DNA of 64,000 nucleotides, taken from Phyllobates terribilis. Taxonomy: Eukaryota. Of the stretch, positions 1 to 64,000 are shown one piece after another. The stretch lies in the NCBI RefSeq assembly GCF_046119375.1, contig NW_027362771.1, positions 621,922,001 through 621,986,000 of the forward strand, given 5' to 3'. The position numbers were made by a program, and so were the translations under genes. Under the pieces are notes generated by a model. It searched no databases. It saw only the letters and a program-made list of their open reading frames with translations, and was not told the origin of the DNA. How positions within the stretch are numbered: the first letter of the stretch is position 1; every line of letters starts with the position of its first letter.

Positions 1-107
1 TAACTAATTCACAACTCTGGAGTTGTTTGCACAAAAAAACAATGGATGGGAACCGAGCAGAGCTGAGTGGCCAAACTGTGGTATTAGGCCAAAACTATTG
101 GCTGGGT

Positions 108-2357
108 TAGATGCAGAAAAAAATTATATTCAATTTGCAACCTGATGGAGGTCTGTATAGATGGACTAATACAACAAGTCCCACACACAGCTAGAAGCCC
201 AATATTTTTTCAGAGGTAGATGCAGAAAAAAATATATTCAGTTTGCAACCTGATGGAGGTCTGTATAGATGGACTAATAGAACAAGTCCCACACACAGCT
301 AGAAGGCCAAATATTTTTTCAGAGGTAGATGCAGAAAAAAATTATATTCAGTTTGCAACCTTATGGAGGTCAGTATAGATGGAATAATAGAACAAGTCCC
401 ACACACAGCTAGAAGGCCAAATATTTTTTCAGAGGTAGATGCAGAAAAAAATTATATTCAGTTTGCAACCTTATGGAGGTCAGTATAGATGGACTAATAG
501 AACAAGTCCCACACACAGCTAGAAGGCCAAATATTTTTTCAGAGGTAGATGCAGAAAAAAATTATATTCAGTTTGCAACCTTATGGAGGTCAGTATAGAT
601 GGACTAATAGAAAAAGTCCCACACACAGCTAGAAGGCCAAATATTTTTTCAGAGGTAGATGCAGAAAAAAATTATATTCAGTGTGCAACCTTATGGAGGT
701 CAGTATAGATGGACTAATAGAACAAGTCCCACACACAGCTAGAAGGCCAAATATTTTTTCAGAGGTAGATGCAGAAAAAAATTATATTCAGTTTGCAACC
801 TTATGGAGGTCAGTATAGATGTACTAATAGAACTAGTCCCACACACAGCTAGAAGGCCAAATATTTTTTCAGAGGTAGATGCAGAAAAAAATTATATTCA
901 GTTTGCAACCTTATGGAGGTCAGTATAGATGGACTAATAGAACAAGTCCCACACACAGCTAGAAGGCCAAATATTTTGTCAGAGGTAGACGCAGAAAAAA
1001 ATTATATTCAGTTTGCAATCTTATGGAGGTCAGTATAGATGGACTAATACAACAAGTCCCACACACAGCTAGAAGCCCAATATTTTTTCAGAGGTAGATG
1101 CAGAAAAAAATATATTCAGTTTGCAACCTGATGGAGGTCTGTATAGATGGATTAATAGAACAAGTCCCACACACAGCTAGAAGCCCAATATTTTTTCAGA
1201 GGTAGATGAAGAAAAAAATATATGCAGTTTGCAACCTGATGGAGGTCAGTATAGATGGACTAGTACAACAAGTCCCACACACAGCTAGAAGCCCAATATT
1301 TTTTCAGAGCTAGATGCAGAAAAAAATTGTAATCAATTTGCAACCTGATGGAGGTCAGTATAGATGGACTAATAGAACAAGTCCCACACACAGCTAGAAG
1401 CCCAATATTTTTTCAGAGGTAGATGAAGAAAAAAATATATGCAGTTTGCAACCTGATGGAGGTCAGTATAGATGGACTAGTACAACAAGTCCCACACACA
1501 GCTAGAAGCCCAATATTTTTTCAGAGCTAGATGCAGAAAAAAATTGTAATCAATTTGCAACCTGATGGAGGTCAGTATAGATGGACTAATAGAACAAGTC
1601 CCACACACAGCTAGAAGCCCAATATTTTTTCAGAGGTAGATGAAGAAAAAAATATATGCAGTTTGCAACCTGATGGAGGTCAGTATAGATGGACTAGTAC
1701 AACAAGTCCCACACACAGCTAGAAGCCCAATATTTTTTCAGAGCTAGATGCAGAAAAAAATTATATTCAATTTGCAACCTGATGGAGGTCAGTATAGATG
1801 GACTAATAGAACAAGTCCCACACACAGCTAGAATGCCAAATATTTTTTCAGAGGTAGATGCAGAAAAAAATTATATTCAGTTTGCAACCTTATGGAGGTC
1901 AGTATAGATGGACTAATAGAACAAGTCCCACACACAGCTAGAAGGCCAAATATTTTTTCAGAGGTAGATGCAGAAAAAAATTATATTCAGTTTGCAACCT
2001 TATGGAGGTCAGTATAGATGGACTAATAGAACAAGTCCCACACACAGCTAGAAGGCCAAATATTTTTTCAGAGGTAGATGCAGAAAAAAATATATTCAGT
2101 TTGCAACCTGATGGAGGTCTGTATAGATGGATTAATAGAACAAGTCCCACACACAGCTAGAAGCCCAATATTTTTTCAGAGGTAGATGAAGAAAAAAATA
2201 TATGCAGTTTGCAACCTGATGGAGGTCATTATAGATGGACTAGTACAACAAGTCCCACACACAGCTAGAAGCCCAATATTTTTTCAGAGCTAGATGCAGA
2301 AAAAAATTATATTCAATTTGCAACCTGATGGAGGTCAGTATAGATGGACTAATAGAA
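108..2357. repeat. Tandem array of a 109-110 bp unit, about 20 copies
   Basis: Unit AGAAGGCCAAATATTTTTTCAGAGGTAGATGCAG...AAGTCCCACACACAGCT recurs with period 110 (ACACACAGCT at 291, 401, 511 ...). Confidence 0.97.
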
Positions 2358-3124
2358 TGATGCTATGCCCAAAAGATTTTACTTCACTAGGTGCAGTAAA
2401 AAAATTGGTATTCTATACACAGGTGGTATATCTTGCAACACAGATAGGCTACTCCACTGACTAACACACTCTGCAATAGGCCAAAAAGGATTAGCTTTGC
2501 TAGATTCAGCCAAATGCTGTGAAAAAAACATGCACAGCACTGGCACAGACCTGCCTAGCAAAAACTGATAGGAACTGATGTAACCTAGTCCTGAAAAGTA
2601 CTCCAATTACAATTAGTCTTTACTCCCACAATCTATCTATTTAAGAGCATAGACCTGCCTGATAAAAGTCGTAGGAAATGCTGTAGCCTAGTCCTTAAAA
2701 GGACTGCAATCACAACTATTCCCTACTGCCAAGCTATCTGTAGATTTGTGCGAAAATTGGCTTGAAATTAACAAGGTATAGCGCACACAGCAACAGCGGT
2801 GCCGTCTAACACGCAGCTGGAGCAGTGAGAAAATGGTGGCGACGGGGATAATGGCTTGGTCTTATAGGGCAAGGACATGTGACATACACTGCCAATGACA
2901 CATGCCCTTGCTTGTGTGAAAAAAAGCACTTTGCTCCGTGTGTGCACTGCTGATAGGCTGACAGATTGCACCTCCCCACTGCAAATGCGGGAAAGAGAAA
3001 AAAAAATGGAGATCTTCATTGTTCCTGCAGAGATCCATCCCCTGCCCCTCCCCCCACTCCGCTGTACACTCAAACTGCGTATTAACATTAATTTTCATCA
3101 TTACTGAGAAAAAATCCAGTTATG

Positions 3125-3273
3125 ATTTTGGTGCACGAACAGTTATCGAACATAACCTCGAACAGCCGAATTTTTCTCAAATTGTTCGTGTTCGCCGAAC
3201 GGCTCGAACACCGCCCAAAACAGCTCGAATTTGAGATTGGCGAACAGTTCGAGTAGAACAACGCTCATCTCTA
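3125..3273. mobile_element. Right end of a hAT-type element extending leftward (probably contains the 110-bp array)
   Basis: Ends CGCTCATCTCTA (Ac-like TAGAGATGAGCG TIR) after CGAAC-rich subterminal repeats; nearly identical to the end at 31540-31680; followed by GTGAAAAC, which fits nTnnnnAn. Confidence 0.8.
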
Positions 3274-5956
3274 GTGAAAACAGCTGTAGAGGAAAAGTCT
3301 GCATGTGTTGAAACTGCATTTAATATCAGTACAGGCTCATCTGCAAAGCATATGTGGTGTATAGACTCTGGTGCTAGCAGCCATATGACAAATAACAAGG
3401 ATTACTTCACTGACCTTGATGAAAGCAAGTCAGAAAAGGTCATCTTAGCAAATGGTCAATATATGACTTCAGAAGGAGTACGAGATGACTACCTCCACTG
3501 TCCAACTTCCTCAGCACAAAGCAGAAAGATCGCAGTAAATTTGTTCTCTATGTCCCCAGTCTTGAAAGCAATCTTTTGTCAGTAAAGAAGCTTATGCAAA
3601 AGGGAATGTAGTTACTTTTAAAGACAACAGCTGCATTATATCAAAGATAGGTCATACTCTTGCAGAAGGAAAAATCCAAAATGAACTTTATCAGCTAAAA
3701 TGCAAAGAAATAGTGTACAGTGCTAGACAAGATCTGCATAATAACTGTATCCATGGCACAGACGTCTTGGGCACAGAGACCCAGAAGCAATTAGGAAGCT
3801 AGGTCAACTTGCAAATGGTGTGGAAATCTAATAATGTAGTCAAATGATGAATTGCACTAGCTGTCTTAAATGGAAAATGTCCAGAAAATCCTTTCCTAAA
3901 GTAAGCACCACAAGATCTGCACAGCCACACACAGATTTTTGCGGTCCAATGAGTGTTCAAACTCCAAGCAAGAAGAGATATTTTCTCACATTTATTGATG
4001 ACTACTCTAGATATACAGTCGCCTACCTGCTTCACAGCACGAATGAAGTTCCACAGAAACTTGAAGAATATCTTGCCATAGTATTTAACAAATTTGGAAA
4101 AATGCCAAAAGCCATGCGTGCAGATAATGGGACTGAATATACAAATGGTAAGGTGCAAACTATTTTGAAAAAGAATGGAATCGTGTTCCAGACTACAATC
4201 CCATACAACCCAGAGCAGAATGGCATTGCAGAGAGAAAGAACCGCATTCTCTGTGAAAATGGAAGAATTATGTTGTTTGATGCGAATCTACCTACGATGC
4301 ATTGGGGAGAAGCCACCACGACAGCTTGCTATCTTCAAAACAGACTGCCAGGTAAAGCCACAAATAAAACTCCATATAAGCTATGGAACTGTGAGAAGCC
4401 TAACCTGAAGCACCTAAGGATATTTGGAAGCAAAACGTTTGTGTATGTTCCCAAAGAAAAACGTTCCAAGTGGGAATCACATGCAAACCAAGGAATCCTG
4501 GTGTGCTATAGCGAAACTCAAAAGGGATACAGAATTTTGCACCCAGAGACCAACACAGTAACAATCAGCAGAGACATAGTGATTGATGAGAACTCAGTTT
4601 CGCTCAAATTCCATGAAGTTACACCAATCATTCAAGCCAAGAAACAAGAACAAGAATCTCAATCACCAAACCCAGACACTGAAAAAGAAAACACTGATGT
4701 CTGGATAAGCTCTGAAGCCAGCAAGAAAGAAACAGAAGAACCAAGTCAACCTCGAGTCAGGAGATCAGAAAGACCAAACAAAGGTATCCCAGCTAGACAC
4801 CTTTCTTATATGGTCAGAACACTTCCTGAACCAGTTTGGACTGTCGGAAGCCAAAGGTGCATCAGCACCAATGGATCCATCCTACTTAGAGTTGGAAGGA
4901 AGATCTGCTACCCAACAATGAGAGTTACAGACAAGCAGTGGGGGCCCTTCTGTATATAGCAACCAAAACTTGTCCAGATATTACAGCCACAGTTGAAATT
5001 CTCTGCCGACGTGTAACTCCACAAAAAAGAGAGAAAGGTAGACAGAGAGCACACCAATCTAAGTGTAGTATATGGCGGTAATATGAATATTTATAATGGT
5101 CTTTTGCACTCACCTTTATTTGGTCTTTCAATTCAGCTTACCGATCACTAAGGATCGCAAAGAAAGGGATTTTCTCTTTTCAGTTGGTTTGCTGCATACA
5201 CCTGGTGGCTATTCAATAGCCCTGCTCGGGTTATCATAGGAAAGAGATTTTGACAATAATGTTCATCCAGGCCTAATGCGCTCCCAAGAAGCCAGTGAAT
5301 ACTGTGGGTATATATTCTGCAAATGATCTTTATTGCTCAAGTATTTACAATTGTCAAAAACTGCTGACATGTAATCAAGCCATACCAAAGAGACTGGAGC
5401 GCAACTAAGAGAATTCTACAATATCTTAATGAAACTCAAAGGCTAATTCTTAAGATATCTGCATCAGGAGTTCTCAGTCTCAGAGGTTATGTGGATGCAG
5501 ATTTGGCTGGAGATACAAGTGATCGGAAATCAACAAGTGGTTACTTGTTCAAGTTAGGACAAAATTTCTTGGTCCAGCAGAAAACAAGTGTTAGTCGCAT
5601 TGTCTTCTACAGAAGCAGAATATGTGTCACCTGCTTATGCAAGTCAAGAAGCTTTTTGGTTGAAACAACTTTTGGAAGATTTCGGCAATCCACTAGCTCA
5701 GCCAACAGTTTTCTATGAGGACAACCAATGATGTATTAAACTTGCCAGCAGTGAGAAGATTAGTGCAAGGACTAAACACATCGACGTTAAACATCACCAC
5801 TTACGTGACTTAGTAGAATGTGGTGTACTAGAGTTTGTTTATTGCGAGTCTGACAAGATGTTAGCTGATGGTATGACAAAAGCATTTCCAAGAGCCAAGT
5901 TTGAGGACTTCAGAACCTCAAAGGGACTAACAGGATAAGTAGTTGTTGAGTGGGGG
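3274..5956 (+). mobile_element. Ty1/copia LTR retrotransposon internal region, decayed (protease, integrase, RT C-terminus, RNase H)
   Basis: WCIDSGASSHM (copia protease); DFCGPM...FIDDYSR...DNGTEY...EQNGIAERKNR (integrase); YVDADLAGDTSDRKSTSG and ARTKHIDVKHH (copia RNase H); order PR-IN-RT-RH; frameshifts and stops. Confidence 0.93.
3844..4959 (+). pseudogene. Copia integrase-containing ORF remnant (371 aa)
   Basis: rve-type D,D,E motifs as above; the frame is lost after the integrase C-terminal region. Confidence 0.88.
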
Positions 5957-6291
5957 TGTTGGAATATGTTTAGTACAACAACTCCATTTATGTGTATGTA
6001 AATGTTCTATTGCTAGGTTTGTGTATTGTCTATAAAGTTAAAAAAAAAATCTCCCAGAGGCTCACACACAGAAAAGACCATGTGACTGTGTTCAGTTTCC
6101 TGCGTCTGTGCATGAGAGGAGAAGCAGCCTGCTGATGCTGCACAGAGACACTTAAGATATGTATATTCCTGATTCCACAAAGCCGATCATATCTGTACCT
6201 GTTTATAGCTAATTAAAGCTTTGTTCTGTTGTCAACACCCTTTGAGAGTATCCTGAATGATCCGCTGCCAACACACATCAGCACCACAACA
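5957..6291 (+). mobile_element. Copia 3' LTR, about 335 bp
   Basis: Purine tract GAGTGGGGG (5948-5956) directly after the RNase H stop, then TGTTG...CAACA inverted termini. Confidence 0.8.
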
Positions 6292-6674
6292 GGCTGGATC
6301 ACTATAGTCATTCCATAGTTTATGCAGGCACAGAACCATATATGCTGTTGTGACTTTCTCTGTTACTGCTGTTCAGATTGTGAAGGGTTGAGCTATAATA
6401 ACAGGTTTCATTTAGAGTCATTTCAGTATCAAACATATATTCCACTATAAAGAATCAAAGAGTATTAAAAATAAAAAAAAATAAAAAACATACTCAAAAA
6501 TGTTAACACCCAAACAATATCAGTAGTATAAAATCACAATTTTATTAAATTTTGTCACATGAATCAATTCAAAAAAAAAAAATTCTTACAAAATGGGAAT
6601 TAAAAATTAAGAGATGGGCTATCTCATCAAGATGGTAGATCCTGAAAATCATATAGAAGCAGTTGCGTAAAGCG

Positions 6675-7655
6675 TAGTGATGGGCCGTACCAAACACCTA
6701 GGGTCAGTGCACAGACCCCGAACACAGACTTCTCCAGGAAGTCTGTGTTACTGTTTGTGTTCGGCAGCCTGAATATCGGGTTTTTCACATGCTGTGTGAC
6801 AGCATGAGAAACACTGGCGGCTCTGATCGGCAGTAAGTTTGTTACTGCCTGTCAAAGCGCTGTAGTTCTTATGTTGTCACATGACAGCATGTGAGCCAGC
6901 AGCTCTGACCCGCGTTAAAAAGGTCACCGCTGGTCACAGGCATTAGCTAATGAGAGTATTGCTTTCATCATCCTAAACCTGCTCCCTCTGACAGCAGCGA
7001 GAGCAGGCGAGGCTGAAGAGAGTATTCGTCAGCCTATGCTCGTGAAATAAATAAATAATTAATTTAAAAAATGATATGTCTCTTTTCTTCTTGTTAACCA
7101 GCGCAGGTAAAACCAACAGCTGCAGGCTACAGCCCCAAGCTGTCAGCTTTATATTGACTGGTTATCAAAAATAGAGGTGTCCCCACGCTGTGTTTTTTAA
7201 TTATTTAAATAAATAATTAAAAAAATAGCTTGGGTTTCCCTATCTTTTTGACAGCCAGCCAAGTTAAAGCAGACCGCTGGGTTCTGGTATTCTCAGACTG
7301 GGAAGAGGCCATGGATATTAGCCCTCCCCAGCCTAAAAACAGCAGCCTGCAGCCGCCCCAGAAAAGGTGCATCTATTTGCCCATCTGTTCCCACTTGCCC
7401 TGGTGCGGTGGCAAGTGGGTTAATAGTTGTGGGATTGATGTCAGCTGTGTAATGTCAGCTGACAACAAGTCTAGTGGTTAGTAATGGAGAGGCATCTATA
7501 AAACACTCCTATTACTAAGCCCATATTTATAATTTAAAAAAGAAAAGAAAGACATTAACTCCTTTATTTTAAATTAAAACTCTCCACCATATTTTACCCA
7601 TTTATTCACAAAAAAAAGGAAAAGGAAATGATTCGGACAGCTGGCATCTGGTGAC
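6675..7655. mobile_element. hAT-derived non-autonomous remnant
   Basis: Starts TAGTGATGGGC; internal arms resemble 27600-28080 and 43600-45300. Confidence 0.5.
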
Positions 7656-8709
7656 TAGAGATGAGTGAATGTTTTAATGTTCGGTTCAGATTACGATTTT
7701 TGAATTTGCAATATTCGCCAATTTTTTCGTCGAACATTTTTCGAACATTGCCGAATGCCATTGGCTTCAAAGGGGGCAAAAACAAGCGCATACAGAACAC
7801 CTTCAAACGGGCCCAAAAGCTGTCAAAACACATCAAATTATAGGGCAGACACGAGGAAAGTGCCATCAATTGACCCAGAGTAGAAGTACTATAATAATTA
7901 TTACAGCGACATTTATTCTGTGGTGCTTTACATGTGAAAACTGGTACACGAGGAGAGGACCCTGCCCACGAGGGCACAAAAGCAATCTGCAAGGAATGGG
8001 GAGGATACAGTAGGTCAGGGTATAGCTGGTCATGCAGCAGTATGCTGGAGCGAGGGTTACCGCAAATTTTACGCTTGTCACAAGAAGTGGGTCTTCAGCC
8101 TCCTTTTCAAGCTTTCCACAATAGGCGAAAGTCTGATGTGTTGGTGTACAGAGTTACACAGTAGAGGAGATGCACGGGACAAATCTGCTGAGAGCCTAAA
8201 TGAAGGTAAGCTTCCAGGAGCTCACAACTGAGCAGATTAACCCCTGCACCGATTAATATGAAGGAGAAAGGCTTCTAATGAGTCCAGGAGTGGGAGGAAT
8301 CAGACACTGTGGTCTTCTGGATCATCTCTGTCACAGTAAACCTGTGACACCTTGCAAGCACAAGACAATGTTCACAAGGTAGATAGCTGGGGTGGTCGGT
8401 CTCCTAGACAGCGAACTAACTCCTTTATGATGATAGAGGCCACCATCTCCTTAGCTTGTGCTGGTACATTTCTGTGGGAATGAGCTTGTCTCCAATCAGC
8501 CTGGAATATTTCCTGTGAATTATGGCATGCCATGGTATTAGCAGTGAACCCAGTACCAGAAGTGAAGCCATCCACAATTTCCTTCTCAGGAATTTTATTT
8601 GGTAGACTGAGTGGCTGCCCAAACATTAGTTTCTCTCAAAGAAGCTGAAAACACTGAGTGACAGATTTTCCAGCATGACCTGTTTGTTAGATATCAGAGC
8701 CGGGAGAGA

Positions 8710-8850
8710 GCGCAGCATGGTGGCTCAGTGGTTAGTATTGCAGCCTTGCAGCGCTGGGGTCCTGGGTTCAAATCCCACCAAGGACAACATCTGCAAGTAG
8801 GTTGTATGTTCTCCTCGTGTTTGCGGGGGTTTCCTCCGGGTTCTCCGGTT
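8710..8850 (+). mobile_element. tRNA-derived SINE head with V-SINE-like core
   Basis: Box A TGGCTCAGTGG, box B GGTTCAAATCC, then TGTATGTTCTCCTCGTGTTTGCGGGGGTTTCCTCCGGGTTCTCCGGTTT (V-domain-like). Confidence 0.8.
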
Positions 8851-10989
8851 TTGTCCTCAGTAAAAAAGCAGCCATACAGTGTCCGGGAACCTTCACACAA
8901 AGTTTTCTTAGCCAGAGCTGCTTCTCGGAAGGGTTGGATGGGCCCACCAGAGAACCGGAGCATCCTCCAGTGAGCCCTGGCTTTTCCTTCAGGAGCGTAA
9001 ATAGCGCAAACCTTTCAGCTGCTATGGGGCACTTGAGTGGGGGAGAAAAGTGGGCCCTCAGAATCAAATTCTCTGGTGGGCCTAATGTTCTTCAGTCTGA
9101 CTCTGGTTCTCGGTGAGCGTTTTTACCTCAGCTATATTCTTTAGGTCGGTGAAAGGACTGGCATAGAGAGAAACCGTATGTACTCCAGCTGTCATTTCTC
9201 CCAAGAAGTCCTCCAATGCACCTTGTTCCATTAGAAATGGCAGCCCATCCAACATCAGCTCATACTTCTTGGTGGTGCTTAGTCACACACAAAGATCTTG
9301 AGTATCATCACTACAGAGTTGGGAAACGGCTTGACCTGCAATGCATTTTAAGAAATAACATGCATATGCAAAGCCACGGTTTAGGCTACTGAAGGTCATC
9401 ATTAAGCGAAACTCATACAGCTTTCCCACAGACTGAAAGAGGGCTATCAAGACTTCCAAGACAGCCTAGACTTCCCGGTCTTCACCAAGAGGATAACGGT
9501 CCATGTTCTTCTTCTCCTCTTCATTTTCACCCAATCCGTGTTGAGTTGAGATAAAACTGGACTGCGTAGAATCACCCTGTATAGTTTCTTGCTCTGCCTG
9601 CAATGCCTCCTTTTTAATTGTGAGCAGTGAGCGTTTCAGTAGACAGAGAAGCGAGATGGTGACGCTAATTATGGCGTAAACACTGCTCACCATCTTGGTG
9701 GAGTCCTCAGAGTTTGGGAGGATGGCACAGATGTCAGACATCCATGCTCACTCATCAGCTAGTAGGCTGACCTGAATTCCAATGGGTGTGTTGAAGCTGT
9801 TGCTGAACATCTGCCCTCTGCTGCTCACAAATCCTTCCAAACATCACATCACACACGAGTCAGTGAGCTGGAAGCTGCAAATGCTGCTGAAGAACTGCAA
9901 GAATGGCGGAAGCTGTAGCTGACTTTCTGAAATGGGCACACATGCGGCATACTTTCACAAGCAGCTCTGGCTGATCTGGGCAGGTTTTGCAAAATCACTG
10001 AACCACTAAGTTGAGCACATTTAGTGCTCGCTCATCACTAATGTGTACCCCTGTATAGAGAACAATATCAGCACCGAAGAATTAAAGATTAAATGTAGCC
10101 TGCTTTATATACCATGGTATTAAGAAAACCAATTTTGATTATGCCATGTGTACCCCTGTGGCAACAATATCTGCACCAAAGAATTAATTTCACTAGAGTA
10201 GAACTAATATAATGCTGATCGACAACTCTTTCACTACAGCAAACCCAACCAGGTGTGTTCACATTTCAAAAAATTAGGGCCTGACACCACCATTTCCATG
10301 GCCAACAGATTGGAGATGGTGGAGTTCAATCTCTTAGCTTTCTCATGTGTAGGAGGAAACAATCTTTCAAGTGACCACTAGTGATGAGCGAGCATATTCG
10401 CTACTGCTCGGTGCTCGCCCGAGCATCTCACTGCTCGAGATGCTCAGCGCTTGCCGAGTATTTCCGGGGTTGCTCGGCGGGAGCTTGGGTCTCCTCCCTG
10501 CATGTTTGGCTCTCTTTAGAGCACAGCGTCATCAGGTCTATATCAGACCTGGCGCCGCGATGCTCGTCACAGTCACTCCGGAATCAGACAATGTAGGAAG
10601 AGGTGCTGCTGAGCTAGGGAGAGATTTGCTAGTTAGTATAGGTGTGCTAAACTATATTAGAGACACATATCCATCTCAACAAACAGTCCTTCTGAGGACT
10701 AATCCATCTGCAGAGATATCAGGCAGGCAGTGTGTATAGGCAGGCAGGGTACATAGCAGACTGCAGTGCATATAGCACAAGAGGATCCATTCCAGTTCAG
10801 CCTTCTTTTGCTGTTAGATATTTATAGGAATAGGCAAAGGTCTCAGGGGCTAAGAATAATTTTTTGGGGGATCTTAATCCTCATTATTTGCTTAAAAAGC
10901 AATCAAGAGAACACAGTTTTTCTGCTCCATTCTATTTTGGCACTGCAGAATACAGCCAGGTCCTTTCCATATTACAGCGCTAAAAATCC

Positions 10990-11932
10990 AGCTATTTAAA
11001 ACTGTGGTTTGTCCGTCACACGGATCACATATAATTGCGCTGAAAATACTTCCATTTCGGGCCTCCATTAAAAAAAATTTCAGTGTGTCAGTGAAGCAAT
11101 TGACACCAGTTTGCTGTTCAAAATAGTTACCTACAGGCCAGGTATTTAAAACTGTTTTCTCCATCACACGTATCACATATACATTTTCAGAAAATACTGC
11201 CATTTCTGACCTCCATTAAAACATTTCTTCAGTGTGTCAGTGAAGTAATTGACATCAGATTGCTGTTCAAAATAGTTACCTACAGGCCAGGTATTTAAAA
11301 CTGTGTTTTCTCCGTCACACGGATCACATATATGTTTTCAGAAAATACTGCCATTTCTGGCCTCCATTAAATTTTTTTTTCATTGTGTCAGCAAAGTTTT
11401 TGACACCAGTTTGCTGTTCAAAATAGTTACCTATAGGCCACGTATTTAAAACCGTGTTTTCTCCGTCACACGGATCACATATACGTTTTCAGAAAATACT
11501 GCCATTTCTGACCTCCATTAAAAATTTGTTTCAGTGTGTAAGTGAAGCAATTGACACCAGTTTGCTGTTCAAAATAGATACCTAAAGGCCAGGTATTTAA
11601 AACTGTGTTTTCTCAGTCACACGGATCACATATACGTTTTCAGAAAATACTGCCATTTCTGACCTCCATTGAAAAAATTTTCAGTGTGTCAGTGAAGCAT
11701 TTAACACCAGTTTGCTGTTCAAAATAGTTACCTATAGGTCACGTATTTAAAACCGTATTTTCTCCGTCACACGGATCACATATACGTTTTCAGAAAATAC
11801 TGCCATTTCTGACCTCCATTAAAAATTTGTTGCAGTGTGTCAGTGAAGCAATTGACACCAGTTTGCTGTTCAAAATAGTTACCTACAGGCCAGGTATTTA
11901 AAACTGTGGTTTGTCCGTCACACGGATCACAT
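10990..11932. repeat. Tandem array of a 150-151 bp unit, about 6-7 copies
   Basis: CGGATCACAT anchor at 11021, 11169 (variant), 11320, 11471, 11622, 11772, 11923. Confidence 0.95.
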
Positions 11933-11994
11933 GTAAGTTTGCTCCAAATTCAGTCATTTGTAGCTAGCGTGGAAGATATTGTCCTTCATTTAAA

Positions 11995-14900
11995 ATGGGC
12001 AAGGCACGTGGTAAGCGACGGGGACCTGGACATGATGGTGATGATGCCGCATGCAGAGGCCGAGGCCCTGGGCAAGCTGAAATTGTGCCACAACAAACAG
12101 CCACATCTTCTCGCTCGACCTTCCTATCCCAGTTAATAGGGAACCGCAGAACATCACTATTGAACACAGAGCAGTGTGAAAAGGTTATTATTTGAATAGC
12201 AGATAATGCTTCCAGTCACTTAGCCACCACCACCACCACCTTGTCTTCCACACAGTCAAGTTTCAGTAGCTGTGAGTTTGGACCGCATATTCCGCGTAAT
12301 TTGCTGAACCTTCTTCCTCCCACCATGCCGAGTGCCCAGACACAACTGATCCCACACTTGGACACTCTGAAGAGATGTTCACTTTTCCATTTATAGATTC
12401 GGGCCTTTCTCCCGATCCACTTGAAGCGGGCAAGAGGAGATCGCAAGTATCGATGCCCAAATATTTGAGCAGCCACGGTCACATGGAGGTGACGGTGGGA
12501 AAGTGTCACAAGAGGTGGACCATGATAAGACACAATTACCAGAAAGTCAGGAGGAGGACCAGAGTGCAGAAGTGGAAGACGAGGTGGTGGATGAAATAGT
12601 AACTGACCCAACCTGGCAGGAAAACTTGAAGAGCAAGGACAGCGGCACACAGGGTGAGGGATGCAGAGTACCCCAACAGGCAGGAAGAAGCAGTGTGGTG
12701 GCCGCAGAAAGAAAGCAGCCAACCGTTCCCTGTAACACCAACACAAAGGAAGTTGCCAGTACAACTGTTTTCTGGTCTTTCTTAGACTGGTTGTTTTTTA
12801 AAGACTCTGTCGATAACCCCTAAAAGGCCATTTGCACCACCTGCCAGGCCATCATCAGCAGGCGTGGCAAAACAACCAGCCTGACCACCACCAGCATGAT
12901 CAGGCACATGGTAGCAAAGCACCCGACTTTGTGGGCCAAACCCCAGGGTCCAGGAACAGTGTCTGCGGGTGGCACCATTGCTTCTTCCACTGTTGTGCAT
13001 GCAAGCCAATCCCCTGTCCATGGTGCATGCGAAGATGCTTCCTGCCCTGCACCTGTCATTGCACACTCTCAAGTAGCAGCATCAGGATGAACGTCCACGT
13101 TCTTGTGCCAGCGCAGCCTTCAGTTGTCCATACACCAGTCCTTGGAACGCAAGCGCAAATATGCAGTCAACACCCCACAGGCCTCACTACTAAATTCCCA
13201 CATTTCACAACTGCTTGCGCTTGAAAGTTGACTTTTAGGCTCATGGAGACGGAAGCATTCTGCAACCTGATGGCGGCAATCATCCCACGGTACTCGGTCC
13301 CATGCCACCACTATTTCTCCCGGTGTGTCGTCCTCGCATTACACAAGCACATGTCCCAAAACATTAGCCATGCTCTTAACAACGCAGTTTGCAGGAAAAT
13401 CCACCTAACCACGGACACGTGGACAATTGCATGTGGGCAGGGATGGTACATCTCGCTGATGGCACACTAGGTTAACATAGTGGAAGCCAGGACCCAGTCG
13501 TTCCTTGGGACGGAATACGTCAACCCAACACCAAGGATCTAGGTCAATCAGGGTTGCCCCCACTGTCTATAGCTCCTTGTCCTCATCCTCTTCAGCCTCC
13601 TCCTCCTCTTCAGCCTCCATCTCCGAAATAACCACATCAGTCACAAGCTGGAAGCACTGCAGTACTGCCTTGGCTAAGCAGCAACAGGCTGTGCTGAAGA
13701 TAATATGCTTAGGTGACAAACCACACAATGCTGAAGAGTTGTGGACAGCTCTGAAAGAGCAGGCAGAGCTGTGGCTCACACTGCTGAACCTACAGCCAGG
13801 CATGGTCGTGTGTGACAATGGCTGGAACCTAGTGGCGACACTGAGGAGAGGCGAGCTCACACACCTGCCATTCATGGCCCATGTGCTTAACCTCGTGGTT
13901 CAGCGGTTTCTCAAATCCTAACCGGAGCTGACGGATCAGCTTGTTAAAGTACGCCGCCTCTGTGCCCATTTTAGAAAGTCACCTACAGCTTCTTCCGACC
14001 ATGCGGTGTTTCAGCAGCATTTGCAGCTTCCAGCTCACACAAGGGTATGTGATGTCCCCACACATTGGAACTCTACATTGCAGATGTTGGGAAGGATTTT
14101 TGAGCAGAAGAGGGCAGTTGTTGCGTACCAGCATGAACAAGGCTGTCGGTATTCAGTTCTGACTCCACACATAAGACCTCAGGAGTGGACATGGATGTCA
14201 GACATCTGTACCATCCTCCAAAACTTTGAGGTCTCCACCAAGATGGTGAGTGGCGATGATGCCATATTTAGCGACACCATCCCGCTTCTTTCTTCTGAAA
14301 TCCTCTCTGCTCACAATCAAAGAGGATGCATTGCAGGCGGAGCATGATGAGATGGAGCAAGGGACCATACAGGGTGATTACACACAGCCCAGCCTCATCT
14401 TATTCCAACGTGGATTGGGTGACAATGAGGAAGAGGAGGAAGAACAGGAGCTAGTTTCATGCGCTATAGACTGTACTACCTGCACAACTGTCATACCGTC
14501 CGTTCAGCATGGATGGCCAGAGGACAGAGGGGAGGAGGAAGAGTAGAGCATTGTCAGTCATCCTCTTGGTGAGGACACGAAAGTCTTGCCTGTTAGCAGT
14601 CTGGCACAAATGGCTGAGTTTATGTTATGCTGCCTTTCCCATGATCCTCATATTCTCAAAATTTTGTGTGACAGTTATTACTGGTTGGTGACACTTCTAG
14701 ACCCATGCTACAAGGAGAACTATATATCTCTTTTTCCTAAGGCGGACAGGTCTACAAAAATGGGGCTGTACCAGAAGGCCCTTGTTGCGAAACTATTAAA
14801 AAAATTCCCATCTGAAAACGCTGGCGGCAGAGTTCACAGTTCATTAGATAGCCAAGGAGTACAGGCGAGAGAGACACAAATGCAATCCAGCAGAGGCAGG

Positions 14901-15302
14901 GGAACACTGTCAAAGTTCTGGGACAGTTTTCTCAGACCCTCCCATCGCACAGACCCTGAGGTGGGGAGTACTCACACAAGGAGTGCAAAGTTTGGGAAGA
15001 TTCTGAAACAATACCTTGCCGACCGCACCAACGTCCTCCGTGATTCCTCTGTGCCTTAAAATTATTGGGTATCCAAGCTGGATACGTGGAATGAACTGGC
15101 TCTCTATGCCTTGGAGGTCTTGGGCTTCCCTGCCGCTAGCGTTTTATCTGAATGGGTTTTTAATGCCGCTGGTGGAATTATAACTGATAAGCGCATCCAC
15201 CTGTCAACTGAAAATGCTGACAGACTGACTCTTATAAAAATGAACAAGGGCTGCAGTGGGCCAAAATTATCAACACCACCGAATGATAGCAGCGCAACAT
15301 AA
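11995..15302 (+). pseudogene. hAT transposase pseudogene (BED finger, RNase H-like core, hAT dimerization domain; ZBED-like)
   Basis: WLFF...AICTTC...MIRHMVAKH (BED finger); HLTTDTWT; VCDNG; MAHVLNLVVQ; DVPTHWNST; ASVLSEWVFNAAGGIITDKR; many stops and frameshifts. Confidence 0.93.
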
Positions 15303-15441
15303 ACTCAAATCCAGTGTCTTTTTTTATGCGGTGTATTCCCATGCACCTCTACACACACCCACACATGGGTGTGCGCTTCCTGATTTTGGCTATTTGCTCT
15401 TGTCCTCCTCCTTGTCGTCCTCAGGCTGCTCTTGTCCTCTT

Positions 15442-15616
15442 CAGGCTGCCACGAGAGGTGGTGAGTTCCCCTTCAATGGATGTCTTCAAACAGAGGCTGG
15501 ACAGACATCTGTCTGAGATGATTTAGTGAATCCTGCTTTGAGCAGGGGGTTGGACCAGATGACCCAGGAGGTCCCTTCCAACTCTACCATTCTATGATTC
15601 TATGATTCTATGATTC
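15442..15616 (+). mobile_element. CR1 LINE 3' fragment (5'-truncated)
   Basis: RLPREVVSSPSMDVFKQRLDRHL plus 3' UTR and (ATTCTATG)n tail; nearly identical to 25523-25700 on the minus strand. Confidence 0.93.
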
Positions 15617-17184
15617 CTTCTCCTCATCCTCATCCTTCACCACCATATCACCAGGGTGACCGTGGTCTGTGATGCAACACCCACATTATTTTTTTAAAGG
15701 GTGTTTATGATGCCCGTAAAAAAAAAAATTATACAGTGTGTTCATGTATACACCCCAGGGGTAAATGTTTGTCAGCCCATACACTTAGTAAATGGGCATT
15801 ACAAGTATAAGAGACCCGCTCCTTTCTAATGGGAACATTTTTTTATGAGGCCCTCTAAGTCTCTTCCTAGGGGCATTGGAGTGCCTCCCAATTTTTGGCA
15901 GCCCTTGCATTCACTGCATAGGCCAACACTATGGGAGACCCTCTCCTTTCAAATGGGAATTTGTCGTTACTGCGTCCCTGCTCTATGTGTCTTTAAATTC
16001 TTAGTGGGGTTTTTCCTAAAATTGGTCAGCCGTTGGACTCACTGCATACCCTATAACTGTATAGCCGACCCTCTCCTTTATAATACTAATATGTCATACT
16101 CGTTACTGTGGCCCTGCTCTATGTGTCTTTAAATTGTTAATGGGGTTTTTCCCAAATTTTGGCTGCCCTTGCAGTCACAGCATGGGCATTACCAGTATAG
16201 GAGGAACATTTTTTTTACTGAGACCCTCCTCTTTGTCTCTTCAAAGGGGTATTGGGTTGCGTCCGAATTTTTGGCAGCCCTTGCAGTCACTGCATACGCA
16301 ATAACAGTATAGGAGACCCACTCGTTAATAATGGGAACAACAAAGCATAGTTGGCTGATGGCTCTTTAACAATAGCGAGGGCCGACTCCTGGCCTTTTAA
16401 GAATAGTAAGGGCCTTCTGATGGCCCTATAAAAATAGGCTTTGTGACTTTCAGAGTCCCTCCATCATAAATGAAACAGGATGTGTCTGATGATGTGTCAC
16501 ATACCACATTGCCAGATTAGGTTGTAAAATGTTAAAATTACATTTCCCAGTGAATGCATTTGTCTTAAAAAATAGCGTAGAAAAAAAAACAGTAGGATCT
16601 TTCTTTAGTATAAAAAACAGTCGCCAATGTAGCCTCAGTGTAATCACATTGTTCAGCTCCTGCACCTCCTCCTCCATCTCTGAAATGACCACATCAATCA
16701 CAAGCTGAAAGTACTGCAGCACTGCCTTGGCCAAGCGGCAACAGGCTGTGCTGAAGATAACATGCTTAATGCTTTGGGGACAAACTGCCCAGCACTGCAG
16801 AGTTGTTGAAAGCTGTAACACAGCAGCCTGATCTGTGGCTCTAACCGCTGAACATTCAGCCAGGCATGGTCATGTGTGACAATGAGCGGAACCTGGTGAT
16901 GGAGAAATGACAGCCGGAGTTGATACGGTTTCCCTCTATGCCAGTCCTTTCACCGAGCTAAAGAATATGGCTGTGGTGAAGTACAACTCCCACTGAGAAG
17001 TTGTTTCAGATTGAAAAACAGCAGCTACAAAGTTAGCGCTATCATGAACTCTCCTGATGTAGAAGCAAGGGCACACCAGAGGATTCTCTGGTTGGATCAT
17101 CCAACCCTGCCAAGAAGCAGTCCTGGCTAAGAAAAGGGTGTAAGAAGGTTCCCGGACACTCTATGGCTGCATTTTTACTGAGGT

Positions 17185-17294
17185 GGAAACCCACGCAAAC
17201 ACTGGGAGAACATACAAAGTACTTTCAGATGTTGTCCTTGCTGGGATTTGAACCCAGGATCCCAGTGCTGCAAGGCTTCAGTGCTAACCACTGA
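17185..17294 (-). mobile_element. tRNA-derived V-SINE-like head
   Basis: Reverse-complement homolog of 8710-8850 (box B read as GGATTTGAACC on +). Confidence 0.75.
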
Positions 17295-17589
17295 TGCAAT
17301 GTGCTGTCGGTCACCCTCTAAGATCTAACAGGCTGGAGAAACTTGCACCTACTGCAACTCTATCCTCAGCTCCTTTGTTAGAAACTAATGAACTAATGTA
17401 TTTGGGCAGCCACTCAGTCTACCAAATAAAATTCCCGAGAAGGAAATTGGGGATAGCTTCGCTACTGGCACTGGGGGCAGTGCTAATACCATGGCATCAT
17501 ACCATAGTTTACTGGAAATATTCCAGGCTGGTAGGAGGCAAGCAAATTCCCACAGAAAAGTATCAGCAGTAATGTTCAGGGACCCGTTC

Positions 17590-18825
17590 TTGTAGAAGGC
17601 GGAGACAACACCTGGAGAAATAGTGACGGCTGGGGACCCAGTATGGACACGAGGCATGAGGCATGAGGTTGTGAAAAGCTTCCGCCTCCACGAGCCAAAA
17701 AGGCCACATTTCAAGTGAAAGCAGCTTTAGAGGACTTCCTGGGAGAAATAACAGCTGGGTAGATACGGTTTCCCAAGTCCTTTCAACAAGCTAAAGAATA
17801 TGGCTGTGGTGAAATACAACTCAGCAAAAAAAGCTGTGGACTGGCTCCGTACCCTCTATGGCCAAATTCACTTGACCACGTGTTTGTGGTTAGGCGGTCC
17901 TTCCCAGTAAGTGCACTGGGGAGGGAACGGGTAATGTTGTGGGACCGATGTTTGAGGAAGGCGGAGACGATACAGGGAGAAATAGTGGCTGCTCGGAACC
18001 GAGTATTGACACCACGTTACCGCCGACATGAGGTTATGAAAAGCTACCTTCTCCATGAGCCTAAAAGGCCACAATTCAAGTGATCGCAGCTTTAGATGAC
18101 TTCCTGGGAGAAATGACAGCTGGGTAGACATGGTTTCCCAAGTCCTTTCACCAAGCTAAAGAATATTACTGTGAAGAAATACAACTCAGCAAAATAAGCT
18201 GTGGACTGGCTCCGTACCATCCCTGGCCACATTCACTTGACCACGTGTTTGTGGTTAGGCGGTCCTTCCCAGTAAGTGCACTGGGGAGGGCATGGGTAAT
18301 TTTGTGGGACCTGTGTTTGTGGAAGACGGAGACTATACCGGGAGAAATATTGGTGGCTGGGGACCGAGTATGGACACCCGGTCACCGCCGGCATGAGGTT
18401 ATGAAAAGCTTCCGCCTCCACAAGCCTAAAAGGCCACATTTCAAGTGAAAGCAGCTTTAGAGGACTTCCTGGGAGAAATGACAGCTGGGTAGATATGTTT
18501 TCCCAAGTCCTTTCACCAAGCTAAAGAATATGGCTGTGGTGAAATAAAACTCAGCAAAAAAAGCTGTGGACTGGCTCCGTACCATCCCTGGCCACATTCT
18601 CTTGAACGCGTGTTTGTGGTTAGGCGGTCCTTCCCAGTAAGTGCACTGGGGAGGACACGGGTAATGTTGTGTGACCCGTGCTTGTGGAAGGCGGAGACGA
18701 CACGGGGACAAATAGTGGAGGCTGGGGACCGAGTATGGATACCCGGTCGCCGCCACCATAAGATTCTGGACAGCTTCCGCTTCCATGAGCCTAAAAGGAA
18801 ACATTTCAAGTGCAAGCAGCTGTCA
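17590..18825 (-). repeat. Tandem array of a 365-bp unit (about 3.3 copies) derived from hAT transposase coding sequence
   Basis: Anchors at 17868, 18233 and 18598; minus-strand translation (FRLME..AF.NLM...YSVP..HYFS) matches the transposase segment at 13228-13470. Confidence 0.9.
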
Positions 18826-20279
18826 AAAATTTGGCAGTAATGTATTGCAGCCGTTGGGTGGGTGGGTGGCTGGCTGCATACTTGCGCTTGAATTCCAAGG
18901 AATGGGGTAGGGACAACTGAACGCTGCACTGGGACAAGGACGTGGACGATGATTGATGCAAGTCTGCAATGACAGGTGCATGGCGGGAAGCTTCTTCGCA
19001 TGCGCCAAGGATCACTTATGATGGGCACACTTTTAGGCAGTGACCTGGGAGTCAGAGATGCTTCCAGGGGTCTTCCCCATGCTGTTCCCATGTCTTTTCA
19101 GCACTGTATGCATGTGTCTGATGATATGTCACACACCACATGGCCAGATATGGTTGTAAAATGTTAAAATGACATTTCCCAGTGAATGCATTTGTCTTGG
19201 TTGAAAACAATGCAAAAGTGCAAAAACGCATCAAAAATGCTACGTGTGAACATAGCCCAAGGTGTGGAGGAGTATTTTTGTTTTTGATTATTTATTTTGC
19301 CTTATATACATGTCATTACCCTGGAAAGGATGCTCCTTAACATATTTCACAGGAAAATCCATTTTGTTTTTGTTTTTGTATGTTTTATTGTGAGTCCGTA
19401 AAAGTGGCATAATACTCTGACAAGGTTGTTGACAGCAGTGACCTGGGAGTCAGAAATGCTTCCAGGGGTCTTCCCCATGCTGTTCCCATGTCATTTGAGC
19501 ACTGTTCCCATCGATTTAGGCAATTTTTAGGCCCTCTGCACACCGCCGGGGGGAGCCGCCTGAAAAATGCTCGAGTTTCCCATAGACTTACATTGGGCTC
19601 GTTGCTCGGGTCGAGCACCTGAGTATTCCAATTTGCTCGACCTGAGCAATGAGTACTCGAGCATTTTAGTGCTCGCTAATCACTAGTGACCACAACTACG
19701 GGATCGAGGACTGGCTGCAGTGTTGAGAGAGGGCGCAGTATGGAGAGCCAGACAAACTGTTGGACCATGAGTGAGATGCAGGCGGAGATGTTACGAAGGA
19801 TTGATAAAGTTGTGGTGTGCTCATTTTCTGGGGTCGGACATCCTTTGCGGTATCAAAAAAGGCAGAGGCTAGACAACCCTTACCGCCCCTGTGAGCTGCT
19901 GACCCACGACCGCTGCTTGTCACTGCCACGGTTGTGGCTAAGGATGCAGTGCTCATCGTGGTTGCATCACTCTGTGTCTGCACCTTAGGATGCAATGTAA
20001 CCTCCCCGTCTTCCTCCTCCTCCACCTCCTCAGATGAGCAACTCAGCTGCATGCCTCTGGGTTCACACCAAGTGGGATCTGCAACCTCATTATCATCCAA
20101 TATGTTATCCCATTCTTCGCCCTTAGAGTCACCCTCCTCCTCTTCTTGCCCTGATACCCTAGCACAATACAGTCCGTTTGACCCTCAGGTATCTGAGTCT
20201 AATAAGGATCACCTCCCCCCCAGGGAATAACGTCTGGTGACAAGAATCAAGAAGATGCTCGGAACTTCCTTTTTTTTCC

Positions 20280-21070
20280 CCTTTATGGAGAACAATATTT
20301 GCACCAAAAAATTTTAATCTGAGATGTAGCCTGCTTTATATACCACTGTAGTGAGAAAAACAATTTTCAGTTTATCTTGTCAGTGTACCCCTGTGTGAAG
20401 AACAATATTTGCACCAAAAAATTAATTTCACTACAGTATAACTATTGCAAAGAAGGCCAAACCCTCTTCCACTACAGCCAACCCAGCAGATGGAGACCCA
20501 ATCAGGATTCTCCACATTAACAAGACTTAGTGGCAGACACCAGCGAAGTGGCATCAATTTCACTACAGTAGAAATAGTTTAATTAGGACTGACACATCTT
20601 CCACTACAGCCAACCCAGCAGATGGAGACCTAACCAAAAGTGTTCACATTTCCCTAAATTAGGGCATAACACCACCTAAGTGGCATCAATTTCACTAGAG
20701 TAGAAGTAGTATAATGAAGACCAAAACCTCTTCCACTACAGCCAACCCAGCAGATGGAGACCCAATTAGGATTCCTCACATTTACAAAAATTAGTGGCAG
20801 ACACCATCCAAGTGGCATCAATTTCACTAGAGTAGGAGTATAATGGAGACTGACACCTCTTCCACTACAGCCAATCCAGCAGATGGAGACCCAATCAGGA
20901 GTGTTCACATTTCCCTAAATTAGGGCCTAACACAACAGAAGTGGTGTCAATTTCACCAGAGTAGAAGTAGTATAATGGAGATCAAAACCTATTCTACTTC
21001 AGCCAACCCAGCAGATGGAGACCCAATCGGGATTCTCCACATTTCCAAAAATTAGTGGCAGACACCAGCA
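20280..21070. repeat. Tandem array of an approximately 130-bp unit (hAT subterminal)
   Basis: CTTCCACTACAGCCAACCCAGCAGATGGAGACC recurs about every 130 bp; the same unit occurs at 45870-46420 and 48030-48290. Confidence 0.9.
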
Positions 21071-21581
21071 AAGTGAGATGAAAAGAATAGAAAAGGAGGC
21101 CTTCAAGGTGGGCTGTGACAGGCGGGACAGGTGAACGGCAAAGTAATTATTGTTTTTTATACTTTTGCTGGTACTCTATGGTTCAGTATAATGTCCTCCA
21201 TCTGGCCGCCATCTGCTTACATTTTTGCAGTGAAAATCCCCCAGAATTCAAATTTTGGAAAATTAGAGAATTCCATTCTACTCAAACAAATTTGCTCATC
21301 TCTACTTTTGAACCATTCTGGTAAGTTTGCAATGCATTATTATTCTGATAAGTAACTTTTAGAGTTCCATTCAGAAAAAAAAAAACTACAACATTTTACC
21401 TTTAATAAAGGTGTTCATCCTAGCTTTAACATTCAGATATGGTGAAGAAGCTGCCTCTATAAAGATCCCCAGAGTGAAGGGAAAATCATGTAAGTATAAA
21501 TTTGGAGTTAGAATAGGTACATTTCCTAAAAAATTGTCACTTCTCAGTCACAGACCTTGTACCACTTGGATATATCCTTTA

Positions 21582-22265
21582 GGCTATGTGCCCACGATGC
21601 AGAATTTAAGCAGAAAATTTCCACAGTGTTTCTGCATGTCCTTGCCAGTAAAAATGCTTGTGGATTTTACACACGTTTTTTAAACGTTTTTGCAGTGTTT
21701 TTACATGGGATTTGACTTGCGTTTTTCAAATGCATTGTGACTAGTGTTGAGCAAGTATGTTCTGTTAACACTTTCGCCGAGTATGCTCGGGCGATCACCG
21801 AGTAGTTGCAGCAGCTCGGTGTTATGTTTGAATCGCTCCCGTGTGCATGATTTGCGACTGTTTGACAGCTTTATTACATGTGAGGAATGCAAAAGAAACA
21901 ATCATTCCTCACATGTATTAAAGCTGTCAAGCAGTCGCAAGTTATGCACACGGGAGTGATTTAAACATAACACCGAGCAGCTCTAAGTACTCGGTGCTCG
22001 CCCAAGCATACTCGGCGAAAGGATTAATAGAACATACTCGCTAATTGTGACCTCAAATCTGCATGCGGAAACACACAAATAATGGACATACTGCGGATTT
22101 TTCTGCAAGGAAAATCCGCAGCGGAAAATTCCACAGCATGTGCATAGCACATGCGGATTTTCATTGGGGACCATGGGGCACGTATTACCAAGCGTTTTTA
22201 AAGCGTTTCCGCTGCGGAAATTCCGCATCAAAAATGCTTGAAAAATGCATACTGGGCATGCAGCC
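21582..22265. mobile_element. PIF/Harbinger-like MITE
   Basis: Imperfect TIRs GGCTATGTGCCCA / GGCTGCATGCCCA flanked by TTA on both sides. Confidence 0.6.
21742..22043. mobile_element. Palindromic hAT MITE nested in the Harbinger-like MITE
   Basis: Starts TAGTGTTGAGC; folds back on itself; perfect 8-bp TSD ATTGTGAC (21734-21741 and 22044-22051). Confidence 0.9.
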
Positions 22266-22563
22266 TTAGACTAATCGCAGTAAGATGAGTTCAACCAACC
22301 TTACAGTGACACAACAGTACTTCTGTTGCTTTAGCACAATAGGAAAAGCTTTTTCCGCACAAACATATGTCCTTCCTTCTTTGTATACTAGAAGTCTAGA
22401 TGGTTTCAGATCAAGATTGCTGCCATACTTTTAATATTAAATATTTCAAAAACTTTTTGGAAATATTTTCTATTTAAGTTTTATATTTTATGGCCCCTCA
22501 GTCTAACTAACACTGCAACAATAAGATGACATAAGCTAAGTATATTTTTTTCTCCATTTCTAG

Positions 22564-23482
22564 ACTCCTTGAACTGTTTCAGATGTCCATGGGACCAATG
22601 GCCGAATCCTGACAGATCCAAGTGTCTCCCAAAATCTATAGAGTTTCTGCCTTATGAAGATCTTCTAGGAGCCACTTTAGCTGCAACTTCCATAATGTCC
22701 TCAATTATTCCAGCTATTATATTGGGAGTTTTTTTTCACTATAGCAATACACCACCTGTGAAAGCCACCAATTACTCCCTAAGTTGTCTTCTATTGATAT
22801 CCATCAGTCTCTGTTTCTTCTGCTCTTTAGGTTTTATTGGTTACCCTGATCATGATAAATGTCTCCTACGTCAGGTATCTTTTGGTCTGGTCTTCGCTCT
22901 CTGTGTTGCATGTATATTGACCAAGACGATCATGGTGTTTTTGCTTTTATGGCTACTCGACCAGGAAGTAGCCTGAGAAAATGGACTACCCTAAGAGTCT
23001 CCTATTCAATTATCTCAATGTGTTTTCTTCTACAGCTAATATTGTGTATCACTTGGATGTCAATGGATCCTCCATTTCCACAACTCAACACAGAAGATAA
23101 ATCAGAACTCATTATTATTGACTGTAATGATAGGTCCATCTCATTCTGGGCCATGCTTGGTTATCTCTTTCTTCTGGCCACCATTAGCTTCATTGTGGCT
23201 TTCTTAGCTAGAAAACTTCCAGATAGTTTTAATGAAGCTCAGTTTATTACCTTTAGTATGTTGGCCTTCCTTAGTGTTTGGCTATCCTTTATTCCTGCCT
23301 CTCTTAGTGCTAAGGGCAAATATATAGTCGCCATGGAGGTGTTTGCCATCCTGGCATCCAGTTGGGCATTGTTGATCTGTATGTTTTTTCCTAAATGTTT
23401 CATTTTACTCTTCAGACCACAGATGAACTCCAAAGAATATCTGATTAGAAATAAAGATAAAAGTGCAATAAGTAAATTATAG
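22564..23482 (+). pseudogene. Vomeronasal type-2 receptor (class C GPCR) terminal exon: end of cysteine-rich domain plus 7TM; one 1-nt frameshift near 22940 (pseudogene or assembly error)
   Basis: Polypyrimidine-TAG acceptor ending 22563; CFRCPWDQWPN..CLPK.IEFL.YED.LG; NTP.VKA.NYSLS; CLLRQVSFG..FALCV.CIL.KT; ARKLPDSFNEAQFITFSML; KGKY.VAMEVFAILAS; FFPKCFILLFRP; AATAAA at 23521. Confidence 0.92.
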
Positions 23483-24574
23483 ACAAATTTTACAACCACA
23501 AATGTGGCAACTGTCATTCTAATAAAAGCTATTAAAGTAAATCTTGCTAATTCTTCATTGATACTATAAAAATCATTTAAACACACAGTAGTTGTAAGTT
23601 TGGTTCCCAGGTGGGGTCTCCAGACAGTGGAGTAACCAGATATGTAGTAGTTGACAGCGTCCATAAAGGGTGATGACGTATCAAACAATTTATTTTGCCA
23701 AATACATAATCACTACGTTTTGACCATTTCATGTCTTTGTGTAGTGTGCAGCTTCAATACATGTCAGGTGCAAATAACACTACACTTGTGAGTCCACCAA
23801 TAAGTGTGTAGGGGAAAACTATATAACTTGCATTTAACCCAATAAACAAAAGAAAATAAACATATAGACGTACATTATAGATACACAAATAAATAACTCC
23901 TAAAGCAATCCTCAACCAAAATAATGATATAGTTTACAGACCATTAATAGGAAAATAGTATTGTAAGGTACTCCTGTTGTGTATGCGCTGGAATAACCTC
24001 TCATGCGTGAAAAATAACCAATAGCGATAAAGCATAAGTGTCTCATAACAACATCTGTTATGCATGTGTCAGTGTCTGAAAGGAATTTCCGCCCATGTGA
24101 GAACAGCATCTAACAAAAAAAAGCATCGGTGTGTCCTAGCCATACAGAAAGAAAAGTTGGCGCACGACAGTATCTGCCACTTTTCACATGTCTGCCGGCC
24201 ATTACAAGCCAAGTGTCTATATACCATTCCAACCTTTGTCAGCTGATTGAGAATTGCCATCCCAGTGTGTTTTTACAGAATGAGAAAATAGAACAAAACC
24301 GAAAGAAAAAAAGGGGGGTGTGAAATGTGATCATAAACGGAAGGATCAACAGGTCAGCAGATCCAGACAGAAATATACAATAGAGATGTAGTAGTATAAT
24401 TAAAAAAAAATACAGTAATTGTTAAAAATATCATAAGAGAAGTCAGTTCAAGATGACTTTCCTCAAAGACTAAGTCTGCTTATCATATAAAAAGATATCC
24501 ATGTCAGTACAATGCAAAATATGGCATAAATATTATAATTTTCTTGAAGCCAAATAACAAAAAGTGTAGTTATA

Positions 24575-25155
24575 CAGTACAGACCAAAAGTTTGGACACA
24601 CCTTCTCATTTAAAGATTTTTCTGTATTTTCAAGACTTTGAAAATTGCACATTCACACTGAAGGCATCAAAACTATGAATTAACACATGTGGAATTATAT
24701 ACTTAACAAAAAAGTGTGAAACAACTGAAAATATGTCTTATATTCTAGGTTATTCAAAGTAGCCACCTTTTGCTTTGATAACTGTTTTGCACACTGTTGG
24801 CATTCTCTTGATGAGCTTCAAGAGGTAGTCACCGGAAATGGTCTTCCAACAATCTTGAAGGAGTTCCCAGAGATGTTTAGCACTTCTTGGCCCTTTTGCC
24901 TTCACTCTGCGGTCCAGCTCACCCCAAACCATCTCGATTAGGTTCAGGTCTGGTGACTGTGGAGACAAGGTCATCTGGCGTAGCACCCCATCACTCTCCT
25001 TCTTGGGCAAATAGCCTTACACAGCCTGGAGGTTTGTTTGGGGTCATTGTCCTGTTGAAAAATAAATGCTGTTCCAACTAAACGCAAACCGGATGGAATA
25101 TCATGCTGCTGCAAGATGCTGTGGTAGCCATGCTGGTTCAGTATGCCTTCAATTC
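24575..25155 (-). mobile_element. Truncated Tc1-like DD38E element (one TIR and transposase C-terminus)
   Basis: TA-CAGTACAGACCAAAAGTTTGGACACACC end; same family as 41032-42661 and 62567 onward. Confidence 0.9.
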
Positions 25156-26979
25156 AATATTGCTAAAATAGCCTTTGACTTGTACAAGTAATCTTGATCA
25201 AACTGCAGTTGGGCAGAAATTTTCTGTTTGGAGAGCTGTGGCTATCTCATTGCCATCTTGCCAGACACACTATCGCTGTTCAGTGTCCAACTATGGTGGA
25301 GCCATGAACATTAATATAGGCTAAATTGAGAGAGGCCTCTATTTGCTTAGAGGTTACCTTGGGATCCATTTGTGATTTTGCGTACTATCTCTTGGAATGA
25401 TCTCTGTTGGTCAATCACTTCTTGATTAGGTAAAAAAGATTTTGAATATCGTCTATTTGCAAACAATCTGGATTGTTGGAGTCCAAATTGTTTAGAAAAT
25501 GGTTTGCAATCTTTCCAGCCTGATCATAGAATCATAGAATCATAGAATCATAGAATGGTAGAGTTGGAGGGGACCTCCTGGGTCATCTGGTCCAACCCCC
25601 TGCTCAAAGCAGGATTCACTAGATCATCTCAGACAGATGTCTGTCCAGCCTCTGTTTGAAGACGTCCATTGAAGGGGAACTCACCACCTCTCGTGGCAGC
25701 CTGTTCCACTCATTAATCACCCTAACTGTCAAAAAGTTTTTTCTAATATCTAATCTGTGTCTCCTCCCATTTAGTTTCATCCCATTGCTTCTAGTCTTTC
25801 CTTGTGCAAATGAGAATAAAGATGATCCTTCTACAATGTGACAGCCCTTGACATATTTGTAGACAGCTATTAAGTCTCCTCTCAGTCTTCTTTTTTGCAA
25901 GCTAAACATTCCCAAATCCTGCAACCGTTCCTCATAGGACATGGTTTGCAGACCAGTCACCATTCTGGTCGCTCTTCTCTGAACTTGCTCCAGTTTGTCT
26001 ATGTCTTTTTTAAAATGTGGTGCCCAAAACTGTACACAGTATTCCAGATGAGGTCTGACCAAAGAGGAGTAAAGACCGATAATGACTTCACGTGATCTAG
26101 ACTGTATGCTTCTGTTAGTACATCCCAGAATTGTATTTGCCTTTTTTGCTGCTGCATCACACTGTTGACTCATGTTCAGTCTATGATCTATTAGTATACC
26201 TAAGTCTTTTTCACATGTACTGTTGCTTAGTCCTATTCCTCCCATTCTGTATATGCTTTTTCATTTTTATTGCCCAGATGTAGTACTTTGCATTTTTCCC
26301 TGTTAAAAACCATTCTGTTGGTTGCTGCCCACTGCTCCAGTTTATTTAGGTCTTTTTGAATCCTCTCTCTCTCTTCTCTAGTATTAGCTATCCCTCCTAG
26401 CTTTGTGTCATCAGCAAATTTAATCAGTTTACCCTCAATTCCTTCATCTAAATCATTGATAAAGATGTTGAACAATACAGGTCCCAGGACGGAGCCCTGT
26501 GGTACCCCACTTGAGACATTCATCCAGCTGGATGTGAAGCCATTTACAACCACCCTTTGAGTCCGATCACTAAGCCAGTTATAAATCCACCTAACAGTTG
26601 CCTGGTCCATTGCATACTTGGTCATTTTTTCAATAAGGATGGTGTGAGATACTTTGTCAAATGCTTTGCTGAAGTCAAGATATACTATATCTACAGCATT
26701 TCCCTGATCCACCCAGTCAGTGATTCTGTCATAGAAGGAAATTAAGTTAGTCTGACATGACTTGTTAGTAGTGTTGAGCCACCCCCGTAGTGTTCGGGTT
26801 CGGTTCGGTTCGTCGAACACCGGGATGTTCGAGGAACTGTTCGTCGAACTGTTCGTCGAACAGCTTAGAACACCGTCGAACACCGTTAAAACCAATGGCA
26901 GGCAAACAAAAACACATAGAAACACATAGAAAACACCTGCAAAGGTGTCCAAAAGCTGACAAACTGCTCAGAAGACACT

Positions 26980-27570
26980 CTCTTTAAAAAAGCCGGCCGG
27001 CAAATTCAGCAGCGGCATACAACGGTACCCGACAATTTAGACAAGAAGGAATAGAGCATCACACATAGATTAGATAGATAGAAACATGTCAGTCACACAT
27101 ATAAGAAGCACAGTGACAGTGTTGGTTACTGCACTTGTCATTTAGTGTAAAGGATTTATTAAAAAAAATATTAGTGTTTTCATGCACCGTCTCTTTAAAA
27201 AAGCCGGCCGGCAATTCAGCATCTGTACCCGACAATTTAGAACAGAAAGAATAGAGCTTCACACATAGATTAGATAGATAGAAACATGTTAGTCACATAT
27301 ATAATAAGTACAGTGATAGTGTTGCTTACTGTACTTGTCATTTAGTGTAAAGGATTTATTTAAAAAAATAATAGTGTTTTCATGGACTGTCTCTTTAAAA
27401 AAGCCGGCCGGCAATTCAGCAGCGGTACCCGACAATTTAGAACAGAAAGAATAGAGCATCACACATAGATTAGATAGATAGAAACATGTCAGTCACATAT
27501 ATATGAAGTACAGTGATAGTGTTGGTTACTGTACTTGTCATTTAGTATTAAAATAAAGGATTTATTATTA
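26980..27570. repeat. About 3 tandem copies of an approximately 205-bp unit; inverted copy at 29390-29431 plus 31082-31385
   Basis: TCTCTTTAAAAAAGCCGGCCGGCAA recurs at about 26980, 27190 and 27390. Confidence 0.88.
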
Positions 27571-28092
27571 AAAAAATTGGCGTGGGGTTCCCCTTAATTT
27601 TAGGCTCTAGCGGAGGTTAAGCAGACGGCTGGGGCAGATGTTTGAAGCCTGGGAAGGGGGTAATACCCACGGAGCTTCCCAGGCTACTAATATCAGCCCC
27701 CAGCTGAATACATAGCCTTTACTAGCTATTAAAATGGGGGACCCCCCAAAAAAAATGACGTGGGGTCCCCCCTAATTTAATAGCTAGCAAAGGCTAGGCA
27801 GACAGCTGGGGGCTGATATTAATAGCCCAGGAAGGGAGCCATGAATATTGGCCCCCTCCCAGGCTAGAAACACCAGCCGTCAGCCGCCCCAGAAATGGCG
27901 CATTCATAGGATGCGCCAATTCTGGCACTTAGCCTCGCTCTTCCACGCTGCCCTGGTGCGGTGGCAGGGGGTAATAGGATTGGGGTTGATGTCAGCTTAT
28001 AATGCCAGCTGACATCAAGCCCAGGTTAGTAATGGAGAGGCGTCTATAAGACACCCCCATTACTAACCCCATAGTCAAAGTTAAAAAAAACA

Positions 28093-28985
28093 CAAACACC
28101 CAGAATAAAGTCCTTTAATTGAAATAAAGACACAATCCTTTATTGTTCTAAATTAAACCATACTTACCATCACGCCCATTCCAGCTGAAGCCAACGATCT
28201 CCTGCAATAAAAGAAAAATAATAAAGAAACCTCATCCTTACCTTTCCATGGTTCCCACGACAGCTTCAGCTCTGCTACATCGAGATGACAGGCTGGACCG
28301 CAGCAGAACGCCGCCATCCAGCCTGTCATCCCGCAGACACTGAGAAGCGCAGGCTTGCTTGCGCTGCTCAGCGTCTCTCTGTGACGACATCCAGATGAGC
28401 CGAGTTCATGTCCAATGAACTCGGCTCACCTCATGCACGTCACTGACAGCGTGGGAAAATTCTCACGCTGAAGCGCTGATTGCAGGAGAATTTTCCCACG
28501 CTGTCAGTGACGTGCAGGAGGTGAGCTGAGTTCATTGGACATGAGCTCACCTCATGCACATCACTAACAGCGTGGGAGAATTCTCCTGCACTCAGCACTT
28601 CAGCGTGAGAATTTTCCCACGCTGTCAGTGACGTGCATGAGGTGAGCCGAGTTCATTGGACATGACCTCGGCTCATCTGGATGCCGTCACAGCGAGACAG
28701 TGAGGAGCGCAAGCATGCCTGCGCTTCTCAGTGTCTGCAGGATGACAGACTGGATGGCAGCGTTCTGCTGCGGTCCAGCCTGTCATCTCGATGTAGCAGA
28801 GCTGAAGCTGTCATGGGAACCATGGAAAGGTAAGGATGAGGTTGGTTTATTATTTTTCTTTTATTGCAGGAGATCGTTGGCTTCAGCTGGAATGGGTGTG
28901 ATGGTAAGTATGGTTCAATTTAGAACAATAAAGAATTGTGTCTTTATTTCAATTAAAGGACTTTATTCTGGGTGTTGTGTTTTTT
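28093..28985. repeat. Near-perfect palindrome of about 890 bp centred at 28535
   Basis: 28101 pairs with 28970 and 28512 with 28559 (same coordinate sum); the arms contain smaller hairpins. Confidence 0.93.
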
Positions 28986-29431
28986 TTAAATACTTTACTA
29001 GAAATTCATGGCGGTCATGTCTAATACTGGCGTGACCCCATGAATTTTGGGCTTGGGGCCAGCTGATAATACCAAGCTGGCCCTAACCCCTTTATTACCC
29101 AGTGAGCCACCGCACCAGGGCCCTGGATGAGTTGGGTACAGCGCCAGAAGATGGCGCTTCTATGAACGCGCCATTTTCTGGGGTGGCTGCGGACTGCAAT
29201 TTGTAGCGGGGGGGGCCCAGAAAGCTTGGGCCTCCCTGCGCTGCAGATTCCAGCCCCCAGCTGCCTAGTTGTACCTGGCTGGACACAAAAATAGGGCCCC
29301 AGCCGTCTGCTTAACCTCCGCTAGAGCCTAAAATTAAGGGGAACCCCACGCCAATTTTTTTAATAATAAATCCTTTATTTTAATACTAAATGACAAGTAC
29401 AGTAACCAACACTATCACTGTACTTCATATA

Positions 29432-31081
29432 CAGTTATATGAAAAAGTTTGGGCACCCCTATTAATCTTAAGATTAATGTTTTATAAAAATTGGTGTTTT
29501 TGCAACAGCTATTTCAGTTTGATATATGTAATAACTGTTGGATACAGTAATGTTTCTGCCTTGAAATGAGGTTTATTGTACTAACAGAAAATGTGCAATC
29601 TGCATTCAAACAAAATTTGTCAGGTGCATAAGTATGGGCACCCTTATCATTTTCTTGTTTTAAATACTCCTACCTACTTTTTACTGACTTACTAAAGCAC
29701 TTTTTTTGGTTTTGTAACCTCATTGAGCTTTGAACTTCATAGCCAGGTGTATGCAATCATGAGAAAAGCTACTTAAAGTGGCCACTTGCAAGTTGTTCTC
29801 CTGTTTGAATCTCCTCTGAAGAGTGGCATCATGGGCTCCTCAAAACAACTGTCAAATGATCTGAAAACAAAGATTATTCAACATAGTTGTTCAGGGGAAG
29901 GATGCAAAAAGCTGTCTCAGAGATTTAACCTGTCAGTTTCCACTGTGAGGAACATAGTAAGGAAATGGAAGAACACAGGGACAATTCTTGTTAAGGCCAG
30001 AAGTGGCAGGCCAAGAAAAACATCAGAAAGGCAGAGAAGAAGAATGGTGAGATCAGTCAAGGACAATCCTCAGACCACCTCCAGAGAGCTGCAGCATCAA
30101 CTTGCTGCAGATGGTGTCACTGTGCATCGGTCAACTATACAACGCACTTTGCACAAGGAGAAGCTGTATGGGAGAGTGATGCGAAAGAAGCCGTTTCTGC
30201 AAGCACACCACAAACAGAGTCGGCTGAGGTATGCAAAAGCACATTTGGAGAAGCCAATTTCTTTTTGGAAGAAGGTCCTGTGGACTGATGAAACCAAGAT
30301 TGAGTTGTTTGGTCATACAAAAAGGCGTTATGCATGGCGGCAAAAAAACACAGCATTCCAAGAAAAACACTTGCTACCCACAGTAAAATTTGGTGGAGGT
30401 TCCATCATGCTTTGGGGCTGTGTGGCCAATGCCGGCACCGGGAATCTTGTTAGAGTTGAGGGACGCATGGATTCCACTCAGTATCAGCAGATTCTTGACA
30501 ATAATATTCAAGAATCAGTGATAAAGTTGAAGTTACGCAGGGGATGGATCTTTCAGCAAGACAATGATCCACAACACCGCTCCAAATCTACTCAGGCATT
30601 CATGCAGAGGAACAATTACAATGTTCTGGAATGGCCATCCCAGTCCCCAGACCTGAATATCATTGAACATCTGTGGGATCATTTGAAGAGGGCTGTCCAT
30701 GCTCGGCGACCATCAAACTTAACTGAACTGGAATTGTTTTGTAAAGAGGAATGGTCAAAAATACCTTCATCCAGGATCCAGGAACTCATTAAAAGCTACA
30801 GGAAGCGACTAGAAGCTGTTATTTTTGCAAAAGGAGGATCTACTAAATATTAATGTCACTTTTCTGGTGAGGTGCCCATACTTATGCACCTGTCAAATTT
30901 TGTTTGAATGCAGATTGCACATTTTCTGTTAGTACAATAAACCTCATTTCAAGGCAGAAACATTACTGTGTCCAACAGTTATTACATATATCAAACTGAA
31001 ATAGCTGTTGCAAAAACACCAATTTTTATAAAACATTAAGCTTAAGATTAATAGGGGTGCCCAAACTTTTTCATATAACTG
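29432..31081 (+). mobile_element. Full-length Tc1 (DD34E) element with long IR/DR-type TIRs
   Basis: TA-flanked; TIRs of about 210 bp starting CAGTTATATGAAAAAGTTTGGGCACCC, with an inner direct repeat GCATAAGTATGGGCACC; 1650 bp. Confidence 0.97.
29831..30853 (+). CDS. Tc1 transposase, 340 aa, open
   Basis: GRPR AT-hook; WTDETK; PTVKFGGGSIMLWGC; QQDND-34 aa-E (SPDLNIIE); no stop codons. Confidence 0.95.
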   Translation: MGSSKQLSNDLKTKIIQHSCSGEGCKKLSQRFNLSVSTVRNIVRKWKNTGTILVKARSGRPRKTSERQRRRMVRSVKDNPQTTSRELQHQLAADGVTVHRSTIQRTLHKEKLYGRVMRKKPFLQAHHKQSRLRYAKAHLEKPISFWKKVLWTDETKIELFGHTKRRYAWRQKNTAFQEKHLLPTVKFGGGSIMLWGCVANAGTGNLVRVEGRMDSTQYQQILDNNIQESVIKLKLRRGWIFQQDNDPQHRSKSTQAFMQRNNYNVLEWPSQSPDLNIIEHLWDHLKRAVHARRPSNLTELELFCKEEWSKIPSSRIQELIKSYRKRLEAVIFAKGGSTKY

Positions 31082-32349
31082 TATATGTGACTGACATGTT
31101 TCTATCTATCTAATCTATGTGTGAAGCTCTATTCTGTCTGTTATAAATTGTCGGGTACCGCTGCTGAATTGCCGGCCGGCTTTTTTAAAGAGACGGTGCA
31201 TGAAAACACTATTATTTTTTTTGATAAATCCTTTACGCTAAATGACAAGTACAGTAAGCAACACTGTCACTGTACTTCGTATATATGTGGCTGACATGTT
31301 TATATCTATCTAATCTATGTGTGAAGCTCTATTCTTTCGGTTCTAAATTGTCGGGTACAGGTATATGCCGCTGCTGAATTTCCGGCTTTTCATGTTTCAC
31401 TTTTGGCACTGTTCCCATCGATTTGGGCAATCACTGTAATGCCACAACCACCATGGCTGTGGCATTACAGTGAGTGGCAGACAATCCCTGCATGATTGGT
31501 GCTCTAAATAGCGCCAGACATGCAGGACACGCTTTTGGTGCACGAACAGTTATCGAACATAACCTCGAACAGCCGAATTTTTTGCAAATCGTTCGGGTTC
31601 GTCGAACAACTCGAACACCGCCCAAAACAGCTCGAATTTGAGATTGGCGAACAGTTCTAGTCGAACACCGCTCATCTCTACTTGTTAGTTACAAACCCAT
31701 GCTGACTCTGGTTAATCACTTCATTCTTATCCATGTACTTACATACATGTTGTTTAATAATTTGTTCAAAGATCTTTCCTGGTATAGAAGTCAGACTCAC
31801 CGGCCTATAGTTCCCTGGGTCCAACTTCTTCCCCTTTTTGAAGATAGGAACAACATTTGCTCTTCTCCAGTCTTCTGGGACTTCTCCTGTTCTCCAAGAA
31901 TTTTCAAAGATTATGGAGAGTGGTTCTAAAATTTCTTCTACGATCTCCTTCAGTACTCTGGGGTGTAATTCATCTGGACCTGGAGACTTGAACTCATTTA
32001 TGTTAGCTAAATATTCCCTCACAATCTTTCTGTTTACAGATAACTTGGATTCCTCTATTCCTTTAAAAGGACAGTGAAGATCAGTTGATGTTACATTTTC
32101 TTTCTGAGAGAAAACAGATGCAAAATAGGAATTAAAAAGTTCGGCCTTCTCAACATCCTCTCTTACCATTTCTCCATTTTCATCCTGTAAAAATCCTATA
32201 GCATCTTTGACTTTTCTTTTACTTTTGACATACCCCCAAAATCCTTTTTTATTGCTTTTGACATCTCTTGCAAGCCTTAATTCATTGTCAGCTTTAGCTA
32301 ACCTGATACGTGCCCTGCAGAATCTGCAGACTGCATTATAATCTTCTTT

Positions 32350-33850
32350 GTGAGCAGAATAGGGCAGTTGATGAGCATTAACAACTCTTTTTATGAGGAT
32401 AAAGAGATTTGTCCAGCTCACCACTCCTGTAGTCCAAAGATGGTGAGAATTTCACCCCCATTGAAACTCCTCTACGTTGAAGATAAAATTTATTGTGAAA
32501 AAAGTAAAAAATTATGTTCCATTAAAAATTGAATGACCTGTATTATAAAAACCTGTAAATCTGCGGTGTACTGGCTATACCTAGAAAGATGGAAATGCAG
32601 TGCTTCAATAGCGAGATTGAGGAATAGACGTATAAAGATAGATGACATCGCAGCTCAGCCAAGTGAACTCCGAAGACCAGTTTTTGGTAGAAAACTGGTT
32701 TAGAATGTCAATTGAATCCTTCACATAGCCCAGTGCACGCTGCACTAAAGGTTGAAGCAAAGAGTCCAACCTTTCTCCCAGGTGCTCATTTGCTGAACCA
32801 ATCCCACTTATAATAGGTCTCATAGGAGGGGGATTTAAGCTTTTGTGCATCTTAGGCAAGCCATGCATTATTGGCATTACAGGATTTTCTACAATTAATT
32901 AATCAGATTGCTTCTCATTCAATACGCCTCCTGAAACACCCTCACAAATATTATTTTTGGTAAGTTAAGAAAAATGTTGCACAGTATTGTTAGGAAGTAA
33001 AGTGTAGGTTGAAACATCGTCAAACATAGTTAAAATTTGCAAATGGTACATAGATGAATCCATAGCAACCACTACAACACCCTTGTCTGACATTCGAATC
33101 ACTATATCATCCATGTGACTCTATGCAAATAAAGCTTTGTGCAATGCAGGTGTCAAATTCGATTTGGAAGGGTGACATAATGTAGAATCATGTAAAGCTT
33201 TTAATTCTCTCTCAATCAACTCTTGAAATCTGTCCATACAGTCTGCTCGTGATTGAACAGGATTGAAAAAAATGGGTTTTTCAATTGCAGTTTAGTAGTT
33301 TCATTAATGTCTCATGTAGTGTCCAATCCATCTAAATCCTCTAAACATATGGTGGAATATTGGTCAAAAAAATCCAGTTTCCTATAAACATTAGAGGTAT
33401 CCAATTCATCTGTACAAATGTTTTTTGACTGTTAGGTTACATATAAACTGATTGATGTCAAGAATAGTGTTGAACAAGTTAAAGTCTAAAAAGAAAAGGG
33501 GACAAAATTCAAGCTAAATGATAAAAGTTGTATTCGATCATTGTCTAAGGAATGTGAAGAAAGATTTAAAATGCTGGCACTGTGATTCAGTGGTAGTTGT
33601 AATTCTTGCGGCGGGTTGTCATGTTTGAAATGCTTCCGAATGTTCTTGCCCCCATATTTGTGTTTTCTGACATTTTCTTGTTAGTATGAGAAGAAGCACT
33701 CTTGGAATTAAAAGATCGAGAAGTATGCAAATCAGGCTCTGAGTCATTATTATAGACGTGATAAATCTAAATCTGATGAGCTGAAACTCACACAGGGTTT
33801 ATATGTGGAAAAATTGTGATAAGTAGATCATTTGGGGCAGTGCATTCCAG
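32350..33850 (-). mobile_element. Degraded Penelope-like element (RT fragment at 32605-32877)
   Basis: GLPKMHK...PPMRPIISGIGS...YVKDS...SCDV..LYTSIP is a PLE RT signature; the rest is decayed. Confidence 0.7.
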
Positions 33851-34739
33851 AAAACTAGTGCAGCACAAGAGACGTCTTGGAGACGAAGGTGTGAGGTTCG
33901 AATTAAGGAGGATGGTAGTCTTAGATCAGTTGCAGAATGGAGGGCGCAGGAGGGGCGATAGACAGAAATGAGGGATGAGGTATTGGGCGGTGCAGAACTG
34001 TGGAGAGCTTTGTGGGTGAGAGAGATGAGTTTGTATTGTATTCTGTGGTGAATGGGTAACTAGTGCAATGACTGGCACAGGGTAGAGGCATCGGTGAAGC
34101 GGCCTAATAGAAATACGACCCTGGCTGCTGAGTTCAGAATGGATTGGAGAGGAGAGAGTTTGTTTAGAGGGAGACCGATCAGAAGAGAGTTGCAGTAGTC
34201 CAGACAAGAGTGAATAAGAGCCACAGTAAGAGTTTTTGCAGTATCAAAGGTGAGAAAAGGTAATCATAAACTTTATGCATTTTATAATTATTCAAATCAC
34301 GTTGAAATTTCTGCCTTTTTACCATAGTAATGCTTTCTTCCACTTTGAGGATGGATTGCTGAGCACATTTATATACATTATTAAATCCGGGGCCAGATAT
34401 TGTGACTCTAATGAGGTTTTCAGTAATTCAATTTCTTTTTGCTGCAACATGGATTCCTCATATCTAGTTATAAGTCCATCAGATTAAGAGAAAAGTCACT
34501 TAGAATATCATTCCATTTCTCAATAAAAGTGGGAGCAGTAGGTGTCTTCTTGATCCTAAAATGGGCCGATTATGCTCTTACTAATACATTTTTGGAGGGT
34601 AGTATAATCCCAACACATTTTCGTTTCAGTAATCATCATTCATTTTCTCCAGATTCCCCATATTTTTTGCAGTAATGTCCATTGTAACATTCTCATCATT
34701 TGATACATCAAAAACATTAGCTGCTCGGGCTAATGTAAG

Positions 34740-35260
34740 TTCATATAAGTCATTTTCTAATTACAATAATACTCAGACACATCATATTAGAAGTTTTATT
34801 AATTATAATTCAAAAAATATAGTTTATTGTATTCAATGCACTTCCTGTCAGTTAAATTATATTGGTTGTACGAGCCGTAAAAGGAAAGTTAGAATCAATG
34901 AACATTTGAATGATATTTCTACCATTAATAATAAGAAGAATATTTTCATCTATTTCTAAACATTTTACTACACATCTCCAAAGACAGGTTTCACATGTCC
35001 GTGTGTTCGGCATTGAGAAGATCAATAATCTGCCGAGGGTGGTTAGTTTTCGAAATGCGTCGCCATGTTGCCTCCTGCTCCCCGTTTGCTGCATTGAATT
35101 TTTTGAATTTTAATATGCTTCAATAAAAGCTTGGATTTTTATACTATTTGCCAGAATCTGGATTTTCTCCTTTTCTCTGTTATTTCACATTTGGTTAGAA
35201 CATTTCTGTGCCTCTGGATTACAGGAGTTGTGAGCTGGGCAAATCTCTTTTTTCTCTATA
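34740..35260 (+). mobile_element. Penelope-like GIY-YIG endonuclease fragment and 3' flank
   Basis: IRSFINYNSKNIVYCIQCTSCQLNYIGCTSRKRKVRINEH. Confidence 0.8.
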
Positions 35261-36532
35261 TTTGCTGACCTTCCATTCTCTATACTCCCCTTGGATATAC
35301 CAATTAAAGCTGGATTTTTTCCTTTTCACTCTTTTTATGAGGTCCTAAGCAATCTCCTTCTTAGATGCCATGATACTCTGCCATAAGTGTTGTGTAGCTC
35401 ACTTGATCCCTCACTTAATCTATTATAAAACTAAGTTACAATAATATCAAAAAGTGAAAATATAAAAAATGAGGTAAAGGGTGAAAAAAAGAAAAAATTA
35501 TATTTAAAAAATTATGCAGTCAATAGGGCCTTTTCAGGCCTGGTCATTAAGGGTTTGAAATATTATTTTAATGAAGCCCCTATTTACTTTGATATAAGCC
35601 CTAATGGTCCACACTGTTCAGTCCATTTTGCTTCTCTGGTGTCTATTACATGCTATCATTAATTCATAAAATTAAATTTTGATGTTTACAGTCAGTAAAC
35701 TCAAGTTATAGTAACACCTTCACTGTGAGTTTCAGGAATGCCTTCCTGTAAATGAAACCATCATGTTGTTAATAGAGATGATTGAACCTTTTGATGTTCG
35801 GGTTCGTCGACGTTACCTGAACATTCCAAAAAGGTTCATGTTCGGGTACCCGAACCCAAACATGAACCCGAATGAGGTTCCTAGCAACGGTGGTTTTTCT
35901 ACGTGACAGCGCGGGAACAAGGGGCTCTGATCGGCGGTAACATCTTACTGTCGATCAGAGCACTGTGGCATCACACTGTGAGATGTCAGCGTGATCGCGC
36001 AGCTGTCAATATGAGCCGCGGTAAAAAGCTTACCACAGGTCACAGTCGTTGACTGATGAGACTACTACTCCCATCAGCTAACGCCTGCTGTCACTGTTAA
36101 CAGTGAGAGCAGGCGCCGCTGATGAAAGAAGTGATCTCTCATCAGCCGGTGCCTGTGCCCAAAGTTGAGTTGGAGTTGGCAGGAAGTTGAAAGGGCTTGG
36201 ATATGTAGTTTAAAGGACAGATTGGAGTCCTGGGTTACCCTGAGGCAGTGAGCTTGCTGGACTGGGGAGAGTGAGCAGCCATTAACTATGATGGATAGTT
36301 CAGTTGGGGAGGTTGAGTGAGACGGTGGAAAGATGAATTCAGTTTTATCCATGTTAAGTTTTAGAAATCTGTCAGAGAAGAAGAATGAAATAGGGGACAC
36401 ACATTGTGGGATTCTGGTTAGTAAGGAGGTGATATCAGGCCCAGAGAGGTAGATCTGTGTGTCATCAGCATAGAGGTGATACTCTAAGCCAAAGCCATTT
36501 GACTCTGTGAGCTGTCCCAGGCCGAAGGAGTA

Positions 36533-38102
36533 CAGTCATGGCCAAAAGTTTTGAGAATGACACCAAAATTATATTTTCACATGATCTGCTGGCCTCTGGT
36601 TTTTATTAGTGTTTGTCTGATGTTTATATCACATACAGAAATATAATTGCAATCATATTATGAGTACCAATAGGTTATATTGACAGTTAGAATGAGATAA
36701 TGCAGCAAGTCAATATTTGCAGTGTTGCCCCTTCTTCTTCAAGACCTCTGTAATTCTCCCTGGCATGCTCTCAATCAACTTTTGGACCAAATCCTGACTG
36801 ATAGCAGTCCATTCTTGCTTAATCAATGCTTGCATTTTGCCAGAATTTGGTGGTTTTTGTTTGTCCACCCGTCTCTTGATGATTGACCACAAGTTCTCAA
36901 TGGGATTAAGATCTGGGGAGTTTCCACGCCATGGACCCAAAATCTCTATGTTTTGTTCCATGAGCCATTTAGTTATCACCTTTGCTTTATGGCAAGGTGC
37001 TCCATCATGCTGGAAAAGGCATTGTTGGGCGCCAAGCTGCTCTTGGACGGTTGGGATAAGTTGCTTTTGGAGGACATTCTGGTGCCATTCTTTATTCATG
37101 GCTGTGTTTTTAGGCAAGACTGTGAGTGAGCCGATTCCCTTGGCTGAGAAGCAACCCCACACGTGAATGGTTTCAGGATGCTTTACAGTTGGCATGAGAC
37201 AAGACTGGTGGTAGCACTCACCTCTTCTTCTCCGAATAAGCTGTTTTCCAGAAGTCCCAAACAATCGAAAAGGGGATTCATCAGAGAAAATGACTTTGCC
37301 CCAGTCCTCAGCAGTCCACTCCCTGTACCTTTTGCAGAATATCAGTCGGTCCCTGATGTTTTTTCTGGAGAGAAGTGGCTTCTTTGCTGCCCTGCTTGAA
37401 ACCAGCCCTTGCTCAAAAAGTCTCCGCCTCACAGTGCGTGCAGAAGCACTCACACCAGCCTGCTGCCATTCCTGAGCAAGCTCGGCACTGCTGGTAGTCC
37501 GATCCCGCAGCTGAAACAGTTTTAAGATACGGTCCTGGCGCTTGCTGGTCTTTCTTGGGCGCCCTGGAGCCTTTTTGACAACAATGGAAGCTCTCTCCTT
37601 GAAGTTCTTGATGGTGCGATAGATTGTTGACTGAGGTGCAATCTTTGTAGCTGCAATACTGTTCCCTGTTAGGCCATTTTTGTGCAGTGCAATGATGGCT
37701 GCACGTGTTTTTTTAGAGATAACCATGGTTAACTGAAGAGAAACAATGATACCAAGAACCAGCCTCCTTTTAAAATGTCCAGTGATGTCATTCTTATTTA
37801 ATCATGACTGATTGATCGCCAGCCCTGTCCTCATCAACACCCACACCTGTGTTAATGGATCAATCACTAAAACGATGTTAGCTGCTCCTTTTAAGGCAGG
37901 ACTGCAATGACGTTGAAATGTGTTTTGGGGGTTAAAGTTCATTTTCTGGGCAAATATTGACTTTGCAAGTACAGTAATTGCTGTTAAGCTGATCACTCTT
38001 TGACATTCAGGAGTATATGCAAGTTGCCATTACAAAAAATGAAGCAGTAAACTTTGGAAAAATTACTATTTGTCTCATTCTCAATACTTTTGGCCATGAC
38101 TG
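36533..38102 (-). mobile_element. Full-length Tc1-like DD35E element (Traveler-type spacing)
   Basis: TA-flanked; about 28-bp TIRs CAGTCATGGCCAAAAGT(T/A)TTGAGAATGA; 1570 bp; inserted in the L2 RT. Confidence 0.95.
36710..37726 (-). CDS. DD35E transposase, 338 aa, open
   Basis: GRPRK; FSDES; FQHD-35 aa-E (SPDLNPIE); no stop codons. Confidence 0.93.
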   Translation of the reverse strand: MVISKKTRAAIIALHKNGLTGNSIAATKIAPQSTIYRTIKNFKERASIVVKKAPGRPRKTSKRQDRILKLFQLRDRTTSSAELAQEWQQAGVSASARTVRRRLFEQGLVSSRAAKKPLLSRKNIRDRLIFCKRYREWTAEDWGKVIFSDESPFRLFGTSGKQLIRRRRGECYHQSCLMPTVKHPETIHVWGCFSAKGIGSLTVLPKNTAMNKEWHQNVLQKQLIPTVQEQLGAQQCLFQHDGAPCHKAKVITKWLMEQNIEILGPWRGNSPDLNPIENLWSIIKRRVDKQKPPNSGKMQALIKQEWTAISQDLVQKLIESMPGRITEVLKKKGQHCKY

Positions 38103-38614
38103 TAGATGGAGAAGAGCAGGGGTCCTTGAACTGAACCTTGGGGGACACCGACAAATGGGTGGTGAAATGAGGAAGTGGTATGTGAGTGGGAGACACTGAA
38201 TGTCCTGTCTGTGAAGTATGAGGAGATCCAAGATAGGGCCAAGTCTTTGATGCCAAGAGATGAGAGAGTCTGTAGTAAGAGGGAACGGTCCTCTGTGTCA
38301 ATGGCAGATGACAGGTCCAGGAGGAGGAGGAAAGAGTAGTGTAACTTTGATTTGGCAGTTAGTAGGTCTTTGGTGACTTTAGTCAGGGCAGTTTCAGTGA
38401 AGTGATGTGGTTGGATGCCAGATTGTAAGCGGTCAAAGTGGGAGCAGGAGGAGAGGTGGGAGGACAGTTCAGAATGGACTTGTTGTTCCAGTAGTTTTTA
38501 GGCGTAAGGGAGAAGTGATATGGTGCAATAGTTAGTCAGAGAGGATGGGTCAAGGGAGGGCTTTTTAAGAATGGGTGTGATCGATGCATGTTTGAAGCAT
38601 GAGGGGAAGACACC

Positions 38615-38675
<61 letters not shown>

Positions 38676-38682
38676 AAGATAG
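38615..38682. repeat. (ATAG)n microsatellite
   Basis: About 15 perfect units; degenerate units continue at 40530-40575. Confidence 0.98.
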
Positions 38683-40529
38683 AGTGGCGACCAAAAGTTT
38701 TACATTTTTTTTAAAAGTGTGATCACTTCTGTCGGGTTTTTTGTGATGCCATTTTCCTGGTGATTTCAGTAAACTGGAAGCAAATGGTTATGAGCTATAA
38801 GGACAAAAATTGTGTTTGACATTGTTTTATCCCTTTATTGTTAGTTTTCAACATTTGCTGGGCCCAATGTTTTGTGTATTTTGTCATGGGTAGTCAAATT
38901 TTGCCGAAATTTTTTTTATTTGTGTGTCTGTGTTTTTAGGTTAAACATGGCAAAGACAAAGCCAAATTTATCACCAGATGTCACGAAGCTTATTATGCTG
39001 AGAGTGCGGTGCAGTCAGGCAAAAACCAAAAAGAGCTAGCTATGGAATTCATCTGTTCTCAGAGTCAAGTGTCACATATAAAAAAGAAAGAAAAGGAAGG
39101 TTATGGAACAGCTGACAAACCTAGAAGTACACGACTATGGAAAGCTTACTCCAGGGTTGATCACATTATTAAGAAAAAGTCAGTATCTGATGTCCATAAA
39201 TGTGCTGTAGAGATTTTGCACAAAATGAATCAAGAATATGGGGTCAAAGTGAGTCGCCAAACTGTGGTGCAACGTCAAAAAGCAGTAGGGTGTAATGCAT
39301 GAGTTCCAGTTAAGAAGCCTTTCATCTCTGCAAAAAACTGGAAGGTCCAACTTGAGTTTTCCAAAGAACACAGCCAATGGAAAGAGACAGATTGGTCTAA
39401 GGTGTTGTTGTCAGATGAATCCAAGTTCAATATGTTTGGTAGTGATGACAAACTATTTATACTACCCAACTGGAAAGCGTAATGATTAGTGATGATCGAG
39501 TATGTCTCATTAACCCTTTCCGACGAGCACGCTTGGGTGCTCACCGAGTATTTTGGCGTGCTCGGGGTTTCTTTTACTGTTGCCGCAGCTGCAAGTGTCT
39601 TGGCTATTAGACAGCTTTGACACATGCAGAGATTTCCTGTCCATCAGTCAATCTGTTTAACAGCCATAACACTTGAAGCAGTGACGACAATAAAAGAAAT
39701 CCCGAGCACGCCGAAATACTCGGCAAGCACCCAAGCGTGCTCGCCAGAAAAGGTTAATGAAACATACTCAATCATCACTAGTAATAATGTAAGGTACCAA
39801 ACACCTACAGTGAAGCATGATGGTGGCAATGTAATGGTTTGGGGCTGCTTTTCTGCATTTCCATTGGCCCTCCACATAGAATTTATGAAAATATAAATGC
39901 TACCATGTACAAGGATATACTGGAGAATGTAATGCTGCCACATGGTAAAACCAAAGTAGGTAGGGGATGAAAATTCCAGCAAGACAATGATCATAAGGAA
40001 ACATCCAATTGAGTCAAAAATTGGTTAGCAAAGATAAATGTACACAATGGCAAAGCTAATCACCTGATTTAAACCCTATAGAACGCCTTTGGGTTGCGTT
40101 ATGGCAACGAGTTGGGGCCCGTACCCATAGCCATAAAGATGAATTGTTTGCAAATTTGCAAATAGAATGGAACAAGATCCCTCAAGACATCTTGAATATC
40201 CTAGTGGCTTCAATGCCTTGTCTGTGAGGAGGAGTAATTAAAGCAAGAGGTTATGCTACAAAATACTAAGTTATGCCATTGTAAACAATGAATTACTCTC
40301 TATGTTATGATCAATAAATAGTAAATGAAAAACTTTTGGCAGTCAGTTTTCTTTAATTAAATGATCATACCTATATTCAAAAGTATTTTGGTTACAACTA
40401 AGGTATAGCATGATGACAATGATGACAACTTGATGCTCTTTCAATTCATCACCAGAGAAATGGCATCACAACAACCAGACAAAAGTAATCCCACTTTTAA
40501 AAAAAATGTAATACGTTTGGTCACCATTG
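38683..40529 (+). mobile_element. Old degraded Tc1-like element
   Basis: Imperfect TIRs (AGTGGCGACCAAAAG...TTAAAAGTG and reverse); LSDESKF, PTVKHDGGNVMVWGCFS and FQQDND remnants with stops. Confidence 0.8.
39487..39780. mobile_element. hAT MITE, 294 bp, inside the degraded Tc1
   Basis: TIRs TAGTGATGAT; TSD GTAATGAT / GTAATAAT (7/8). Confidence 0.88.
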
Positions 40530-40820
40530 AAGATATATAGATATATTCAGTAGATAGATACACAGATAGATAGTTATACTAACCTAACCCCTATTCCATT
40601 AAAGTGAGAATTTTCTCACTCAGCGGTGGTGCAGTAAGTGAAGTCACCAGAGCTCATCAGCTGATGAACTCCCATGACCTCTCTCACGGCAGTTCAGCAC
40701 TATACACTGACACAGGAGCGATTACACTCCTGTGTCAGTGTGTAGCCAGCTGTCCTGTAGAGTAGTCACATCTGCTGATATGACTGTTCTACAACTGAAA
40801 TCAGCATGGTATACTATCTA

Positions 40821-42813
40821 CAGTTGAATCCAGAAGTTTACATACACTATATAAAAAGACACATATGCATATTTTTCTCAATATCTGACATGAAATCAGA
40901 ATAAACTTTTCCCATTTTAGGTCAGTTAAGATTACCATAATGTTCAATATTTGCCAAATGCCAGAATAATGAGAGAGAGAGAATCTTTTAAGGCATTTTT
41001 ATTACTTACTGCAAAGTCAAAAGTTTACATACAGTACAGACCAAAAGTTTGGACACACCTTCTCATTTAAAGATTTTTCTGTATTTTCATGACTATGAAA
41101 ATTGTACATTCACACTGAAGGCATTAAAACTATGAATTAACACATGTGGAATTATATACTTAACAAAAAAAAGTGTGAAACAACTGAAAATATGTCTTAT
41201 ATTCTAGGCTCTTCAAATTAGCCACCTTTTGCTTTGATGACTGCTTTGCACACTGTTGGCATTCTCTTGATGAGCTTCAAGAGGTAGTCACCAGAAATGG
41301 TCTTCCAACAATCTTGAAGGAGTTCCCAGAGATGCTTAGCACTTGTTGGCCCTTTTGCCTTCACTCTGCGGTCCAGCTCACCCAAACCATCTCGATTGGG
41401 TTCAGGTCTGGTGACTGTGGTGGCCAGGTCATCTGGCGTAGCATCACATCACTCTCCTTCTTGGTCAAATAGCCCTTACACAGCCTGGAGGTGTGTTTGG
41501 GGTCATTGTCCTGTTGAAAAATAAATGATGGCCCAACTAAACGCAAACTGGATGGAATAGCATGCCACTGCAAGATGCTGTGGTAGCCATGCTGGTTCAG
41601 TATGCCTTCAATTTTGAATAAATCCCCAACAGTGTCACCAGCAAAGCACCCCCACACCATCACACCTCCTCCTCCATGATTCACGGTGGGAACCAAGCAT
41701 GTAGAGTCCATCCGTTCACCTTTTCTGCGTCACACAAAGACACAGTGGTTGGAACCAAAGATCTCAAATTTGGACTCATCAGACCAAAGCACAGATTTAC
41801 ACTGGTCTAATGTCCATTACTTGCGTTCTTTAGCCCAAACAAGTCTCTTCTGCTTGTTGCCTGTCCTTAGCAGTGGTTTCCTAGCAGCTATTTTACCATG
41901 AAGGCCTGCTGCACAAAGTCTCCTCTTAACAGTTGTTGAAGAGATGTGTCTGCTGCTAGAACTCTGTGTGGCATTGACCTGGTCTCTAATCTGAGCTGCT
42001 GTTAACCTGTGATTTCTGAGGCTGGTGACTCGGATAAACTTATCCTCAGAAGCAGAGGTGACTCTTGGTCTTCCTTTCCTGGGGCTTTCCTTATGTGAGC
42101 CTGTTTCCTTGTAGCGCTTGATGGTTTTTGCAACTGCACTTGGGGACACTTTCAAAGTTTGCCCAATTTTTCGGACTGACTGACCTTAATTTCTTAAAGT
42201 AATGATGGCCACTCGTTTTTCTTTACTTAGCTGCTTTTTTCTTGCCATAATACAAATTCTAACAGTCTATTCAGTAGGACTATCAGCTGTGTATCCACCA
42301 GACTTCTGCACAATACAACTAATGGTCCAACCCCATTTATACGGAAAGAAATCCCACTTATTAAACCTGACAGGGCACACCTGTGAAGTGAAAACCATTT
42401 CCAGTGACTACCTCTTGAAGCTCATCAAGAGAATGCCAAGAGTGTCCAAAGCAGTCATCAAAGCAAAAGGTGGCTACTTTGAAGAACCTAGAATATAAGA
42501 CATATTTTCAGTTGTTTCACACTTTTTTGTTAAGTATATAATTCCACATGTGTTAATTCATAGTTTTGATGCCTTCAGTGTGAATGTACAATTTTCATAG
42601 TCATGAAAATACAGAAAAATCTTTAAATGAGAAGGTGTGTCCAAACTTTTGGTCTGTACTGTACATTTCATTAGTATTTGGTACCATTGCCCTTAAACTG
42701 AATGACTTGGGTCAAACGTTTGGGATTATCTTCCACAAGCTTCTCACAATAGTTGGTAAGAATTTGGGTCCATTCCTCCTGACAAAACCAGTGTAACTGA
42801 TCCAGGTTTGTAG
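40821..42813 (-). mobile_element. Sleeping Beauty-like Tc1 end (IR/DR plus adjoining 3' sequence), split by the DD38E element
   Basis: TA-CAGTTGAATCCAGAAGTTTACATACACT outer DR; inner DR AAGTTTACATA|CATTTCATTAGTATTTGG reassembles across the insertion. Resemblance to SB is from recall, not alignment. Confidence 0.75.
41032..42661 (-). mobile_element. Full-length Tc1-like DD38E element (Intruder-type spacing), frameshifted transposase
   Basis: TA-flanked; TIRs of about 270 bp starting CAGTACAGACC; QQD-38 aa-E (WPPQSPDLNPIE); ORF broken into pieces. Confidence 0.93.
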
Positions 42814-45800
42814 GTCACCACGAAGCAATTTTGATGCGTCTTCACTGCAATTTTTCTGCTGCGGAAACGCTGCGAAAACGCTTGTTAATAGATCTGCAAT
42901 TGCAATAGCTATGCTAATCCGGATGTGCTGTGCACATGATGTGGAAATTTCCGCTCCGGATTCGCATTGAGTTAAAAAACGCAGCATGACCATTTTGTGT
43001 GAGATTCAGCTGCGAATTTGCGTCCATTGACTTGCATTGAACCGCAGCAACCCGCAGGTATATGTGGATTTGCTGCGTTTCAATTAAAATCAATGGCCGC
43101 AAATTCGCGGCAGAAACGCGGTGAAGGTGGTACTCGAGTTGGAGAGGACTACAACTCCTTTCATTCGACCGCCACTCCTACTGTTAAAAGCGGGAGTGGC
43201 GTGGCTGGGGCGAGAAGTAGTCTTTCCAGCCAATTTTGGTACCATGCGGTGTAAAAAAAATAAAAAATGAAGTAAAAATAATAAAAAAACTCATTTTTTA
43301 TGCTCACCTGTCCGGCTGCGCCTGGTGTCCTTCTGGTCCTTGGCGGCGATCCTCTCCTCCCGATGGCCGTCGGCATACTGCAGGGAGCGGGCTCGCTCTC
43401 CAAAGTGTACTGAGCTGCCAGGATCTGCGGTGACGTCTGCGATCAGCTGATTAATCACGTGGGTTACCAGGGTGATGGCTGTGAGAGCTCACAGGGGTTC
43501 ATCAGCTCCTCTTCAGCTGATGATCTCCAGTGACCTCCAGTGACCTCCTGCAGTAGCATGTATACTGACAGGGGTGATTTTACACCCCTGTCAGTATAGA
43601 ATGCTGTTTTCTACAGCAGTGACATCAGTGATCATTTCATTAAAATACTATATTCTGGCCATGTTTTTATTGAAAAGGCGGCCATCATTTTGCTATGCAG
43701 TTAGCAATGGGGGCGTCTTATAAGACGCCCTCCATTACTAACCTGGGCTTCACATCAGCCGCCAATACAAGGCTGACGTGAACTCTAACCCCATTATCCC
43801 ACTCGCCACCGCTACAGGGCAGTGGAAAGATCGGAGGCTAAGCGCCAGATTTGGCACATTTTATGGATGCGCCATTTCTGGGACTGCTGAGAAGTGATAT
43901 TAATAGCCGCAGAGGGGGCTAGTATCCATGGCCCCTTCCCTGGCTATTAATATCTGCCCGCAGCTGTCTAGTTTAGCCTTTTCTGGTTAGATTTTATAGA
44001 GGGACCCCATGTTAATTTTTTTCTGGGGTCCCTCTGTAATTTAGCCAGTAAAGGCTAAACAAACAGCTTTGGGCTGATATTAATAGCTAGGGAACATTGT
44101 TGGCTAATGGTCCCTTCCCCGGCTACTAATATCAGCCCCCAGCAGTCAGCTTTCTCTACTGGTTATAAAAATGACATGGGAACCCACGCCATTTTTTTTT
44201 TAATTTTAGGCTCTGTGTCCACGATCCGGATGTAGCAGCGTTTTGGACGCATATTTTTTGCTGCGTCCAGAATGTTGCATTCTATTGAACACAGGTAAAT
44301 CCACATGTGTTCACTGAACCATGTGGATTTATCGCATTCAATACTTTCTAGTGGTCAAATTTCTCATGCGGACAATATCGACTCCGCAAGAGAATTTGAC
44401 ATGCTGCGGTCCTGAAAGATGCACCACATGTCAGTGTCCAGGAGTGATTTGCATCCTCTGATGTACGCATAGTGGACATGGGATTTCTAAAGATCCTATC
44501 CACTATGCTCTAACATCTGGATGCTGCGGGTTTGACACTGTATAAACACGCAGCATTAAACCTGCAGAGGCTCCTGACTGTGGCCACGTACCCAAACTCA
44601 CCCGCAGCATATTAATTTCTGTAGCGGACACGCTTGTTTCCGCTTCAGATTTTGACTGATTGAAATGTCATTATATGCAGTGGATTCACATGTACCAACA
44701 ACAAAAGTGCGGCATTAGAACATTGCATTTTGGACACAACAAAAATACGATGTGTCCTAATCTCTGCTGAGTGCTGATCGGAGGACGTAGCAGCTAACGA
44801 ATCAGCTGTGAGATGCAAATTATGGCCAGGGACCATGTTTTAAAATGGTACCTTCCCAGGCTAAAAATACCAGCTCAAAGCAGCCGCATAAATTATATGA
44901 ATAGAAATTCTAATTAAGATTGGGTAAATGGGACTAGCTGACAACTAGCTCTTTTGTTTGGTTATGATAAAGTGTCAATCAGACCTTTTCATGACCAAAC
45001 TTAATTAAAGTAAAGTAAAGAGTGAAATAAACACACTGACACAGAGTAAACATTTATTTGAAATACAACAGACACATTCTTTAATCATTCAAATTAACCA
45101 ATATACTCACCCCAGTTCTGATGGTAATCCAAGGTCAATTAAATTTATTTAGCTCCAAAAAGCATTCATTGATGAGGGTTGCTGACTGCAGCTGTTGGTT
45201 TTGCCTGCGCTACTTAACAAACATAGAAGAGATCCACGTCATTTTTTTTATTATTTATTTATAACACAGGCTCTGTCTGATGAATACTCCCATCAGCGGT
45301 AGAAATGAGCGAATATTTCAAAGCTCGGTTCGGATTACGATCGTCGATTTTGCAATATTCACTGATTTAGTCGTCGAATATTCATCGAACGCCATTGGAT
45401 TCAATGGGGGTAAAAAAACAAATGCATACAAAGCAACTTCAAACTGGCCCAAAAGATGCCAAAACAGATCAAATTAGGGGCTGACATCAGGAAAGTTGTA
45501 TCAATTGACAAACAGTACAAATTTTATAATGGCACAGCAGCAATCAGCCATGGGCCAGACATGAGGTCTCAAGGTCTGGGCCAGCATTTACAGCTTTGAA
45601 TTGAACTTCAAATTAAGACAAGGTGGGTGAGGGATCAGTGTAGGTCTGCTGTGATGGGAGCCCTGATACCACATGCAACAGCTCAACCTGCTTTTATGCT
45701 CAGCCACACTCAGATGGCAGAAAAATCAGGTTCATAGATTAGTATTGGTACAAAAATTTAAGGATAGTAACAAGGGTAGTTGATTGAAAGTAAGTAGAGG

Positions 45801-45869
45801 CCTGCCGGTCTGGGAGGCCTACTGCTACAGGCAAGACACATGAAGGAGACCCAATTAGGAGTCTCACCA

Positions 45870-46420
45870 TTTCCAAAAATTAGGGCCAGACACCACCAAA
45901 GTGGCATCAATTTCATTAGAGTAGAAATAGTATAATTAGGACCGACACCTCTTCCACTACTGCCAACCCAGCAGATAGAGACCCAATCAGGAGTGTTCAC
46001 GTTTCCCTAAATTAGAGGGCAGACACAACCAAAGTGGCATGAATTTCACTAGAGTAGAAATAGTATAATGGAGACCGACACCTCTTCCACTACAGCCATC
46101 CCAGCAGATGGAGAAGCAACCAGGAGTGTTCACATTTCCGTAAATTAGAGGCTGACACCACCAAAGTGGCATCAATTTCAGTAGAGTAGAACTAGTATAA
46201 TGGGGACTGACATTTCTTCCACTACAGCCAGCCTAGCAGATGGAGACCCAATCAAGAGTGTTCACATTTCACTAAATTAGGGGCTGACACCACTAAAGTG
46301 GAATCAATTGCAGTAGAGTAGAAATAGTATAATAGGGACTGACACCTCTTCCACTACAGCCAACCAAGCAGATGGAGACCCAACCAGGAGTCTCCACATT
46401 ATCCAAAATGTAAAGGCTGA
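45870..46420. repeat. Approximately 131-bp tandem unit; continues at 48030-48290 after the LTR insertion
   Basis: Same unit as 20280-21070. Confidence 0.88.
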
Positions 46421-46423
46421 CAC

Positions 46424-48029
46424 TGTCACGCAAGGCGTGGGAAAGACTTAGTGCAACACAGAGGGAAGAGGGAAAGAGAGCCCAGACACTAGGGAAAGAG
46501 GGGAGTGGAGACCTCCTAGTCTGGTCTAGTGTCACCCTTTCTCAACTAATGTCCCTATATTGGCTCTTCACCAATTGCGGCACGTGTGCCTTGTCCTGTC
46601 TTTCCATGGCATATGGCTAAGGCTAGGTAAGGGAAAAGATGAGCACTAGTCGATCTCCACTAAACTCTATAGACAACAAGGGCAGACAAAAAGGGGGGAA
46701 TTTCTTAGCTTAAGATGACTCCAGACAAATGCGCACACAGCCTCAAGCTCCAGAGAGGATGAAGTACTGCTCTTGCTAAAGCCTCACAAGTAGTGATGAA
46801 TATCGCCGTCACCTCCCTCTGAGACACACTAGTTATTTATACACCCAGGCAAGGGAAGACAAACAGCAGAGCCAGAACAATAAACAGATTTTTTAAAACA
46901 AATTCCAAAGTCAAATTAGAAAATAGCAAATGGCAATAGTACTCACCAACAGCCGGCCCCCTTTTGCTAGAAGGAGGTAACACAGGTGCAGAATTCTGAT
47001 GAACAATCACTGTCACCCACTCTCATTGGAGGAGCGACTGCCTAGCACTAAAACTGCACACAGATGAAAGTTGAAGTAGGGTGCAATTCACACACACGAG
47101 GCACCGTGCCTAGTCAGCATCGCAGAGGTGCAAAGCCCCAACTCACAAGGTCACCATTAATTGGCCTGGCTGCACCCTGGCAGATAAAAAGGAGCAAAAA
47201 TATCATATGAGGTATTAGTTAACATTTTGGCCAAAATACGTAAGCTCGCAACCCATCGTGAAGGGTCCTCACGATTTTGCGAGTCCCTACTCTATCATTA
47301 AAAACAAACAGCATAGCCAGAACAATAAACAGAGTTTTTTAAAAAAATTACAAGGTCAAATTAGAAAATAGCAAAAGGCAATGGTACTCACCAGCCAAAG
47401 GTTCAAGAAAAATGCACACCAACCAGGAGTCTCGACATTTCCAGAAAGTAGAGGCTGACAATGTCACGCAAGGCATGGGAAAGACTTAGTGCAACACAGA
47501 GGGAAGAGGGAAAGAGAGCCCAGACACTAGGCAAAGGGGGGAGTGGAGACCTCCTAGTCTGGTCTAGTGTCACCCTTTCTCAACTACTGTCCCTTTATTG
47601 GCTCTTCACCAATTGCGGCATGCGTGTCTCATCCTGTCTTTCCATGGCGTATGGCTAAGGCTAGGGAAGGGAAGAGATGAGCACTAGTCGATCTCCAATA
47701 AACTCTATAGACAGCAAAGGCAGACAAAAAGGGGGGAATTGCTTAGCTTAAGATGACTCCAGACACATGCCCACACAGCCTTAAGCTCCAGAGAGGAAGA
47801 AGTACTGCTCTTGCTAAAACCTCACAAATAGTAATGAATATCGCCGTCACCTCCCTCTCAGACACACTACACTAGGTATTTATACACCCAGGCAAGGGAG
47901 CTAATTAGCCAAAGGGAGGTAGCTGCTAGGTCCTAGAGGCAGCCTCTAGGAAGATGTCTGTAATGCCAAACGTAGAGATCTCCTGCAACCAACTGCAGGG
48001 CGACTGTCACCTCTGACACACCCGTAACA
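46424..48029 (-). mobile_element. Probable solo LTR (47462-48029) with a partial upstream duplicate (46424-46855)
   Basis: TGTCACG...CGTAACA termini; GACAC at 46419-46423 and 48030-48034 as a 5-bp TSD; minus-strand TATAAATAA near 46838. Confidence 0.65.
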
Positions 48030-48482
48030 GACACCAGCGAAGTGGTATCAATTTCACCAGAGTAGAAATAGTATAATGGGGATCAACATCTCTTCATTAC
48101 ATCCAACCCAGCAGATGGAGACACAATCAGGAGTGTTCACATTTCTAAATATTAGTGGCACACACCACCGAAGTGGCATCATTTTCAGTAGAGTAGAAAT
48201 AGTATAATTAGGACTGACACCTCTTCTACTACAGCCAACCAAGCAGATGGAGACCCAACCAGAAGTGTTCATATTTATAAAAATTACTGTTAACATCTGC
48301 AGTAGCAGCAGACACAGAAGCCACGCTACATATATAACAGACTGCAATTACGCGAGATCAATGCAGCACACTAAAAACTACATCTCCTAGTCTGTACAGT
48401 CTACGATTGGGGTGCCAAAGTCCTTGGAGATCCATGACTTGCTCATCTTGATGAAAGTTAGGCAGTGTACACTTTCAGGGGA

Positions 48483-50182
48483 CATATAATCAAAGTTTCT
48501 CAGCAGGTGCATATTAACTAATGATTAGAGCTCCATGGCTAGCACCTAATGACATTTACTGTAGGCAAATCGCTAGTCATAAATACACAGCGAAGGGAAA
48601 GATGCGATCAAAGCTACACAGCAGGTAATTATCATAAAATATAGCTTTTATTAAATATATAATTAAAAGAGAATACACCACATAATATAGCAGAAACAGT
48701 GCACAACATACATATCAAAAATATCTTAAAATACCATCATGCTCAATGGACACAGAGGTCCACATATAGGCCACCCACCAGGACTATAATATAGACTCTA
48801 ATGCACCTGATTAACAGATCTCTAATATATGTGTCCAAATAGTGTATCATTAGTGGTCAGCTAATATTGCCTAACTGTATATTGACATAACCATGTAAAT
48901 GACCATATAGTATGGTAATAGAATCTACCTGGACAGAGGGCTATCAGCGGGGGTGCTCCAATGTGGACCACGCGTCCACCCCGACGCGCGTTTCGGCGTT
49001 ACCTTCTTCAGGGGGCGTGGTTGCAAACCGGGGGTGTGTCCTTATAAACCTATCGCTAGCCAATAGAAAGGTGTGGGCGGACATCTAATGACGCGCCCAG
49101 CGTCTCTGCTGCCTCGGCAACCCGCGATGCCGGCATCATGCGAAGGACCTCCCAACAGTCACGTGGGCCCACGTGACCCGCAGGTCCTAGCATGAAGACG
49201 CCGGGTAGCGCGAGCCGACCTCAGCAACAGAGAACGCCTGCACGTACCTGTCCAAGAACCGCACCTATATAATTAGGATTAAGTAAGGTATTCTTTGACC
49301 CAGCTAGAGGTCCTTCTTAAGATTGCCCTCAACTACCTCAGGGACTGCAAGTAAGGGTGCATGTAGTGAAATGTCCAATTATAAATCTACAACTACCCAC
49401 ATCAATCCAGTGGTAGGGCATAATACAAAAATCTCCCATAAAGAAAGAATGCAAATATGCATAGCGACATATATCAATATATGGACAATTTCACACATAC
49501 CACGAACCTCACCATATGCGTCAAGTTACACCTGACACTACTAAATCATCACTGCACAAAGTACCTATCAAACATACATGATCATAATAGTCATAATAGC
49601 ATTAAATGATACAAGACATATGATCACAGTAATGTTGTGCAAGTAAATTACAATAACACTGTTTGTCCAATAGGCAGGACCAATAACCACACATATGGAA
49701 GGCCCAACCACATATATCACAACATACAATCTCCTAAGAGATGAAAGCAATACAAAATACAATACTTATTTAGACAAAGTTCACAATGTGAGCAAGGAGG
49801 TTTATAGACTTTGGCGATTGCTGTGCAACGATATCACGAATCCTTCATCTCCTCCACAAACACTCATCCATAATGGAACGGATATAATACGGACACAACC
49901 CTCCAAAAAGAAAGTTCGCAGACCATTTTACGATGGAAGAAACTGTGAATAATAAAATAAAATAAATAAAAACTTAAAAACACAGATGACATGTACTAGG
50001 TAGAGCGGATATCAAAGAAACGGAGCAAAACTGAGACTCTCATTCAGTCCATGCGGGTGTACAGTGCCCAATTTCCAGATCCATCTGGATTCTAGTTGAG
50101 CTAGACGTTGACTAAATTTGCCTCCACGAATACCAACCTTCAAAGCATCAATCCCCCTCACCCTCAGTAGTGAGCTGTCACA
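48483..50182 (-). repeat. Downstream pseudo-LTR, 1700 bp
   Basis: Direct repeat of 53120-54813; includes the last 57 codons of the ORF. Confidence 0.96.
48976..49020 (-). ncRNA. Minimal type I hammerhead ribozyme, downstream copy
   Basis: Minus strand CCACGCCCC-CUGAAGA-AGGUAACGCC-GAAAC-GCGC-GUC-GGGGUGG: catalytic core, GUC cleavage triplet, CCCC/GGGG stem I and palindromic ACGCGCGU stem III. Confidence 0.85.
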
Positions 50183-53149
50183 ATTATGGCAGAGTTTAAA
50201 ATGTCGTGGTATCGTCCTGAGTGTGGAGGGATCCATACAGTCGGCTGCCGCCAAAATACCCAACACATGCTCCCTAACTCGCCCTTTGAGTTGCCGTGTG
50301 GTAAGACCAACATAGATTAATCCACATGGACATGTGGCATAGTAGATAATAAACCGTGAGGTACATGTAATCCGACTTTTGATGACATAAGTCGCTGTAC
50401 CCGCAGCATTAGAAAAAGTATCAGTACACTCTATATTTGGACAGGCGACACAACGGCCGCATGGAAAACTTCCACACTCAGGACTAGAAGCGCCAAAAAT
50501 TGTAGCAGTCCCAGATTGAAATTGATAATGGCTATGTACCAGACAGTCCCGAAGATTTTTTGAGCGGCGCACAGCAATAGATGGGCGACCTGGAAGGATT
50601 TTAGACAAAACAGGGTCGACAAGGAGAATTGGCCAAGCTTTAGCCAAACATTCCCTCATCCGGCCAAATTGACCATGATAGTCAGTTATAAATCTTGGTT
50701 TATCTTCTGATTTTGGAATCTTTTTCTTATAAAGCAAATCATGTCTATTGGAATATTTGGCACGATGGTATGCCCTTTTTACCATGCGTTTGCTGTAGCC
50801 CCTCTCATAGAATCTCTTTTTCAAATCTTCGGACTGTCTGGCAAAATCCACATCATCCGAGCAGAGTCTACGTAAACGCAGGAACTGTCCGATGGGGATA
50901 GACTGAATCACCCAAGGAGGGTGGGAGGATGATGCATGAAGCAACATATTCGTGGAGGTATTTTTACGATAGATATTTGTTTTTATAAAATTATCCTGAT
51001 CCCTAGTAAGGGCCACGTCTAGGAAATTCACCACATCCCTATCCCATGTATAGGTAATGCGAATATTCCTATCATTATCATTGAGGGATTGCATGAATAT
51101 TTTCAAGCCCTCAATGGAACCCTGCCAGATCAGCAGGATATCATCTATGTAGCGCGTCCAGAACGGGACGTGGTCCATAGATGTCCTCTGATCCAGCAGG
51201 GAGAGGTCCCTCTCCCACAGCCCCAGGAACAGGTTGGCATAGGCCGGCGCAAGTGCCGCACCCATAGCTGTACCCTGGAGCTGTAGGTAGAAGGACCCCT
51301 TAAATGTAAAAAAATTATGAGTTAGAGAAAATTCTAACAGATCCATCACCAATTGAATCATAGCATTTTGTAAATTAGATGTTTCCAAGAAGAAGGCACA
51401 AGCTCTCAGGCCATCAGAATGTTTGATGCTGGTGTACAGTGATTCTACATCACCTGTCACCAGCATCATATCTGACTCCAAATACAGCCCATCAACTCTC
51501 TTGAGAAGCTCACCTGTATCCAGGAGGAATGATGGGAGGCATTCTACCAGGGGTTGAAGCTTACTGTCTATCCACCGATTGACATTATCAAGGAAGTTCC
51601 CAGTCCCAGAAATAATAGGACGCCCAGGTGGTGTAGACAGATCTTTGTGCACTTTAGGCAACAGATAGAATGTAGAGACTACGGGTTCGCTAACAAGTAG
51701 TGCTGAAGCCAGTTCCTCAGTGATGACCCCATTGGTCGTGGCTTTATTAATGATCTTAGACAGTTGGAGGGAGAAGGAGGCCAAGGGATTAAACGTCAAA
51801 CGTTTATAGCAGGTCTTATTATTAAGTTGACTAAATGCCTCCCTTTCATACATGTCCTTAGGCCACAACACAATGTTGCCACCCTTGTCTGCTGGCTTCA
51901 GCACTACATCTGGAAGGTCCCGAAGGACCCAGAGGCGCTCACGCTCATGTCTAGTAAGATTATCCCTCCGTACATAACGCGGGATCTGCTCAAACTCCTT
52001 GGTGACCACCTGAACAAACAGATCTATGTTGGCGCTTGTGGACAGTGGGGGAAATCTCTTAGACTTGGCCCTAATGGAAGCAGGGATCTTACCTCCTTCC
52101 TCCATATTATGTTCGCTAGAAAGTTCCTCCAAAGTTCGTAAGGCTATTTGTTCCTCCTCTGTTGGAAAAAGATTAAATTGTGCCTCATTAAAATAATACT
52201 TCTTAAACAACAGAGTTCTCGCGAACAAATGGAGGTCTTTCACAGCTGAAAAAACATCAAAACTACTCTTAGGTGAGAAGGAGAGACCCCTGCCTAGCAG
52301 AGCCAAGTCAGTATCAGTAAGTGCATATTTACTAAGGTTAATTACCTTATTATCCCCACTGTCCACAAGCGGCTGTTTATACGGACGGCGTCTGTACGGG
52401 TGGAAATTTGCATCTCGTGTCCTCTTAAGGTTCAGTCCTGACCTCGTAATGATGGATGAGGACGTCATACTAGATGAGTCACTGAGAGATGAGATGGATG
52501 TAACAGACGAAGAGCGTTGCGCCATATGAGGTTGGATAATAGACTTCCTCCAGTGATATACTGTATTAGTTGCAAAATCACGTTGATCTCTTGCCATTTT
52601 TGTCGCTTGAGTGTCATGTAGTTTTTTTACACAAAGATCTAAATTCCTATCAATTGATGCATCAAAGTCCTGGATTTTATCAGTAGGGCAAGTATTTCTC
52701 AATATAATTTGTGCTTCATCGATAGATTTATCCAGTGCTAAAATGGCGTTAGTATTGTGTTCAATCAATAACTGCATAAATCCAGTGGAGCATGTATTAC
52801 AGAGACCTTCCCAGTTAGACATGAAGTCTTTATCATCAACTACAAATGTGGGAATAACCCGCACCCTCAGTCCTCTTGGAATCAACTTACTGGAAATATA
52901 CCTCTGCAAAAAGGCCCTATTCCACCACAATTTTGTCCGTTTGATAATTAAGGACTGTATGGACTGAATTTGATTGTCCCAGTCCCGCTCGTTCTCTACC
53001 CGTGGTTCTGCACCACCTGTGCCAAATACCTGCTCCATCTGGTCGAGCCAGGTCTGTTCCTTAGCTCTAAAATTCATTGCTATTGGAAACAAAATAGTAG
53101 TGCATAACACACAAAAAGTCATATAATCAAAGTTTCTCAGCAGGTGCAT
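50012..53149 (-). CDS. Penelope-like polyprotein, 1045 aa, open: N-terminal domain, RT, Cys-rich linker, GIY-YIG endonuclease (true start may be the Met at 53077)
   Basis: IPRGLR; KPADKGG; FYLLPKVHK..PPGRPII; DVESLYTSI; GTAMG; RYIDD; FLDV; CGRCVAC; IIYYATCPCGLIYVG.T.R.LK.RVREH; GLNE. Confidence 0.96.
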   Translation of the reverse strand: MHLLRNFDYMTFCVLCTTILFPIAMNFRAKEQTWLDQMEQVFGTGGAEPRVENERDWDNQIQSIQSLIIKRTKLWWNRAFLQRYISSKLIPRGLRVRVIPTFVVDDKDFMSNWEGLCNTCSTGFMQLLIEHNTNAILALDKSIDEAQIILRNTCPTDKIQDFDASIDRNLDLCVKKLHDTQATKMARDQRDFATNTVYHWRKSIIQPHMAQRSSSVTSISSLSDSSSMTSSSIITRSGLNLKRTRDANFHPYRRRPYKQPLVDSGDNKVINLSKYALTDTDLALLGRGLSFSPKSSFDVFSAVKDLHLFARTLLFKKYYFNEAQFNLFPTEEEQIALRTLEELSSEHNMEEGGKIPASIRAKSKRFPPLSTSANIDLFVQVVTKEFEQIPRYVRRDNLTRHERERLWVLRDLPDVVLKPADKGGNIVLWPKDMYEREAFSQLNNKTCYKRLTFNPLASFSLQLSKIINKATTNGVITEELASALLVSEPVVSTFYLLPKVHKDLSTPPGRPIISGTGNFLDNVNRWIDSKLQPLVECLPSFLLDTGELLKRVDGLYLESDMMLVTGDVESLYTSIKHSDGLRACAFFLETSNLQNAMIQLVMDLLEFSLTHNFFTFKGSFYLQLQGTAMGAALAPAYANLFLGLWERDLSLLDQRTSMDHVPFWTRYIDDILLIWQGSIEGLKIFMQSLNDNDRNIRITYTWDRDVVNFLDVALTRDQDNFIKTNIYRKNTSTNMLLHASSSHPPWVIQSIPIGQFLRLRRLCSDDVDFARQSEDLKKRFYERGYSKRMVKRAYHRAKYSNRHDLLYKKKIPKSEDKPRFITDYHGQFGRMRECLAKAWPILLVDPVLSKILPGRPSIAVRRSKNLRDCLVHSHYQFQSGTATIFGASSPECGSFPCGRCVACPNIECTDTFSNAAGTATYVIKSRITCTSRFIIYYATCPCGLIYVGLTTRQLKGRVREHVLGILAAADCMDPSTLRTIPRHFKLCHNCDSSLLRVRGIDALKVGIRGGKFSQRLAQLESRWIWKLGTVHPHGLNESLSFAPFL

Positions 53150-54813
53150 ATTAACTAATGATTAGAGCTCCATGGCTAGCACCTAATGACATTTACTGTA
53201 GGAAAATCGCTAGTCATAAATACACAGCGAAGGGAAAGATGCGATCAAAGCTACACAGCAGGTAATTATCATAAAATATAGCTTTTATTAAATATATAAT
53301 TAAAAGACAATACACCACATAATATAGCAGAAACAGTGCACAACATACATATCAAAAATATCTTAAAATACCATCATGCTCAATGGACACAGAGGTCCAC
53401 ATATAGGGCACCCACCAGGACTATAATATAGACTCTAATGCACCTGATTAACAGATCTCTAATATATGTGTCCAAATAGTGTATCATTAGTGGTCAGCTA
53501 ATATTGCCTAACTGTATATTGACATAACCATGTAAATGACCATATAGTATGGTAATAGAATCTACCTGGACAGAGGGCTATCAGCGGGGGTGCTCCAATG
53601 TGGACCACGCGTCCACCCCGACGCGCGTTTCGGCGTTACCTTCTTCAGGGGGCGTGGTTGCAAACCGGGGGTGTGTCCTTATAAACCTATCGCTAGCCAA
53701 TAGAAAGGTGTGGGCGGACATCTAATGACGCGCCCAGCGTTTCTGCTGCCTCGGCAACCCGCGATGCCGGCGTCATGCGAAGGACCTCCCAACAGTCACG
53801 TGGGCCCACGTGACCCGCAGGTCCTAGCATGAAGACGCCGGGTAGCGCGAGCCGACCTCAGCAACAGAGAACGCCTGCACGTACCTGTCCAAGAACCGCA
53901 CCTATATAATTAGGATTAAGTAAGGTATTCTTTGACCCAGCTAGAGGTCCTTCTTAAGATTGCCCTCAACTACCTCAGGGACTGCAAGTAAGGGTGCATG
54001 TAGTGAAATGTCCAATTATAAATCTACAACTACCCACATCAATCCAGTGGTAGGGCATAATACAAAAATCTCCCATAAAGAAAGAATGCAAATATGCATA
54101 GCGACATATATCAATATATGGACAATTTCACACATACCACGAACCTCACCATATGCGTCAAGTTACACCTGACACTACTAAATCATCACTGCACAAAGTA
54201 CCTATCAAACATACATGATCATAATAGTCATAATAGCATTAAATGATACAAGACATATGATCACAGTAATGTTGTGCAAGTAAATTACAATAACACTGTT
54301 TGTCCAATAGGCAGGACCAATAACCACACATATGGAAGGCCCAACCACATATATCACAACATACAATCTCCTAAGAGATGAAAGCAATACAAAATACAAT
54401 ACTTATTTAGACAAAGTTCACAATGTGAGCAAGGAGGTTTATAGACTTTGGCGATTGCTGTGCAACGATATCACGAATCCTTCATCTCCTCCACAAACAC
54501 TCATCCATAATGGAACGGATATAATACGGACACAACCCTCCAAAAAGAAAGTTCGCAGACCATTTTACGATGGAAGAAACTGTGAATAATAAAATAAAAT
54601 AAATAAAAACTTAAAAACACAGATGACATGTACTAGGTAGAGCGGATATCAAAGAAACGGAGCAAAACTGAGACTCTCATTCAGTCCATGCGGGTGTACA
54701 GTGCCCAATTTCCAGATCCATCTGGATTCTAGTTGAGCTAGACTAAATTTGCCTCCACGAATACCAACCTTCAAAGCATCAATCCCCCTCACCCTCAGTA
54801 GTGAGCTGTCACA
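53120..54813 (-). repeat. Upstream pseudo-LTR, 1694 bp
   Basis: Direct repeat of 48483-50182, differing by a few substitutions and one 6-bp deletion. Confidence 0.96.
53613..53657 (-). ncRNA. Minimal type I hammerhead ribozyme, upstream copy
   Basis: Identical to 48976-49020, offset 4637 bp. Confidence 0.85.
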
Positions 54814-57800
54814 GGGGACAGCTGGATGCGCTTATCCATTAGGACTCCACCAGCAGCACTGAAGACACGTTTTCAGAGAACGCTGGCTGACGGGCATGAT
54901 AAAACCTCCAAGGCGTGACAGGCAAGCTCAGGCCACTCATCCATTTTTGAAGAACAAAATGTAAATGAGTCCAAACCCTCCCTGATGGTATTGATATTGA
55001 GCTCTAAATACTCCTGCACTATAATCTCCAGTAGTTTACTGTGTGTCAGACTTTTACTCATTTGTGCTGGTGCATGAGCTGGTCTAAAAAATATGTGAAA
55101 GGACTCACAGAAACTGCTTCTGCCACATACACTGCTGCTGCTGATAATGTTTTTGCATTGATGAATTGACGTGCTGGAGGTTGAAAGTCTAGAGCTGCAA
55201 TGCACACTGTGTGCCTCACTGCTGTCTTGGGGAAAACCTCTCTTAAGGTTGTGTAAAAGGTTGTTTCGAAACTCCAGCATTCGCAGGTCCTTTCCAGGGT
55301 GGGAAAAATCTGGAAAAATGTATTCATATAACGTGGCTCTAACAGAGTGGCAACCCAGTAGTCAGCATTATTTTGAATCCTAACTAAATGAGAATCATGT
55401 TCCAGATAGTGCAGCAAGAAAGTGCTCATATGTCGGGCTCTTCCATAAGGTCCAAGGCCATGGTGTGTTGATGGATGAGTAACACTGATGTTTGTTTCCT
55501 CCATCCCCTTCCACCAACCATGAACAACAGAGAGGAGATGATTATCCTCTTCATCTCCTGACTGTTGCTCACCCATCACCTCTTCCTCCTCCAATGGTTC
55601 CTCGACTCTTGCACCTTCATTAACAGTTTGTCTGGTATCACCAGCCTCCCTCGATCGCAGTAATCCACCCTCCCTTGGCACCCACCTGTGTGACAACAGT
55701 CTGGAACTTTGAGACATTTTTATCCCTTCCGCATCCTCCTCTTCCTCTGGGAATACCACCTCCTCCCGCAGGCTATTGAAAGTCTGCTCCAGCATGTAGA
55801 TAACCAGAATAGTGATGCTGATGATGATATCATTAGGGCTAACCGCCTTAGTAGCCATTTTGAATCTGTGCAGAAGGGAGCAAAGGTCCTTAATCAATTC
55901 AAGTCGATAACCTGAGGGGTGTAAAAGGAGGTAATGGGCACACAGCTTCTGTGCTTTCTGCAGCAGCTCATCCAGGCCAGGATAGTGGCGGAGAAATCGC
56001 TATACCACCAGGTTGATGATGTAGGTCATGCGAGGCATGCGTGTGAGCTTGCATCGGCCTAGGGCCAGGACCAGGTTTGCACCGTTATTGCACACAGCCT
56101 TCCTTGGCTCTAGGTTCAGCGGAGACAGACATTGCTCAAACTCAGCCTGGAAAGCTGTCTACAACTCTTCAGCTGTATAACTGCAATCTCCAAGGCATAT
56201 TAATTTTAACACTGCCTGATTGCGGTGAGTCCTGGCAGTGCAGTATGGAGGTGGTGTGGATTCGATCTGCACTGTTGAAATGCGTTACTCATTAAGGCAG
56301 AGGTTGAGTGTGCTGATGGAAGCCCTAGATGAGGTGGAGGATGCAGAAGAAGTGGAGTAAGTGTGAAATACAGAGATTTGTCCTGCAAGCCTTGGGGATT
56401 CAAAGACTGGTGGAGCAGCCCCTTCCCCACCTACCCTCACATCCATCAGAGTCACCCAGTGCCCAGTCAGCGAGATGTAATGCCTTTGGCCATGCTTACT
56501 CGTCTAGGTGTCTGTGATGAAATGCACCCTGGCAGACATAGATTTAGTCAATGGGTAATTTGTCTGCATCATGCTGGTGTAGAACAGGCACAGCTTTCTT
56601 AGAGAAGTAATGCCGATTGGGCAACTGGAACTGGGGTACTGCGGCCGCCATCAGATTTTGTAAGCCATCTGTATCTACCAGGTGGAAAGGCAGCATTTCC
56701 GTGGCCAATAGATTGGAGATGGTGGAGTTCAACCTCTTAGCTTTGTCATGTGTAGAATGAAACAATCTTTTATGTGACCTAAATTGTGGGACCGAGCGCT
56801 GGTTGCAGTGCTGAGAGAGGGCGGTGTACAGTGAAACCGGACAAACTGCTGGACTGTGAGTGAGGTGCAGTCGGAGATTGTATGGTGGATTGAGAAAGAT
56901 GTGGTGTGCTCGGTGATGTAAAAACAGCAAGCATGTCCGCTTACATTACAGCTTACGGGCTCTCGCTCAGCCTGACTGGAGTGGGTAAAGAATTGGAGGC
57001 TCTGCGGTCGGAGACCTGCGTGACAATACTTGGCAGGGTAACATGCGTTACTGTGGCAATATTACAGCGATAAAATGTGGACTAGTGGATCTCAACAGCT
57101 ATCAGCATTTTTTTTTGCAAAGTTGGCTGATAACGTGAGTTGGCTCATCCTTTGTGGTGTCAAAAAGACCCAGGCTAGGCAACCCTTGCCGCCCCTGCGA
57201 GCGTCAGCTCCTGTGAGTGGCAGACCCGTGACTGCTGCTAGCCACAGCCACAGTTGTGGCTATGGATGCAGTGCTTGTCGTGGTTGCATCACTCCATGTC
57301 TGTGCCTTAGGGAGCAACAGACCCTCCTCGTCTTCCTCCTCCTACACCTCCTCAGATTACCTACTCAGCTGCGTGCCTCTAGGTTCACACCAAGAGGGAT
57401 CTACAACCTCATCATCATTTTCTGTGCTATCCCATTCTTCGCTTCAAGAGTCACCCTCCTCCTCTTCCTGCCCTGACAACACAGTACAGTCCGAATGAGC
57501 CTCAGGTATCTGAGTCTCATCAGGATAACCTCCCCCCGGGGGTTAACTTCTGGTGATGAGGGTCAGAATGCTGCTCGCACCCTACTTCATCCTGCCCAGG
57601 TGCAGATGATTTTCTCCTCTTGACTCTGAATCTTTTGAGTACACTTCTGATGCCCATGGTATAGCATGTGTGTTCAGCTCTGCAGACTCATCCATCTGTG
57701 ATTCCCTACAGTTAGTTGGGCGGTTGGACAGTTGTGATGCAGGGGGAAGCAAGGGTAATTGGGGTGCCACCTCTGAAGACTGCACTGTGTGTGATGTTGA

Positions 57801-60373
57801 GGTGGAGGAAAAGGAGGAGAAGCCACTTGAAGCAGCGCTTTCCATCCACTGGAGCACATGCTCTATCTTGTCCTCAACGACTAGGCATACCACTGTGCGG
57901 TTGCCAAAGAGAAGTAGTGGAGTAGCCTGTCCAGTAACAGAAGTTGTCAGTTGTGTTTGGATAGGAAGTGACGGTGGTGGTTAACTAGTGCTTTCACTAA
58001 CATTATCACCTACCCCACGTATACCTTGAATACCAAGCTTATTCCCCCTTCCACCAGAAGCTCTCTTTTTCCCACTCATGTTGCTCAGATATTGTGTTAG
58101 GAGCACTCTTTTAGCAACAAAAAATTAGATATTTTACTCTGCACCATCTCTGCATGCAGCTGAATTTCAGCGGCACAAAATGACAAGGTGAGATATGGCA
58201 TGTGGTATCACATTAGTAACAGAAGAAAGTATTTTCTTTTAGTGTGGATGAGGCCTGTATAACATAGAAAATATGCTCCTAACAATTTCAAACTGACATC
58301 TAGCCTGCTGTATCATGTTAGTAACAGAAGAAAGTATTTTTTTAGTGTGGATGAGCTCTGCATACAGCTGAATTTCACTGCCACAAAATGACAAACTGAG
58401 ATGTGGCATGCTGTATTACGTTAGCAACTGAAAGAAATAGATTTTTAAATGTGTACTCTTTCATGGAGCACAATAGAAGCAGTGCACAACAGACGTCTAT
58501 GAAATGTGCCCTGCTGTCTTTGTGTGGACCTCACTAATTGCACAAAAAAAAATCTGCTGGAAAGTCGATTTCACCATCATACAGGAAACTAGCTATCTAA
58601 ACTATCTGACTTATAAGCAACCACCTAGCTAACTAGTTAAAATCTTTAATGAGTCCAGGAGCAGCATCAGGAGTAGCCTCTATGACCTGATATAATCACA
58701 AAATGGCGCTAAAACAATATGTCCACTCTTTATATAGAGAGGGACATGTTCAGCATCCAATGGCATAAGCCCATGTGTCTGGACATTCTGGATGGTTACT
58801 GCCCTTTGATTGGCTAGCCGCAATTTGCACACATAAAGTTAGGAAAAAAAAAAAGATTACAAGCCCGATGCTCCTCTGAGCTCCTCTGTGCTCCCCCCTC
58901 ATCAAACACGTCCCCCCCACATAACATACACCACCACTACCCTAGACAAAGTGTTAAAAATACTTTAGTGGCAATGCAATCATTACTTTTACTGAATTTT
59001 ACAGATTTTTGCCGATTTTAAATAAATATGCTAGTGTTTTCGATCACAAATCCGAATGTGCCATATTTGAAATTGGGGATCGTTTTTCAAACATATTCAC
59101 TCATTTCTAATCAGTGTCCCCTGCTCTCACTGTTTTCAGTGACAGGAGGCATACGCTGATGAGAGTAGTACTGTCTAATCACCCGATGCCTGTGACCGGC
59201 GGTAACCTTTTTACCGCTGGTCACAGCTGCTGGCTCACGCTTTGCTCTTGCAAATCTCTACTATTTTGTGATAAAGTGAAGAAATCAATTTTTTCACAAT
59301 TTTTTTTGTAAATATTAGTCATTCTGCATATTTACAGATTGTCTAATACAAGCAAGGAGGTCACATCTGCTCAGGTATCAAGTGATTTATCTTCCCCATC
59401 GTCAAGTAAAAATAATCTTTTGATAAACCAAGGTCTCAGTAGACTATTATAATTATATTTTCATAACTACAATCAATTACAATAATTACATTGCAGTTCT
59501 CCAGTATATAAGACGACTATCTATAAAAGATTGAATATGTAGTAACAGGTAAGGACTGGAGGACCATGGGAATTGTGAGTAGAATTAATACACTCTTTGT
59601 GAGTCCATCATACAACTACTTGCACTATATTACCGTAAGTGTATTCATACTGTCACTATGCTGGCCTTGATAGACAGAAATTTAACTTTTCAAATTATTC
59701 ATGAATTTTTACTTTGTTTCATTTTCAAATCATGAAGCAATATCATAATTATATTGTCATGTTTTGTACATTCAATATTGCTGTACGCATTCTACCTCTC
59801 CTTATTTATCATAATTATGAAATTCTAAAAAAATGTATTATTTTTCCTTACAATTTTATATTGCTATTAATGTTCAGAACAATAAAATGAAAAAGTAAAA
59901 AAGATAATAGATTATTGAAAAAGTGCATACAGAATTTTCATTTACCAATTTGCAATAAACACAAAATGTAGAAAAATGAAAGAAAAATTTAAAAAAAATT
60001 TAAAATTTAAAAATGTACATCCAGAAATTATTTCCATATTCCCATTATGGTGACATTGAGATAAAAAGAAAAACAACATTCTACAACTTTTCATCACAAA
60101 TTCAACAATGGCTATAATATTTTTAATTTTTGAAAGTTTTTTGAAAATCTGAAATCTTTAATTGTAAATATATAAAGACAAAAACTAACTGCGACTCAAA
60201 TGTAAAAGAAAATGATTTGACACATTGCAATTAAAAAAAAATAACTTTAAAATGTATTATATTTCATGAAAATATATACAAATTGATATATTGTAGGGGG
60301 ATAAAATATTGGTTAAAGTGAAATGAGATGAAATACAATGTGAAGTAGGAAATAAAATGAAATTTCAGCTAAA

Positions 60374-61222
60374 CCCCTTCTCAATATATGACGTAGAGGA
60401 GACTATGATTTTCACTATACATAGCAGTGCTTATAGTACAAGAAATCAGATGATCGCTGATTCAGGTCCTTTAACCCTAACAAATACATTGAAAAAAATT
60501 TAAAAATAGGAAAAAAAATACAAAAGTTGAAATCACCTGACTTTAGCCTCATTAAAATAAAGCAATTTAAAAAATGCACATATTCGACAAAGCTATAAAA
60601 TGGAAAATAGATTAACCCGATTGATAAATTATGCAGCGAGAAAAAATAATTGAAATGGAAGAAGTGCAGGATTTTGGCCACTGCAAAATTACAATAAAAT
60701 GTAAATGTAATAATCAAAAAATTATCTCTAAATGGTATCAATAAAAACGTCAGCTTAGGATGCAAAGAAAAAGCTCTCACATAGCTCCATATCCCTGCAA
60801 TTTAAAATGTTATGGATCTCGGAAAATGGCGACACAAGCAAAAATGTTTTTCCTTCCAATTTCGGAATTTTTTCCCCACTTAAATAAAAAAAATAAAAAA
60901 AAATGCATGTTTGGGATCTGCATAACCGTACAGACCTTTAAAATCATATCGCTCGGTCAGTTTTACTATGTAGTTAAAAAAAAATGAAACAAAACAAAAA
61001 ACAATTGTGTAATTGCACTTTCTTTTGCAATTTTAATGCACTTGGAATTTTTTTCCCTCCTTCCAGTGCCTGATAAAATTAATAATGTCATTCAAAAATA
61101 CAATTTTCCCCCAAAAAAACAAGCCCTAATGTACATGGAAAATAAGAAAGTTATGGCTCTTAATGGAAGGGGAGGAAAATAAAAATGAACAATGGAAAAC
61201 AGCCCAGTAATGGAGGGATTAA
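60374..61222. mobile_element. Possible degraded TTAA-type (piggyBac/Kolobok-like) non-autonomous element
   Basis: Degenerate ends TAAA-CCCCTTC and GGAGGGA-TTAA only. Confidence 0.3.
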
Positions 61223-61409
61223 AAATGTGTTTATTTAAAGTTCTTGTAGCTAAGTACAGGTTCTGATCAACTTTTTTTTAAAAAAACTTTTCTAAATATA
61301 GTTAATAAACTTAAGAAATTGTATGTAATAAATACAATATGATACGATGTACAATAGGTAATTTTTTTTTTTCTGTCCACAGAAAAAGAGATTAGAAAAT
61401 TACTGTAAT

Positions 61410-61630
61410 ATGGTTTATATGTATATAACATTCATGAAGATTCTTCTGTCACACCTTATGTCAGTTATCTACTCCATGAGTCAGATGTGTAGATTGCCAC
61501 CTATGTCCATCCAGGAGGGGGTAAGACAACCTGGAGATATCATGATAGGAGTTTTACTACCTATTAACTCTGAAAAGATTTATCAAAAGTTGACATTTGA
61601 TGTCCGGCCACCCAAGACTACCTGTCGATT
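61410..61630 (+). CDS. First coding exon of a second V2R (signal peptide and start of the Venus flytrap domain); remaining exons lie beyond the window
   Basis: Hydrophobic leader, then CRL...EGVRQPGDIMIGVLLP...F...PP...C; phase-2 donor GTAAGT at 61631; upstream T-rich acceptor ending CAG at 61382. Confidence 0.85.
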
Positions 61631-62566
61631 GTAAGTAAGTCCTACTCTTATCATACTGATATATGATATGTTAACATATGCATATCTTAAAGTTAATAAG
61701 ATTCCCTTTGCTTCCCAAAAACATAATCTAGAACAGAATAGAACCACATCATATTTTTTTAGATAGAGGTTTAAGGTTTAAACTCAAACTAATCAATAAT
61801 CATGGGGAAGCTTTAAAGTTTGGGCCAATGTAGTGTCGAAAGGTTTAACTATTATAATAGAATAGGTTTATATAGTGAAATTTAATTTAATAACATACAC
61901 TCTGAAATAATTATAGGAAAAGGGCAAAGAGAAAAGAATCTCCTAAAAGCATTGATGGCTCTCATTACATGGTTTCTAAAAATTGTTTCATATTCACTCT
62001 TTGTTCCAATGTCTTCACAATGTTACAGCTGTTTAATTTCTTAGAAATAGTTATCAGCTAGATTCGCAAAACTATGGCTTCTAAGCAAAGAAGATTGGAT
62101 TTGACAAAATCCAAATTGGCCAAATCATGCGGATTTTCCTGGGAAATTTAATTTACAGCAAAGTTATTCTCCACAAACTGAATGTTCCTTATTATGATCC
62201 AGGATCTTTCTGCAGACTGCAAAACACTTTTTATTCACATATAAACAATGGTAGACCTGATTTGGTCAGGGTGTGGTGCAAGGAGTGTAGAAAAACAACA
62301 GGTTGGTATCCAGGTCAGAAATGAGAGATGGGTCAATGAGGACTGGGCTCCGGCACGAATGAGAAATGTTAAAACACAACTTTTACTCTACAATTAAAAA
62401 CATGGTGAGAAAAATAAAAATTATAAAAAAGAATTAGCATCCATAATCCAAAGTTTCAGGTTAGCGACCCTGATTCATTGTAAATGTAAGATAGAAAACA
62501 ACAAACAAATTTTTTTTTATATAATCCTATAACTACCATCAAAACAAATAATTGAAATACAATTTA

Positions 62567-64000
62567 CAGTACAGACCAAAAGTTTGGACACACCTTCTCA
62601 TTTAAAGATTTTTCTGTATTTTCATGGCTATGAAAATTGTACATTCACACTGAAGGCATCAAAACTATGAATTAACACATGTGGAATTATATAGCTAACA
62701 AAAAAGTGTGAAACAACTTAAAATATGTCTTATATTCTAGGTTCTTCAAAGTAGCCACCTTTTGCTTTGATAACTGCTTTGCACACTCTTGGCATTCTCT
62801 TGATGAGCTTCAAGAGGTAGTCACCGGAAATGGTTTTCACTTCACAGGTGTGCCCTGTCAGGTTTAATAAGTGGGATTTCTTGCCTTATAAATGGGGTTG
62901 GGACCATCAGTTGTGTTGTGCAGAAGTCAGTTGGATACACAGCTGATAGTCCTACTGAATAGACTGTTAGAATTTGTATTATGGCAAGAAAAAGCAGCTA
63001 AGTAAAGAAAAACGAGTGGCCATCATTACGTTAAGAAATGAAGGTCAGTCAGTTTGAAAAATTGGGAACACTTTGAAAGTGTCCCCAAGTGCAGTTGCAA
63101 AAACCATCAAGCGCTACAAAGAAACTGTCTCACATGAGGACCGCCCCAGGAAAGGAAGACCAAGAGTCACCTCTGTTTCTGAGGATAAGTTTATCCGAGT
63201 CACCAGCCTCCGAAATCGCAGGTTAACAGCAGCTCAGATTAGAGACCAGGTCAATGCCACACAGAGTTCTAGCAGCAGACACATCTTTTCAACAACTGTT
63301 AAGAGGAGACTTTGTGCAGCAGGCCTTCATGGTAAAATAGCTGCTAGGAAACCACTGCTAAGGACAGGCAACAAGCAGAAGAGACTTGTTTGGGCTAAAG
63401 AACACAAGGAATGGACATTAGACCAGTGGAAATCTGTGATTTGGTCTGATGAGTCCAAATTTGAGATCTTTGGTTCCAACCACCATGTCTTTGTGCGACG
63501 CAGAAAAGGTGAACGGATGGACTCTACATGCCTGGTTCCCACCGTGAAGCATGGAGGAGGAGGTGTGATGGTGTGGGGCTGCTTTGCTGGTTACACTGTT
63601 GGGGATTTATTCAAAATTGAAGGCATACTGAACCAACATGGCTACCACAGCATCTTGCAGCGGCATGCTATTCCATCCGGTTTGCGTTTAGTTGGACCAT
63701 CATTTATTTTTCCACAGGACAATAGCCCCAAACACACCTCCAGGCTGTGTAAGGGCTATTTGACCAAGAAGGAGAGTGATGGGGTGCTACGCCAGATGAC
63801 CTTGGCCTCCACAGTCACCAGACCTGAGCCCAATCGAGATGGTTTGGGGTGAGCTGGACCGCAGAGTGAAGGCAAAAGGGCCAACAAGTGCTAAGCATCT
63901 CTGGGAACTCCTTCAAGATTGTTGGAAAACCATTTCCGGTGACTACCTCTTGAAGCTCATCAAGAGAATGCCAAGAGTGTGCAAAGCAGTCATCAAAGCA
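62567..64000 (+). mobile_element. Tc1-like DD38E element, defective, running off the window
   Basis: Same TIR as 41032; frameshift just after the ATG at 62981, an early stop, and an extra base near 63820. Confidence 0.93.

What the first reader, a model, noticed from the sequence alone, without database searches (positions are those of the whole stretch)
48976..53657. Paired palindromic-loop hammerheads that would cut out a 4637-nt unit RNA containing the whole Penelope ORF
Seen: each pseudo-LTR has an identical minus-strand motif CCCC-CUGAAGA-AGGUAACGCC-GAAAC-GCGC-GUC-GGGG. Stem III is only 2 bp but lies in the self-complementary octamer ACGCGCGU. Established: PLEs carry minimal type I hammerheads, and short palindromic stem III hammerheads (as in newt satellite 2) cleave as dimers. 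Inference: one transcript contains both copies, which could pair as a double hammerhead and cleave after 53620 and 48983. That would release a 4637-nt monomer with the full ORF and ligatable 5'-OH and 2',3'-cyclic phosphate ends, so it might circularize. The general class is known; an intact vertebrate copy with both ribozymes and an open ORF is a ready test system.
Basis: partly seen in the sequence, partly recalled or inferred. Interest (0 to 1): 0.75.

Follow-up and report, generated by a model that had tools for sequence, protein, structure and literature searches.

The report
Intact Penelope retrotransposon with twin hammerheads
This is a young, intact frog-type jumping gene of a known kind with a self-cutting RNA motif at each end, and the way its sister copies begin and end suggests that its long copies are likely made from an endless, possibly circular, RNA template, an idea published earlier but not yet tested in cells.

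Summary
Observation confirmed: identical type I hammerheads at 53614-53654 and 48977-49017 (minus), GUC sites 4637 nt apart, flanking an open 1021-aa Neptune-type Penelope ORF. The palindromic stem III is the Rfam consensus, with 3534 such motifs in this genome, and the dimer-cut-then-circularise model is already in print (Cervera 2014). The copy is not unique: 9 intact units were found in 8 loci.

New here is a census of sister copies. Copying starts at two fixed sites 400 and 500 nt downstream of the cut. Short copies stop at a predicted transcription start at the hammerhead's 5' edge with the ribozyme uncut (52 of 168 first passes, two families). Copies longer than one unit never stop there (0 of 21; p=0.001). 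Four of 16 ends near the motif fall at the cut. This fits cutting plus circularisation, but a ribozyme-free template jump fits nearly as well. A linear cut monomer cannot by itself explain this insertion, and the proposed back-junction equals genomic sequence. No usable RNA evidence. The scan noted related hammerhead and end patterns before, on other DNA of this genome.

The parts
48483..54813 (-). Whole Penelope-like insertion, 1.37 tandem units (unit 4637 bp)
   Evidence: self-BLAST; empty-site joint 48484-54875 in two runs
53120..54813 (-). Upstream pseudo-LTR (1694 bp; starts 170 bp inside the ORF 3' end; private 6-bp deletion)
48483..50182 (-). Downstream pseudo-LTR (1700 bp)
53614..53654 (-). 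Hammerhead 1, type I; predicted cut between 53620 and 53619
   Evidence: RF00163 26.5 bits
48977..49017 (-). Hammerhead 2, identical; predicted cut between 48983 and 48982
53678..53717 (-). Predicted promoter: GC box 53717-53712, ATTGG 53701-53697, TATA-like TTTATAAG 53685-53678
   Evidence: read; a TATA-like box sits 30-42 nt before CUGA in 12 of 19 distinct hammerhead types against 1 of 19 in a control window
53655..53656 (-). Inferred transcription start, 7-8 nt before CUGA
   Evidence: 9 of 25 stub arms end at the two equivalent bases, the rest within 9 nt; same pile-up in a second family
53080..53565 (-). Predicted 5' UTR intron (CAG|GTAGAT ... CCAATAG|CAATG); holds all 17 upstream AUGs and both copying starts
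   Evidence: not shown by RNA; no spliced genomic copy found
50012..53077 (-). ORF, 1021 aa: DKG 397, YIDD 643, CX4CxxC linker 868, IIY/CPC/YVG 910-924
48583..48583 (-). Short copying start (second copy at 53220): 50 of 129 arms end within unit 4533-4543
48483..48484 (-). Long copying start and 3' end of this insertion (second copy at 53120): 61 of 129 arms end within unit 4630-4637
54812..54820 (-). Target-site duplication, upstream copy (TGTCCCCTG)
48476..48484 (-). Target-site duplication, downstream copy
54822..55058 (-). Host: broken hAT transposase remnant, split by the insertion; its frame resumes below 48483
   Evidence: PF05699 21.9 bits, cut-off 21.4

Best explanation
This is a young, intact Neptune-type Penelope-like retrotransposon with one ordinary type I hammerhead in each pseudo-LTR; RNA that carries both hammerheads is likely cut twice and joined into a 4637-nt circle, which likely serves as the endless template for more-than-one-unit copies like this one. 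Steps: (1) transcription starts about 7 nt before the core (inferred from copy ends and a TATA-like box). (2) Capped RNA spliced at 53565-53080 is the mRNA (predicted). (3) Unspliced RNA is copied from two fixed internal sites 400 and 500 nt past the cut, usually one per arm of a head-to-head insertion (shown from copy ends). (4) RNA with a single hammerhead, as from the many truncated copies, mostly stays uncut and gives stubs ending at the start site (stubs shown; source inferred). (5) RNA with two hammerheads pairs them through ACGCGCGU, probably with protein help, is cut and ligated (inferred, untested). (6) Copying round the circle rebuilds the upstream promoter (inferred). The identity of the element is about 0.95 certain; the confidence below is for the circle mechanism.
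For: First pass of the predicted start: 25 of 99 arms stop in this family and 27 of 69 in a second family (census of 80 exact motifs). Later passes: 0 of 11 and 0 of 10; pooled Fisher p=0.0012. 11 more later passes in other tandem loci also run through. An arm ending at the start is never paired with a long arm (0 of 18 against 29 of 32), so there are two template classes. All 6 differences between this copy's pLTRs are absent from the 14-34 other young arms covering each site, and tandem units differ equally up- and downstream of the cut (0.50% and 0.54%): one unit was copied repeatedly. Arms reach 2.08 and about 2.95 units, and both arms can exceed one unit. Four of 16 ends inside or just behind the motif lie at the cut +/-1 (L139, L085, L184, L277; post hoc p=0.007); L184 is an ORF-spanning copy. 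The core is about tenfold less variable than the sequence downstream. Axolotl retrozymes with a like stem III cut better as dimers and form circles in vivo (PMC7229834, passages).
Against: Naiad and most Chlamys PLEs lack canonical hammerheads yet form pseudo-LTRs and tandems (PMC8557442, passages), so a ribozyme-free route exists. In anole Poseidon, hammerhead mutants insert normally in vitro and RNA-seq showed no ends at the cut (PMC11167929). Minimal PLE hammerheads cut weakly even as dimers; 8 of 9 Xenopus dimer elements showed no cleavage. In this family alone the first-versus-later contrast is not significant (p=0.066). Stubs ending at the start outnumber those at the cut 25 to 2. Stem II is only 3 bp (pair probability 0.03), and the free dimer fold is a misfold, not the double hammerhead. 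The two motifs are 4.6 kb apart. L184 begins at the cut but keeps its second hammerhead, which fits a singly cut linear RNA. The copies examined are not a random sample.
Confidence: 0.45

Rival explanations
1. Template jump without a circle: the RT starts in the 5' pLTR of an uncut, terminally redundant transcript, reaches the capped end and transfers to the 3' repeat, as LTR elements do. Stubs are failed jumps on RNAs that lack the repeat. The hammerhead has a side role, such as decapping mRNA or trimming read-through RNA.
For: It predicts the same two template classes, the same lack of later stops and the same identical pLTRs. Hammerhead-free PLEs make tandems. The hammerhead is dispensable in vitro. 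Eight arms end within about 200 nt of one full unit, against 1.8 expected (post hoc, biased sample), as if copying stalls on returning to its own start.
Against: It does not explain the strong conservation of the core or the ends at the cut. It needs the RNA cleared from the cDNA; Pfam found no RNase H domain in the ORF. The one-unit stall fits a circle too.
Confidence: 0.33
2. Long copies come from linear read-through RNA of rare master arrays of more than two units, or from host promoters. The arrays are renewed by unequal crossing-over between the long repeats.
For: Arrays of about 3 units (L181-L182) and a three-hammerhead array (L262) exist. It is the scenario sketched in PMC11167929.
Against: No array over 2.08 units was found in this family, while intact 1.x-unit copies are more numerous and should give start-ended full-length children; none was seen in 21 later passes. 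Units within a locus differ about as much as the inverted arms made in the same event.
Confidence: 0.14
3. The hammerhead cuts once only, or in trans between RNAs, to trim the 5' end; or the motif is kept mainly as part of the promoter and first exon and rarely cuts.
For: It sits exactly at the predicted start. Most stubs are uncut. L184 and L277 show a cut 5' end. The predicted fold is mostly inactive.
Against: It does not explain why ORF-spanning copies never stop at the start, nor the stem I and II pairings kept with changed sequence across 19 hammerhead types (14 of 19 have stem I of 4 bp or more).
Confidence: 0.08

Closest known systems
Hammerheads of metazoan PLE pseudo-LTRs (Cervera and de la Pena 2014, PMC4209133; read abstract, results and discussion, parts 1-2 of 4)
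   Same: Type I motif in both repeats, extra nucleotide before stem II, G10.1-C11.1 pair, palindromic helix III; dimer and circle model proposed there.
   Different: Stem II here is 3 bp, not the long helix of the minimal consensus. Stem I is 6 bp. No copy-end census relative to the start or the cut in the parts read.
Poseidon of Anolis carolinensis (Frangieh et al. 2024, PMC11167929; read main text, parts 1-2 of 4)
   Same: Vertebrate EN+ PLE; two internal RT starts that define a tail; hammerhead near the 5' end; unprocessed RNA is used as template.
   Different: Other clade (this ORF has the Cys linker). Here the starts are 100 nt apart and lie in a predicted intron, and the cut is 540 nt upstream of the ATG rather than inside the ORF.
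Neptune-clade EN+ PLEs (Craig et al. 2021, PMC8557442; passages)
   Same: RT, CX2-5CxxC linker, C-terminal GIY-YIG; partial tandem, inverted 5' copy, tail, 5' UTR intron.
   Different: The tail is 100 nt, not 30-40. Two-armed insertions mostly have 13-15 bp target duplications (46 of 78 loci). No tree was built to separate Neptune from Nematis.
Amphibian non-LTR retrozymes (PMC7229834, passages; bioRxiv 10.64898/2026.07.22.740005, parts 1-3 of 5)
   Same: Weak palindromic helix III, dimer cleavage; circles shown for axolotl.
   Different: They are non-coding, 170-400 nt, with adjacent hammerheads; here the pair is 4.6 kb apart around an ORF.
Drosophila virilis Penelope (Schostak et al. 2008, PMC2377424; passages)
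   Same: [quoted passage not shown]
   Different: Penelope has an internal TATA-less promoter. Here a TATA-like box lies upstream of the start, so start-ended copies would lose it.

Membership tests
EN+ Penelope-like element | Single ORF, RT followed by a C-terminal GIY-YIG endonuclease | tested here: met
   1021 aa, DKG and YIDD. RVT_1 E 2.3e-5 and GIY-YIG E 0.0089, both below Pfam cut-offs. Full-length frog homologues at 56-58% identity.
EN+ Penelope-like element | Partial-tandem pseudo-LTRs, inverted 5' copies, optional tail, target-site duplication | tested here: met
EN+ Penelope-like element | Retained intron in the 5' UTR | tested here: inconclusive
   Predicted from sequence; no spliced RNA contig and no spliced genomic copy.
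Neptune clade | CX2-5CxxC linker between RT and EN | tested here: met
   CGSFPCGRC at residue 868; feature taken from PMC8557442; shared with Nematis and Naiad
Neptune clade | RT phylogeny with Neptune references | not tested
   No named reference set was held. Neptune is preferred because only Neptune and Poseidon were reported in vertebrates.
Type I hammerhead (RF00163) | CUGANGA, GAAA, NUH core with three helices | tested here: met
   All core bases present
Type I hammerhead (RF00163) | Rfam gathering score of 34 bits | tested here: not met
   26.5 bits; the short stem II aligns as a local gap
Type I hammerhead (RF00163) | Self-cleavage at the NUH site | not testable with these tools
   Only an indirect sign: four copies begin at the cut
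Non-LTR retrozyme | Short non-coding tandem unit | tested here: not met
   The unit is 4637 bp with an intact ORF
Non-LTR retrozyme | Circular RNA in vivo | not testable with these tools
   Only contigs of guessed RNA runs were available

The most novel reading that the evidence does not exclude
The genome records ribozyme gating: RNAs with one hammerhead stay uncut and yield promoterless stubs, while RNAs with two hammerheads 4.6 kb apart cut as a dimer and circularise. Rolling-circle reverse transcription of this 4.6-kb coding circle is how an autonomous vertebrate retrotransposon rebuilds its own upstream promoter.
Probability: 0.35. Interest if true: 0.75.

Novelty: new member of a known kind. 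Interest (0 to 1): 0.45.

Why it matters
How Penelope-like elements regenerate their pseudo-LTR, and what their hammerheads do, are stated as open in PMC2377424 and PMC8557442. The element itself is ordinary, but its copy ends narrow the options. Full-length templates lack a 5' end at the start site, most short templates are uncut, and both copying starts lie inside the predicted intron, which would explain why introns are retained. Private SNPs in this copy's two repeats give a locus-specific test for the circle.

Tried and rejected
RNA runs: no RNA holder was listed; four guessed-RNA contig sets held 12-17% of the words. Laid contigs cover parts of the element and several cross the cut. One 190-nt contig ends one base from the cut, but contigs cannot show ends. 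No intron joint appeared. None of this is used as evidence.
Spliced genomic copies: two exact patterns gave 0 matches; this does not show absence.
Alternative folds: a downstream GACGCGY that could block the cut site has pair probability about 0.02, and a bulged stem Ia/Ib variant is 5 kcal/mol weaker than the 6-bp stem I. Both were rejected as main structures.
pLTR alleles cannot separate circle from jump, because the start and the cut are 36 nearly invariant bases apart.
Rows left out: one search merged or dropped 12 of 141 alignment rows (split arms, short internal pieces, one local duplicate, one 56-nt piece). Only one of five near-identical unplaced duplicates (C268, C36, C29, C17, C167) was used. 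L196/L232 were counted once. L173 (three hammerheads in a minisatellite, one starting at CUGA; structure not resolved) and L185, L179, L186 (ends unresolved) were left out, and L278 and L279 did not align. Of 147 intron-anchor matches only the first 100 were listed.
Lunse et al. (dimer cleavage of PLE hammerheads) is not held; I saw only its citation in PMC6765202. Four paper searches listed no copy-end census of this kind; subscription papers and supplements were not seen and may hold one.
No structure prediction or tree was run.

Full report
Observation. The two minus-strand motifs are identical and lie where stated. Rfam scores both as Hammerhead_1 at 26.5 bits, under the gathering score of 34. 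The cut sites after 53620 and 48983 are 4637 nt apart and enclose an open frame of 1021 aa from ATG 53077. Stem I has 6 bp, stem II 3 bp after an extra A, and stem III 2 bp with a GCGC loop. The octamer equals the Rfam consensus. The 10.57-Gb genome holds 3534 exact matches to the core pattern and none to the reversed control.

The element. It spans 48483-54813 as 1.37 units, with repeats of 1700 and 1694 bp at 99.35% identity, flanked by a 9-bp duplication inside a broken hAT remnant. The protein has DKG, YIDD, a CX4CxxC linker and a GIY-YIG-like end. Its best homologues are full-length frog proteins at 56-58% identity. By the linker (PMC8557442) and the vertebrate distribution it is Neptune-type; no tree was built. 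Nine intact units were found in 8 loci of this family, so the copy is not unique.

What is published. Cervera and de la Pena reported hammerheads in both repeats of PLEs, weak dimer cleavage, and the proposal that cut ends are ligated into circles that template more-than-unit copies. A 2019 review repeats it. Axolotl retrozymes cut better as dimers and form circles. In anole Poseidon, RT starts at two internal sites, the hammerhead needs protein, is dispensable for insertion in vitro, and no RNA ends were found at the cut.

Predicted transcript. A GC box, ATTGG and a TATA-like box precede the hammerhead; 30 nt after the box is 53655, the 5' edge of stem I. A TATA-like box lies 30-42 nt before CUGA in 12 of 19 distinct hammerhead types, against 1 of 19 in a control window. 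A loose donor-like motif follows the cut in 18 of 19, without a control. Exon 1 (90 nt) has no AUG; the 486-nt predicted intron holds all 17 upstream AUGs and ends 2 nt before the ATG. Cutting would thus remove the cap. Splicing is not shown.

Folding. The active monomer is 5.8 kcal/mol above the best fold and stem III has probability about 0.001. The octamer duplex is -13.3 kcal/mol. The free two-strand fold keeps the palindromic duplex but is not the double hammerhead. Across 45 loci the motif is 1.0% variable, against 11-12% for the rest of exon 1 and the intron and 4-6% upstream.

Copy ends, this family. From loci chosen by five searches (not a random sample), 129 arms in 79 loci were mapped. 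3' ends: 61 at 500 nt and 50 at 400 nt past the cut; 39 of 50 two-armed loci have one of each. Both sites are in the predicted intron, so only unspliced RNA offers them near the 5' end. This insertion ends at the 500-nt site, so a linear monomer cut at 48983 cannot have templated it in one pass. 5' ends: 25 of 99 arms that reach the predicted start stop there with the hammerhead intact (0.4 expected from background); only 2 begin at the cut. None of 11 later passes stops there (p=0.066). A start-ended arm never partners a long arm (0 of 18 against 29 of 32).

Replicate. In a second family all 80 exact motifs were listed; 70 were fetched as short loci, one lay in an earlier locus, and 9 downstream members of tandems were counted as passes by position. 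First pass: 27 of 69 stop. Later passes: 0 of 10 (p=0.013; pooled p=0.0012). The short loci cannot exclude that some start-ended copies there are full-length with a mutated second motif. Eleven more later passes in other tandem loci also ran through.

Repeat identity. All five substitutions and the deletion between this copy's repeats are absent from other young copies. Tandem units differ by 0.50% upstream and 0.54% downstream of the cut; 72 of 101 differences in nine loci are private or nearly so, and 29 recur elsewhere. The repeats were most likely identical at insertion.

Signs of cutting. L184, an ORF-spanning copy of a sister family with a GUU site, and L277, a stub, join flanking DNA at the cut. 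With L139 and L085, that is 4 of 16 ends in a 59-nt window (post hoc p=0.007).

Reading. Two template classes exist: capped, uncut RNA that gives stubs, and a template with no end at the start site that gives long copies. A ligated cut-to-cut circle explains this together with the conserved core and the cut-site ends (0.45). A template jump on uncut redundant RNA explains the first part equally well and suits hammerhead-free PLEs (0.33). Master arrays (0.14) and a single or marginal cut (0.08) fit less well. Shown: anatomy, conservation and end distributions. Inferred: start site, intron, cleavage, dimer, ligation and circle.

Verdict. A new member of a known kind, with a published model. The copy-end census adds indirect evidence and a SNP-phased test. 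I found no such census in four searches, but closed papers were not seen, and earlier notes of this scan reported related end patterns in this genome. Interest 0.45.

Noticed in passing
L142, L143, L144 (G000 C4, 452, 482 and 544 Mb): Three structurally different insertions share the same target site and nearly identical downstream flank in a repeated sequence, suggesting a preferred site.
   Followed up: partly
window about 51120-51200, around the YIDD codons: A long RNA hairpin (-52 kcal/mol over 105 nt) surrounds the YIDD codons; 10 alignment 5' ends fall at unit 1878-2030, perhaps RT pausing.
   Followed up: partly
arms ending at unit 33-71 and 4442-4504: Eight arms stop near one full unit length against 1.8 expected (post hoc, biased sample).
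   Followed up: partly
L180-L190: Sister families (about 76-79% identical in the ORF 5' part) use a GUU cleavage triplet, and some have GUGC in loop III, which is still self-pairing through G-U.
   Followed up: no
L264, L265 (C1 591.2 Mb; C3 377.2 Mb): Head-to-head insertions in which both arms exceed one unit, with four hammerheads per insertion.
   Followed up: partly
two-armed loci: Target duplications are mostly 13-15 bp (46 of 78 loci); the window's one-armed copy has 9 bp.
   Followed up: no
contigs C268, C36, C29, C17, C167: The same inverted pair of truncated copies recurs on five small contigs, probably a duplicated segment or an assembly effect.
   Followed up: no
window about 48647-48652 and 53284-53289: An AATAAA lies in the predicted intron, upstream of both copying starts; templates must read past it.
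   Followed up: no
window 45823-48284 and 20421-21075: A 132-bp repeat family in short arrays beside the element.
   Followed up: no
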